Shown here piece by piece: positions 1 through 64,000 of a stretch of 64,000 nucleotides of DNA; positions within the stretch are counted from its first letter, which is position 1, and the number at the start of each line of letters is the position of its first letter. The stretch spans positions 1,488,001 to 1,552,000 of the forward strand of contig JBLDXI010000013.1 of NCBI GenBank assembly GCA_047495785.1. The letters run 5' to 3'. The DNA is from Lepidodermella squamata. Lineage: Eukaryota > Animalia > Gastrotricha. Made by a program: the position numbers and the translations under genes. The notes under the pieces were generated by a model that worked only from the letters and a program-made list of their open reading frames with translations, had not been told where the DNA came from and searched no databases.

Positions 1-589
1 TACAAAGACCTTACTAATCAACCTTACTAGGATCTTTATAGAGATTTCAAAGACCTCTATAAGATCTTGCAACATGGAGTGAAACGGGGGAATCGATTTG
101 AAATGGCTAGAAAATGATCGGAAATGCTCTCCTGACATCCCAGGGGCATGCGTTCCGAGAAAGACAGGATAACCTCATGCGCAGTTGGAAAATGGAGAAA
201 TCCACCTTAATGACACTTTTAAGCAAAAGCTTTGATTTTCCCACTTCGTCACTCTTTATGAACGCTCTTAATAACGGTTACGAATACGTATTAATTCCAA
301 CCCCTTTTCAGGAAAACCCCTATTTCTAAAGCTCCTTTCAAACGCGGGCAGCTCCATGAACAGCGACTGGAGCGCTACACTGATAATGCCTCCGTGATTT
401 TAGGCTCCAGTAAGAGCGGAGCTGGTAAATGCTTCCGAATGCTTTTACTGTGCTGCATTTTAGGAATTAGGAAATCATATTATAATTTTTGATTGGTTTT
501 GAGGCCTGTGATTCTGGCAAATTCTGACATTATTGCATTATGGCGGAGTCTTAATGAGAAGCTTGGTCAAATGATTGGCATTCTTTCAG

Positions 590-1500
590 TGGTACGGGGT
601 ACGGGTTAGGCTTTATGCATACGGCTTCATGCACTTGCCTGCCATTCCTGAGCGTATGGCAATGCTTGGCGTGCCCCAGGCATGCGACAGCTGTTGCGCC
701 TCGCTGAAGTCGTGGATACCTCCACCGCTGCCGGCGCCCAAGCTTTGCTACCACAATTTGTACCTTACGCCTCTTCTTTTCCTCAACCTTACGATCAGTC
801 GTCGCTTGGCCTTAACGATGATGTAACGATGCAGATTTTTCCCTTGGCTTGCCTAGTACCTACCACCGTCCTGCAGCGGATTACCCACGTGTCGACATTT
901 TTGTTGAGCACGCTCCTATGTGCCGCCGGCCCCGGTCGCGACACCTGCGCTACTGCGCGCCGCCGGGCGCAAAATACAGCAATCAAGCGCGCGGTGCGCC
1001 GCGGCAATATTTCGAGACTTCTTACCACATCTTCGAGTAAATTACAAACTTAAGAGAATTGGTTGGTTTTATTAGGATTAATTTCTTTCAGCTTTATCTC
1101 GAGCACTTTTATGGCTCGCTCACGCGGTATAAAACGCGCTCGTTGTCGCCGGCTCACGGTGTTGGCGTGCGTGAAAAGTTCGAGAAAGACCAACTGGTCG
1201 ACTACAACACGGCTGCAACTGCTGATCCCAACATCCCAATCGCATTTTCGATGGCTATGATGGGCAACTTGAAAAGTTGGCTGATGTTGTCCGAGCTGGG
1301 AGGGTTTTCGAAATGTTGGAAAAAGTTCGTTTCTCAGTTGATCGAATTCTCGAGAATTGGGCTTTTTTACAGGATGAGCCTTGGATGTTTCGGAGCCTGT
1401 AACAAGGGCGTATAGTCGAGTTTGGACATATTTAAAGGCGCATCCAAAAAGATCCCTTCTTTTTCACGAATATACTTATTGGCGGCAACGTTCACGTTCA
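590..1500 (+). pseudogene. Possible degenerate transposase remnant (KDZ/CxC-like), frameshifted
   Basis: Fragments in shifting frames (ASCTC..IPERMAMLG.P..TAVA..LLRLAE; LYLEHFYGSLTRYKTRSLSPAHGVG; AMMGNLK) loosely recall the CxC cluster and DGNxKL motif of KDZ transposases. No intact ORF and no TIRs seen. Confidence 0.25.
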
Positions 1501-2808
1501 TTTATTCAAAATCAGATTAATAAATCATTTTATTATATCAAGTAAGTTTTTGCGATCGCATCAATTAATAAGCAGTGAATGAGCGCTGAGATGGAAGCAG
1601 CGACTGTAAATCTACACCTTCAGTAGCTTCGCGTACGGATGATCACGCCTACAGACACGCGACAGACGACGGGCAATTTTTTCTTCGGCTCGCTTCACCC
1701 CCACGCATCGTAATCATCCATATAATGAAACCATAAGGACGATAATATATGAAATCTCCACATATGTTTTTGTTAACTTAACTAATAAATGGCTCTCCTA
1801 GCTCGTCATATTAAATTTCTCGCATATATTTCTCATGCTAATGCTGACCAAATGATAAAGCATAGTGGATGAATTTCTCAGAGTTTATCATTTGACAAGT
1901 GTAACCGGAATGCGTTAGCGCTTCGTGTATAATATTAGGAAGCCTTAGTGGATTCTCAAATGTCGATAGGATTGTATTGATTCGAAATCGTGTTGAAAAA
2001 TAAAGCGGCATGTGATGAAGAGAAGACAAGAACTTTTTGCAAGATTTCATCAAGGAGTATCGAATATACTAAACATGCTATCGCCGTGAAGATGAGCGCT
2101 CCTACGGGTCTAATTATGGCGGTTCCTAAAACGTTGATCCCGTCTGCACTCATGATAATGCTACGATGAGTGCTGCTTCGAATGCGACTGTGACTTTATA
2201 TGCCTGTGCTTCAAGCCTCACAGTTGACATAATACTACATGTTTTGCGCACTAATATTTAAAACGCGGAGCATTTTTTCCTCGGTTGATCAGGATTCTAC
2301 TGACTCTACTGACGCAATTCATTTGCCTAGCAGCGAATCGACCAGATGGCTTATAGGCGAAGTATGATAAATATGAGCTGTATCTAAGATTACGGAAGCG
2401 AACAGGATTTTAAGCACATAAGTGTGTATTAGTGTGAATTCATAGAACTAAAACTTCATCCAGCTTCGTTTGCGCGCTGAGAAATAAATTTTTTTAATTG
2501 CGCATCCTGTGCCTTATTCTCCTTACGCTGAGCTTAACTTTCTGTAGCTGCGCATTGGCAGCCCTCAAGCGAGTTACTAATGCTCCGCTATTCAATTATT
2601 TAATACTTCTGATATTGCGAAGAATTAGGTGAAATTACCTCCCCGGATTTTGATTATGCTTCATTTTTGCGACTATATGCTTCATTTAGAAATATTTTTT
2701 CCTTATTTTTTCCTCATTCCCATTTTTATTTAGGAAACATCGACTTGTCGTTTTTCTGTTATTATTTTTCCAATAAGCTTTATCCCCAATGACCAGAAGT
2801 GACAGTAT

Positions 2809-5800
2809 ATGGGATCATCTTGCACTTGCTTGATTCGTAATCGTCCCATCGAAAGTTCTGTTCATCCGTCGTCCTATCATCAATCCGGTTATTCATCTCC
2901 AAAAAAGGCATCTGCTGCTAATCTCAAGAAGGATAAGGTAAATTCACATAACCCCCTTTCCCCGGCGCTATCAACGCCCGGGGATAATTTGTCGGCGAAG
3001 AGCAAATTAAAACCCGATCACTCGCAGGAGGAGGAATCACCGAAGAAGCAGCGACAACACCAGTTCGCTAGCAAATCGTTCGGCGATTCGCAGGACGATT
3101 CGCACGATAGCACGCAGAAGTCGAATAAGAAGGGCCGTAAGAAGATTCGACAGGAAGAACGCCAAGTCGAAGTTACCACTGTCCAGACTATCAAAGAGAC
3201 CCGTATTATTCACATCGAACACGCTGCGGATTCGGCTGGGGAGAATAACGCCGATTCAGCGCCAAATACTACAGACGACCAGCACGCTTCAACTGAACAT
3301 CAGAACGGTTCAGCTGACCCGACATCACCAGGATATAAAGTTCCACCAGGCCATCCGACTGTCATTTCTCGGGATTATTTCCCTATCAAATCGAAAACCG
3401 TCCCGGAGGAACTTGTGAAATCAGGTCTAATGAGCTTCGATAACAGGGGTTTAAATGTGAAGCATCCTTCAACTTCTACCACAGGCGAAGGAGATACGAC
3501 GTCGATAGCTAACAAGCGTAGGTTTTCAAATAAAACTAGGTCATGTAATTTAAACTCGATTTTTTACGTTCATAGATCAATCAATGGAGACGCCATACAC
3601 CCGTGACTGTGAATCGCCGGCACCGCGCTATGCGCGACATCCATCGCTCGCGACGACGAGCGTAGTTGACAGCAGCGTTACGGAAGTCGAGGTCAACAAC
3701 CCGACGGCGATGAAAGCTGCCTCGCAAAAGCTGCGAATGCTGCTCGAAGTGTTTAACAGCGGTATCAATGTTGACAAAGCGACGATTAACGATTCACTGT
3801 CCTATGCGATATCTGTCTTAGACTACAACTACCACCAAAAGAAGAAGTCTGCGTTAGTTTTATATATCCGGGTTTATATAACAGTTTTTGTTCTTTTTTT
3901 CTGAATTGCGTCTCGGCCGTTTATTGAAGCAGGCAAGCGCTCGATATGGAAGAATCTGAATCTTTCGCCGAGTCGCTCAGCCGCGCGACAAGTGTTGACA
4001 ACTTGGTGCGCGACTGGCTTGTATCTACCTTCACGCGCTCGACAAGCCGCGCCGGCGGCTATATCGATGACAAAAATGCGAACAAGAAGAACTTCAAATC
4101 TGTGGCTAATGTTATCCGCATCAGTATTATGGTCGATCGATTCCGCCGGTCGCTATATCGTATTACAATGCCAGACTATTTGAAGCCGTATTTCAAGGTG
4201 CGGTGTTTAAAAAATCCTTAATTAGAATGCAATTAGCCGAGTTTATGGGTTTTTATTACAGAAATTCTGCTATTGGGACTTTGATGTCTTCGATTTACAT
4301 CGAGCTAGCGGCGGGCACTCGCTTCGCTTTGTATGCTTCGAGGCTTTGGCCAAATTTGGCATCTGTACCCGCTTCAAGGTATAATCATAAAAATCGAGGA
4401 CTAATTAATCAATTTTTATCGATCAGATCCGCCGAACTGTTATGGAAAAATTCCTCAACCGCCTTGAAGAAGGCTATTGCCTAAATAGGAATCCATACCA
4501 CAATGTGCTCCATGGCGCCGATGTGACTCAGGGAACCGTCTTCTACTTGGCTGTCACTAATTTGATTGTAAGAAAAAAATAGGTCAAAATCTTCGATATG
4601 TCTAATTTGACATTGGTTCAATTATAGGAATGGCTGTCGGAATTGGAAATTTTCACCGTCATCATCGCATCAGCTATTCATGACTTTGAGGTATGAGTGA
4701 AAAAATTAGGTGCCGACTACGCTATAATCGATTATGATTATCCCTTTAGCACACCGGTACCACAAACAACTTCCATATCAATACGAAGTGCGTTTTATTT
4801 GGCTTCTTTGATCGGCTTGTGACGCAAATTATGATAATAATGATCCTTTTTTGTCTTAATTCCTCAGATCCGATTTGGCGCTATTCTACAACGATCGATC
4901 GGTGCTCGAGAATTACCACGTATCATCGGTTTTCCGTTTCATGAGCCAAGACCCTGAAGCCAACATATTCACGGGATTAACAGCCCAAGAATACAAGTGA
5001 GAATAGGTTAATAACGTCATCGATACCAAATTTTCACTAAATTCCAGGGAAATGCGCGCTCTGCTGATTGAAATCGTCCTCAACACTGATATGCAGTTCC
5101 ATTTTGCCCAGGTGAAAAATATGCGGACAACCCTGAGCTTGCTAGAAGCGTAAGTTGAGAGGATGAAAAAGAGTTGGAAATTGTAATAAAAAATCTTCAA
5201 CAGTGACCCGACACCTTCAGCTGTAACTATTGACAAAGCAAAGGTGCTGTCGCTGTTGGTTCACTCGTCAGACGTTGGCCATCCAGGCAGGTCATGGGCC
5301 GTTCACCTCAAGTGGACGAAAATGTTGTGCCAGGAGTTTTTCAACCAAGGCGATCGCGAGAAAGCGCTAGAGATGACCGTCTCGCCGTTGTGCGATCGAC
5401 TGACAACGAACATTGCCTCGTCTCAGATCGGCTTCATCGATTTCATCGTGAATCCAACCTTCGACGTAGTGTTGGACATGATCGAGCGAATTTTGAATCC
5501 GATGTTCCTGCAGCACAAATCGCGGTCAAGCGCAACGCTACTGCCTACGTTGGAAGAAGGCGTTGAAGGTGAGGAAGACGTAGCTCCCGCAGCGCCAATC
5601 AACAACCGCCGCGGCTCGCAAATGCCGACAGTGGAGACGGACCCCTTGGCGAACAGCGACGACTATGCAGCGCTTGTGGAAAGCGATGTCATTGGAGAAC
5701 CGCGTGATTACATACCCTTCAAATGGGACTGTACGTTTAAATTAAATTGAAATCAGCTTTGAAATTCCTGTTTTGCATTTCCAGCCCGACTGCCAGCTCT

Positions 5801-6434
5801 CAAACTTCCTAGGTTCTATGCCAAAAACATTGAAAACAACAAATCAATGTGGCGCAAACATATCGAAGATGAGGTGAACGATCCTATGTTCTTCAAGCGA
5901 TTCGAACGCGATCCTATCATCGAGTTGGGCTGGGTATGGCCGGAAGAGAAGGAGAAAAAGGAGACCAGCGGATCGGAGAATGAGCTCAAGAAAATTAAGA
6001 AAGAGGAAGGCGACAGCGACGAATCTGTCGTCGACGAGCAAGAAGCAAGGCGAGCTCGCCGCGAACGCCAGAAAGCGAAAATCAAGGCTAAGGAGAAGGA
6101 GAAGCAGGAAAAGGACAAGGAGAAGGAGAAGCGCAAGTCTAAGCACAAAGAGCACAAGGAGAAAAAGCGCAAATCGAAGACAAAGGAAGGCGAAGCAGCG
6201 TCGAACCTTGAAGTAACCGCGAGTGGGGTGGAGCAATCAGCCAGCGGACAAGAAGCAGAAGGCGGTGCTATGAACAGCGACAAGGAGTCGGTCTGTGGCG
6301 ATATTTTCGAGAGCAACGCGGCGGTTCAAGGTGAAGGCGAGATAACTTTCGACGAGCGCGATCTCGATTTGGGCGAATATAACAGTTCTGTGAAAGGATC
6401 CGACAAAGGGTCAGAACATGAACACGAATCTTAA
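2809..6434 (+). CDS. PDE1: Ca2+/calmodulin-dependent cyclic nucleotide phosphodiesterase 1 (multi-exon)
   Basis: PDE1 N-terminal motifs (QKLRMLL..LSYAISVLD; VRDWLVSTFTR; NFKSVANVIRISIMVDR) and catalytic motifs NPYHNVLHGADVTQ, HDFEHTGTTNNFH, YNDRSVLENYH, HSSDVGHP, EFFNQGDREK, SPLCDR, SQIGFIDFIV, separated by short GT-AG introns. Lys/Glu-rich tail. Confidence 0.95.
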
Positions 6435-7537
6435 CTTCTAGTTCCGTTTTGCGCGTCTAAAAATATTGCGTGTAGTTTCTTATATTGATTGTTTCATTCA
6501 TATATTCACAAATTATTATCTGCGACCGCATCACCTCCACTCGAGTAAGCAACAACATTTCGGGAATAGTGTCATAAATTCATGCAACTTGTCGTATTTA
6601 CGTAAAATTAATGTTGTCCCAATATATTATTGTCCCAACTTATATACCCGCACAACAATTTGGAAGAGGGTGCAAAGGTAAAATGTATATAGGTCATGTT
6701 TACTAAGAATGCTCTCTCGGTGCCTTCCTCATACGAACTATATAAAAGCTTGTCTATGGTATAAAGCGCGGGATAATCTTGTAAAATATCAAGTCGAAGA
6801 TGAACTTGGCTGATTTCATCTATATTGCACGTGATGCTCTTCAGTCGTCTACATATTTTTCGAAATCTTTAACCTGACGAAACAAACTCGACGAAAATTT
6901 CAAAAGTTCTGTAAATAGCGGTAGCGTTTTTGTGTGTGTGTGTAATTTTGGCACAAAAGTTTCAGTCCTTGTCATCATGCTTAATCAACTTTCAGCTATA
7001 GAAGCTATTTCAAGTCGAATTAATTTTATATCGTTGTTGTGATGTTTACTACTACTACTACAATAAGCAGCGTGTGGCTGCGAAGGCTGTAAATATAAAT
7101 AAAGGCGTGGAAATTCTGCGGGGAGTTTCGAATCCTTAGAACTTCGTTGCTGGCCCGATTATTAGCTCAAACAATTAGTTCACATCAACACGGAAGCAAG
7201 CGAAGGGAAGTATCAATGATAAGTGCAATCGAATCGATTTTCTTCGCGATCGAGTGGCCGGCACACCTGCATGCAGCGTACCTGTACTTCGACCAGCGTA
7301 CTATACCGGCATAAATTTGTATATAGAATTGAGAAACTAAGCAACTACTACAGCTAATAACCAAAAAATGCTACGCTTTTCGCAGTTCGATATCAAATAA
7401 AAGCTAAATAGACTCTTCATTGATTATCGATACAGCACATTATGTGACTGTGGCAGCTCCACACGTGAATGCCAACTCACCGAAGCCACGCAAACTACAA
7501 CATCTTTTTCGCAGCTTGTTGATCTCTTGTTGGAAAT

Positions 7538-10500
7538 ATGTCTACAACTTCCCAGTATGCGCCTGATAAATTTGTCGCGAGGATTGCGTACTTTTACAAA
7601 GATGGCGACCAGCGCTTCAAGCCAGTTCGGATGGTCATTAATCAGAAGCAATATCCAACCCTCAACTCGCTGATTTTTGACCTGAATAAAAAAGTCCCGC
7701 TAGTCAGAGGCGTGCGGGCTATTTACTCGCCAGGCGGTCGCAGCCGAGTTTCGTCGATAGACGAGGTTTTAAATGAAGGTCAATACGTCTGCTCATCGAA
7801 TCTAGCTCAAGCTGCTGGGGTTGACGTAGACAACATGCAGTTGGACAAAATCCCTTGGCATGGCACGGCTGCTCCAGTGTTAAGTTACGCGGCTGAAGAT
7901 AGCCGTTTTCTTCGCACTGGCCTGCCCGAGTTTGACCCAAGCGACGATGAGATCGAAATTAACCCTTTGGTAAGTTAAATTGAATAATCGATTCTCAGGA
8001 AAAACCCGATTTATTCCAGAATGCTCGTGGTCGAATGGAAAAACTGCAAGAGCTGAGGAATTTCGAAGTTCGCCGGCACCAAGAGCGGGTTAGGCTGCAC
8101 AAAGATCCATCATGGGCCGATAAAATTCGTCGAATTACAGTCATCCGGAATGGTTACCCCGAAACAACAAAGCCATACACCTTAGCAATGACCAACGCCT
8201 ACAACCTTGCCAAAGTTAAAGCGGATTTATCCGAACTTTTCGCCTCACCAGTTGAAGCTGTTTATACTCTAAACGGCAGACAGGTATGATATTTAAGATC
8301 TTTGAAAAAGTTTTCTAAGCCAATTTTCAAAGATTCAAAGCGTGGATGATATGTTCGATTGTGGGGATTACGCTCTTGTAGCAACTTTCGGCGAGTCATT
8401 TCGGGCGAATTCGAAATACGCTCGTAGTCAACATATGGCGAACATGCCTCGAAAATTGCCACCACTTAATAGGAAAAACATGAGGTCCCCAGCATCCCTT
8501 ATCAGGCAGAAGACAAAGGTCCTAACGCCAAGTCAGCGGCGTAGTGAAGAGTACGACCGGCCCATAATTTCGCCGGTTTCTATGGGCCGGCATCGTAAGG
8601 CTCAGGTGAGGTCCAGGGCTCGATCCGCCGGCTCAAGGTCCAGCGGCTCGTCCAGTGACCAGGAAGAAAACAGAAGCAAACGTGGCGGGCTGCTTAAGCC
8701 GATGATGAGGGCGACTTTGCGGCCTCGGCGGGGTCAGAAAGCTGGTCAAAACTTGAAAGATAAGCGAACTATTGCCCGGTCTGAAATAGTTGAGACTAAA
8801 CGGCAAGCTGAGCCGTCTGTCATGCAGTCGTGGCCTAATCTTGGCCGAGGGGATGAATACTTATTACCGCCTGGTTCGCTACATCCGTCTAAACGTAGAG
8901 GCGATGACTATTTACCACCGGCACCAGCTACAGATCGAAGCAACAGCAAACGAACAACTCCTCTGCCACCTATCATCAAAAATCGGCGCGAAGCTCAGCA
9001 TAACGGAGGTTTAAAAAAAAATTCCCATAACTGACTTGATACAATTTATGTTCCTTTTTAGGCGATCAAGTTTGGAACGTTAAGATTGCAACAGGTACCC
9101 TGCAGTCGGCCTCTAGTTCTTCCGGTGTCATCCTAACTGCGTATGGTCATAAAGGCGCTTCTAAGCCGCAAGCCTTTGTTGCACCTAAAAAATACTTAAT
9201 CACAAATTCTTCAGAAAAATTCCAGGTAATTTTTTGTTTACAGCGAAATTCTACGTCATTCTGAGTTTCTAAAATTAGTGGAAGCTACCAAATATTGGCG
9301 ATATCTATAAAATCCGAGTTGAGATAAGCAACTCTGGTTCAAACCCTGATTGGCTCTGCGAGGAAATTACAATGGATAATCCGGTTACTAAGGAAGAACT
9401 GCGATTTCCGTGCCGAAAATGGTTCTCCGAGAAGCAGGGTGACAAGCAGATCATTCGAGAGTTACCCGCCTATTCTGATACTCGACCTCCGGTTGCTGTA
9501 TTTCAGTACGACGTTATCGTAAAAACAGGGGATCTTTGGAACGGCGGAACTCAGGGTACCGTGACTATGACTGTTTTTGGAGAACGGGGCGACACTGGGC
9601 CAAGGCTGCTATCAAAGCCTGTAGGAAGTTTGCCCGGAACGAAACCGTTCAGCAAGGGCCAGTCTGACGTTTTCCAGCTAGAATCAGTGAGTCTGGGCGA
9701 GATCAGGCGGATAAGGCTGAGCCATGAGCCTGCACCAAATGGTATGGGATGGTTCATCGAAAGCGTGACGATCCGTGACCGCATCGGTAATATTGACTAC
9801 CTGTTCCCGGCGAATCGATGGCTGAATCCTCAAGAGGACGACCGGTCTCTTGTTGCGGAATTTCGAGCCACGGATACGCACAACAGCATGAAAATCCAGG
9901 ACAGGCAAATATGGCCGTACCTGAAATGGATGTTCACGTTACGGGAGGCTGAACTGGTTTTCTACTCTAGCGTATCTCGCAAAGCGCTTCGAATGTAAAC
10001 TTGATTCAAAATTCTTCAAATTAACTAACGAATTGTTTTAGAACTGGCGGGGGATTTGTTGACGCAAGAGCTGAACAGATCGAGCGACTTGACGGCAGTG
10101 GCAAGTTTTTGCCTCAAAGATATTTATCGTTTGTTAAAATGCCATATAATTTTCAGCGGTTTTCTTCTACCGCAAAGGCGACGATCTCACGCAGGAGAAC
10201 ATCTACGCTCTTTGCACGGCATCTTCGAAGTCTCCCTCGTTTCTTGGCTTCAGCCACAAGAAAATCGTCTCGAAGAGCAATTATACACCTGGCTGCGATT
10301 TGCGCATTCATGTTTTTCCAACGCGGGAATTTGTTTTCGAATCCGAGAAATACCCTAGGTGAAATAGCCTATAATTCGTCTTTAAACTTTTTAATCATTT
10401 TGCTTTTTCAGCAATTTCGTCTCAGTGGCATCCAATGGCCAGCTTTATCCAGAAACTCAGGTGGTTGCGGCTCCAGGTCCGAGTCAGTCTTTCTACTGCT

Positions 10501-13500
10501 ACGTGAAAGGGTGTTTTCGAAACCAAGGCATTATAATGTTATGCACGTCGCTAATGCAAACTTTATGCATCGATCGGGATCCTTCAGCTTTGACTGCTAA
10601 TGGAAAACGCAACCGACTGGCTCAATTTCGCGTTCATAAAGTCAGCCCAGCTGGCATAAGGAAGTTCGAATCAGTCGTTTTTCCCGGGTGTTACCTTCAA
10701 ATGAAAAAAGGCCTCTGCAACTGTGAAGGTAATGGGGATAAGTACTGCGAATTCAAAGTCCGCCGGTGTCGCGAGTCAGGTTACGTTACGCTTGAATGCG
10801 CGAGAGAACGCGGCTTTTTAGGATTTTTGCCCAATGGATTCGTTCAAATTTTCTTCGACACTGTCTCGACCTCACCACAATGCCGCATCTATCCTGAAAT
10901 TGTCGAATGTAAGTCTCTCTGTATCCTCTCATAATGTAATTGTTATCATTATTTAACCAATAGTTGGAGAAAGGAAGCAGCACCGACTAGGCCCACAGCC
11001 TGTTAATAACGAAATGATAGCCAATGAGACTACCGAGAGGCGTCGTGACAGTTTCGAGGAGGTTAATCACAACGGCAGCGATCCCGATGACGATCTGAAC
11101 TCCGATGTGGATGATCTGTATCGCGATCGATATCGTGGACCGAAAGGTGCGAAAAAAGTGGTAACGAAACCGAAAGAAACTAAACCTCCGCCAGCAAAAG
11201 AGATGCCACAAGCAGCTCCACCTCCTCCACCGAAACCGAAGCCCGTTAAACCTAAACAGCGATCAGCAGACAGCGACGGAGAAAAGGATAAGGTGGAACC
11301 TCCTGCGAAGAGTTTGCCCAAGAAGCCGGAACCCCCACCGAAGCCACAAAAGACTGGTAAACTTGAATTAATCTTTTTACTTGACTTAAAATTAACTTTC
11401 CTTACTTAAGACGCCAAGCCAAAACCGGTTGCTGCGACCAACAAACAAAGCAAACCCTCAAGTAATTCGAAACTAGTCGCCAAGGAAGTGAAACCTGCAG
11501 CAAGTCCTGAAAAGCCACCAAAGCCTGCCGCGCCTAGCGAGAAACCCAAGAAGCCGGATTCAGCAAATATGATACCGAAACCGCCGCCCAAACCGCTTGC
11601 TCCTACTCTTATCCCAGAGGCCAAGTTCGATCCTAAGGCAGACTCTGAAGCGCTGAATAAGGTGCTATCGGCCAAGCCGAACGACAAAGAGGAGACAGCC
11701 AACGTACTAATGAACATTTTAGCGGACCGTTCTGCAGCTCAACGCGGCGAGATCAAGAAATGTTACAAAACCTTGACCGGAAAGGATTTGGATCTAACTG
11801 TTGGCAGTCTGGTCTCAGGAAACTTCTTCAACGTATTAGCTGCCTTATTGGTCAGCAATGTATCTACCATTGATTACTGCGTTCACCTGCTGAACAAGGT
11901 TTCATCTGGCCGAAAGGATATTGAGGCCCTGACAGATATAATCTGTACCACGCCTCATGCAGAGCTTCAAAAAATCAAGGAGCAATACCAAAAAAGTTAG
12001 TAACATTCATTGATTTTCAGGTAAAGAAGTTCCTATAATATATTCACAGCTTATGGCCACCCGCTTGAAACCGATGTGAAACCTGAGGATGATGACGATG
12101 AGACTGAGGAGAATTTTGCTGAAAGGCTGCTTACAAAGCTACTACGACGACCAGCCTCGCCGCCATCGGTGGATTATAATGCTGTAAAAGCCGATGCTAA
12201 GGGTTTAAACGATGCGCATAACCAGAGTGCAGCTAAAAGTACCGATTTTTCCGAGCATTTGGCTACACTATTAAGCTCAAAAGGCCATTTCGTCCTGCGC
12301 CAAATTTTTGACGCTTACAAGAAAGAATTCGGTTCCGAGATTGAAGACACAATTCGCTCTGAATGCTCCGGTCAAAATCAGACGTTTTTACTTGGTTGCG
12401 GTAAGCTATCATATAATTCTTTTGCTGAGTTAGGAACAACATTTTTGATGCAGTTGGCGCTATTAGGAATAAAGAGGAATACTTCGCCAAGCGGTTCCAA
12501 ATGGTTACTGTGACCGATAACGATGATGTGGCTCTGATTAGGCTGGTTGTCCTTAGATGCGAACTGGACCTTTCCGATATAAAACGGGAGTACGAGCGTT
12601 TATTCAAGAAACAGCTAAATAAAGCGATTACCGAGGAAACAACTGGTGACTACTGCGATATCTTGCTGAGGCTTGTTGAGGGCAATCGCGAGCCTCGTAA
12701 GCCTGTGGAAACAAAAAAAGTTGACAAAAATGTTAACGAGAAAGTTGAAGAGCATGAGACGCCCGCTCAAGCCCCGAAGATGGAAGAAAAAGAGCCCTCT
12801 GATCATCGACCAGTCGAGCAACCTAAAGACCCTGAAATTAAGCCAACTCCTTCGAGAATTACTGCTCCAACTTTATTGCCGGCGAAAAACTTCAATGCCG
12901 ATAAAGACGCCGCTAATTTGGTGAAGGCGATGGAAGTTGTAGAGGACGACGAAGAACCTCTCGTTTCAATTTTGGCCCGCAGAATTTTCATCCAGCGTGA
13001 ACAGATTGAAGCTGCTTATAAAAAAGCTTACAAAAAGGTTTTCGAAGTAAATCCTTTCTCTATTATCTTATGGTATTATCTTACAGAATTTCGACGACGA
13101 TATTGAGAAGGCCCTTGAGAAGGCGCCGCCTATATTTAGGCGAGCCATGCTGAAATACCTGGCCCCGCCCCACCAAACAGCGGCTAGGTATCTGAAAAAT
13201 GCTATCGACAATGATCCGATCGACAACGTCAACTCCTTGGAGTGTCTGGTTCAAATCATTTGCACGAGCACGCTTGCCGAACTTCAGCTTATAAAAGACG
13301 CATATGCTGGCTTGCCGAATGTTACTAACACCTTGAAGCAAGATCTGACAAGAGGTAAAGTTGGATTCATCGGCAACATTCTTGCATCATTCCTCAATCG
13401 TCCTGTCTCCGCGTAAGTCTTATCTAATTTCTTCGCTTAGCCTTCTTTGAGCTTAAAAATCGGCAAACAAGGTATCCGCATCAAGTGCAAATCCAACTGG

Positions 13501-15312
13501 CGAAGGAAGATGCTAAGAAGATTCATGATGACGTAGTCGTAAAGAAAATAGAAAAAAGCGAGGAGGTTTTCGAGACGCTTTTCTCCAGTCGAGGGAAAGG
13601 TCACATGCGAGCAGTGTTTCAGCTTTACGAGCATTTCTATAAGAAAACAATAGAAGAGGTAATCAAGGACGCTTACTCCAGCGATACCGAACGGGGTCTT
13701 CTGCTCATCGTGGCTGCGGTCAGAAATGAAAGTGCCTACAACGCCCGGTTGTTGCACACTTCACATGATGACGAAATTATTAGAATCGTTCTATCCCGGT
13801 GTGAAATCGATCTGGAGGAAGTCAAGAAAGACTATGAGCGACTCTACAATCGATCTTTGACGGAAAACGTGCAAGCTAGGATCGAGGAGCAGGCTGCTAG
13901 AAATTTCATTCTAGAACTTGTTGAGCCCACAGAAGGCGATATGAAAACTATTCGAGCTTCGGTTTCATCTGCGAAGAAATCTATCAGCCGAGAAAACACC
14001 CGACCAGTCAGCGTGAAGACTACCCATACAGCGATTGTGAAACAGCGACTTTATGAAGTCAGGCAAAAACATGTTGGAAAAGTGGAAGTACAATTTGCGC
14101 AATTAAAGATAACACTCAATCCTAATACATTATTTTATTAGCTTCGACATAGCCCGCCAAACATTCCAACTTTGGTCCCGGCTGCTGACTTCGATGCTGA
14201 TGCTGACTGCGAAAAGCTTCACGATGCTTTGCAAAAAACCGATATTGACGAAAATGATGTTATCGAAGTCCTGGCAAAACGATCGTGGAAACAACGGAAA
14301 GAGATCGAAGACCTTTACAAGAAGAAGTATGGTCAAAATCTCGAGCAAGCATTTTCGTCTTCCGAGGCCAACTTCAGCCAGCTCATCCTGGATTTACTTA
14401 AGCTTCCCGCTGAACTCGATGCGGCCGAGCTAAAGAAGTCATTTGACGAGGATGATGGCGAAGCTTTTGATAAAGCTGACCTCTATGATAACCTCTCGGA
14501 AATCCTATGCCCAGATACTGCAGAGGAATTGAAAGATCTGAAGCTTTACTACAAGAAGAGTGAGAAATGTTGCTAACTAGAAATATTCATTTTCTAGCTA
14601 CTTTTATTTGCAGCGTATTCCGTGGATCTAGAGAAGATGATAACGCAAAAAGTTACCAACAAGTTTCTTCGACTGTTTTTCCTCGCGATCCTGAACCGGC
14701 CCTCTTTCGTCAAGGAGAAACAATCCGACATACTTTCAAAGGCTAAAAAAGATGCGGAGAGACTAGTGAAAGCTGTCAATGGGAAGACATCAGAGGACGC
14801 TTTTCATTCGCTGATCATTGAAATTTTCACTAAACGATCACCATTGTTCTTACGGGCCGTTTTCGATCACTATGACGTTGATCCTAAATCCCTGACAATT
14901 GAAACTATTGAGGATGCTATATCAGCAAAGTTCAAGGAGGATGAAACAGCTTGTCATAGTTTGCTGGACTTTGGTAAACGAATTTTGAACAATATTTTTC
15001 TGTCTATGACCTGATTTTCTTACAGTTGAGATGACGAGGAGCTTGCACGCGTATTTTGCGTACCGGATGGAGCACACAATCTCAAGCTCGCACTACAACT
15101 GGTTTTCACGTGTCATCGTATCGCGGTGTGAGATCGATCTTGGCAATATAAAGGAAGAGTACATCCGGATCTTCGAGCGGACACTTGCCGATGACATAGA
15201 GGAAAAAACTAGCATCGATTATCGCAACGCTCTTCTCGCCCTTGTTAACGGCAATCAAGACGACGTTGTAGTAGAAAACGATGAGGAAGAAGAACACCAT
15301 GAATCCACTTGA
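7538..15312 (+). CDS. RP1-like multidomain protein: 2x doublecortin, 2x PLAT/LH2, 2x beta-trefoil-like, Pro/Lys-rich linker, three annexin cores (17 exons, ~2,299 aa)
   Basis: Exons 7538-7969, 8020-8283, 8333-9008, 9062-9225, 9279-9994, 10042-10100, 10157-10358, 10412-10908, 10964-11356, 11411-11995, 12050-12400, 12454-13037, 13087-13412, 13472-14057, 14142-14559, 14614-14973, 15026-15312 join in one frame (6,900 nt). DCX (FYKDGD..F...GVRAIYSPGG), PLAT (YDVIVKTGD..GTQG..FGERGDTG..FPANRWL), annexin (PTL.P...FD..AD...L; R..VSRCEIDL..IK.EY). Confidence 0.85.
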
Positions 15313-15443
15313 TGCATTTATAATAATCTTAAAAATTGTAGACAAAAATTTACACTATGATATGTTTTTGATCGATATTGTTACTATGTCTGAAATAAAA
15401 TTGCTGAAAAATTCGCAATCGACCTCAAAATTCAGCTATTTAC

Positions 15444-16757
15444 ATGGCTAATACCGTATTTATTGTAATTAAAAAGATCCGCGATGGTGCGATTAGGAAA
15501 CAGGCTGCTGAAATGTTGGTCAATGCAGTTGTTGAATTGACACGCTGGCTAGTAGAGGTAAGTTGAGCTAATCCTATATCACCTTGACTTCACTTTCTCT
15601 CAGGAGAAAAAATGCAATGTAATCATGGAAAAATGGCTCTATCAAGTAGTCACTGGAGGAGCAGCTGCTTTCAGTGCGAAAACAGTGGATCGAGTGGTGC
15701 CTTACCCGGGTGATAAAGATGGCTTCGCTGCTACTTTGCTAAGATCCCTAACCGATATCGTTGTTTGCATCGGAAACGATGATGCACTCATCTATGCAAA
15801 TTATCTGTTTCAAGAAAAACCAGCTCCACTTGTTTTGCCATTTCATGAGGGCTCTCTAGGTTTCTCGATGATATTGAGTTTGGACGATATCAGGCCGCGA
15901 ATCGTAGCTGCTTCCCTTGGAAGGCTGAAAACAACGGAAAGGACTCGCCTAAAATGCACTCTAATGTCATTTAGCAGAGCTAAATTTACAGCTGAGGAAG
16001 TCGAGGTGATGACTAAAGATGGATTAACCTCGAAGAATAAGAGTGCAGCAACCCCTGATAGTCATTACAACAAACAATTCTCAGTTGAATCACGAGAATT
16101 GCCTGCAAACTTAAAACGCCATCAAGAGGTAAGGGAATGGTCCTACAACGTCCTTAGTGAGGTGATCATCAGGCGCGGCCGCTCGCCCTACTTGGTCGAC
16201 TTGGAAGTTTTCGTGAATGATCAGTTTCTAACATTTGTCAAGGTAAAATTGGTTGTATTTGTTGAACCTTAGATTAAATGTTATCACCAGGCTGAAGGCT
16301 TGTTAATTTCTACTCCGACGGGTTCTACGGCTTACAATGCTACTTGCGGTGGTAGCATGGTCCATCCTTTATCCAAGGTCATTCTAGTAACACCAATACG
16401 TCCTTCTTCATCTTCACTCAAGCCGATAATATTACCTCAAGGTATTATTCGAAAAATGTCCCGATCTCTTATAAAAACGTGTTAATTTTAGATTCAACGA
16501 TTCTCATAAGATCTACACCATCCAGGAACGCTTCAGAAGTCGTTGATGCGCACATCAGTTTCGACGGGCGTCACAAGTTTTTGTTTGAGGCTGGCGATCA
16601 GCTGAAAGTCTCGAGGGCTGAACGGTCTATAATTACAGCCAATTGCAACCAGGCTCATGAAAATTCCAAAAATATAGCCGATTGGGCAACATCACTTGCT
16701 CACAGTCTTCACTGGACAGAGTCGGATGTTGATCTTAGTTCGTTTTTCAAAAAATAA
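15444..16757 (+). CDS. NADK: NAD kinase family protein with divergent motifs (4 exons)
   Basis: Exons ~15444-15557, 15604-16242, 16291-16441, 16493-16757. Motifs FHEGSLGF, VLSEVIIRRG, EGLLISTPTGSTAY..GGSMVHP..TPI, SFDGR. The GGDG motif reads GNDD. Confidence 0.85.
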
Positions 16758-17025
16758 TAATAAACTGCCTGGTATATTAATACGAGCCTTCAACTTTATT
16801 TTACTTCGGTGATCGTTTAATTAATTAATTATGAGAAAAGTATAATGAGTAACCAGCGAGCATGATTTCCCCCACCGACATGGAGACATAAAAAGACAAA
16901 ATTAAGGACGATTTTTGCGGTTTTGCGTGATTTTCGAACTTTCAATGGTCGTCGTAAATAGCACGGTCTGTTTCTTCCTCAGCGCTGATCAACAAATCGA
17001 TGCCTCTCCGGCGCAGGCAGACTAG

Positions 17026-18109
17026 TCAGGTCGATTTTTTCATACCAGACTGCTCCCAGCGGCACTCGCTCGCCACCTGGTAGCAGGCATGCACCATTTT
17101 CATGTCGTAGGGCGTTACAGGGTGGACAAGAATCTGCGGCGTTTTCATCGTCGCCATTTTACACAGCGTTTCAATGTCGTGGCGAATATTCCTATTATCG
17201 CGCTCGTCCAGAATCAACTTGACCTGATCTTGCGGCATTGGTACTACGTCGACCGAACCTGAAATTGCTAAATGAACCGAAACGTAGACCTCTTCAAGCG
17301 GGAAAGGCTGCATAGCTGTTGCCCCGCAACGAAGCTTAGAATGCGTAGATCCCGAGAACATGTAACCGGCTCGGAAGCAGTGTTGAGGGTAAGCCTCGTA
17401 TTTGAACAGATCTTTCGAAACGTAGAACTTGGAGTTTTGATCTCGAACGACCTTGACCCCGTCAACAACAGGGCAAAACAGGAAGTGGCGCTTATCAGAC
17501 CCGCGTTCTTTTTCAGTCTGCTTGAACGCTTCAATAGCTGCTTGAACCTGCAAAATTTTAGTTGAAAAATCGGGTATATATGGCGAAAAATATTACGTTA
17601 GCGTAAACATCGTCATTTGTCTTCAGGATGAAGAGTCGAGCTTGAGACGGTCTGCCGAAGAAGCCGAGCGAATGCTGTTGATAGATCCATTCCAGCATGA
17701 GACTGGCCTTATCAGCCCGGAAGCGGTAGTCTTCATCGCCCTGGAAAACCAGCAAATCCCAATGATTTCTTTGCTCGACGTGCAACATATGGGCATAAGT
17801 TCCGTTATCGCGATCTGACTCGCAGCGGTCAACGCCGGTTACGATGAAAAACGGCCCGAAAGCGTTGGCTTTTTTCATCAACTCAGGCCTGCCCCACGTT
17901 TCGCGGATAGCCTGGCGAAGTTCGAAGTTGCGAAGCTGCGAGAAAACGACTACAACCGTTGTAATTTTCGGATCTCGCCTTGTTGGAGCTGCAGTGGCTT
18001 CGGTGACGTCGGAAGAATTGGTAACCTGCGCCGGAACAACCGTTGTTGTCTCGGTTTGGGCAGAGGCGATAGAAATCAGCGCTACGACGAGGAAGAACGG
18101 CTTCAACAT
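17026..18109 (-). CDS. GT31 (beta-1,3-galactosyl/GlcNAc-transferase-like) glycosyltransferase, 2 exons
   Basis: RQAIRETWG, ILKTNDDVYAN, YPQHCFRAGYMFS, FPLEEVYV match GT31 motifs. N-terminal hydrophobic signal and Thr-rich stem; ~46-bp intron near 17550-17596. Confidence 0.85.
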
Positions 18110-19272
18110 TGCTATAGTGTGCTATTTACTCCTTAAAAACCCAATCGCATTTTGTGGTGAACAACGCCCCGTTTTCGCCGCCTTAAAAAGTGTTTCTTGA
18201 CATTTTTACGACTCGTCGTTTATTTTTCGAAGATTACACGCAAAAATTTATCATCGGCGGGCTTTTTATCCATGCCGTCGTTCGAAACATCTGCGCAATT
18301 ACCTGGTCGGTTTTTCGTGTGTTTTTTTACGTCTACCATTCGGTGAATTGTATGTTTGTTGGTGTTGGGAACTAAAAAATTAAGATTGATGGGAATATGG
18401 ATATATGATGCAATATAATAACCATATAAAACTTGTGCATTTTTATGGCGGGGCTACTACCCGGCCGATGTAGTGTAATGAAGCAGGCGCGAAAAAACCT
18501 TGCAGTTTTATACCGCAAGCAACGCGCCTTTTGTTTGTTATCAGAGGCAGAAGCGCGCTCTTCAACTGGCAGGCGCGGTTATTTCCCGCCGTTGCCCTGC
18601 GTGAATAGGCGTTTTTGTTTATCGTAAAACGATAACAAATCGTCATCACCCGCGTAGGATTATGAAGCTAAAAAGGCATAAATAATATAGCCATTTAGCC
18701 AATGAGTAAAAAATACTGTCTATTCGGAGATATATTCAGACATTTTTCTCATGCTAGAAAATAACCGCTTAAAAAACGTGCTTTCCTATACGCGATCATC
18801 ATGACTTTAAAATACGTAAGTTATTCTTTCCATTTTTTTACCCATAATTTTATGCTGGGCGATGGTTGTCTCTTGCTTTTGCGCGATAAGCTCTGTGCTG
18901 GCATAAATTCGATAACTTACCGGCCCGTTAGCGATAAAATCACTGCGCGAAAATGACCCTCGTGGGGCGCGCGGCGACTCGCAACCATCCACTTAACGAC
19001 CAAAAAAACAAAAACCTCCAGAATAATTATTCCAATATCACTAAAAACACGCCGATTTATTCTATAAATTATTGCTTACACGATAAAAATGTTTTCCGCG
19101 TTAAAATTGAGGGCATTTCACTTGCAATCTGTGATGCGTTAAATTCATATTAATTTTTCGCAAGTTGTTTGGTTGCACTTGCGGTGCTAGAAAAACTGTT
19201 CTTTCCTCATATATAGCCACGCGGTTTTTTTATCAAGTGATCTGTTGATAATTGTTTTGCTATTATTCAATT

Positions 19273-21278
19273 ATGACTGCTATATTAACTGCTAAAACGC
19301 CGAATGCAAGGAAGCAGCAGTACTCATCGAATATTAGCACGCGGAAAGTAGGCGACGATGACAGCAGCGACGACCACGCCAGCACAGGAGGGCCGCTTGA
19401 TATAGCCAGTCAAAAACAAAAGCGCCTGATGTTATTATCGCCGACGACGATGCGCCATCAGCAGCCGGCGCCGACGTCGAGCGTCAACGCGCTCAGTATT
19501 AATAAAAAGACGGGTGCTGTCAATAAATACAGCACAGCAAAAAATATTAGTAATAGTGGTGCCATCGCTAGTATAAATAATAACACCAGCGGCCCTGGTG
19601 AGGCTAATTATAACTCGCCGGATGACTTTGCTGGCGCGCTCTACATTAATAGAAATAGGCTCACCGCCGTTCCAATAAGTAGTAGTAGCCTACAAAACGC
19701 AACCGCGAATTATTCAATCATCGATTATCGCCTCAACCGGACAATTGAAATCGACCTAGTTGGAAATTTAACAGTAAATAACTTGAAACCTATTATATTA
19801 TGCTACCGAATGGACGTAGAATTTTCCCGCGCGCGCCAGGTTTTTAACTGATCGATTTTTTTAAACTCAAATAAAAAGCGCGAGAATTCTAGTTCCTTTT
19901 GGTAGTATAAAGATATATTCGGAATTTATGACAAATTTAATTTTCGTTTTTATCTAACCAGGCTCAGCAAACATTTGCGCAAACAACATCGGTTCCGACA
20001 TCGATCAGCAGCATGGCTGGCACGGTGTCTAGTTCGGCAATAACAGCTACAACGTTATTGCTTTCGGCTACAGCGAATCGACGCGTCTCTTCGTTGTCAT
20101 TCAGTGAATCATCGGCGACTTTCATCTCGACAAATCCGGTCAATTCTTCGCTGCTAACCGCCGGTGAAAACGGCGCTATTCTAGTATCACCTTACTACAG
20201 CGACGGCAACGAAAGTGGCCTCCTGGCCCCGGATAATTCCACCTTTCTTCCAACAACGCCAGGTAAATTACAAAAGTAGAAAAGGCAATGGTTTCAGATT
20301 TTATTATCGATCAAATGATCTATTATTGATATGGTATTATCATCTTCGTCCATGTCGCCGGTGCGATGTCGCGATAATTAACTACTACAAAGGTTTTCCC
20401 GCAAAAAAAATCAATACATACCCTTAGCGAATTATTACTGTGCCAAGAGTAGAGCTTGTAGGGAATTACAATGTAATAGAGATCGGAAGTTGCCTATTCA
20501 AATAAGCCGTCGTATATATATCTCGACGGGGCTACCATATTAATTTCATCGCAAAAATTGATACTATATATCATCTATATTCTTCCGGCATTATTTACTG
20601 GAAGGGTAGTAAAATATGAAGAAAAACAAGCACCAAAAGCTGTTTTACGCCTTTCCGCCCTTCGAAAATGTTAACGGGTCAACACGGGATGGTAACGCGT
20701 CGTCGCTAATTGGCTATGTTTATTACTCTCTAGACAAAGTGTTCATCGGCTTCGATCTGTTCGAAATCTTCTGCATCGTTTTCGTCGTCACCCTGTGGCT
20801 GTACCTCGTAAGCCAGTTCTACGCAGCTTGGCGCAAGTACGCATGCGTCCATGCCGCGCCTCGATTTCCTCGACCTCGGCGTAAGCAATTCGCAAATTTA
20901 CGAAGCAAGGTGACCGGGTTGATGCGAAGCTCATCGAGCCCTAACAAGCGGGGTTCGGGCGAGTCGAGTATGCTGTCTGCGTCAACTTCAGCATCGAGCA
21001 AGCAAACAATCGGCGAGCGATCGCTTTCCCTGCCCGGCAATATGCTCAGCGTAGTCGAAGCGAGTGATCTGCAACTGATCGATCCGAAGAGTAAGTCGCG
21101 CGGCTCGAAGTTGAGTACGAAAAAGCGGCCGAGCGTGATTCAGGACGACGAAATCGGTGAGCAGAACGAGCAACAAGTGATAGCAACTGCCAAGAGCGGT
21201 GATAACGATTTCCTACTCGTAAAACCTTCACCGCATCAATCTAGCGTTCAGATAGTTTCCACTGTTAGCGTCGTGTGA
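19273..21278 (+). CDS. Uncharacterised single-pass membrane protein with low-complexity Ser/Thr/Asn-rich N-terminus and Ser/basic cytoplasmic tail
   Basis: Exons ~19273-19839, 19962-20262 and ~20734-21278 are phase-compatible. Hydrophobic segment IFCIVFVVTLWLYLVSQFYAAW followed by basic residues. No family recognised. Confidence 0.55.
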
Positions 21279-21365
21279 AAAATTTACGATTATTATATAA
21301 TATTTCATCAAAAATTACAAAATATTTCCTCTGCTTTTCATTTTTTCATGTCAGCTTTTTCATCG

Positions 21366-22330
21366 GTTCACCGACATTTGCGCCAACTGAGCAGCGCTAA
21401 ACGACATTTGCGCACGACATTTGCGCTAACGACAACTGCGCTAAAAACTGCGCTAAAAATAAAAACGACATTTGCGCCAACGACAACTGCGCCAAAAACT
21501 GCGCCAAATGAAAATCCGACATTTGCGCTAACGTCAATTGCGCTAAAAACTGCGCTAAATTTATAAACGACATTTGCGCCAACGACATTTGCGCTAAATC
21601 TAATACTTATTCCATACCAATTTAAAAATTAACCAATTTATTTATTACCCTAATATTTACCGTATCACCCGAATTAAGCGAAAGTCTCATAATTCAATTC
21701 TGGCAGCCTCATGAAAGAGACAGCGGTTTCGAAAATTCAAAAAACTGTTTATTTCGGGTAATTTGGTAGTCAGTGCCGGTTCATTTCTCCAGATAATGAC
21801 CACCGTCAAATTTTGACCGGCCTCCAGCGGTCGTTTGAAGTTAAGGGCCCCCTCCCCTGAGGTGCTTTAATCTGAGGTGCCAGTATTTTCATCGGGCCCC
21901 TATAGGCAACCGCCTCCTTTGCCTGCGAATGGATGGCAGTATGATAGCTGGAAACCAAGCACACCAAGCATCAAGCACAAGCCATCAGTGTAACCTTACA
22001 GGCGTCTCAAATAATATTATTGAATTGCAAATTATTTTTTATGGCAGTAATAAATAAATTGGTTAATTTTTAAATTGGTATGGAATAAGTAATAAATTTA
22101 GCGCAGTTGTCGTTGGCGCAAATGTCGTTTATAAATTTAGCGCAGTTTTTAGCGCAATTGACGTTAGCGCAAATGTCGGATTTTCTTTTGGCGCAGTTTT
22201 TGGCGCAGTTGTCGTTGGCGCAAATGTCGTTTTTATTTCTAGCGCAGTTTTTAGCGCAGTTGTCGTTAGCGCAAATGTCGTCGCGCAAATGACGTGGCGC
22301 AAATGTCGTTGGCGCAAATGACGCCATACG
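21366..22330. mobile_element. Non-autonomous foldback/Mutator-like element with ~280-bp modular TIRs and 9-bp TSD
   Basis: Left arm (~21372-21648) and right arm (~22047-22325) are reverse complements built from CGACATTTGCGC(C/T)AA / AACTGCGCTAAA subrepeats. Flanked by direct repeat TTTTCATCG at 21357-21365 and 22331-22339. Confidence 0.9.
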
Positions 22331-25119
22331 TTTTCATCGCATAAATAAAATATTCCGACGAAAAATATATTTTCAGAAATTTTTGGAAAGTGAGATAACT
22401 TCAAATTTCAGCGGTCAAGTTCGCCATTTCAGACAAGCAGTTATTCGGCTAAATGACGGATTATGTGCCTGCAAGCCAACCAGACACGCTCTAGCTTATA
22501 TTCCGGAAGACATAAATTAAGCGTCGCCTAAAGTCGCTTACTTAAACTGTTTCACACTGTATATACTAGTATATACTACAGAAAACATAAACTGTCTGAA
22601 CGGTTGTGGTTGGTGTCGGACTTACAGGATGAAGATGCAGCGAAAAACACCTGATATTTCGGCCGTCTGCACCGCGCGTTAACTCACTTTTCTGCGCCAA
22701 AATCTAGCACGACACTTAATATATTGTTGTAGCGACTGCCGACAAGCAAGCCTCATTATTTGGCAGACATGCCGCCAAACGCCACAGAGTTAATAAAGAT
22801 ACCAATCTCGTGTAGATTTAGAACACCATCATTTTATTAATAAATTCTGTATTATTTCAACAATAATTTTTCTGTCAATCCTAAATTAGGATTATTTTTT
22901 CTTGCCTAATTAAATAATAATTAATCAAATTGTTTATAGATAAACAACGCGCAATCTTATACGACGATAATAGGACGACGCCTCGGATTGTCATTTTTCA
23001 CCGTAAAAAGGCCAAAGAATAATATTAGTATTTATAAACCTTGCGAGTTAAGCTTTTTCGTTTTTCAAGCTGTGTCGAGAGCGGAAATATAACGGCCTAA
23101 TTAAAATGGCTGTCACAGTTTGACTGAGCAGAATTAATTATTACCTATTAAAGGCATACGCACGTTTTGCGCACAGCGCCGTTCATGATGCAGTTTTTCT
23201 TTTTTAGCGCGTCACTTTTGCGGCTCCGGGTTCCATCGTTGCGCTCTCTTTCCGTTTCGTCATTATCTCTTGCGCGAGATGGCGATAACGGTAAAAACGC
23301 AACTTCGCAGCGGGCAACAATAGGCGCATCGGCTTTTGTTCTATAATTTTTAATTGTTCGAGAAAAGTTTTGTCTGTCAAATTTTAATGTTTGCCAATTA
23401 ATTACTGCACGCAGCAAATCTCCGTCGCTCCGTCGCTTGAACTTTTACCACTCTAATAACGTTTCAATCTAATAATTTTTTCTCCAATTTTTTAGGAAGA
23501 GAATTTTGAATTTTCGCTACGTATAATTTTAACAAACAGTTCCACTGGGCTATTACACCTTCGTAAACATAGATTTATCAAGTTTAAAAGTGTTAAAATA
23601 CGTAGAAATTACGTCAATAATTAGATGATACTAAGGTGAATCCACCTGCACTACACGCGACACTTTGATATACTATAATGTTTTTTTATAACTCATTTGT
23701 TGAGCGAAGCGCCTTATTTAACAAAACGTCCAGGGTGCGATTCATAATACCTGTTCAAAACGTGAGCACTAGAAAAATCTTTCGCGTCATATTTGCTGAT
23801 TCATCTCCATCACGTTACCTCTAATTTCTAATTCGTGAAACTACTAAAACAGTATTTTAAACCTGTTTGCCTTTAAACTGTTCGTTTACTGACGTCACTC
23901 GGGTTGTAAACTTCTGACCACATGATGTTATCCCACGCGTTTTTTAGTCATCTCCGTTTCATTGTTACACAGATATAAGGGCAAGAGGTTCTGCGTTTTG
24001 CCGCATTCTTCTTCGTTTCATTTCGTGAATTCTTTTTAGGATTTAACCGCGGAATATAATTCCCACTTGTTCTGCAGTGTGAGATGGATGAGCGGTTTTT
24101 GTTTCTGGCGGGCGAGCGCTAAAATGCGCGCACTTCAAATACCGCGGTTCCATCACGTCCCGGTGCCACCAGCGTCAAGTATTATATGCGCGCGGCAATT
24201 TTTCTTAGTCAAATGACATGCTTTTTTAATTATTCTTCCGTGATGAATAACGCCAAAAAATCGAGGTATTTTTTTAATGCGCTCATTATAACGCGCTTCG
24301 TCATAAGAATTGTAGTTCTAATGCGCGTCTAGACTCGAGCAAGTTTTTTCTCAAGTTTCAAGTAAATTCTTTTGTTCGAGTTATATGCCTCGAGCTGGCT
24401 TCCCTGTTGGGCAGTACAAACGCCGGTTCGTGAGGCGGATAACAGTTTAAAAAGATACTACACATCGTCATCATAATACGGCTTTAATGCGCTCATGCTA
24501 CAAGCGAATAGCAAGTTAAACATCATCTAAATATCATAAGCATTCGTTGTAGTGATCTCGTGCAATTAGGCAGTTATAACGTAGGCGAAGGCGGCAGCGC
24601 TAGTTCTTATAAGGTGCCAGCTTAGGGCGACTGGGGTCATTGTACACGAGCGCTAACTCACCCTTAAAAAACTGCGGCTACATATATATCTCGATGAATA
24701 ATATTAATATCATCAACTGTGTCAATTTCATTTTGCTATATATGCGTTCAAAATGGCGCCCTCTTTGAATCATATCATCCGTAGTTGTTTCGTTTTATGA
24801 TACCACACGTCAATGCCGCAATGATGTGAAAATTGTGCAAAACATTAGCGGCGCGTGCGACATCCTGCGCCTAAATATACTTGTAGTTGAATCACCGCAC
24901 CACCTTAATAAATTTAACCGCGATTGAAAAACATGCCATGGCTCCCGCCCTCGCTTGTAAACATCATCAAAGAGCCACTTTACTAGAGTTACCGATAATA
25001 ATTTATTACCTTTGAATTGTGGGAAAAAAACCTCACCGCAAATATACTTACTCTTGAATATTATTCTTATCAAATTCATAGATTTTTATTGAAATAAACT
25101 TGAATACTCTTTCTTAAAA

Positions 25120-26330
25120 ATGCGCTTCGATGCAAGATATTCGTCGCTGATACTATTTTCCGTGTTATCTCTCACGGTTGCAAGCGGCTTGGAGAATCTG
25201 CTGTTTGCGGAAGAATATCCGGGCGGAAGTGATGGCTTTAATGGCGAGGATGATGACTATGAAATTCCAACAACCACGATTAAGCCGTCTCGGAAAAGGC
25301 CTGGCTACAACAACTTCGGGAAACCCTCGACAATGCCGCCAGCCGCTTGTTCAGCCGGCGGTCCACTGCTTAAAGAGGACCGTTACACCATGCTAGGATC
25401 CGCCTTAATGGTTTTCCCATCGCTGGAAATCACCTGTGAAGGCGAGATTTCTCAATGGGATTTCTTGCCGCTTCGGACGAATACAAGCCAGTTGTACTTG
25501 GCCGTATGGCACCACACTAATCCGGCTAAGGTTTTCGAATTCGGCCTCCGCGGGATGAACAACCCGAATATAACCGCAACTCCCGGCCGCTGGAACACAT
25601 GGGTAGTACCTGCTGACAAGCGTATTCACGTCCAGAAGGGCGATGTCATCGGTTATTTCTACGTCAATTGGGTTGTTAACGTGACCGAGTTGATCCTACC
25701 GCTGGCTGTTGCGCAGAACGAGTTCGACAAGGCCTTTTTCAAACAAGTCAACGCCGGTGTTTTCGCATCGATGATGGGCCTTCCCGAGGTTGTTCAACGC
25801 CATAACAGCATCATTGATTTCGCAGTTCTTGGTGCTTTTCTGCCACACTATGCCATCCCCCCAATTCGAGCTACTGTCATCCCGAAAACAGTTTATACGA
25901 CCACGACAGATCGTGAGTTAAATTTAAAATTTAAATTAAAAAAATTAATTTAATTTATTTTCCAGCTTACCAAGCTTTGGCGAGGATTACCCAGCGCGAT
26001 AGTGTGATGAGGACGCAGCCGACGATGAACCCAGACCTCGTCAACCCAGTCAAGCGATGCCGCCATCTACCGACACCATTCGACGAGGTCCACCGCCCTG
26101 CCAACTGCGTACCGGAGCGATTTTTGCGATTCTTCTACTCGCAGACGCTGAAAACATGCGTGTTCTTCTACTTCTCGACATGCACGGACATCCCCGGCAA
26201 GTTGCCGTACCCGATTCGGACGGGCAATAACTTTGACTCGGCGTCGCAGTGCCTCATGGTTTGTGCGCCTCTCGTGGATAAAACCGTCGAACCTGTGCTA
26301 CCGCCTACCGACTACGCGCTCGAGGAATAG
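25120..26330 (+). CDS. Secreted protein: signal peptide, unassigned beta-rich domain, Thr-rich linker, atypical Kunitz/BPTI domain (paralog A)
   Basis: Exons 25120-25912 and 25966-26330 (385 aa). Six-Cys Kunitz pattern C..C..RFFY....C..F.F..C...GNNF....C...C. Confidence 0.8.
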
Positions 26331-27318
26331 CACCCGCCTTGCTGATATATAAATATACGTCCCCAATAGAGTTTTCATGTTAGAAGACTTATCTGAGTCG
26401 CATCAAATGTAATCAAATGTTATCTATGCATTTATAGTTTTGTTATTCATGACACTACTAATTTAAAAATTCAATCATTTTATTTGCGTGTTTTTTTCGA
26501 ACAAGAAAAGTCGAGAAGCTTATATATAAGTGCGGCGTTTTGAAAATGTGTTTAGGGAAAAATACTCGATATGGAATGGTTGGCTCTCCTGTGAATATTT
26601 GTAACTTTTGCGGCCATGATGCAACAGCTAAGATCGAGTTATTCTACTGATGATTTTTCCTCCATGGCGAACGGTTTTAACTGTGTTTTTTGTGTTACTT
26701 TTGTGCCATTGTACATATATATTCCTCCTGTTCATGATATTTCTGCCAACGTGTCTTGTTACGAAAAAAATTGCTATTGTTTTACCATTATGTGAATTCG
26801 TCGCTGATTAATGACGAACGGAGCGTTGATGCGTGGTTTTGTATGAAAACGGAAAATAAAAATTGCTGAACTTCTACAACTTAACGAGTTCTTATGTACA
26901 AAAATGACCAAGTCCAAGGTGCGAGAATCCTTGCCAAAAAAAATTATCTAGATCCAAGGCCAATGTAAAACGTGAAAGCAAAAATCCTGATGTATTTGGG
27001 AGTTCTCCATACAATTGTAGAGTGTATAGGTATGTCACACGGCATTAACTCGGCGGCAAACAATAGCTCTTCTCACTAAGTAAAATCGTGCACTGTATAA
27101 AAACCGCAAGTTTACGCTATTTCTTCAAAAAACAACAGGATGTTAGCTGGTCATCCTGCTTAAACAACGGTTTATACTAATTACCGCGAGACTCACAATT
27201 AGCCGCTTCTCGGTATATGCTAAAAAAATCTAACGCCATTAGCTTTTAAGAGCGTTTTAGTAGTCACCTTTATCCTTTATCTCTCATCTTTATAGTTTGA
27301 CAATCCAAAGGCATAAAA

Positions 27319-28498
27319 ATGGCCGTAATTTACGTAATTTTCTTCCTATCAATCGGCCAATTTGCAGTTGCAAACGGACGCGATACTGTCTACGACATGC
27401 TGGTACCTATTCTTGGCCGGCAAACCACGACTCGAAGTTCAAGTCCGGCAGTTAAAGTTTGCCGAGGAGGGGCGCATTTTGTATCTCCGACAAGGTACTC
27501 CAGGCTCAATTTTCCTAATTTGGTACTTTTCCCCGGCCTGCAAGCCAGCTGTTCCGGTTTCATCTTCGAATGGCTTTTCGTTCCTGGAAATTGGAACTTA
27601 AGCACCGTTTATTTGGCCGTATTTCGCAAGCGGCCAGATTTGTTCCTAGGCTACCAAATAGTCGGAGCTAATGTTATACCAGCCGATTATCTAGCAGTTG
27701 TTGACGAGTGGAATCAATGGATGGTACCTGAGGAGATGAGAATCTACGTTGAACCAGGCGATTTTCTCGGCTATTTCTACGAAAAACCGCCGAATTCGCT
27801 ATTAACAGGCGGGTACCGGCGGTTTAGGTCGCCTTTAAATCTGGCAACGCCAATAGAGGAGGAGAAACGAGACGCTGATTACCTAATGTTAACCGCTGAT
27901 TTCACAATCGAAGAATTTATGGAACTTATCGCAAAGCCCGGTCGTTATATCAGCTTCAACAGGGAAATCAGACCACCGCAAGTTTATGCCATGCCGCCGA
28001 TTCGATTTTCAATTTTAAGCACAGTCGATCCTCCTACTCGTCGGACTTACCCATTGCCAGAGTTTACTTTGCCAACTTCAGTGCAAAGGTCTACGACGCG
28101 ACCTGGTTAGTTAAACATGCACCGAAACAACGCTGTTATGATAATTATTTTTCGCAGGTTCTAGAACCAGCCCGAGACCCGCGCCGATGAATTCAAGCCT
28201 AGCTGAGCAACAAGATTTACAGGATCCTTTAAATCGATGCATGCGAGACCAGTTGTTGAACAGCTCTTATACAGAGCCTGGCTGTCTCGATGACAAAGTG
28301 TTGCGATATTATTTTTCGAGGCAAATGAAAACATGTGTATTCTATTACTTGACCGTATGCGTTGCGATTCCCGGTAAGATTTCTCGGCCGATTGTTACCG
28401 GCAACAGTTTCGACACTCCGCAGCAATGCGAAGAAATATGCCGCGACTTGATCAATCCTAGACTCAAGCCTATTACACCTCCTCCTCTTGATTTTTAA
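27319..28498 (+). CDS. Secreted protein with the same architecture, atypical Kunitz domain (paralog B)
   Basis: Exons 27319-28105 and 28158-28498 (375 aa). Shares FP.L...C.G.I..W.F.P, YLAV, RI.V..GD..GYFY, PPIR and IPGK...PI.TGN.FD with paralog A, and has a phase-1 intron in the same linker. Confidence 0.8.
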
Positions 28499-28792
28499 TA
28501 CGCATTTTTGAAGATAAAGCAATAAAACAAACGGTCGTCAGATGACCTTATAGGTGTAATTGCTCTATAATCTTACAACGGCATCTAGGCTAATAATATT
28601 TATAACGCACACGCGTGACCTAGTGCCCCAACATGGCCAGCAAGCAATTTCGTTGATGAATTTAGGAAATCATCACGATAAAGATCTGTAATTTTTGAAA
28701 ATCTCGAAAAATGATTGCTCAACTAAGAGCTAATTTTTATTAAAATCATTGCTGATGAAATATAAAAAATATTCACACAATTTCAACGTTAT

Positions 28793-31700
28793 TCACACAT
28801 CCCTGCAGGATGGCTTATCAAATAAGCAAGGAGTAGTGTCTGCGCCCAGTTGTCGCAACTGACGAACAACGCTGAAACGTTTACCAAGGGACGCGTATTG
28901 TATTGGTGTAGGCCCGTTCCTGTCATCTCGCGCATCCACTATTGCTTTTAAAGCGGCACCATTATCGCCGGAGCGATTTTCTAGTTGTTTAAGCAGCGCC
29001 GTTGCAGCGTCTCTGCCATCAGGACGCCCAGAGATAACTACGTCCGGCCGATAGCCACTCACCGCAATAATCAGAGGCGTGAGGCCATACGAGTATCGGT
29101 CGTTCATCAGGCGGAGAATGACTCGCCAAGGTTGACCTTCAAGCAACGCTGTCACAGTGTCGCCGTCATCGCGGGCGGCAGCCAACATGAGGGCAGTCAT
29201 GTTGTTGCGACGGTCTCGCAATTGCAAGTTAACGCCACCCTCTCGCAGCATGCGAACTACGCTGGTTTGGCTATTGTTAACTGCCAGCATTAGCGCAGAC
29301 ATGCCGTCTTTATCGACTAGGTCCGGCTGTTCCAACTCATCGCGTAGGGTTCGAGCTATTTCCAGGTAACCGGCCTTGGCAGCTATCATAAGAGCCGTAG
29401 TACCGTTCTCATCACGCTGGTTGATGCCAGGATTCTTACTATTGAGAACGACCTGAAATAATCACAAAAAACGATTTATATGATAATACCAGTTTATAGG
29501 GTAAATTATTTCTTGTCAGAAATCCTTGGATCTAGCTATCCACAATTTGCGCAACCATTTGGAATTTCGGAATTTTTTTTATGAATTCAAACTCATTTTT
29601 TAAATTAAGGCCACTAAGGGAATCTTCCATCTTTTATCCACGATTTTACCGAAATAAATAAAAAATTTACCGGAGAAAGCCTAAAAACTCCGATGGTAAC
29701 TGGTTCGATTTTTACGCGGTTGGATCAAATTTCTTCCGATTTTTTTTCAATCCCATTCACAAGAAACGTATTTTTTTTACTATTCTTATGGCATTTTACA
29801 GATTTTTGCCATGAGATATGACTTCTCCTGTCATTTTAGAGGTTCTGACCCCTTTTTCGTGTATTTCCTTTGCTTGCGTTACTTATAGGACACGTCCACG
29901 GAACCTAAATTATAGCCGGAGTGATTTGGGAAAATTTAGGCAAAATCAAGCGCATCAACATCAGATTGCCATTATTAACCTATGTGGAATAAAATCAATT
30001 TTAGCTTCTCCTTAGTCACCCAACCAGAGTGCTCGAGTGGTTTAAGAGGTCAGACTTAAGATCTGATGGGAGTAATCCCGCGTGGGTTCGAACCCCACCT
30101 CTGGTAACACATTTTTTTCTAAAATTGAGTTTAAAGTTATTTCTTTTAACCTGAAGGGCTGATAAGCTATCAATTTCAGCTGCCGCCATCAGCGGGGTAC
30201 GGCCTGCATTCGTTTTCGCGCTTGGATTGGCACCCAATGCCAGCAAGGCCGAAGCCGTCTGAGTTTGCCCGGCTCGAATTGCGAGATAAAAGGCCGTCCG
30301 GCCAGCAGCATCGCGATCTTCGACTATTGCACCATTATTGCTCGTTAAATTCAACACTAGGGAAGTTGCGCCGTTTAATGCCGCAATCATGAGAGCGGTC
30401 GAATTGTCCTCTGATCGCGCATCAACAGCGGCTCCTTTGCCAATCAGCAAATCGCATACCGCCGCGTTATCTCTTGAAGCCGCCGAGAAAAGCGGCGTCT
30501 CGCCTCTAAAATCCCTGGCATTAACATCAGCACCAGCTGTAATTAACACCAGAGTTTTTTCACTCGAATTCGACGCATGAAACAGAGCTGAGCGTCCCTT
30601 CGAATCGCGAGCGTCCAACGACGGGGAGTGATTAAGAAGCAGTCGTAAGACATTCGCACTGTTACTTGACCTAGATGCCCACATTAACGGGGTCATGCCG
30701 TTCTCATCAAATGTATCAACATCAGCCCCGGCTTCTAACAATTTCGCAGCCGATATATCTGCATTACTCGCAGAACTATTAGCGACACGCATCAGTGCAC
30801 TGATATTCCGGCTATCGACAGCATTAACGTCCGCACCGGCTTTGATAAGCTGATCGACTAGGTCTGGAGAATTTGAGTCTGCCGCCCTAATTATCGGCGA
30901 TTCTTCTTTCCGATTTTTCGAATTAACGTCGACGCCGTTGCTAAGCAACACCTTGACAACGCTTTTCGAGACCGAGGCATTTCTCAGGGCGACCAAGAGG
31001 GCTGTCTCGCCGCTGAAATCGGAAGCTTCAATGTCCGCGCCTGCGTCGATCAAACAGCTCGCTGTTTCAGCAAGACCGAACTTGGCCGAGTATATCAAAG
31101 GCGTCCAACCGTAACGGTCCCTCGCGTCTATAGTTGCGCCGCGATCGATAAGCAGCGTAGCGACTTGAGCTTGTTTAACGTCATTCTGACCGCGAGCGGC
31201 ATGAATCAGCGGCGTCGCACCGTCGTGATCTTCTGCGTCTATTTCGGCGCTTGAATTCAGCAGAAGAGAAACTGCATCTCGAAGCCCGAACCTCGCTGCT
31301 AGATGGAGAGGCGTTAGTTCCGTGTTTAACGTTACCTCATTGACAGAGGCGCCTTTTTCAATCAATGCCTATAAAATATCATTTCGGAAATGTTTGACGC
31401 TGGGAAAAATTTGTCTCACTTTCAATATTCCAAGTTTCGGCTTGCCGGCCGAAATGATTGACAGCACAATTCCGCGACCAGCTTTGCTACGCTTCGTTGC
31501 ATTGGCGCCGCGTTCCAGAAGCAATCGAACTACATTTTCGTGGCCAAACGCAGCGGCTAGCATCAACGGCGTCGTTCCTTCGCCATCAGGGCCGTCGACA
31601 GCGGCGCCCATATCTAGTAGCTTCCTTGTTATATTCATTTCCTCGCCATAAGTGCTCACAGCGGCGATCAAAGGCGTCGTGCCAGGGTATACTTTCGTAT

Positions 31701-34700
31701 CAGGCGAGTTGGGATTAGCCCCGTTTGAGAGAAGCAACATTGTGCAGTTGTAATGGCGATTGACGATCGCAGCTATAAGGGCATGTTGGAGCAATTTAGC
31801 CCCTTTCCTGAGAAGCTGAGCAACTATTTCATCGAAACCCCGAGCAGCCGCGTCATGTAGAGCTGAAGCGCCAAATTTACTGGCGAAATCGACAGTGGCT
31901 TTGTTCTTTTCCAGGAGATAATCAACCACTGAAGCATCCCCGAATCGAGCTGCTGCTATCAAAGCTGTAACGCCATTAACATCTTGCGCTGTGTAATCGG
32001 TTCGGCTGAAAAATCATCAGGAAAATACATGTTGAAAAGCTCAAGATATAAAAGAGGCAAATGTAGCTCTTTCAGATTTACGGATTTTGGGAATATTCGA
32101 AAATGATGACCCGCTGAGAAACGTATTTTTACCATTAAATCCCAGAATGTTTTATCTTTTATTTTTATTTCCCTAGACACGTGTTATTTCGGTAGAGAAA
32201 ATATTGGGAAGAATATTTTTATCACTTGAGGCTTGAGGTTACAAAGGCCACACCCGAGCGGTCATCTCGAGAACGGTGATAGCTAGGAAGCCGCTCTCAA
32301 AGAAAAAGTTCGCCAGCGTGATGAGATCGACCTACTACCTAGAAATGCATTCAGTTGGATCAAAGGTGATACTTCGTGCATAATCGATTTTAATGACACT
32401 ATACTATATAGTGCAGTTTGGTGACAGTCCCAAAAGCGGTCCTAGATGCCCTGGGGTTGTAGTCACCCTACAGGATTTTTTGAATATAGAATCGTAGGAA
32501 ATAGGAAGAGATGCCGTTGGGATCTAATGAGAAAGAGAATCAAATGACAGGGAAAATATGATCTAGACGTGTAGCCAGGTGAACTTCGGAGAAGCCGAAG
32601 CCTTTACTTCAGTAAAGTTAGATTTTTCCCAATTTTCCGCGTGGAAAAACGTTACGAACATCCTTGGGAAATGTAATTTTCGAATAATATGAAAAGTGGT
32701 GTTTGGGCGAATTGTTAGTATTTTCCAGTAAATCGCAAAAATGCACTGCCTTGAAGAAGAGCGACTTATCACATGAAGTGACTAAAAAACTAACCCTGCT
32801 TCGGCCAGAACCGAAATTGCGCCCCGACCGATACCGGATTCTACCGCGCGAATTAGAGGAGTGGCTCTTCGTTCTGTATCACGAGCGTTTACGTTAGCGC
32901 CACCGTCAAGCAGCCGCGCCATTATCCATATGTTGCCATTAGCAACAGCCACCATTAACGGCGTCTGTCCGAGATTATCCGGGGCGTCAACAGGGGCTGC
33001 AGCTCTTAGTAACAACCTCGCAATCGTCTGTTTGCTTTCTTCCAGCGATGGATCACGGTTAGCTGCCAACAACCATAGAGCAGAATGAGCCTGATCGTCT
33101 CGAGTCGCAACATCTATTCCAGACTGGACGAGAAATTGCACCAGGTAGTAGTCACCGGCTTCGGCGGCGTAGTGCAGAGCTGAACGCCCGTGAATATCTA
33201 CAAACTCCATATGCCGCTTCCATTGCGCATCAAACGATATTGACTTGATGAATTTTGCGACAGTTACGTTTCTTGTACTTCGGCATAGATGGATCATTGC
33301 TGACGTCCTATCTTCATCAACCAGCTGCTCATCAGCGGACAAGTCGTATAACAGTTTAATAATTTCAGTATTGTTCGCATCTATCGCCCAGCGCAAAGGC
33401 GTTTGTTGCCGCCAGCATTTGATATTAGGCCCTACATAGGCTTGAAGCATAATTTTCAAGCACGATGCACAGTTTGAGGCAATAGCCAATGACATGGCGC
33501 GGCCTTTACACTGATCAGTGGCGTCGAACGCTCCCGATAGTGTATTAACTAGTCGCAAATTTCCAGCGAGAGCGGCTAGCTCCAACGGTTGCAGTGATGA
33601 GTCATTCCAGCCCAGGGTAACATTGGCACCAGCATCAAGTAAAAATCTAGCTACGTCCTGTCGTGAAGTAGTGTTATCACAGCTGAATAACGCCACTACT
33701 TGCAGGCAAGTTGCACCATCGACCACCGATGCGTTGTTCTTACAAACTCCCTCATTAGTGTAAGGGCGGTCGTCGCGCCAATTAGGGTCGTACATCTCCG
33801 AGGAGGCCTTGATTTTTTCAATCATTATCCTGACTTTAGTAATGTTCGAGACTTTGCAAGCGTCCAACAATTCGTGGTATAAATCGAGTTGGGTGCAGCG
33901 ACCTGGCTCCGTCCAAGATCCGTTGTTTTTCTCGATGCAGGTGATATTACTAGGATAGAGCGGGTGGAGGTTGAAGCCGGGATCACACTGCAAAGTTCGG
34001 ACTTTGGAGCCTGGGGCAAAATAGCCGTGGCTAACTCGAGGAACGGGCCCGCATTCGAATTCAGGTTTAGCCGTAGTCGTTGTTGAAGTAGTCGGTGGGG
34101 CTTTTGTGGTCACCTTGGTTCGACGCGATGTAGGCAGGGTGGTTGTTACCTCGCTTGAATAACGAGCTATCGTTTGGTTAATCCACCTCATTGCCGAGCA
34201 AACTCTAGCGTAGACGCCTGGCTGGTTGCCATAACCGCACGCTGTGCCGTAGGATACAACCCCGACGACGTGGCTTCGATTGCCAGCTCGGCACATCAAG
34301 GGCGATCCGCTGTCACCGCGGCACGTGTCCAGACCCGGCTGGGTAGAGCCGGCGCAGAGTTGAGCCGTACTCACGTTGCGGTACCCGCTCAACTGCTGGC
34401 ACAGGTCGCGTGAATACGCGGCTAATTGAACTTTTTTCAGGCCTTTCGAAATCGCCTGACCGCTAGGCGTGAATCCCCAACCGCTAGCCGTGAACTCTAG
34501 GCAACCGTCTGACTTCGGATTCGTCCGCTGCTCGTCGGTTTCAGCGTCGCAGTGGAGTAGCCCCGTTGAAGGAAGGCAAATGGGCCGAACATAATCCTCA
34601 TAGAACATTTTATATGTCAACTTGACGAGAGCCAAGTCGTATTGATAAGTTTTATCTGAACTATTGTATTGGGGGTGAATGAAGTAAGTTGATGTCGTAG

Positions 34701-35368
34701 TTTTCTGCTCGTGCCTCTCCTCCTCAGGGGCCGACAAATTTGTTCGCCCTAATACAATGTTAATCCTAAATAAATGAGAATAAGCAAAACAAAAATAGGG
34801 AATTTTTTCGTTACCTACGCGACAAGTTTTGTAGATGAAACTAGGCAATGAGCTGCCGTTAGAAGCCACTCCTTTCCTATAACGCTAGCCCCACATGGTC
34901 GGTAGTTGGAAGCAGCTTCAAATTGCATTTCCAATTTAGCCATCCAAGGAATCTGTCCTTCGTACGCGTATTCCGTGTCGAAATTTCCAAGGGAAGAGGG
35001 ACGTATTTTAGAAACCTCGCCACATTGATTCATCTCGACTAAATCAAAATAAACTTGTGTTAAAAAATGTGATAGGTTTTATACGTACAGTTTTGTGTCT
35101 GGCAGCGGCCTATAGGTGGATCGAATCGACCCTGATCGTTGTTGTCTATTGTGCAAAGACTTCGAGCAACCGTTCCTGATGGAATCATATACCCGGAGTG
35201 ACAAGTGAGAATGACTGATACGCCGCCGTTGACTGAGCTGCCCTCCGGCAACGTCGTTCCATTATGAAGACGCAGCCAGCCTTTGGAAATTGCTGGTACT
35301 AGACACCCTGCTGAAGTTAGGCGGGCATTTATCAATACTAAAGACGCGATCAACAGTTGGCTAATCAT
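28793..35368 (-). CDS. Secreted mosaic protease: signal peptide, Sushi/CCP, trypsin-like S1 protease, Thr-rich linker, Sushi/CCP, ~30 ankyrin repeats (6 exons, ~1,644 aa)
   Basis: Exons 35368-35089, 35038-34819, 34765-32795, 32005-31420, 31368-30151 and 29452-28793 join in frame (4,935 nt). Triad LTAAHC / YDLALVKL / DTCRGDSGSP. Many G.TPL..AA..G....V..LL..GA.V repeats. Protease and first ankyrin repeats lie in one uninterrupted exon. Confidence 0.88.
30023..30106 (+). tRNA. tRNA-Leu-TAA: tRNA-Leu (anticodon TAA), intronic and antisense to the protease-ankyrin gene
   Basis: ACCAGAG/CTCTGGT acceptor stem, D-loop AGTGGTTTA, anticodon stem TCAGA-CTTAAGA-TCTGA, long variable arm, GGTTCGAACCCC T-arm, discriminator A, and a T7 Pol III terminator just downstream. 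Confidence 0.95.
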
Positions 35369-36036
35369 CTATAACGGGACATAGCTAAACTCTAATTAAG
35401 AAGAATATAAAGTCAACGAATTAAAAGCCAATGGCAAATTTGGCTAAGAGCTTTCTGTTTCGAGGTTTTTGCTTGATGAATAAGATTTTTTGAAAAAGCG
35501 TGACTACTACTTGAAGGATTTTTTACTTCAGGTTTTTCCTTTCTGTTGATAAGCTTATATTTTAGTAAATGGTTGAGCTTTTTTTATGTTTCTTCTATTA
35601 GCCATTATCATTTTTCCATAAGCTGGATTTGAGCCGATGACTCAAACTTCCCAGTATGGAATCATGTTAACTTCCGTCTATTTCTTCAAATGTTAACAGA
35701 TACTCCAAGTTCTGCTTAACTGAGCATGACCGGAAACCAATTAGCAGCATCTGCCGAAAAGCTAGCTTCGGAATGAAGCTTGTTTGGATGAGGAAGAGAC
35801 ATTTTTAAATGTTAAATTAAAATTGCAGAGCCTTCACCTTTATGTCCCTTGCGATCAAGAACCCAACCATAGACAATGGGCCTGAGTTCGAGATTCTTGG
35901 AGTTGCCTGATATATCTCCGAGCAGCTTCGACTCGGATCTATTCCGATCCTTCTACTTTTCTGCCTCTATGAAAACTTGCGTATTTTTTAATTCAATAAA
36001 TGTGCGGTCAGCTGCAAGTAGGATTTTGATGAGCAA

Positions 36037-38624
36037 CCCTGTCGGAAACGGATAGCCCAACTTAGGCTATTTTTGGAGCGAAAATTTTTGGGCCCAAATA
36101 CACTCCAGTTTTCGTCCAACTATTTGAGCCTATGGTAGGCCTAACAAATTCAGAATTTTCTTTGCTATTTAACCACCAATTTAGCCTATTTTAGGCTTTT
36201 GATAAAGAATTTGAATAAAAAATATTACCGAAAGCGCCGATGTTAGGCCATTCTGGAGGTTCGCAACTGCCATGTTAGGCTTAGTTGGAGTTACAGCTTT
36301 TTCCGTTTTGAAAATGTGCAAAATTAACGTCTAATTTAGCCTAAACTGAAGGTTAATTTTCATTTAAATAGGCTATTAAAAGCCCTCTCCTTCCGGTTCC
36401 TTTCCTCTCCTTTCCTTTCTTCTCTCTTCTTATCTTCGTCACTATTCTTTATACCCGAAATGAGACATTAAATCCACATCAATAATTTTTATTTTACCAA
36501 TCAAACGATATAAAATTTGTTTCACAACTAATAATATAAGAAGGCAAATAATAATAACAGTCATTAGTTAGGCATCAAAGCCTGTTGTTCTTGCTCCGGC
36601 TGGCGCTGATTGCCGTCGCGGTGAAAAATTGTTGTTGAACCGAAGCCTTGAGCTGCTTGGTAACAAAATCCGCATCGCTCCATCCTTGGGCTCCATTGCT
36701 AGATGCCAATCCAGCCAATCTGAACTAAAACAGGAATTAATGCGAGTGAATTGTCAAACAAACAACTTTAAGCAAGAAATAATTTCTCATTTTATTTTAC
36801 AATTTTTAATTGAATTTTGTAAGCTAAATTTGAATGAGAAAAAATGGAAAATTTGCAAGTGGAAAAATATTTCAAGTCCCTCTAAAATTTCCCAGAATTT
36901 TGAAATTTCTAATATTTTTTGAAATTTTAGTTAATACGCAGAATTTTGATCGATAATTTTCTATAATTTATTAGCATCGACTTACTTTAACTAGATTATC
37001 ATTTTGTGATAGCCCAGGGAAAACACGATATTCGCCTTGCGCTAACGTTACTGCATGTCAGCAGAATTCTGTTCAAAAAATAGAAAATTCATGCAAACTT
37101 AATCCATTGTAATGGCGACCTGATTTTCAATCGATTTAGGACGAATTCGATCGATTCTGTAAAATAAATAAATAAATAAAAAAAAAAGATTTGATCAAAT
37201 AGCTATACCAATCGGAATTAGCTGCACTTAGCTTATGCCAAGTGAAACATTGTATGAGAAAATGGTCAGCAAGTTAGACTCTAATCTTCATACAAATAAA
37301 AGTAAGAAAAATGACTTGCTTTTGAGAAGCAAAAAACCGAAAATGAGAGAAAATAATTCTTGCTTTTCGATGTCGTTACTGTTTGCATCACAATGAAAGC
37401 CCCCTGCGTAACAATCACGCGTAATAACGCAACAAGGAAATTTGACCTCGAAAACTAGGTCGATAATTTAAAAGCAATTTTTGGTTGATTTTTGGTTTCA
37501 AGGAGCTATACGAGCCAACGGCTAAGGGATATCGGCTATCGGCTACGCCGCTCAATCATTTTACTAATTTCATATTATACTTCATCCAAAATTGAAAACT
37601 GTGCCTCTGAATTTCCAAAGAAGTTAATATTTTCCGTTTTAATTTTCAAGGCAATTCAACCAAATTTTCAATCCATTTTTGGCCTGTGCTCTCATTTTTC
37701 GAAATTCATTGCTTGAGTGGCTTGAGTAATAAAATCTCAAACTAATTAAACCAAAAAACCAGCTACTAATTGTGTATTTCGGTAAAGTGTAAAATGCGAG
37801 TAGATTTCGATATTTCCCTCAAGGCCTGAGGTTTGGCATTTTTTTGGTATTTGTTCTCTACCAAAATGCATTAATAAAAATTTACCGCAGTATTCAACAA
37901 TTTATTTGAATTTTTTTCAATGTATTCAATAATGTTTAAATGGGCAGTTTACGTCCACGCAGTATTTTTGCCACAGCACTTTTTGCCAAGTTATCCTAGA
38001 CAATACTCTGACTTATATTTTTCGTCTATATTCTGTTCATCTCGATCAGCTGCTATAGCTGCCCATTAATACCAACCACATAAATTATAATTAATTCTAG
38101 ATTTTCGAGCACTTTCGAGAAACAGCGCTTCATAAAAATCTATCAATTCCGATTATTCGCTGATTTATTTCCAATTTATTGGGGATTTTGCTGAAAGCCG
38201 CGTAGAAAGCCACGTGTTTGCTTGAAGAAATTGATGAAAAAATCGAAAGAGTAAAAATGACTGAAAAAATCACAAAAGTCGTGAAAAATAGAGAAAATCG
38301 TGTGTCGTTGGCTATTTTAGGCTCCTCCAATGCCTAAGCCTATCCGAGGCCAACTTTGAATTGATCTGAAAAAGGCTAAAATCGTCAAATTGTTGAAAAA
38401 ATGAGCAAAGGCTAAATAAGGCCAAATTGGAGGTTGCGACTTTAGGTCGTTTTCAGCCGAATCTCAGGAAGCCTATCGAAGCCTAAATTGGAGGTTGCTC
38501 TTTTTGACGAGAGCCAACGCAAAAACACTTCAACATGGTAAAAGCCTATCGAAGGCTAAATTAGGAGTTCGACTTAGTGGCTAAGCCCAAAAACCCTATC
38601 TGAGCCTACGGATTTTCGACAGGG
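36037..38624. mobile_element. Non-autonomous CMC/EnSpm(CACTA)-like DNA transposon
   Basis: Termini CCCTGTCGGAAA ... TTTTCGACAGGG (imperfect TIR), AA flanking both ends (possible 2-bp TSD), clustered subterminal repeats (TAGGCT, AGGCTAAATTGGAGGTT) at both ends, AT-rich interior without an intact ORF. Confidence 0.75.
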
Positions 38625-39170
38625 AAAAGGATTCTGGGTATAGCTGTCGACCGGCAAAATAAGTTCGACAGCCTTCAGCAGTGTCTGACCGTTTGTGCTA
38701 TTTACGTCGGCCCAAATCGGAACCGCGGTTTTAACCATCGAATAGACCGTCAAAGACAAACGCTAATTAACAGTTTTTGTCTTTATTTTCTGTCAATATT
38801 TTCGGCGCTTCCAAGACAATTAACCACCAAAGTTAGCTTTTCATCGATATTTATAAAAAAAATCGTTCAATTACAACACGTCGAGTAGTTGATATAATAG
38901 AGTAAAAGGACGGTGGATGCTTCGATAAAATTATTGAACATGTTTTAAAATTAGGACATTTAAATAATAATAGTATATTAAAGCCGTATAATGTAAAATT
39001 TAATTTCGGGGACAAAATTAATGTTGAGAATTTAAAATAATTTGTGACTATGATTTTACCTCGTCGTTATTGAGGTCGGATCGCAATCATTTCAGAGTGG
39101 AAAAATAATGTAAGATAGCTGTTTTATAAGCTGATGATAATATCATTGATTGTGTGAACAAAGAAAACTG

Positions 39171-42100
39171 TTAAGGCTGCTTTTTCGACGTGTAATGATC
39201 AAACGTTGAGTTGGTTAACGAGCCAGTTGAATTGACTGAGTCAACTTTTCGCACACTCGAGTGCGGCTGCGACGACGTCGACGACACAGATTCGTGGCCG
39301 GACGAGCCGGCCCAGTGCGAGCCGACAGGCGGCGGCGCATCGCCGTTATCATCGCCCTCTTCCTCTTCAATCGAAGACTGATCGCCGATCAGTAGACTGC
39401 CGACATCTCGCGTCACCGTGCTAGCATCGTCGTCGTCGTCGCATTCGTCGCTCTCGTGCCCGCCGATCGCTGCGATTGCATTGAGATGCTCGGCGGCCGC
39501 GCCCAGCACGTCGTCGTGGTACGACGATGAAGCGTAGGCGGTGGGCGCCGCTGTGTGGTGATAGCCCTGGTGGCGGTTCGTCGTCGCCGCCGCTCGTTGC
39601 GCAAATCGGCGCCGATGCGCGCGTTCCGCCGACCTGCTCGACAGCACAGGCGACGTCGGCGCCGATGAGTGCTGGCCCCACGCCTCGTGGCTGATGGTCG
39701 GTTCCTGTCGCGGCACTTCCTTCGTCTCGATTTCAACAATGTCATTCTGGCTGGGCGAGGTAACGATGACAGCGGCAGGGGGTGGCATGTCCGAGGCAGT
39801 CGGCGGTTTGTTGCCGCTATTGCTGGCGGCAGCGGCGGCGGCTGCGGCGGCGGACATGCTTATCCTTCGAACAAAGTCGTCGGATGGGGCGATGATTTGA
39901 ACTTCGGGAATGCGCCATGTTGGCGATTGCGGGCCGTGCTTGCCCGACTTGTTCGAACCGCGGCGCGCAATCGAAATCGGCTGCTTGGGCGCTTTGGCGC
40001 TGGGCGATCTAAAAATGACACAATATGTCAAAGTGGCGTGATTTTAGACCCTCTAAAATTATCAGATGCGAGAATATTCAAAGCAATTAATTTAAGTGGT
40101 GTGACAACCTATCGTATCTTACACACCTTAGTCGTAATTTTCGTACTCATTGCTCATCTTCAAGGTCAACCGCAACTGCATACGCTTATTAATTTTACAT
40201 CAGCATCTAGTTTTCAAAGGACTTTGGTCCATAATTTTATAAAACATGATTAGATTGCAAGACTAAAATAGAATGCCGGGCCACGGGTTTGAGCTTTATC
40301 GGGAAGGATATTTTCCTATATTTACGCTTCGCTGCCTCAAGCAACCCTGACACTTCAAGTCCCAAAAACTAAAATGCCCAGTAATGAATCCGATTACGAG
40401 TATATCGCTTGTTTGTGTCCGAAATCAGCAAAAACTCGGTCACCAGCGCACATAATCCCAGCACCCATCCAGGTAAGATAATAAATGCTAAATTTACTCC
40501 TTTGAGTGTGATTTGTGACATATGATTTCAGTTGAGGGCAAAAACGATGAGACTAAAAAAATATGGAAATTGTAACAAAAAAGACTCACTTGTTTTCTTC
40601 CTCATGAGGTTGACTTTTGTCGAGAATTTGTTTTGTCACAGCTGGTCCAGAAATCACAAGGCCGACGGAGACTAGCGCCTTAATGCTGCTATAGTTGCTT
40701 TTGCGCTTCTTCGAAAACGACCGTATCCACTTCCTAGATTTTTGCAACAACCTCGATATGGTACCACGGCGTTGGTCACTCGCGCCACGGCTTTTAGCCG
40801 CCATTTGCTCGCGTTCGGCAATTCGATCGATCTCGCCATCACTGCCCCAAATCGATCTGTGCCGCGTTAGCACCGACTGCCCAGCTTGGACTAAATGCCG
40901 GACAAGTGACGGGAAAGTGCTTGACATCTCCTTGATCACAGCGGCGCAAGGCGTTCGGCCGCAAAATTCCGCCCATTGCAACGCATTTTTCTTGCGATGC
41001 CGATCGGCGAAAAACGGATTCGCGCCAGCCTCCATAAGAATTTTCGCGCAATCTGTGCGGCCATTTATGGCAGCCTGAATAAGCGCGGTGTAGCCTTTGC
41101 GGTTCTGATGGTCCAGTTTAACGTTACGGAATTCTTTCAGCAATATTCGAATGCAGTCAACGTGGCCAGCTTGTGCTGCTAATATCAGTGGAGTGTTGCC
41201 TTCCTTATCCTGTCGATTTGGGTCGATTTCAGGAATAAATGATAGGAATTCGACGGTCAAAACCATTCCGTTTCCACATGCGATGCAAAGCGGGGTCTAG
41301 TAAATGAAATTAAAACAAAAATAAAATTAATCTTCATTTGTTTTGTTTATTGAAAAGTTTTAGATTTCGAATTCATTTTCCGCTTTTGAAAATTTGTTAA
41401 TTCTCGATTGAAAAGGCTTTCTCATTTCAGCATCGATCTCGTGATACTGTTTATGCCCGTGGGTGGATGTCGGGACTACTAGTAGGTATATAACACGTGA
41501 TCCAAATTATTTTTCTTAATTTTCCTACTAAGCCATTCGAGGCATATCAGTCACAATATTCACAGTGCCAAAAATCTGAGTCATCGAATAACGCAAAATT
41601 TTCCCATAAATTCAACAATAAAACTCAACTTCAGAGCCAGCAATGTAAAACGCTCTTTGTCCAGTGATAAAAACTCCTAATACTGTAAAGATTAAAGGTC
41701 TGATAGCTGCAGAATTAGCATTAGGCTAGCTTCTTTTTAATAAACAGACTCTGCACTATAATTTAATTTGAGGCAGAACCTATCATGAGATGGACAAATT
41801 TTGGTTCAAATTGAGTGAAATTCCCGAAATTTCCAAGGTAAAACCTGACTCATTAAATTTTGGATTCGGAACTAAAATTCGAAGATACGATGCCAAATCT
41901 TTGAAGATGCTAAAAATTTACCCGTCCTTGAACGTCTCGTTCGTTTGCTTCAGATGCCGAGATGCCTTTGACGACCATTTTGCGAACTTTCCTCACATCG
42001 CCATTTATCACGGCCTGTAACAGTGTAACAGGCGGCTGGTTGCTGGAACTACCCGAAGAACTGCTATTCGATGACGCGGGTGGGGTGAGCGTGACGCTGG

Positions 42101-42275
42101 ACGGCAGCGGTACATCGGGGCAGCCTTTTTCATCGCCAACCGGGTCATCGGCCGGGGCTCCTGTGCCTTCGTTCTTGTTGTTAGCCGATCGGCTGTTAAC
42201 GAAGCTCGAACTGCTGCTAGCGTGCGACAAATCCGAACCGTAAGTCGCAGAGTGGACGAAACCGCCAGACGACAT
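39171..42275 (-). CDS. ANKRD33B/ANKRD63-like ankyrin repeat protein with low-complexity C-terminus (3 exons)
   Basis: Exons ~42275-41922, ~41297-40590, ~40008-39171. DKEGNTPLILAAQAGH..LDHQNRKGYTALIQAAINGRTDC..GA.P...D..R.KNALQWAEFCGR resembles the ANKRD33 family. Confidence 0.8.
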
Positions 42276-45033
42276 AATATCAACTTGATTTTGATTTGGG
42301 CGCCTTATAGACTATGAGTAAGTGTATGAGGTCAAGAGGCGAGCTGAAGGTTAAGTTATCGCAACTTTTCCGCGCAATGATCGCTGACGAGATAGATTGT
42401 CATGCTGTCTTTAATACTACCACCTATTTGACGAAGCGGCAATTTAAAAATAGTCTATCAATAGCGAAATAAACTTCAAAGTGTGTCTCGGGGAAAATCT
42501 GCGGCAGTTAACAGGAGGATACTCATAGGCGGGATAATAATTTTGCTATAAATCGATCGGCATTTTCAGTGATTTGTGCAGACGATATACTGCTGTGGTT
42601 TAAGCAATCCGCATCGATAGCAGCAGCAGCAAGCCAGTACTTACGCTTTGCCGTGCGATTTTTAAAATGATGATGATAATAATACAAGAAAAGACTATCG
42701 TGTAATAGTTATAATACTGCTGCTATTCATTCGCAATTTTGCTCACATTTCAGCGTGCGGGTAAAAGCCTCTTGTTCGCGACGACACAGGTGTATCTCTT
42801 GCGTACATGGTTAGATATATAAAAAAAATTTATCAGCGCCCAAATCGATAATCTGTAGCTGCGCGTGAAATGATAGGTAATATATCTGAAATCGTACAAA
42901 TAACAGAGAGCTGCCTTTTTCATAACAGCCTCACTGCTGTAGCAGACGGCGATGCGTAATGTCATCGAAGCGACTGCTGTGTATAATTGACAAGCGCCAC
43001 GTTTATCAAGGACCCTGACAACGTCGTCGTCGTGACGCTTCGATTTATCGTTATTAATATTATAAAGAGGAGATTATTTTTTCTCACTCGCTGCAATCAC
43101 TGACTATGCGGTGATGTTTTGCTCACGGGCGCCGCGCGCGCGAGAAGGATGCGCGCCTGCTGTCTTTATTGCGCTCAAAATTTAATTATCTTTGAATGCG
43201 CTCTTTTCATCGTCGCGCACTGCGAGACACGTTATCAGGAATTTCGTACCCTGTTGCTGCTATGATGCCGAGTCAATACTTTTATCCTCCACCTATATAT
43301 CGCTCTGCTATATATCAGGACAATGCCGTAAAATACCCGCCAAATTCGAAATTTTTCAACAACCGTATAAAATATTTGGCGTCGTTAATCTTTGAATGCC
43401 GAAATACGGAGTGAACGCGAGACTTGAGTAATTGAATGAAAACAAAGATAGCGATGGAAGGTATCGGTAACAAGGGATGCGCCATTTTGATGCTGCTTAT
43501 GTCGTTCAACTCCGAACGCGTGTGAGATGATTAACTGTGCGCTTCTTGACAGGAATTTACTGCAACACAAACACACGTTACAATATACTGTATATGTCCA
43601 CCTTGTGCGCTGGCCACCATACCAACAAGAATTTTACGCGTGCTCTTGATGCGCACTCAAAAATGAAGATATTATTTACGCGCAGATATATAAAAATTGT
43701 GTTCAAACAAATAACAACATACGCTCTGTGTTAAATAGTCATTATTGTACGACTAAAGTTACGACATCAGGGCTGCTACTGTAATATTCGCCATTATCAT
43801 ACTCGTATATTATAATCTCAAAAAATTGCTGACTTCTATTGGTACTTATATATTAACGGCCATAACGAGCATTAACAGCAACTACCTTTTTAGAGGAAGA
43901 GCTTCGGCTATTAGTCTGCCTCCCCCACATGGCCGTTATAGACTCGCCAATGTGAAAAAAAATAACGGCACTCGAGTCTATATAAATTTTTTCAAACACG
44001 ATAAAGCTTAGCCGCCTCCTTGGGCAGGCATGGTTATCATCTTTATATTAAGAGTGGCCACTTCGTATTAATAATTATTGTTAACCCTACCTGGAACATG
44101 TCGGCTAGTTTTTTTCTTGTTCAGAATTTTCCTTCAAGCTTGCTTTTATATCCGCAGAGGTTTGCACTCGATCTAAAAGCAAAGGCTTTCTTTCCAACTA
44201 ACACTAACAAAAACAAACACCTCTAAATATGTAGTAATTAGCGTTGGTTTTCTGCAGCTAACGCACAGGTGCTCATTTTTATAGAACTTGATAATTAAGT
44301 CCTTACTGTTGTTAGTGTTTGACAAAAATAATAAAACTGGTCTAATTACTGTTTATACTCGAGTATTTAATAAAAATGGAATCATTTTTTGCAACACCGC
44401 TCGCCAAAAGTGAGCCTTATATACATGCTTTTGCACAGCGAGTCGCACACTTGACACATGCTGATTCGCTCGCGGCTCGCGACCCAGCGCGTTTACCTGG
44501 CGAAAGCGAGCGCAACAGGTGAAAAACATACGAGCTCGCGCGGCAAGTGCGCCTTATAAGCTAGCCTCGGTTTTTTTACGCCGAGCTATTAGCATCTCCA
44601 AAAATAATAATAATAATAATAGTAGTAATCACTACGCGTGTTGTTTTGCGTTTGTTACTACGTTTCCAGCTTAAATTGTTGGCGACGAAATTATTTGGCG
44701 AGTACAGCCAAATTACCTAACAGTATCCTTAACCTTGAGCGATATAGCCTTAAACCGACAGTATTCAAATTATTATCAAAACATTAAATAAAGGTGTTTG
44801 TAGAGTAAGCAATTTTTTTATTATTTTTTGTTCATGTTCACTCACATAGCTTAACAGCAACCGCCGCATCCTTTCACTGACAATCACGGATACGTATCTC
44901 CCCCTCTTATTTTTTAAATAGGGATTAGCAAATTATAGCGCCACTTTCTTTAAATGTACTGTTATTCACTGTGTCAAATTTGACTTGTCAATAGACTTTT
45001 TATAATTCGCCTGTGTCATTTAAACCGAAAAAA

Positions 45034-46712
45034 ATGCGCCACCGATCGTTGATCAAAGTAATAGTAAAGCTACTACTATTCGCATCGGTTTCAGGTAAGC
45101 TAGCTGAAAGAAGCCTTCATTCACGATCTTAACTTTTTTCCAAACTAGCCCAAGTAGCCCAGCCAGCTCCTCGAAGTAAGAATCTCGCTCCTGATTTGTA
45201 GCAGGGTGAATGAAGTTTGAATTTTTCCTAGGTGGTTATTGGGACGTTTGCGGACCTTCGAACTTGTACTCGACCGATTACCAAATATGTTGCGGCGATA
45301 AAATTTACCAAAACCTACGAGGCGACATCGACTGCTGTAGTGGTGTGGCTTACAATAGGACAGTCAACTATTGCTTCAACAATAATGTATTGACTTTTCG
45401 GCCAGTTTCAAGATATGTGTTCAAATCGAGTTTTTATTTAGGAAATTCGTCCTGTTATGTCGAGCTTACCGCAGCCGAACCCGGCTCCATCCGTTTTCTT
45501 TGGCTCTTTGCCCGTTCAGCAAAGAGCCCCAGCCCCGGCTGTGAGCCCAGTCGTTGTTAGTCCTGTGATCAGTTCGGTCCCAGTTGTTAACCCTGTAGTC
45601 AATCCTGTTATTAACCCATCGCAAATGATGCCAAGCGTGTCGAATGTCCTCACAGTTCCAGTTTCAGCTCCCGCACCCGCAGGAGGAGTTAACACTAAGC
45701 CTCAGTCTGGCTACCGATGTGGTTCGGCTGTTCTTGACGCTAACGTCGCGACTACCAAGACGACCCTATGCTGCGGTAATGTCGCGTTCGACGCGAGGTA
45801 CCAATTATGCTCCGACTTTGGCCCAGCCCCGATTCAAGCCGCTGGCATCCAGGGCGCGTTGACTGTCTCATCGCCCGAGAAGTACTACACCTGCGGCTTG
45901 GACCAAGTGCCGTCGAGTGCAGTTACGTCCTACGACACGGCGTTCTGCTGCGGCACTGTTGTTTACGACAGCCGATTTTACACATGCACCCGCAACAACG
46001 CCGTAGTTCCGCAAGTGCCTTTCAGCCAAGTGCCAGGCGTTCAAGTACAACCGCAGCCGCAACAACAACAACAACTGCCGCCCGTCGACAATCGCCCGCG
46101 CCCGTCCGCCTACCCGCCAGTTAGCGACGGCTTCACGCGCGTCCGCTGCCTGTCAAACTTGTTCGATGTCCCGACAAATCACATGACTTACTACTCGTGC
46201 TGCGGCTCGCAAGCTTTCGATGAACGGTACTTTGTCTGCACGTCAACGGGCACTGGATCGCCAAGGGCCCAACCTATCAACAATCAAGTGCCACAGCCAC
46301 AGCCTCAACCCCAGCCACAACCAATGCCCCAACCGCCACCTCAGCCTCAACCTCTTCGTAAGTCTTAAGAGGGACATTCTCACTTTTGGATCATTGCCAA
46401 TTTTAGGAATTTATTACCGTGGGAATTTCTGAAAAAAAATTAATTATACCCAGCTTGGATAACGGTCAGAATGTTGTGGGTGTAATGTGTTTTCTTTTGT
46501 TAATTACAGCTAGCGATCCTATCCAGCCTCAACCATCGGCGCCACGAACATCGACACAGCTGCAGTGTGGAAAGCGCATCTACTTGTTCGGCCCACCCAC
46601 CTACGGTACGTACATGCAATGCTGCGGCGAAGACGTGTTCGACGTGCGCTCCGACACCTGCATAGGCACGACGAAAATTACAGGCGGCGCTCAAACCGGC
46701 AAGAAGAAATGA
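45034..46712 (+). CDS. Galaxin-like secreted Cys-Cys repeat protein with Pro/Gln/Val-rich linkers
   Basis: Signal-like first exon MRHRSLIKVIVKLLLFASVS. Repeated C-G-x(n)-CCG-xx-(Y/F)D-x-R-xxx-C modules separated by PQPQ/PVV linkers; several short introns. Confidence 0.75.
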
Positions 46713-47363
46713 ACACCTGGCGACAACTAGTAAAATTGTATTATAATATACCCCCGACGTTGTACATATATTCATCCACGTTTCTATTCGCATTTTTCTC
46801 ACTTCAGCTCTTTTACTCTGCGCTAAAAAAATTACTGAAAAAAAATGAAAAAGAAACAGAAGAGAAATAGCAAGTGCTGGATTATATGTTGGGAATGACA
46901 GTTTTAGCTTAATTTCTCATTTTGACATGTGATTGTATCGTTTGATTGCTCGCGAACAAAAAGTGGCGCGCACTTTTGTTGTTGCGAGTCTGTTTTTGTG
47001 CTTGCTTTTGTTTTTCGACCGTGCCATTGTCTTTTGGAAAAGGAGAGGATATACATGTATGATGTGGAAGCGCAGCCTGATGTCGTTGCTTTTTGTAAAA
47101 AAAATCATTACATTCTTTGTTAACAAAAATGCTGCCGTCTCTCGCTACCTGTCATCGGTATTATATCATCGTGCAACAACTGCTGAACATTTGATTTTTT
47201 GAAAAAATTGAATGCAAAAAAACTGCGTTTCAAATGACGCGCTGAAAAAAGGAAGAAAAAGCAGCTTTCTTATCAAGACTTTTTTTTATCAAACTCAACA
47301 CCTACGCTGTAATCCATTATCCAGTGACAAAAATGAGATGACAATCGTATAGCAGAGACAAAA

Positions 47364-48632
47364 ATGAAATTAATACTGGTATTAGCAGCATTTATCGTAG
47401 CATCGTTCTCTTACGATGACGATTGGCTGACAGATGGCGGCGATACGGCTCACACTGGCTTCAAGCGCTACCGATTGGGAAGTGGGGCTAATTCTTTGAA
47501 TCTAGTTTGGAGTCACCCTACTTCTGATGCTGGGTTCTTCACCAATGATTTGCTTGTTTTCGTCAGCCTAGCCTACTATGTTCACCCATCCGGAGAGGTT
47601 CACATCATCGACACAAATTCAGGCGACTTTGATGTTATTAAGCTGGATACAACAGGTTCCAGCCAGTTCCGTGCGCTAATAATCGATGACATTTACGGCA
47701 TGTTATACGCTTATGAAACGAATTCCCAAACCCTTTACGCTGTCGACCTGCAAAAATACGAGGTTGTTTGGACCCAAAAAGTTAGCATAGTGAATGGCTA
47801 CACGGTTAGCAGTTCCTTATCGCGATTCTACTGCGATGGCGAGCAACAAGGCGGGCTTGTGGCCTTGGACCCGTATAATAGCGGCGCTTTCATCGCCAAT
47901 TTCACATCAGCGCCTGGCAATGGTTATCCTAACCAATTGACCTTGGCAAGTGATCGAATTTTCAGCCACACTGGGCGCAGTGCTTTGGTCGAATACGACG
48001 CTTTGGATGGCCATGTTGTTTGGGCTAGTGATACTGTGAATAAATTAAGGCCGTATAGCATCACCATTGCCGCATCAAATTTAGCTATCATTTCGGCGGA
48101 TGAAAATGAAATATCAGCGGTGGATATCGATTCGCATGAAGTTAAATGGACAACCGTTAATTCGCCAAGTTATTGCGAGCTCGACATCGCAACCAATGGC
48201 GATTACATCTATCGACCTTGCTCGTTGGAACTTCGAGTTTTCGATGTTAAAACCGGTAAATTAGATAAAACAATGACATTCCCCGAGAAGCTTGGTTCGA
48301 TAATCAAAAGGCCAATTGTTTCGTTGGACAGCGTTATAGTAGCTACGACTTCTGGAATAGTTGTTTTCGACAAAATTACAGGAGAGGTCAAGATCGAACA
48401 CGCGTTGAGCCAAATACAATCCCTATCTTTTTATCGAGGAAACATCTTTGCTGTTACTGCGGATCACGTCATCCACGCATTCGACCCAACCCACGTGGAT
48501 CCCGATGAAACTACGGTAACACAGCCGATGACTTCGACGGTTGTAGTACCTACTACGACAAGCAAAGCCTCTGTCACTACAGTCGAAAACTTGACTTTCT
48601 GTTTGTTCTTTTTGCTAACATTTTTGATGTAA
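47364..48632 (+). CDS. Secreted, probably GPI-anchored PQQ/BamB-type beta-propeller protein (intronless)
   Basis: Signal peptide; WLTDGGDTAHTG start motif; repeated (L/I)xAxDxxxGxxxW blades; Thr-rich stalk; hydrophobic C-terminus FCLFFLLTFLM. Confidence 0.85.
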   Translation: MKLILVLAAFIVASFSYDDDWLTDGGDTAHTGFKRYRLGSGANSLNLVWSHPTSDAGFFTNDLLVFVSLAYYVHPSGEVHIIDTNSGDFDVIKLDTTGSSQFRALIIDDIYGMLYAYETNSQTLYAVDLQKYEVVWTQKVSIVNGYTVSSSLSRFYCDGEQQGGLVALDPYNSGAFIANFTSAPGNGYPNQLTLASDRIFSHTGRSALVEYDALDGHVVWASDTVNKLRPYSITIAASNLAIISADENEISAVDIDSHEVKWTTVNSPSYCELDIATNGDYIYRPCSLELRVFDVKTGKLDKTMTFPEKLGSIIKRPIVSLDSVIVATTSGIVVFDKITGEVKIEHALSQIQSLSFYRGNIFAVTADHVIHAFDPTHVDPDETTVTQPMTSTVVVPTTTSKASVTTVENLTFCLFFLLTFLM

Positions 48633-48771
48633 AACGACAATGATGCGCGTGCCAGATGTAGATCAAAAATCGCGTGCTGACACTCTTTTCAAGGGTGAAC
48701 ATTTTCCAGAATTGCAGCTCTCGAAATAAAAATACTGCTGAAAAACTACTATTTCATTGTTTTTATTTAAA

Positions 48772-50656
48772 ATGGCTCGATTGTTTTGCGAAGAGGCCAT
48801 TCCGATCGGCGATGATTTTGACGTAGAGTTCGCTGCCTCCACAACTTGCCACGGTATGAAGCGTTGCTGTATCCCGTCGTGGCATATAGTTCGCCGAATT
48901 TTCTGGGTCTTCATCACAACAATGTCGCTACTCTTGTTGGCCCAGCAGTTGACTGATCGAATTAACAATTTCAATAAATTCGAATTGAAGACGGACATTT
49001 CGATTACGGCGTCAAAGTCGCTACCTTTGCCTATGGTTACGCTGTGCAATTTGAATATTTTTACGAAAAGCTTGTTGAAACCTGTTGATAATGTCCTGTT
49101 AAACAATGTTTCATTTGCATTGGCTAAGAAAGCCAGTGGGTATTGGAAAACTCTCCGACCTGATGATGATCGTGTCGCTAATTGGTCCAGCCAAGGCTAC
49201 TGGAGTCTGGTGTCTGAGTTCGAAAAATTGGAAACTGAAATTTTCAAAATCTATCATGGTATGATTTTCCCGTAAAATTCTATCATTTCTTTTACTTTCT
49301 CCCGAAGTTGAATCTTTTAGCGTTGATCATTGGATAATGAGAACTGGCTGGCAGTTGCATGACCGCAACAGTAACAGCTCTTCGTTGTTATCGTGTCGAA
49401 TAGGCCGCACGACCTGCACTTTGAACGACTTCAAGCCTATTTTGACTCCTCAAGGGTTATGTTACTCTCTCAACCACAAAGAAGCACCTCGTTTCACTCA
49501 GAAAATGCCCGGGGGCGAGGCTGGCATCAACATTATCGTCGATATCAAGCAAGACGACTATACCCATTATATGCTCAATGGCGAAGTTGGCCAGTACGAA
49601 TGCGGTGCCAAGGTGATCATCAGCGACTGGTATGACTACATTGATTTAGGCATGGGTATTGGCATCGCGCCGGGTTTTCTCGGCTATATTTCGGCCCGAC
49701 AGATTCGTCGCAGCACCATAAATCACCCGCCATGGGGCCGTTGCGAGGCAGGTTCGCCCAATTTTCGCCTACCTTACTCCGCTCGCCGTTGCCACGCCGA
49801 GTGTACAGCTAGGCATTCAATTGAGTCTTGTGGCTGTCGTTTATGGTACGAACCGCCGATTGCCGGTGGTTACACTCCGATTTGTGGGGTAGCTCGCACC
49901 ACGGCTTGCTTGATTCTGAAGTCATTGCGTAAGTTAAACTGATGTTGGTGGAATTTTCATCTGATATTTTCTTCCAGCGGAAGAAGATAACGTTGAAGCG
50001 AAATGCATTGAATCCTGTTTAGAAGCATGTGAGGCGACATCTTACAACACGGCTGGATCTTACACTGCGCTGACTACAAACAATACAATTGACGCTTTCA
50101 TCGAATATCTAAAATCTCTAAGTGGTCGCATCTACACCGAGGCGCAAGTGCTTCGTAATATTATTGCGATTCAGGTAGGATATCCAGAACTTATTGTCGA
50201 AACAATGTCGTCAACCGCTGCTCAAACGCTGAGTGGTCTTCTTGGTATGTTTAGAACTTTTTCCTTGATTATTGGAATTATCTTGTTGTTTTAGCCGATA
50301 TCGGTGGACAGCTGGGACTTTTTGCTGGTATTTCTCTAATCACTGTCATCGAGCTTCTCGAGTACCCCGTGTTGAAAGTCTTCTCGATTATTCAAAGGCG
50401 TCGCCAAACGAACATTCATTCTTACCCGGTGGGCGGCGCTAGGATGAGTGTTCTGGCTGCCAAGTGTCGAGAAATGGGAACCGTAACATCAAATCTGAAC
50501 GGAATGTTAACTGCTGAGAAATCAGCTGTCTTAGTCGGAGCTCATCAGAGGAAATTCAGTCAGTACGATATCTCCGGTACATCCTTGTTATGTACAGTGA
50601 CTCCAACAAAACGTCGATCGAGCTTTCTCCGTGGGCGCCAAATTAGCAGGACGTGA
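48772..50656 (+). CDS. DEG/ENaC (ASIC-like) sodium channel subunit (4 exons)
   Basis: FAASTTCHG (HG motif), RRIFW-TM1, LPMVTLCN, G.CYSLN, Cys-rich thumb, and TM2 LLADIGGQLGLFAGISLITVIE. Exons ~48772-49258, 49321-49928, 49978-50244, 50295-50656. Confidence 0.93.
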
Positions 50657-51604
50657 AGTTATGTAGAGTGTGGATCTTGCACGATGAGAATTAACGCTTG
50701 TTTTTACCTGCATTTATACTTGATTTTTTATTTGAATTATAACGAAGTGATAATTTTACATCGACGATCTTTAAAATAAAATGATCACACATAGACTCAA
50801 ATTCGTTGTCATGATTCCACACTTAGTTACCTAAAAAAAGTCAACAGCAGCTGGCCTCGAAGGAAAGATATGCAACGAAATTATGTCAAGTTTCAAGAGC
50901 ATGGGAACCAGGTTCCGCGCTGGGTCATCATCTAAAGAACCCAGCCAACACATTATGACGTAATAGATTCCGGCAGCCTTGGTGTAGAAACAAAAACTCC
51001 GGAATTAGAAGTGCCATGGAATGCAGGCATGCTGCATACTGCATACTGATTTCTTTTGCAATTTGTCTCGCGAGGTTTAGCAATTAAAAAGGGTCAAGGC
51101 GCCTCACCACTGATTTTTCGCAGGCTTTTAAGCTGCCGGCAGATCGTAGCCTAAAAAGGTAATCTCTGCATTTAGAGATCGGGAAACATTATTTATAGAA
51201 GTCGCCGCGAAAGATCATCTATCATCTTCTTTAATTGGCGTCATTTTGTGTGATTCATTAGAGTTTCATGGCACCCTCGTATTTCAGGTAAATGCTATCC
51301 CAGGATTTCTGTCGATGTCTCGATCTATGTTGATCCCTAAAAGAAAGTCGTGACATCGTCATAACCGCAGGAAAATGCTTAACAGACTGAACAATAAGAA
51401 CGCCGATGCTGTGGATGGGTGGATGGATTAATAAGCCCAATCGCCAGTTGCCCGACGATATGCTTGGGCTTCAGTTTGAGAACTTAAAACCTGACTCACC
51501 GCTGTGGCGATGTTTTACACGGGTCAAGTGGCACTAAGGAGTAGAAAAATAAATTAGAAAAATAGATTACGGATCTAATCTCAGCTGTTTTGAGAAAAAT
51601 GTCG

Positions 51605-51641
51605 ATGGATGGATGTTGGATGGATGGATGGATGGATGGAT
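51605..51641. repeat. (GGAT)n microsatellite
   Basis: gatggatggatgttggatggatggatggatggatg, with a shorter copy near 51413-51428. Confidence 0.8.
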
Positions 51642-52269
51642 GTTAGACCCTGACAGCAATTCTGGTGATTTAACACGGCTTGGGTTGAGAGTTAGGCCTG
51701 TCATCGATAATTCGATGTTAGGCGCAGAGATGATGGCACGCTGGGGTACAAAAATAAATTATAAAAATAGAGCTATGATCTATTTGGTCCATTCAGACAC
51801 CTGCTCGATGAAGAATTGTTGCAAGTAGACAGCTTTGCGACAGGCTTTCGAGCTGGTGAATGGCGGTTTTGAAATGGCTATGTTCGGAAAACATTAAAAA
51901 TGACGACTAAAATTAGGTACATGTACTAAAAATGTTTAAATATTTGGATTTCCACAAATTTTTGTTATCAGAAATGTAATTTATTTAAATAACCTTCACC
52001 ATCATATCACGCGGGAAATTTGGTAGACACGGCCGATTTGAAAAATCGAACGATTCCGAATGAAGCTTGATCAATCCCGATCGAACCTGATCGAAGGTTC
52101 CATGGGAAGAGCTTGAATACGAAAGTTAGTATCTCTCTCGCACGAAAGCCCACCAGTTTACAGCTCAAAGTTAACTATTAGCCTGATCGCTTTTAAATCT
52201 CAGTTTCCTAAGATGGGCGAGTTGCAAGTTTTAAGCTTTTAAACTATATTTCATATCTGTGGTCAAATA

Positions 52270-53907
52270 ATGTTGCAAGTCAGTCTCGTATATAGAATGT
52301 CCTTACATCAGCTTATTCTGACTGAGAATCATCAATTCCGCGTTCTAGAGAATCGCGAGAAGGTGTCCAAGTTTTGCTCGTGGCTTCGTGTCCAAGCTGG
52401 CGGAGGGATGGACTCGCTCAAGCTGCGTGATTATGAAGCCATTCAGTGTGAAAGAAATGCTATTTTGTCATGGCGTAATGGCAATATTCACGAGGCATTG
52501 TTGAGTTACGAGAAAGTGAGTGACATACTGGGAGATTTTAATGGTGACCAATCCATCACGTATCTCCGTCTCTTACTTGAAATGCACAAATATGAGGAAG
52601 CATCTGCCTTGGCTTTCATCTGCTGCAAGAAGTTCGAACAGGAAAAAGCTGAGTTTGAAAGCTACCTTTGGGAATCATACTTCAAACTGGGCTATATTGA
52701 CGTCGCAAAGCGTGGTTATGGCGATGATGAATGGTTTGTAAGAGCGGCTAAGAAATGGACCAAGGAACTTGAGGCAGCGAATTTGTACGCACCGCATCGT
52801 GCTTTGAATACGGTGGATCTTAACCTGTCTTTGGAACGATTCGCGCGAATGGAAAGCTCATGTGATCTATTCTCTTTGACTCATTTATTGGTTCACCTCG
52901 AGTATGTTGGGGAATTCACTCATGCTGTTGAGTCACAATTTTTAACAAACATTCCGAGGAATAATGTCCTGCTGAGGATCTTTCGCGATGCTAATTTCTC
53001 TAATATCGCCCCTGAAGACATACACTTTATGACTTGGTTTTTCAAACTGACGTTACGCATGAAAATAATGACGGCGCTGGCTGATCAACAATGGTTCCGG
53101 CAATTTATTACCAACTTCAGTTGGAGCCTGGTTTCTCAGGAAAGTGCAAAGCGTTTGGCTAATTTCAAGACTGGACAACTACATCTGTTTTTCTCTGAAT
53201 TCTTCACGTTTTCTCGATGTATTTTTCATCGAAATCCGCCCAGTTTTTCTTGGTTCTGCCGAGCAAACCTCCTGTTTATTTTTAGCGGTGACAGAATTAA
53301 TAATATTCCGCCTTATGGTGCTTGTGACTTTTCCCAATACGCTCTTGATTTGAGCCTTGTCAATTTTTCTCGAAAAAGCCTGGCGATTGAGGGCAAACTG
53401 AGTTTGCTACTTGCTCAAATCAATTTTGCCGAATGGAAGTTTGATCTGCTAATGGATGGTGGCGAGGAAAAGGCTTTGATGATGATGTTTGCACCTAGAA
53501 CTCGTTTGGAGTTTTTGCGATTTACGAACCTTGTCTTGAAGAAATTGGTTAAAACAGACGGATTTTTGTCGGAGGAAATTTGCTTACCAGCTGCTATTCA
53601 TGTCGGTGAACGTTTTGGTTTTTTGGCCTCTAATGCAGACAATTTGAATCGAATTGGAAAGTATTTGCTCAATTCATCGCTGCTCATGCTGATTGAATTA
53701 CTTTCGGCTTCATTGAAACTTTCGAAAGATAACCTGCCAAGCAGCACATTTTTTACGGGCTCTCGCGCTTTTTGCGAGGTAATCACGCCAGGTCTAGTCA
53801 AATTCGGTTGTTCTTTCTCCGGTGCTCGTTTAGCGGGTGATTCGGCTATTCTCGAATCACTCGTCGCCTTTAAGCACAAGACTGCTGAACTATTTGAAGA
53901 AATTTGA
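52270..53907 (+). CDS. Uncharacterised helical (TPR-like N-terminal) protein, single long ORF; start may be 52408
   Basis: 545-codon uninterrupted ORF. NAILSWRNGNIHEALLSYEK and YLRLLLEMHKYEEA resemble TPR helices. No family recognised. Confidence 0.6.
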   Translation: MLQVSLVYRMSLHQLILTENHQFRVLENREKVSKFCSWLRVQAGGGMDSLKLRDYEAIQCERNAILSWRNGNIHEALLSYEKVSDILGDFNGDQSITYLRLLLEMHKYEEASALAFICCKKFEQEKAEFESYLWESYFKLGYIDVAKRGYGDDEWFVRAAKKWTKELEAANLYAPHRALNTVDLNLSLERFARMESSCDLFSLTHLLVHLEYVGEFTHAVESQFLTNIPRNNVLLRIFRDANFSNIAPEDIHFMTWFFKLTLRMKIMTALADQQWFRQFITNFSWSLVSQESAKRLANFKTGQLHLFFSEFFTFSRCIFHRNPPSFSWFCRANLLFIFSGDRINNIPPYGACDFSQYALDLSLVNFSRKSLAIEGKLSLLLAQINFAEWKFDLLMDGGEEKALMMMFAPRTRLEFLRFTNLVLKKLVKTDGFLSEEICLPAAIHVGERFGFLASNADNLNRIGKYLLNSSLLMLIELLSASLKLSKDNLPSSTFFTGSRAFCEVITPGLVKFGCSFSGARLAGDSAILESLVAFKHKTAELFEEI

Positions 53908-54117
53908 TGTTTATTTTGTTGAATTTTGAATCTTTGAATTCTATTATTTACTTGCTAATTCAGTTTGAAATCGAAAATTTATTGTTTTGATCGTTTATGT
54001 GCTCAAGCTTACTTAGTTATGATCTAAAGTGCCACTATCTTTTCTAATCTCTAATAAAAATTATTTTTCATGGGCTTGATCTGTCGATATTTAGAGTTTA
54101 GAGTAATAAAACATATA

Positions 54118-56153
54118 ATGGAGAAATTTGGAGCCTTTTCTATTTCAAACGCCTGCAGTTGCATGCTGCTGTCGATTCATTTTGAAGGCGGGTTGCAAAG
54201 TCCCTTTCCGTTACCGGGCTTGATTCGAGCGAAAATTTATTTTGAGAAGGACGACTTATCGCATGTTGCGGCTCGTCGAATCAGATCTGTAACAGCTTCG
54301 GATAACTTCTTCCAGTCAAAAATAGGAAAGGCGACTATGGGACTTCCATCAGATTCCAGTCAGTATTTCTACGTCGATATCCAATTACCGAGACAAGTTC
54401 CTATTATTATGGTCCAAATTATCAATGAACTTGCCTTCGCCAGAATTTCAAGCATTTCAGCTAGGTCTTCACGCCAAACGGAACAGTCGAAGCTATCAAA
54501 TTGGACTAGAACAGTTGAAGAATCATGTTCGACCTCCGTTTCTAACATTCGAGCCCCGAAAATAGCTAGTCTTGACGTACTGCGATTTCATTTCAGCTTT
54601 GAAAGCTCAAGTCAGGAAAAATTTCGAACAGCAAATGTTGACAAAATTGCAATTCAATGCTTTGATTCAAGCATTCCGATGGACCGAATTCTGAACATTT
54701 CATCCAGTTCTATCATTCGAGATGATTTTGAGAAGGAACCGCCGAATTTTCCCATCGAAATCTGGCTTCGAATCGCCTACCATTTACCGTGTCGCCTTAC
54801 AGTTTGTTAGCTTTTCAACGTGATAATAAAATTTGCGAAATCGCGTTTTCAAAATATTTTAGGCTCTGGTAGCTCTATCTGGAACTTGCAAATTATGGCG
54901 AAGAATTTTTGGCGCCCCAGAATTTTACGACGTCGTCGATTTTAGACTCTGTTCCTCAAAATTTCCGAATGCCTCGGAAGAATTCTTCGAATTTTTAATA
55001 TCACGTTGCTCTGAATCAATTCGATCATTGAGGCTATCCTGGCTAACATCATGGCCAGATGTTCCTGGGTACGATTTGGCTGGTTTTCTCGAAAAGCTCA
55101 AAAAGGATTCACTCATCACGTTCATTGCAGAAAATTGCTACGCGCTAAGTGATTTATCACTTGATGTTTTGTTCGAAACTCAATCATCCATTCAGTATTT
55201 GCGCGTTGAAGGTTAGTTTGAAAAATTCAACTAAAATATCAAGCAAATTTGATTTGTCTCATACAGGTTGCCCTGCGATCACAGCCGAGGGCTATGTGGC
55301 TATTGCCAAGCTAGCTCAACTTCGTCACCTTTCACTGGGCAGCACTAATCTCGGAATAATGTCGAGCGCCCTTGTGCCATTTTGTCAACCGAATCGAGCT
55401 GAAAAGTTGGAAATTTTCGAATGCGACGAAACAGCCCTGGTCGATTACACGCCTACAGCCGATTCTTACGCTTGGATGATCCTGCCCAAGTTTCTGGTCG
55501 CCCTTGCCTCAAGTGCGCCGACTTGCAATCTAAGGGTTATTAACATCCGATTTCAGGATATCGACAAAGACTTGCCTACGGCTTATCGGCTGTCGAACTT
55601 CCTCAAATTTTGTTTTACGAACTGCCCGAAACTCGAAGAGCTCTACGTCGATAAAGCGTGCGGCGGATTTTCCGGTGAAGATCTCATCGAAGCTGTTAAT
55701 CAACTTGAAAAACCAGTTTCGAGTCTATGCCCTAATTTAAGGCGATTTTCTATCATTTTCTTTTTCGTTGGAGATACGAGAAAAACTTATCTTGGCACGC
55801 CGTATTTCGAAGCTTTGACATCCTGCCTTTCTGGGCTGAAAAAACTGGACAGGCTAGCTTTAGCCTGCTTCGAACAGGACGATCAGCTGGATCCTACTAT
55901 TTGGGTATGTCAAATCGATTGAGGAAAAATGAAGCGACTGATTTCTATTTTTCAGGATATTTCTTATTTGATGGAAAATTTGCGTTATATGAGAGAATTA
56001 TTCATCTGGAAAGATACGATTATTGGCGATTTCGAAGCTTTGGAAAATGCTCGACGCTGCAATCCGAACTGTTCGATAGATATTAGACGCTCGATGCGAA
56101 ACAAAAGTGACCCCCTTTTCGGGGAAATGTGCTTTCAACCTGAAAAATCTTGA
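54118..56153 (+). CDS. F-box / leucine-rich repeat protein with unassigned N-terminal extension (4 exons)
   Basis: F-box NFPIEIWLRIAYHLP...LVALSGTCKLWRRI spans a short intron; LRR-like IRSLRLSW, IQYLRVEGCPAIT, LRHLSLG, CPKLEELYV, CPNLRRFSI. Confidence 0.82.
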
Positions 56154-56181
56154 TTTTTAATAAGAAATTCGCATGCAAATA

Positions 56182-58250
56182 TTATTCATTTTCATCACTA
56201 GCTGGGCAGCATTCATGGACAATAACCACGCCTATCAGATCAAAGTAATAAAATTCGGACAGTTTTTCGACGCGGATGTCAAGGCTGCTCAGATAAGTTC
56301 CGTTTGGCCGGTTACACATGACTGAATTTGATGTTTCATTGCCGACGCCTCGGCCTTCTTCCATTAGCGGCGCGAATGGAAGGTACTGAATGACATTATT
56401 CACAGCGGAATACGGGTGCATTTCACCTACTATCCTAGCCCATCGGTATTGCTGAGTTACATTTGTTTCTCTATGCGTAAAGTTCGTTTTGACATCGATT
56501 GCCAGCTCACCCCTGGTCTCGCTATCAAGTCGCACACCGCAGTATTTACACGTGACAAACGCCAGGGCAAGATGGGGTATAGCCGGCCGAGAGCCGCAAA
56601 TCGCCGTCGTATTACCCAGGTCCGATTGCGGCAATCGAAACTGAACATAAGCCGGCAGTTTTTCTCTCAATTCGTAGTACATGAGAAGGTCGAGGTTTGA
56701 GCGGCGACCGTCGTCGTATATAAGATTGTAGCCAAGACTTGCGAAATTGTCATCGCCTCTGACCGGTTGCGTGTCGATCCTAGTTTTCGCTAAGCGATCA
56801 CTTGCTTTAAAAGGCCGTTTGAAAGAAATGAAGCAGTCGATATCTACGACTCGTTTTGATTTGGTGAAGAAGAAATTATCGGGCAGCGGGAAGTCCTTTT
56901 TCAAAGCCTCAATCGCATCATCACTCATGTCTACACGATCGTTGGCTAGGCGTCGAATTAGCCGGTTAATCGAGGTTCGAACGTAGTTGATCAAGAAATC
57001 TGCCATGATTAGATGCGCTAGGGCGGATGGATGGTAGTTGTCCGTTGAAGAAAATAGGTCAAGCATCAGCTTCGCATTCGGCGCGTCGACTTCATCACAG
57101 AAAATTTGCTTCCACCCAACAGCTGGTACCTGGTAATGCTTGACTACAGGTAGGTAAATGTCGTCCGTAGATTCGCATCGCTTTTGCGTCGAAAAATCTT
57201 GCCGTGGGCTGAACAATTTCGCGATGTAAGGACTGTTCATCATAATGATGTGAACGTCCGGATTTATTCGCCAAACACTTCGGAAAAGCTCCTCCAAATG
57301 CCGACCCGCGTCGTAGCTGGTTTCGTAACCAGGCAGCTTGTTGTCATAGGCTGACGCGTCGTTAACCGCAAATTCAACAAGCAGCAGGTCAGTTTCGTTC
57401 AGGTTCACGAATTCTTGCAAGCAAACAGAGAAGAATTGGCTAGCTGTACCGCCGATTGCCGCGTTTTTGTATTCCACGGACAACCCGACTTCTTGGAGTG
57501 CTGTTTCCAGCCACTGGTGGAAGACTTCGATGTAAGACAAGTATCTCTATTCATGAAGAAAAATTGCTGAATTATAGGGGTACTTGATATGAAAAGCAAA
57601 GCTTTTACCGGCATAGCAGTTCCGACTGTTATCGATCCTCCAACTGCAACAACTCTAAGAGCGTTCTTACTTGGAAGACCAGCTCCGCCGCCGTTGTATT
57701 TCTGCCTTACTTTCCTGGTTATCATTTTCAGCAGGGTATGATCCAGTCTGAGTTGATCGCCTCGGTATTGAAGTGACCGATTGGCTAACCGGAAGGTGTA
57801 GTCTGCCATGGGGGCGTAGTTAATAATTCGCTCAAGATCTCTACGCACCAACTGCTGCAGAATCTCGTCATCGAGTGGCGAAGGGGTTGAGCTGGTGGTG
57901 GTCGATTGTTGGGTTGTCGTTGCTCCGGGGTCTATCCTAGTCGTCGGCTGCTCCTTTGTCGCAAGCGAGAAAGATGATAATGGCGTAGTTGACCTATTTT
58001 CCGAGTAATAAGCCGCTGATTCACTGCCGAAGTTTTCTCGCGATAATTTTATCGACTGCAAGGTTGGCTGGGGAGTGGTTGAACTTATGGCTTTCGTTGT
58101 AGAATTTCGCCTTTCAGTCGACGCCTGTGTTGAGTACGTCCACGTAACGACGGGTGAGGTTTGTTGTTCTTGCGTGGTAGTTCCATCGCCAATAACAAAG
58201 CTGATAGCGAGATAAAGGCTGGCAATAATTATGCACAAATTAGGCGTCAT
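56182..58250 (-). CDS. SGNH/GDSL hydrolase family protein with signal peptide/anchor and Thr-rich stem (2 exons)
   Basis: Block I VVAVGGSITVG, block II KNAAIGGTAS, block III LLVEFAVND, block V DNYHPS (DxxH). Intron at ~57547-57608. Confidence 0.88.
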
Positions 58251-58554
58251 CAACTCTGCTTGCTTATATAAGCCCGTACAGCAAACAGGTAGAATGGTGT
58301 GCAAAAAATTATTGTAGAACGTGCGGTCAATAAAAGTAGTGTTTAGTAAATGCTAATTCTCCCCTTGTTGTTACAAACACGAATCTTGTGCGGCTATTAC
58401 TGCCCTGATAATGCCCGCGTATGTGCCGGCCATTGGAGCCGTGAAATACTAGCTAAACCCAACGACTGAGCACGGCCACGCTTCGCTCGAGTCGACTTTA
58501 CACGGGCGCGATGGGAGACACGAGATTATATATAGACGAGAAGCTGGCACTACA

Positions 58555-58838
58555 ATTACTTTGAGAGCCGCATATGAATTAATTCGACACCTGTGTGATA
58601 AAATAAATCAAGATGATGCACCGATTCAGCTTTATTTCAAAATTATTGTCGTTTCCCTCTATTCTTCCTGTTCTTACTTCATTAGAACGGAATTCGCGTT
58701 CAACGATTGAGTCCGGACCTCCGACCTCCGCGACGAATGGCTAATTTGCGAAGCTGGTCTACCACCACGAGGAAGAAAGCGAAAGGCCTCGCAATTAGCC
58801 ACCAAAAACCGGAAATTGGAGCCATCAAAAATCTTGTT
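58555..58838 (-). pseudogene. Orphan, frameshifted copy of the last exon and 3' UTR of the P2C ATPase
   Basis: Aligns by eye with 62588-62860. Reads [36 protein letters not shown], then a 7-bp duplication (GGAGGTC) shifts the frame. Confidence 0.85.
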
Positions 58839-58982
58839 CAAGATTAAGTGAAATTACTCTGAATGTTGTAAAAGTAATTAGGTACCTTCGACATTAATTC
58901 CTGGACATTGGCAAAGCAAAACTGCAATTTCAAAAACATTTCAAATATCTTTTAGCGGATCAAATTTAATCAAATTTAACTC

Positions 58983-59483
58983 GAGGGGAACCTAATTTGC
59001 TGCCGCAGAACCTAACTTGAAATATGCCATAAATCGAAGGTGGATAGGTAATAACCCCATGAGTGGGGTACCGTTGAATAGCCTGAAAGACGGGTTCTCC
59101 GAAAATGGCATATGATTTTAATTTATACAAGGCGGATTCGGTTGAGCAGCGACGGAAGTTCTACCGAAAATAAAACAACTCGGCAATTTTACCCAAACCT
59201 TACCTCTAATTTCTTGTCCCGAAATAGGTTGCATTAATGTGCATTGTACATATCTAGACTGGCCTTTTCTTGGGCTATCCAACGGTATCCCACTCATGGG
59301 GTCACTACCCAATCCACCTTCGATTTTTGGTATGCTAATGTCACCCGCCCACTGTGCTAAGTCACCCCAATTTACGGTATGTCTTCTACAGAATTTTACT
59401 CTTAATTTTTAGAATTATGACGGTCAATAATGGCACCCTTGATAGGTTCAGGTCTAATAAAATTCCAAAATTAGGTTCCCCTC
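58983..59483. repeat. Nested inverted repeats, possible MITE
   Basis: Outer 16-bp IR GAGGGGAACCTAATTT (58983-58998 / 59468-59483) and inner ~57-bp imperfect IR (59031-59091 / 59270-59326). No clear TSD. Confidence 0.6.
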
Positions 59484-59852
59484 TGCCCACTGTAACAACC
59501 TATAAGCGATAAGCGAGCCATATTCGTGCGTTTTTTGTGTCGAAATAGCCGAAATACTCGAAATAGTCTCAGCATGTTTGTATGTATTTTTTCGGAAATA
59601 ACTCGGCCACGTGACTTTTCGCAATTTTTCGCTCATAACATCAACAGATCTTTAAAAAATCGCCCGGTGTAACTCACAAAAAATGACGGTAAATAAAATT
59701 AGCAAGTCAACAGGGATGACGATTTTGTCAGCCAGCCTCGGCGTGACGAAAACTCCGCCCGTTCACTAAAATTACTATAAGGAGGCGTTATTTATCAAAT
59801 AATTATAATTATAGTCTTTTTGTATCTCAACGAATAAATAATATGACTCTGG

Positions 59853-61490
59853 CTATGATCTAGCAGATAGACGCTGTCTCGCATCACCACTCGGTCTGTT
59901 CAACAACTGTCCTTGGTCTGATAGATTATTCTCATCCGCTTCGTCCGCCGTACGCCATCGACGCCGTTTCTCGAAGAAAAATATAATACCAAATAGGAGG
60001 ATAACCTCGCCACAAATTCCCAGCAAAGGCCAAAGTGCAGCAAATTTATCTATTAGAAATACAGTGAGATGATAGCTAGAGAATGGTGTTGATAATATAC
60101 CTTTTACTCGAATCTGATAAGTAGTGAAAGCTTCAGTATTTTCGCTTGAACCAGTGACAGAGACATTATAAACTCCGGCTTCACTCTGCAATGCCGGATC
60201 GAGAACGATCTCGACCACCATGTCTTCAAATATGCATTGGGCCTGAAATTCAAAAATATATAAACGTATTTTTGGCAATAGATTATTTACAAACCTTCAC
60301 TTGATCTTTGTTAGCTGTAGCAGGCAGATCAACGCGACACTGCGTGAATGGCCAGCCGTAAACCTGGCATCGGAAAACACATCGGCTACCTGCGACACAG
60401 GTAGATCCGGAAGTAAGAGAGCACTTTCTAACTTGAATTCCGGTTGCTGTTCAAAGACAAATAATCATTCCAACTTGTTATGGTATCATGCTGATTTTGC
60501 AAAATTACAATAAAAATCAATGTAAGAAGTGGTTTGTATTACACCTCGTTCCATTGGACTTTCGCTAGGCTTCATCAATATGCACCTAAATCGACCAGCC
60601 AGTTTTAGAAGCGCTTCCTCTGCGGCTGCCTCTCCGATGGGAATAACTGTTGGTAAAGGGAACTATACTTTAAACCTGGACACTATTGAAATTCCTCCTA
60701 CCCAGAGATGCAGTTGAGCAGATGAGAGCTTCTCCTGGGCCAGGAACAAAAGCTTCACAAGAAGTAGTCAAACCGTTGAAAATAGCTGGAGAGGTTAGCG
60801 GCAGATCTAAGACTGTTGTAGCAGTACCTACCAAGTTGTTATCTCTCGGTAGTGCAAATGCGCAAGTCATGTTCGGTTGAGATTTCGTTGGGGGTGCTTT
60901 GAGCACTGTGAAATGAAGTGAAATATATCAGCGAGGTTTTTTGAGTTTGAAATACCTCGGATGACGGTCCAACTGCGCGAAGCATTAGCATCACCGGCAC
61001 ACTTAGCAGTTAACTGACCGGTAGCAGTCAAAACAACGGTAAGGTTCACTGTTGAGTGAAATTCATCGAAGTTGGAAAGTTTGTTGACTATGGCCATGTT
61101 TCTCAGCTCTATTGCTGGTCCATTGGCAAGTCTTTGCTGATTAACCAAGTTCACTTCGATCTTAGAATTTCCAGCTGAATGCTGCAGAGTGAACACGGCT
61201 GCAGAACCAGCCGGCTGCGATTTTGCTGAAAGAAGTTGAGATTTAGAGCTGGAAAATTTTCAAAATGGTAATACATTTCACGACACAGCTGATATTGAAA
61301 GATTCATCTTTAATCAGTAGAAGATAGTTTGGCTGGATAGTAATAGTGGCAAGGCCATCACTTCCGGAGACTGCTGAAATTATGGAATGCTATAATGTCA
61401 CAATAGTAAACAGCGACGCAATTACATACTGCATATATTAAAGTAGGCCCAGAATAGGAGCTGAACACCAGAATAAAGTGTTAAATGCAT
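59853..61490 (-). CDS. Basigin/neuroplastin-like Ig-superfamily single-pass membrane protein (multi-exon)
   Basis: Diagnostic TM AALWPLLGICGEVILLFGIIFFFEKRRR with intramembrane Glu; degenerate Ig strands (EAGVYNVSV, AGRFRCI); N-terminal signal-like exon. Confidence 0.8.
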
Positions 61491-61574
61491 TTTTTTAATA
61501 AATGCTAAAAAAAACTATCAAAATGCTAAAAAACTGCCTGAGAATCACCTGAGAAAGCACATGAGACGGTCAAA

Positions 61575-62250
61575 ATTTACTGTCTTCGTAGATAAGGTTG
61601 TAGCCAAGATCTAGTAAACTGACCGGTTGTTTATCAATTCTAGTCGTCTTTAAAAGGCCATTTGGAAGAGATGAAACAGAGTCGATAGCTACGGCTCTTT
61701 TTGAATAATTATGCACTAATTAGGCGTCATTAAATCTGCTTGCTATAGATCCCACATTCAACAAACAGGTAGAATAGTCAGCAAAAATTGATGAAACGTG
61801 CGGTCAACAAAAGTGGTTGGTGTTACTAACACGAATCTTGTGCGGCCAAAGTACCGGCAATGTGCCGGCAATGAGAGCCGTGAAATACTACCAAAATCCA
61901 GCGTTCAAAATAGCCGGAGAGGTTGGCGACAGCTCTACAAGACTACCCTAGCAGTACCTAATAAAGCATTATCATGTGGTAATATGGAAAATGCCAGACC
62001 ATGTTCATTTCAGATTTCGTTGGGGCTGCTTTGATCACTGTCAAGTTGAATTGTTGTGCAAATTTAAAATAACAGCGAGGTTCTTTGAATTTAAAATACC
62101 TCGGATATCGGATAAAGCCAACCATTGGTGGAATATTTCGATATAATAAGGCAAAGCTCTCTATTAATGGTGAAAAAGGCGGAATGATGGTTTGTGTGAA
62201 AACCAAAGTTTACCGGCATAGCAGTGCCGACTGTTATCGATTCTCCAATA
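61575..62250 (-). pseudogene. Scrambled relic of duplicated SGNH and basigin-like gene fragments
   Basis: 61575-61700 matches ~56710-56860; 61704-61890 matches 58225-58450; 62000-62107 matches 60868-60962; 62198-62249 matches 57590-57643. Confidence 0.8.
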
Positions 62251-62710
62251 CAGGGTGTTCATATGTAGCGCGCACATAAACCTGCGGCAAATGTTAAGGC
62301 ATTATATGGTTTATGCGCTATTGAATTGCGTATTGAAGGCATACCTATGAAATGTGCTATAAGCGATATGTTTGATATGTTCATAACCGCACGTAACACA
62401 ACAACAAAACTTCCGGAGTAGGTATACGCCCCAGAAATGTGAATATCACTAAGACTCTGATGTTAGCTCTGATTTATTTCTTGCATTCAGGTAACCTCAA
62501 ATAAAGGTGAAAAAATAAAAAGATCCTGTTCGCTGATCAAAAATAGACTAAATAAATTGATATAAATTGATTGTTTCATTCGTATTTTACTTTGAGAGCC
62601 GCTTATGAATTAATTCGACACCTTTGTGAAAAAAATGAGGTAAATACACCGATTCAGCTTTATTTCAAAATTATTGTCATTTCTCTCCATCCTTCCTGTT
62701 TTTTACTTCA

Positions 62711-64000
62711 TTAGAATAGGAATTCGCGCTCGCCGAATGAGTCCGGACCTCCACGACGAATTGCCAATTTGCGCAGCTGGTCAACTACCATAAGGAAGAA
62801 AGCGAATGGCATCGCAGGTAGCCACCAAAAACCGGAAATTGGAGCCATAAAAAATCTTGTTTGAAAGTATAGGTCTTTATGAATATTTGCCCTCGAGATA
62901 AAGGTACTTACGCATCATTGATTCCAGGACAGTAACAGAGTAAAACTGCGATTGCGGTTTCGAAAAACATTCCGAAGAAAAGGTAATGGTTTCTCCCTTA
63001 AAACAAGATGAAAGTAATGCAAATTGAAGTTGGCAAACATTCTTACAGCCTTGATGGAACATTGACGATCTTCGTGTCTTGCACATTACGACACAAATCC
63101 ACTGCATTTCGACAATAGCGAGAAAGTATACTGAGTAGAGAGTTCTTTCAAGATGCTTTCGCTGCGAATAACTCCACTCTTGGCCGTAACTGTCCTCCAA
63201 ATCGTTTAGGCCTTTTGCCAATTAAAATCAGTAGAAAAAAGTTAGGATTGCCGTGAACATAGCTTACCTGGGCAATCCCAGCGGTCGGAAAGAGAGAATA
63301 TGTCCGAAAGTCTGAAACCATTTTCCGTCAAGCAGACAATGTAAGCCATAAAAGCTGCTGCTGCCTCAATCACTCCATTCTGCCCTAATAATGAAAACGG
63401 CAAACAGAAATGGGAATTGGAAAATTCATGTTGGAACCCACCGTAAGCTACTGACATCATTCGTCCTGTAATCATGGTATCTTTTTTGGGGTTCCGAGGC
63501 TTCCTATGCATTATATCTGATTCCGCGTGTTCGTAAGCCAACATAACCGCTTTGAAATTTTGAATTAGGACAGACTATATAGGAAATTTATAAAGCTAAA
63601 ACCTGGCGCCATGTCTGTGACCAAGCATATCACCAGCATAGCAATAGTGCCCATCGGTAGAGGAATTTCAAGAACAACGTAGGAGAGAGCAGCGGCAATT
63701 TGCGGAATATTCGCAACCAAAATGTAGCAAACCGTTTTTTTGAGGTTATCAAACAACAACCGACCCTCTTCGATAGCGAATACAATCGTTGCAAAGTTGT
63801 CGTCCAGCAAAATCATATCAGCAGCTTGCTTCGAGACATCTGACCCGGTGATACCCATAGCGATGCCTATATCGGCCTGTTTTAGAGCCGGCGAGTCATT
63901 CACCCCATCTCCAGTAACCGCCACGACGTTTCCGCTACGCTGGAAACCCTCTACGATTAGAAGCTTTTGCTGCGGAGAAGTGCGAGCAAAAACGATTTCC
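62711..64000 (-). CDS. P2C-type (Na,K/H,K-ATPase alpha-like) ATPase, 3' part only, with non-canonical ion-binding residues
   Basis: [103 protein letters not shown]. Last exon ends ...GEREFLF* at 62711. The 5' part lies outside the window. Confidence 0.93.

What the first reader, a model, noticed from the sequence alone, without database searches (positions are those of the whole stretch)
28793..35368. Secreted trypsin-like protease fused to ~30 apparently extracellular ankyrin repeats
Seen: signal peptide, Sushi, intact His/Asp/Ser protease with S1 Asp, Thr linker, Sushi, then ~1,180 aa of ankyrin repeats, with no visible transmembrane helix between them. The protease-ankyrin junction is inside one exon, so it is not a gene-merging artefact. 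The ankyrin part has many N-x-S/T sequons (NIT, NAS, NTT, NVT, NDS, NNT, NCT, NAT, NSS, NHS, NST, NLT, NMT). Known: ankyrin repeats are almost always cytosolic, with spider latrotoxins a notable secreted exception, and Sushi+S1 proteases (factor B/C2, MASP, Limulus factor C) act in recognition cascades. Inference: an extracellular recognition-plus-proteolysis protein (immune sensor, toxin or matrix-targeted enzyme) with an architecture I do not recognise.
Basis: partly seen in the sequence, partly recalled or inferred. Interest (0 to 1): 0.9.

Follow-up and report, generated by a model that had tools for sequence, protein, structure and literature searches.

The report
Secreted protease fused to ankyrin array
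An animal gene encodes a protein with an export signal, a trypsin-type protease between two complement-type (Sushi) modules, and about 30 ankyrin repeats with no membrane anchor, so a binding scaffold that normally works inside cells should end up outside the cell.

Summary
A six-exon minus-strand gene (35368-28793, all introns GT-AG) encodes 1,644 aa. In order: signal-like N-terminus, Sushi-like module, S1 protease (His/Asp/Ser and S1 Asp present), Thr-rich linker, Sushi, then an ankyrin solenoid starting 3 residues after the last Sushi cysteine. There is no transmembrane-grade hydrophobic stretch. The protease-ankyrin junction lies inside one exon.

Four further full-length, collinear paralogs exist in the same genome (35-84% identity). 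All regions except the 32-codon linker have dN/dS below 1, so this is a real, selected gene family.

New points:
- This copy and its closest paralog lack the canonical K/R|I-x-G-G activation site that the other three keep.
- Seven cysteines in the first ankyrin repeats, a C-terminal cysteine pair and five N-x-S/T sites in the ankyrin part are invariant across paralogs, which fits an oxidising, glycosylating compartment.

No protein with this architecture appeared in large protein searches or in the literature. Only loose trypsin+ankyrin analogues were found. Transcript evidence is inconclusive and function is inferred. The scan had already noted similar trypsin-CCP-ankyrin fusions elsewhere in this genome.

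The parts
35309..35368 (-). Start codon and predicted signal peptide (aa 1-20; hydrophobic core, T-S-A before the predicted cut, 1 residue before the first Sushi Cys)
   Evidence: Highest KD19 window of the protein is 1.77. All four paralogs start with Met plus a hydrophobic core and a small-x-Ala site just before the first Cys, while the sequence upstream of their Met differs (L013). Translation verified. No SignalP was available.
35102..35305 (-). Sushi/CCP-like module 1 (aa 22-89, four invariant Cys; the consensus Trp is Phe in this copy)
   Evidence: Pfam Sushi 13.9 bits, below the 20.7 cut-off. The five-paralog profile hits only CCP chains in the PDB, best factor H at E 1.1e-6.
35039..35088 (-). 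Intron 1 (50 nt, GT-AG)
   Evidence: Among GT-donor sites, only this donor keeps the frame open; paired with the acceptor after a T-rich tract.
34974..34988 (-). Position of the zymogen activation site; it reads G-N-F-D-T where paralogs read K-I-S-G-G, so the canonical site is absent
   Evidence: The Pfam Trypsin match starts at profile position 6 here and at position 1 in L014 and L018. Alignment; coordinates.
34168..34985 (-). S1 (trypsin-fold) protease domain, aa 112-366, interrupted by intron 2 (34766-34818). His157 is at 34848-34850, Asp210 at 34636-34638, S1 Asp313 at 34327-34329 and Ser319 at 34309-34311. Twelve Cys fit the six canonical S1 disulfides, including the interchain Cys99-Cys230 equivalent.
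   Evidence: Pfam Trypsin 36.2 and 118 bits. Best solved relatives are enteropeptidase, plasma kallikrein and factor XI. All Cys are invariant in the paralogs. dN/dS 0.14 against L013.
34057..34161 (-). Thr/Pro-rich mucin-like linker (aa 369-403) with a dibasic RR kept in all five paralogs
   Evidence: Sequence and alignment. dN/dS about 1.2 on only 32 codons.
33895..34053 (-). Sushi/CCP module 2 (aa 405-457)
   Evidence: Pfam PF00084 27.5 bits, E 4.2e-6, above the cut-off. dN/dS 0.19.
33196..33891 (-). Cysteine-rich, degenerate N-terminal ankyrin repeats ('cap', aa 459-690), beginning 3 residues after the last Sushi Cys. Seven Cys are invariant in the five paralogs (470, 508, 520, 529, 599, 602, 617). 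The sequon at N666 is invariant.
   Evidence: The AF2 model is helical-repeat from aa 459 at pLDDT about 75-90. Foldseek top hits are all ankyrin or DARPin structures. Alignment A1 and conservation table. Sushi 2 plus cap is found in exactly five loci of the genome.
28832..33192 (-). Main ankyrin array, aa 692-1632: 27 repeats across exons 3-6, interrupted by introns 3 (32006-32794), 4 (31369-31419) and 5 (29453-30150)
   Evidence: Pfam Ank, Ank_2, Ank_4 and related models on every exon. Repeat HMM (the weakest of the 27, at aa 1374-1403, scores E 0.23). dN/dS 0.24-0.53. Sequons at N1057, N1207, N1341 and N1441 are kept in all paralogs.
28805..28828 (-). C-terminal Cys-x6-Cys pair (aa 1634-1641), invariant as a Cys pair in all paralogs
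28736..28795 (-). Stop codon (28793-28795) and AATAAA polyadenylation-type signal (28736-28741)

Best explanation
This is a genuine, selectively maintained gene of a lineage-specific five-member family. It encodes an ER-routed, most likely secreted, mosaic serine protease.

Architecture. The order is signal peptide, CCP-like module, trypsin-fold protease with Arg/Lys (Asp189-type) specificity, O-glycosylation-type Thr-rich linker, CCP, and a roughly 1,190-aa ankyrin solenoid. There is no membrane anchor, and the ankyrins start three residues after a disulfide-bonded CCP. The array must therefore be lumenal or extracellular.

Adaptation of the ankyrin array. Its first repeats carry family-invariant cysteines. 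The C-terminus carries an invariant Cys pair. Several N-x-S/T sites are invariant. All of this fits a scaffold adapted to the secretory pathway.

Proposed mechanism (inferred). The ankyrin solenoid binds an extracellular partner or surface and so positions or concentrates the protease. The CCP modules act as rigid spacers, as they do in complement and clotting proteases.

This copy in particular. It and its nearest paralog lack the K/R|I-x-G-G site, so they cannot be switched on by the usual N-terminal insertion. The triad, the S1 pocket and strong purifying selection are all kept. The likeliest reading is non-canonical, partner- or cofactor-dependent activity, as in complement factor B/C2 or single-chain tPA.

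Status of each step. Architecture, paralogy and selection are shown. Secretion is inferred from sequence. Binding-coupled proteolysis is a hypothesis.
For: - Gene model with five GT-AG introns giving 1,644 aa and a poly(A) signal after the stop.
- Trypsin and Ank in one ORF. The same holds in L013, L014 and L018; in L016 they lie in adjacent collinear ORFs.
- dN/dS: 0.14 for the protease, 0.19 for Sushi 2 and 0.24-0.53 for the ankyrin parts. The L014/L018 pair gives similar values. dS of about 0.35-0.45 shows true paralogs, not haplotigs.
- No TM-grade hydrophobic segment in any member.
- Signal-like N-termini with small-x-Ala sites in all members.
- Twelve protease Cys, the Sushi Cys, seven cap Cys and the C-terminal Cys pair are invariant. 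Five ankyrin-part sequons are invariant.
- The ankyrin fold from aa 459 is confirmed by AF2 and Foldseek.
- Sushi 2 passes Pfam. The Sushi 1 profile hits only CCP proteins.
- The activation motif is present in three paralogs and absent here.
Against: - There is no transcript evidence. The two public runs holding the locus are contigs. One is clearly DNA. The other (possibly RNA) gives only short fragments and no splice joints.
- The signal peptide and the absence of a TM helix rest on hydropathy and the -3/-1 rule, not on a trained predictor.
- Disulfide pairing in the ankyrin cap could not be checked, because the model gives no coordinates. This copy has an odd number of cap cysteines (nine).
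- Sequon density is not specific to this protein.
- Without an activation site the domain may be catalytically silent.
- No ligand, substrate or expression site is known.
Confidence: 0.6

Rival explanations
1. Pseudo-protease or locked zymogen. This copy and L013 are secreted binding or scaffold proteins. Their S1 domain no longer cuts and serves as a binding module, as in haptoglobin, HGF or protein Z. The ankyrin array does the main job.
For: - The canonical activation site and the Ile16 equivalent are absent: G-NFDT against K-ISGG in three paralogs.
- GDSGGP has become GDSGSP in these two copies.
Against: - His, Asp, Ser, Asp189, Gly216 and Gly226 equivalents are all retained.
- The protease domain has the lowest dN/dS of the gene, 0.14. 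The loss of the site predates the window/L013 split, because both share it.
- Known pseudo-proteases usually lose triad residues (established knowledge).
Confidence: 0.2
2. Offensive or digestive secretion. The protein is a venom, mucus or gut-lumen component. The ankyrin array acts on or inside target cells, by analogy with latrotoxin or with effector ankyrins of parasites, rather than as a self-directed recognition module.
For: - It belongs to a small multigene family, and further protease-ankyrin layouts were noted in the same genome.
- A Kunitz-like ORF lies just downstream.
- The literature knows extracellularly acting ankyrin proteins mainly as toxins or effectors.
Against: - No latrotoxin-type or pore-forming domain was found by Pfam.
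- The Kunitz neighbour is not kept beside the paralogs.
- The organism's biology and the expression site are unknown.
- Groove positions of the repeats are conserved rather than diversifying.
Confidence: 0.13
3. Annotation or assembly artefact, or a silent gene. The protease and ankyrin parts would be separately expressed, or the locus would be an untranscribed relic.
For: - No RNA run on record holds the locus, and no splice joints were seen.
- No identical or close protein exists in a 1.84-billion-protein representative library.
Against: - The junction lies inside a 695-aa ORF.
- The same collinear layout occurs at five loci on four contigs, at 35-84% identity, each with intact long ORFs.
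- dN/dS is below 1 along the whole length except the 32-codon linker.
- An independent DNA run covers the junction in single contigs (records 12-14).
Confidence: 0.05

Closest known systems
Complement and clotting-type mosaic S1 proteases with CCP modules next to the catalytic domain (C1r/C1s/MASP, factor B/C2, Limulus factor C, haptoglobin)
   Same: - Signal peptide and a CCP immediately N-terminal to a trypsin-fold domain.
- A Cys before the catalytic domain at the position of the interchain disulfide.
- Asp189-type specificity.
- A recognition part joined to a protease.
- Factor B/C2 also work without classical N-terminal insertion.
   Different: - Pfam found no CUB, EGF, vWA, LCCL or lectin modules.
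- A second CCP follows the protease.
- A roughly 30-repeat ankyrin array replaces any known recognition module.
- The nearest solved sequences are enteropeptidase, kallikrein and factor XI, not MASP or C1r.
Alpha-latrotoxin and related spider latrotoxins
   Same: A large protein that acts outside the producing cell and carries about 20 ankyrin repeats. It is the textbook example of extracellularly acting ankyrins, and the only paper found for the phrase 'extracellular ankyrin'.
   Different: - Latrotoxins have no protease or CCP modules.
- By established knowledge they lack a classical signal peptide.
- No latrotoxin-specific domain is detected here.
- No sequence relationship beyond generic ankyrin repeats was seen.
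Other predicted trypsin+ankyrin proteins: P0160 (CLIP-like, trypsin, Thr-rich linker, 3 or so ankyrins; Logan contig of run ERR1740140) and an ESM Atlas cluster of 53 bacterial Trypsin+Ank proteins of about 478 aa
   Same: - A trypsin-fold domain followed by ankyrin repeats in one polypeptide.
- P0160 also has a secretory-type N-terminal module and a Thr-rich linker before the ankyrins.
   Different: - Neither has CCP modules.
- They carry only a few repeats.
- Identity in the protease part is about 31%.
- They lack the Cys-rich cap.
- The Atlas match scores 0.88 on features only and is a lead, not shown homology.
- Both are uncharacterised.
Polyserases, TMPRSS9 and enteropeptidase-type proteases
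   Same: They give the best sequence scores for the catalytic domain.
   Different: They are membrane-anchored or multi-protease proteins without ankyrin repeats. None of the 25 protease hits among the top 150 representatives has an ankyrin match.

Membership tests
S1A (chymotrypsin-fold) serine peptidases, Pfam PF00089 | Significant match to the Trypsin profile | tested here: met
   36.2 bits (exon 2) and 118 bits (exon 3) against a cut-off of 20.6.
S1A (chymotrypsin-fold) serine peptidases, Pfam PF00089 | Catalytic His57/Asp102/Ser195 in the TAAHC, D-[LI]-A-L and GDSG contexts | tested here: met
   H157, D210 and S319, conserved in all paralogs.
S1A (chymotrypsin-fold) serine peptidases, Pfam PF00089 | Zymogen activation site (R/K followed by I-V-G-G-like new N-terminus) | tested here: not met
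   G-NFDT in this copy and in L013, K-ISGG in L014, L018 and L016. The Pfam match starts at profile position 6 here and at position 1 in L014 and L018.
S1A (chymotrypsin-fold) serine peptidases, Pfam PF00089 | Trypsin-like S1 pocket (Asp189, Gly216, Gly226) | tested here: met
   D313 lies six residues before S319. The S-Y-G and P-G-V-Y motifs are in place.
Sushi/CCP/SCR domain, Pfam PF00084 | Profile match above cut-off with four Cys and the consensus Trp (module 2) | tested here: met
   27.5 bits against 20.7, E 4.2e-6.
Sushi/CCP/SCR domain, Pfam PF00084 | Profile match above cut-off (module 1) | tested here: inconclusive
   13.9 bits, below the cut-off, and not reported in the paralogs. The family profile hits 16 PDB sequences, all CCP proteins, best E 1.1e-6.
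Ankyrin repeat proteins, Pfam clan Ank | Tandem 33-residue helix-turn-helix repeats matching the Ank profiles and forming a solenoid | tested here: met
   Ank_2 scores up to 241 bits per exon. 27 repeats by HMM from aa 692 to 1632. AF2 and Foldseek match ankyrin-1, DARPins and RNase L. Unusual point: Met or Ile usually replaces the His of T-P-L-H.
Secreted (non-membrane) secretory-pathway protein | Cleavable N-terminal signal peptide | tested here: inconclusive
   Hydrophobic core with KD19 of 1.77 and a T-S-A site; the same pattern occurs in all paralogs. No trained predictor was available.
Secreted (non-membrane) secretory-pathway protein | No transmembrane helix and no hydrophobic C-terminal GPI signal | tested here: met
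   The maximum KD19 after the signal is 1.45. The best paralog segments contain charged residues. The C-terminus is polar.
Complement-type CCP-SP proteases (C1r/C1s/MASP, factor B/C2, factor C) | Family-specific N-terminal modules (CUB-EGF-CUB, CCPx3-vWA, or EGF/LCCL/lectin) | tested here: not met
   Pfam finds only Sushi, Trypsin and Ank. The best PDB sequence relatives are enteropeptidase, kallikrein and factor XI.
Latrotoxins | N-terminal latrotoxin wing/body domains preceding the ankyrins | tested here: not met
   The N-terminal 457 aa are Sushi, S1 and Sushi. Pfam gives no latrotoxin-type match.

The most novel reading that the evidence does not exclude
In this animal, ankyrin solenoids have been recruited as a secreted, disulfide-stapled and N-glycosylated extracellular binding scaffold. 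They are wired directly to serine proteases through CCP spacers. The five-member Sushi-S1-Sushi-ankyrin family and the other trypsin-CCP-ankyrin layouts of the genome would together form a previously unknown extracellular recognition-and-proteolysis system. That would be an ankyrin-based counterpart of lectin/MASP or LRR-based systems. Members such as this one would be activated by partner binding rather than by zymogen cleavage.
Probability: 0.25. Interest if true: 0.85.

Novelty: new variant of a known kind. Interest (0 to 1): 0.62.

Why it matters
Ankyrin repeats are among the commonest protein-binding scaffolds, but in animals they are treated as cytosolic or nuclear. A conserved gene family that sends about 30 of them through the secretory pathway, attached to a protease, would matter in three ways.

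1. It would show that nature uses ankyrin solenoids outside the cell. This parallels engineered DARPins, which tolerate secretion.
2. It would give a new type of targeting module for mosaic proteases of the complement and clotting kind.
3. It would offer natural sequence solutions (cysteine staples, glycosylated beta-turn tips, Met/Ile in place of the T-P-L-H histidine) for stabilising such scaffolds extracellularly.

The contrast between paralogs with and without an activation site also gives a ready-made test of non-canonical S1 protease activation.

Tried and rejected
- RNA support. X2 behaves as DNA, because its contigs cover the introns. X1 is only guessed to be RNA. It gives pieces of about 60-90 nt and no joints. 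Its non-repeat intron bins are near zero and most exon bins are 2-7, which is suggestive only. I draw no conclusion on expression.
- Sequon density as evidence for secretion: rejected as non-discriminating. The ankyrin part has z 4.8 over shuffles. A control of 15 other ankyrin ORFs of the same genome averages an observed/expected ratio of 2.2, and six of them have z above 4.
- Diversifying selection on the canonical ankyrin groove positions: not seen. dN/dS is 0.38 there against 0.27 for framework positions. Changes between this gene and L013 concentrate on the outer helix.
- Orthologues elsewhere. HMMER against 1.84 billion representatives gave no top-150 protein with both domains and none above 40% identity. 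A word-indexed search of 5.8 billion proteins gave a single trypsin+ankyrin protein, P0160. JGI metagenome contigs gave no relative of the Sushi 2 plus cap region. The Atlas gave only generic ankyrin clusters plus one bacterial Trypsin+Ank cluster. Length limits (361-1,148 aa) mean that full-length relatives could not be seen there.
- Literature. Five text searches found no description of secreted animal protease-ankyrin fusions.
- Wider census of protease-ankyrin genes in the genome.
- Kunitz neighbour as a conserved partner: rejected, since it is absent beside the paralogs.
- Disulfide geometry in the cap: not testable, because the structure tool returns no coordinates.
Full report
**1. What is there**

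The region carries a minus-strand gene. I enumerated every GT-AG pair that keeps the frame open. I then chose sites by consensus and by ankyrin-repeat continuity.

- Exons are 35368-35089, 35038-34819, 34765-32795, 32005-31420, 31368-30151 and 29452-28793.
- Introns are 50, 53, 789, 51 and 698 nt.
- The CDS is 4,935 nt, giving 1,644 aa.
- An AATAAA sits 52 nt after the stop on the same strand.

Pfam finds Trypsin and five Ank-clan models inside the same uninterrupted 695-aa ORF, and Ank models on every later exon.

**2. Domain by domain**

- **N-terminus.** Residues 1-20 form the most hydrophobic 19-residue window of the protein (Kyte-Doolittle 1.77). They end in T-S-A, one residue before the first cysteine.
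- **Module 1 (aa 22-89).** It has four cysteines at Sushi spacing but reaches only 13.9 bits with Pfam Sushi, below the 20.7 cut-off. A profile of the five paralogous modules (alignment A2) hits 16 PDB sequences. All are CCP proteins, and the best is complement factor H at E 1.1e-6. I accept it as a divergent CCP.
- **Protease.** It has H157, D210, S319 and the S1 D313 (coordinates verified). Its 12 cysteines fit the six classical S1 disulfides, including the pro-region-to-Cys122 link. All are invariant among the paralogs. The nearest solved sequences are enteropeptidase, plasma kallikrein and factor XI.
- **Linker.** A Thr/Pro-rich linker follows (aa 369-403). A dibasic RR in it is kept in all paralogs.
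- **Sushi 2 (aa 405-457).** It passes Pfam at 27.5 bits.
- **Ankyrin part.** Helices of ankyrin type start three residues after the last Sushi cysteine. An AlphaFold2 model of aa 400-760, built on the five-paralog alignment, is helical-repeat from aa 459 at pLDDT about 75-90. The Sushi part of that model is poorly resolved. All top Foldseek matches are ankyrin structures: DARPins, ankyrin-1, RNase L and EHMT1. A repeat HMM built from the protein's own clear repeats finds 27 repeats between aa 692 and 1632, the weakest at E 0.23. With the roughly 230-aa degenerate cap this gives about 30 repeats.

**3. No membrane anchor**

Outside the N-terminus the highest KD19 value is 1.45. In the paralogs the highest segments (up to 1.81) contain Asp and Lys and are ordinary ankyrin helices. 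The C-terminus is polar. Neither is met, as far as hydropathy can tell. A trained predictor was not available.

**4. It is a conserved family, not an accident**

The protease-to-Sushi 2 part recovers four further loci in the same 121-Mb assembly. tblastn of the whole model shows that each is collinear over aa 1/7 to 1641-1644.

| Locus | Position | Identity to this gene |
|---|---|---|
| L013 | C32, about 4.01 Mb | 69-84% |
| L014 | C17, about 2.153 Mb | about 33-41% |
| L018 | C17, about 2.189 Mb | about 32-42% |
| L016 | C59, about 0.104 Mb | 35-52% |

- In L013, L014 and L018 the protease and ankyrins again share a single ORF. In L016 they lie in adjacent collinear ORFs.
- The Sushi 2 plus cap segment is found in exactly these five loci.
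- Nei-Gojobori dN/dS between this gene and L013 (dS about 0.35-0.45) is 0.14 for the protease and 0.19 for Sushi 2. It is 0.47-0.53 for the cap and first repeats, and 0.24-0.27 for the later ankyrin exons. The L014/L018 pair gives 0.17 to 0.51.

Both halves are therefore under purifying selection, and the copies are real paralogs. This disposes of the gene-merging, assembly-artefact and pseudogene readings at the DNA level.

**5. Evidence for an extracellular ankyrin array**

The strongest argument is topological. Two CCP modules and a six-disulfide S1 domain are secretory-pathway folds. The ankyrins are fused directly to the second CCP with no hydrophobic segment between them.

The family alignment adds three observations.

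- Seven cysteines in the cap are invariant across all five paralogs, despite about 35-40% identity there. These are 470, 508, 520, 529, 599, 602 and 617.
- A Cys pair at the very C-terminus is invariant.
- Five sequons in the ankyrin part are invariant: N666, N1057, N1207, N1341 and N1441. Two more are kept in four of five members. Several of them arise because Asn replaces the usual Gly two residues before the framework Thr, at the exposed beta-turn.

They do exceed composition-matched shuffles, 22 against 8.9 (z 4.8). Fifteen other long ankyrin ORFs of this genome show the same tendency: the observed/expected ratio is 2.2 and six have z above 4. Density alone is therefore not evidence.

**6.

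Paralogs L014, L018 and L016 read K-I-S-G-G at the activation position. There the Pfam Trypsin match starts at profile position 1 in L014 and L018. This gene and L013 read G-N-F-D-T, and the Pfam match starts at position 6. No basic P1 residue and no Ile16-type N-terminus can be produced. GDSGGP has also become GDSGSP.

The triad, Asp189 and the Gly216/Gly226 equivalents are kept, and the domain is the most constrained part of the gene (dN/dS 0.14). I therefore favour a non-canonical, partner-dependent activation mode. Analogies are factor B/C2 and single-chain tPA (established knowledge). A pure pseudo-protease seems less likely, but that rival stays at about 0.2.

**7. Is the array a variable receptor?**

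I mapped each residue to its repeat position. The canonical groove positions (the DARPin-randomised ones) have dN/dS 0.38 between this gene and L013, against 0.27 for the framework. Most replacements lie on the outer helix. There is no sign of diversifying selection on the binding groove. The data fit a conserved ligand better than an arms-race receptor.

**8. Relatives elsewhere and prior knowledge**

- HMMER of exon 3 against 1.84 billion representatives found no protein above 40% identity. Among the top 150 there were 25 protease hits (polyserases and similar) and 125 ankyrin hits, but none with both domains.
- The word-indexed search of 5.8 billion proteins gave one protein with both domains, P0160. 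Its layout is a CLIP-like module, trypsin with an IVNG start, a Thr-rich linker and about 3 ankyrins. It comes from a 1.5-kb Logan contig of run ERR1740140, and I did not check what kind of library that run is.
- The ESM Atlas holds a cluster of 53 bacterial Trypsin+Ank proteins. The match is on features only (0.88) and is a lead.
- JGI metagenome contigs hold no relative of the family-specific region.
- Text searches found no description of such animal proteins. The phrase 'extracellular ankyrin' occurs in one paper, on latrotoxin.
- PMC8195603 discusses ankyrins as sensor repeats attached to effectors in intracellular immune proteins. It is a conceptual parallel only.

**9. Transcription**

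This remains unresolved. Only two runs hold the locus, and both are kept as contigs. X2 covers the introns and is DNA. X1, only guessed to be RNA, holds 14-20% of the words in short pieces. It shows almost nothing on non-repeat intron bins, but it shows no joints either.

**10. Context within the scan**

Earlier notes of this scan describe several trypsin-CCP-ankyrin fusions on other pieces of this genome. One has the same title-level architecture and is probably one of the paralogs found here. I did not rely on those notes.

My own searches show the five-member family. They also show at least one further protease-plus-ankyrin open frame, at C7 about 4.583 Mb.

**11. Verdict**

The architecture is real, conserved and apparently undescribed. 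Secretion is strongly implied by sequence but untested. The functional reading, an ankyrin-targeted extracellular protease, is a reasoned hypothesis. I class it as a new variant of a known kind (mosaic secreted S1 protease with an unprecedented partner module), with interest 0.62.

Noticed in passing
window 30023-30106 (+), inside intron 5 of the gene: ARAGORN calls a tRNA-Leu(TAA) gene antisense to the protease gene. In the DNA run X2 the surrounding bins (29620-30219) reach a depth of 1,700-3,300 against about 90 on the exons. It is therefore part of a high-copy element, either a tRNA gene family or a tRNA-derived SINE.
   Followed up: partly
window 32220-32619 (intron 3): A second high-copy repeat. 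X2 depth is 1,600-5,400, with many rearranged joints.
   Followed up: no
window 27319-28498 (+): Convergent neighbour ending 295 nt from the protease gene's stop. It comprises a 263-aa ORF with a signal-like N-terminus and no Pfam match, followed by an ORF with a marginal Kunitz/BPTI match (20.6 bits against a cut-off of 21). It has its own AATAAA at 28521. It is not present beside the paralogs.
   Followed up: partly
window 45457-46368 (+): A 303-aa ORF with Galaxin-like repeats (PF24748, 34.9 bits). It is Cys-rich with a Pro/Gln-rich tail.
   Followed up: no
   Followed up: no
L014 203-1387 and 7628-8816 (G000:C17 about 2.1507-2.1593 Mb): The paralog on C17 is flanked by 1.19-kb direct repeats that are 97.8% identical. 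The same ORF pair lies beside the inverted copy L018. This may be the boundary of a transposon or of a segmental duplication.
   Followed up: partly
G000:C7:4581598-4583844 (+): A further locus where a trypsin C-terminal part and an ankyrin-cap-like stretch fall in one 582-aa open frame. This would be another protease-ankyrin layout, outside the five-member family.
   Followed up: no
G000 genome-wide; loci L021/L035, L036, L044/L048: The 121-Mb genome gives more than 6,000 first-look Ank_2 candidates. Some other long ankyrin ORFs are also rich in sequons and cysteines, for example 37 Cys and 20 sequons in 1,066 aa. They may be further secretory-pathway ankyrin proteins.
   Followed up: no
L049 (Logan contig ERR1740140_130798), gene 57-1475: A complete 472-aa ORF from another sample. 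Its layout is a CLIP-like Cys module, trypsin with an IVNG start, a Thr-rich linker and about 3 ankyrin repeats. It is an independent example of a secretory-type protease fused to ankyrins.
   Followed up: partly
window 28832-33192 (-), repeat consensus: In this protein's repeats the His of the T-P-L-H motif is usually Met or Ile, and His occurs in only 3 of 21 aligned repeats. Cys911, Cys1124 and Cys1324 replace Ile or Leu only in this copy and L013.
   Followed up: partly

Follow-up and report, generated by a model that had tools for sequence, protein, structure and literature searches.

A transcribed type IIC P-type ATPase alpha-chain gene with an altered cation pocket in the gastrotrich Lepidodermella squamata

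At its high-numbered end the window, i.e. the whole stretch of 64,000 nucleotides that was analysed, encodes on the minus strand the C-terminal 338 residues of the alpha chain of a type IIC P-type ATPase, obtained by joining six exons in a three-frame translation. The joined frame of 338 codons is open and ends ...GEREFLF-TAA, with the stop codon TAA at 62711-62713, and its five introns of 53, 57, 56, 50 and 56 nt are all of the GT..AG type, with splice acceptors (AAAG, TTAG, TAAG and CAAG) unlike the nematode TTTCAG type. The gene extends past the window end at 64000; the visible part runs from the P-domain hinge to the C-terminus, and M4, DKTGT and TGES lie upstream of it. Contigs of three public runs from separate studies, designated X1 (2024), X2 (2015) and X3 (2014), were aligned to positions 62400-64000 of the window, and residues are numbered as in pig alpha1. 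The features of the gene, in the direction of transcription, are the following.

63603..64000, minus strand: exon 1 (partial, frame from 63999), with the P-domain hinge FARTSPQQK...TGDGVND, M5 and M6; X2 contigs span it and continue past 64000
63895-63912, minus strand: GDGVND of the hinge in exon 1, from the translation
63700..63726, minus strand: M5 cation-site segment YILVANIPQ, aligned ungapped by phmmer to PDB alpha chains; X2 record 11, 0 mismatches
63613..63627, minus strand: M6 cation-site segment C-L-V-T-D; X2 record 10, 0 mismatches
63625-63627, minus strand: Cys804 codon TGC
63613-63615, minus strand: Asp808 codon GAC
63442..63549, minus strand: exon 2, end of M6 and the L6-7 loop, close to canonical; junction 63549/63603 seen in X2
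63268..63384, minus strand: exon 3, M7; junctions seen in X2 and X3
63047..63211, minus strand: exon 4, M7-M8 loop and M8, then CKTRRSS; X2 record 7 and X3 record 15, 0 mismatches
63174-63191, minus strand: SYGQEW beta-subunit motif in exon 4, from an ungapped alignment
63093-63110, minus strand: EMQWIC of M8 in exon 4
62912..62996, minus strand: exon 5, M9; junctions seen in X2 and X3
62711..62855, minus strand: last exon, M10 and the C-terminal tail; covered by X2 record 6 and X3 record 14
62714-62728, minus strand: C-terminal REFLF, from the translation
62659..62664, minus strand: AATAAA poly(A) signal, about 50 nt past the stop; RNA-derived contigs begin at about 62687-62694

In X1, a genome run that is probably the source of the assembly, contigs are contiguous over the whole stretch, one of them extending about 800 nt beyond 64000, and the joined, intron-less form is absent, while contigs of X2 skip all five introns exactly at the predicted positions (CT..AC on the plus strand) and those of X3 skip two of the five, also exactly. 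Hence, the visible pump gene is transcribed and spliced as modelled, and a retrocopy does not account for the joints, because X1 has no joined form. The X2 contigs are at least 99% alike in 15 of 16 cases, with 0 mismatches in the listed pieces, and the codons for Gln779, Cys804 and Cys926 are covered without mismatch (X2 records 7, 10 and 11; X3 record 15). As independent contigs match at these three codons, the unusual residues are not assembly errors; on expression level and tissue the contig evidence is silent. An earlier note, made from the letters of the window, had called the splicing intact, which is borne out by the exact removal of introns in RNA-derived contigs of two studies; the range of 62711-63780 that it gave for the pump covers only a subset of the gene, since 62711 belongs to the stop codon, 63780 falls within exon 1 and the gene continues beyond 64000. 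At 63927 and 63954, within the P-domain exon, two X2 contigs diverge into unrelated sequence, one of them with an in-frame stop in its continuation and the other reading GMTIAFAFLP, which is M10-helix-like and in a shifted frame. These breaks may represent chimeric contigs through paralogous transcripts or rare aberrant splicing.

The neighbourhood of the gene contains further traces of related and repeated sequence. At 58530..58910 on the minus strand lies a degenerate duplicate, 86% identical, of part of the pump gene's 3' region. It comprises the last intron and exon with the adjoining tip of exon 5, as well as the 3'UTR and AATAAA, and a 7-nt insertion (CGGAGGT) in it leads to a premature stop after ...RRGGRRSGLNR. 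Just downstream of the pump gene, positions 61700-62250 form a non-collinear mosaic of repeats of 40-46 nt, 84-95% identical, with matches at 57604-57643, 58224-58464 and 60868-60967 in neighbouring genes, and this arrangement suggests repeated local rearrangement. The neighbouring gene at 59853-61400 on the minus strand encodes a putative single-pass membrane protein with the hydrophobic stretch LLGICGEVILLFGIIFFF followed by basic residues, for which a search of Pfam gave no match. Domain matches of the other open reading frames of the window are limited to PLAT, annexin, galaxin, GDSL and PQQ-propeller.

Assignment of the pump to its family relied on ranking profiles by bits, the whole-protein cut-off of the type IIC profile TIGR01106 being out of reach for a fragment of one exon. 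On the exon of 132 aa TIGR01106 scored 223 bits, as compared to 141 for the PMR1-type, 135 for the SERCA and 126 for the IID profile, and the best PDB matches were ATP1A1-4, ATP4A and ATP12A. A heavy-metal pump of the P1B type is not indicated, with IB profiles at 71-99 bits. The hinge sequences FARTSPQQK, which fits the phosphate-binding pattern FARxxPxxK, and TGDGVND are present and aligned, LEDSYGQEW in the short M7-M8 loop aligns without gaps to LEDSYGQQW of ATP1A3 and provides the beta-subunit motif, and the L6-7 loop, CKTRRSS and the layout of M5-M10 are retained. Judged from these profiles and motifs, the gene of which the window carries the 3' half is real and encodes a type IIC (Na,K/H,K-like) alpha chain that depends on a beta subunit. 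Conservation was assessed with a set of 212 P2C fragments having Asp804, in whose first 165 residues 56 sites are at least 95% conserved. The window sequence is changed at four of the 56 (E779Q, P782A, D804C and L837M), having kept 49 of 51 conserved non-pocket sites as against 3 of 5 pocket sites, Asp804 being conserved in the set by construction. Since two of the four changed sites fall among the five pocket sites and two among the 51 others, chance is not an issue.

The cation pocket itself was compared by running the three informative exons with phmmer against all PDB chains, whereby Na,K-ATPase alpha chains were the best matches, followed by H,K-ATPases, and M5, M6 and M8 aligned without gaps. 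The differences from the canonical sequence are as follows.

M5: window YILVANIPQ, canonical YTLTSNIPE; Y771, T772I, L773, T774V, S775A, N776, I777, P778, E779Q (codon CAA)
M6: window VICLVTD, canonical CIDLGTD; C802V, D804C and G806V, with T807 and D808 kept
M8: window VEMQWIC, canonical VVVQWAD; V921E, V922M, A925I and D926C (codon TGT), with Q923 kept
M9: window FFETA, canonical FEETA; E953F, with E954 kept
C-terminal tail: window EREFLF, canonical E(K/R)ETYY; YY replaced by LF

Additional changes are A770C and P782A/F783A. Nineteen residues, including six key carboxylates, form the Na+-bound pocket (PMC5233988); 13 residues of that list are visible in the window and six of them are changed. 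Neutralisation affects three of the five visible carboxylates (E779Q, D804C and D926C), the sixth lying outside the window, and the oxygen ligands T774 and S775 have become Val and Ala, with a new Glu at 921. Among the site I/II ligands Ser775, Glu779, Asp804 and Asp808 only the last is kept. Na+ site III, which in the sodium pump is supported by the C-terminal Tyr-Tyr, is altered by D926C, T774V and the tail EREFLF, with Gln923 and Tyr771 kept. The pocket retains no carboxylates other than Asp808, Glu954, the new Glu921 and, upstream of the window, possibly Glu327. Taken with the conservation counts, the cation pocket is, on this alignment, selectively rebuilt while the scaffold is kept. What the earlier note had read from the letters stands, and its hedged interpretation, a P2C paralog with a rewired pocket that probably cannot perform canonical 3Na/2K exchange, is supported, the point on exchange being based on established mutagenesis. 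Its assignment to the P2C type agrees with the profile scores (223 vs 141 bits) and the Na,K- and H,K-ATPase alpha chains as best PDB matches, the hinge around GDGVND is indeed near-perfect, and the description of the gene as maintained is supported for the visible part by the open six-exon frame, the exact splicing and the 49 of 51 non-pocket sites. All the residue changes it reported were found correct, namely T774V, S775A and E779Q in M5 (ungapped PDB alignment, unambiguous codons), D804C with D808 kept in M6 (ungapped PDB alignment, codons TGC and GAC), the new Glu with D926C in M8 (VVVQWAD vs VEMQWIC) and REFLF in place of KETYY (ERETYY vs EREFLF), while T772I, A770C, C802V, G806V, P782A/F783A and E953F had been overlooked.

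Relatives of the gene were sought in several ways. Among 5.8 billion protein clusters, the best match had 77% identity over the most conserved exon. An exhaustive search of representatives with exon 1 gave no close relative; its scores were dominated by the conserved P domain, and its top matches of about 73% were mostly canonical or protist pumps. A metagenome scan for related loci, made with generic patterns, gave 73% as the best match, and L076, a contig of a human-gut metagenome assembly that it yielded, was left out of the analysis; no exact record of the 100-aa ORF of the window itself was found, and a feature search of the ESM Atlas returned generic HAD or ATPase clusters only. Word searches with the M8 exon gave no candidates at 30-95 aa and three at 63-200 aa, all having Asn926 and none Cys926, one of the three coming from the springtail Allacma fusca. 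The nearest group (P0151, P0153, P0155, P0156, P0164 and P0225) consists of fragments from metagenomes and Logan assemblies that read ...KKCICYLL[TA]AN[IV]AE... and ...LICLGTD..., with A770C, a hydrophobic residue at 772, S775A and D804C in common with the window. Genes of these relatives lie on L001, L082, L083 (where two stand in tandem) and L084 and are interrupted by short introns; none of the four loci has lost TGES or DKTGT, and M4 with VANVPEGL is seen on L001, L082 and L083. Their M8 reads VVCQW[GSA]N or VLCQW[TA]N, i.e. Cys922 and Asn926, residue 804 is Cys or Gly, and the tail ends in EFYY where it is visible. The genes on L001 and L084 are orthologs, since an ATG3-like downstream neighbour is common to both.

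The metagenome contig L083, of 70 kb, bears its tandem pump genes at 7300-11950 and 14100-19000, one with Gly804 and one with Cys804, and both have Cys922 and Asn926 together with intact TGES, PEGL and DKTGT. A partial protein of the springtail Allacma fusca (P0286) has the M8 sequence VLMQMAN, with Met922 and Asn926, and the tail EEFYT, which indicates that alpha-like paralogs without Asp926 occur also in, or with, hexapod assemblies.

Among the relatives themselves synonymous sites are saturated and dN is 0.02-0.15, with an omega of 0.013 for L082 vs L086, so by these estimates pumps without Asp804 and Asp926 are under strong purifying selection; in every comparison of the window gene with a relative, too, such sites are saturated. 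A phylogeny of 81 rows and 146 columns, of limited resolution and built after the trait columns of M5 and M6 had been taken out, places the window in a set of 26 animal-type rows (SH-aLRT 98), which includes canonical pumps with nematode and rotifer names, and within it inside a sub-group of ten rows exclusively without Asp804 (SH-aLRT 85). An AU test of the placement, run on an earlier tree trimmed of columns other than those intended, was uninformative (p 0.30). There is moderate support for the window belonging to an older animal-type group of pumps without Asp804 and Asp926. The loss of these two residues would then be the older, constrained state, to which the lineage of the window appears to have added E779Q, G806V, V921E, N/D926C and the loss of the terminal tyrosines. 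The combination of Cys804, Cys926 and Gln779 was present in no other sequence found and in no paper searched, and the literature searched contains no P2C pump described as having Cys804 or Cys926.

Cys804 is also present in unrelated protist-type P2C-like clusters (P0023/P0242, P0040, P0098/P0107 and P0123), some of which have a very long M7-M8 insert, and it needs at least four origins on the tree. Across the 81 sequences in which both positions are readable, Asn926 accompanies Cys804 in four rows of four (P0023, P0040, P0098 and P0123), while Asp926 accompanies Asp804 in 42 of 75, counts that are phylogenetically non-independent. The animal-type genes follow the same rule. In the protist-type pumps, Cys804 with Asn926 may be a convergent alternative pocket. 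Each change from Asp to Cys takes two nucleotide substitutions, and Gly804 and Asn926, as found in relatives, are possible intermediates.

In the sodium pump, K+ occlusion requires Asp804 and Asp808, K+ affinity is set by Ser775, and Na+ site III owes its affinity to Asp926 and the C-terminal tyrosines. When Asp804, or Glu820 as its counterpart in the H,K-ATPase, is neutralised, ATP is hydrolysed independently of K+, and Asp808 is the counterpart of the single essential proton-binding Asp in plasma-membrane H+-ATPases. Set against this background, the window gene is best read as encoding an active non-canonical pump, with a rough probability of 0.6, that probably moves fewer or different cations and does not carry out 3Na/2K exchange. 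Phosphorylation cycling would be retained, the visible half of the P domain being intact, whereas neither the occlusion of 2 K+ nor the binding of a third Na+ would be expected, and with them electrogenic 3Na/2K exchange would be lost. What this would leave is a pump with a lower stoichiometry that relies on Asp808, Asn776, Gln923 and presumably Glu327 of M4. A K+-independent mode, in which one or two small cations (Na+ or H+) would be exported with little or no K+ counter-transport, is proposed because Na,K- and H,K-ATPase mutants with a neutralised Asp804 hydrolyse ATP without K+; this specific mode is offered tentatively, as the likeliest way in which such a pump could work.

With three of the five visible pocket carboxylates gone, it could be argued that ion transport has been lost and that the protein serves as a scaffold for signalling, beta-subunit assembly or regulation. 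This is unlikely, as the hinge for phosphate and Mg2+ and the L6-7 coupling loop are almost unchanged, which would be unexpected were catalysis dispensable, and as the relatives without Asp804 keep TGES, PEGL and DKTGT under strong constraint. A decaying duplicate, in the form of an expressed pseudogene with its defect upstream of the window, is a still less probable reading: the 5' half does lie outside the window, the degenerate 3'-end copy 4 kb away speaks for a duplication-prone locus, and the X2 contig breaks at 63927 and 63954 are odd, but the 338 open codons in six exons with perfect splice sites, the exact splicing of transcripts and the retention of nearly all conserved non-pocket sites are hard to reconcile with decay, and the changes are multi-step and partly common to constrained relatives.

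The window has C770, C804, M922 and C926, and its relatives have C770, C804 and C922. This recurrence of sulfur on pocket-facing turns raises the question of a soft-ligand site, whether for the transport or sensing of a thiophilic metal ion (Zn2+, Cd2+ or Cu+) or as a redox gate. Such a site is compatible with the several independent origins of D804C among P2C-like pumps and with the two substitutions that each Asp-to-Cys change required, by way of possible Gly804 and Asn926 intermediates. Yet similarity to P1B profiles is weak (99 vs 223 bits), M4 of the relatives has PEGL and not a CPC-type motif, and Cys may be merely a tolerated small neutral residue. Such a site is thus very improbable, and just as doubtful is the wider proposal that a P2C pump has turned into a thiol-lined transporter or sensor as part of a recurrent solution, with Asp804 replaced by Cys and Asp926 lost, in protists and small animals. 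That the protein is still a Na,K-ATPase, compensated by the new Glu921, an acidic residue two positions before Gln923 in M8, together with the retained Asp808 and Glu954 and with Y771, N776, T807 and Q923 also kept, is hardly credible given that replacement of Asp804 abolishes K+ occlusion and that Asp926, Ser775 and the C-terminal tyrosines set affinities, that five such changes coincide in the window, and that residue 921 would, by helical periodicity, lie on another face of the helix than 923 and 926.

Ion counting and selection in the sodium pump centre on Asp804 and Asp926; laboratory mutants at these positions are crippled, and changes at the equivalent of Asp926 cause human neurological disease. 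The interest of the active non-canonical pump proposed here lies in its being a natural, expressed protein with Cys at both 804 and 926 along with further coordinated changes. Pumps of this kind could reveal what the P2C scaffold is capable of with a minimal or sulfur-containing site, be it a different stoichiometry, K+-independent export or another substrate, and could serve as a natural test case for current models of site III and the C-terminal pathway. As far as sequence comparison goes, it is the composition of the pocket that appears new, while P2C alpha-like paralogs as a kind were already known.

SERCA-like pumps have the M6 sequence NLVTDG (WVNLVT[DE]G in P0007 and P0116), and CLVTD of the window resembles it in being neutral at 804 with Val at 806. 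However, the SERCA profile is far weaker on the window (135 vs 223 bits), and a Ca2+ site is not rebuilt, because Gln and Cys stand where SERCA has Glu771 and Glu908. H,K-ATPases (ATP4A and ATP12A) and Artemia alpha2KK (8K1L), which are among the PDB matches, are P2C pumps whose stoichiometry is altered via the same pocket. In them a lysine at the position of Ser775 or of an Asn fills a site, and the carboxylates of M6 and M8 are kept; ATP4A and ATP12A are marked by Lys at the Ser775 position and Glu at the Asp804 position. By contrast, the window has Ala775 and Cys804, no added Lys, and has lost carboxylates. C. elegans likewise has extra type IIC alpha-like genes, CATP-1 to CATP-4, beside its canonical pump, and for the divergent paralog CATP-1 a non-pumping role is documented (Ruaud and Bessereau 2007, as cited in a passage of PMC11631496).

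Animal Na,K-ATPase alpha chains (ATP1A1-4; 3WGU, 3B8E, 2ZXE and 8ZYJ) are the best matches, ungapped over the hinge and the M5-M10 helices, and have in common with the window TGDGVND, the L6-7 loop, SYGQ(E/Q)W, CKTRR, Y771, N776, T807, D808, Q923 and E954, whereas the window departs from them in T772I, T774V, S775A, E779Q, D804C, G806V, V921E, D926C and the change of YY to LF. The unnamed pumps without Asp804 (P0151/P0153/P0155/P0164; L001, L082, L084-L086 and the L083 pair) have 72-77% identity to exon 1. Unlike the window, they have kept Glu779, Gly806 and, where seen, the terminal YY, and carry Cys922 and Asn926 without Glu921. Common to them and the window are a hydrophobic residue at 772, S775A, D804C (Gly in one), the lack of Asp926, SYGQEW and short introns, with A770C common to the window and the P0151-type clade only.
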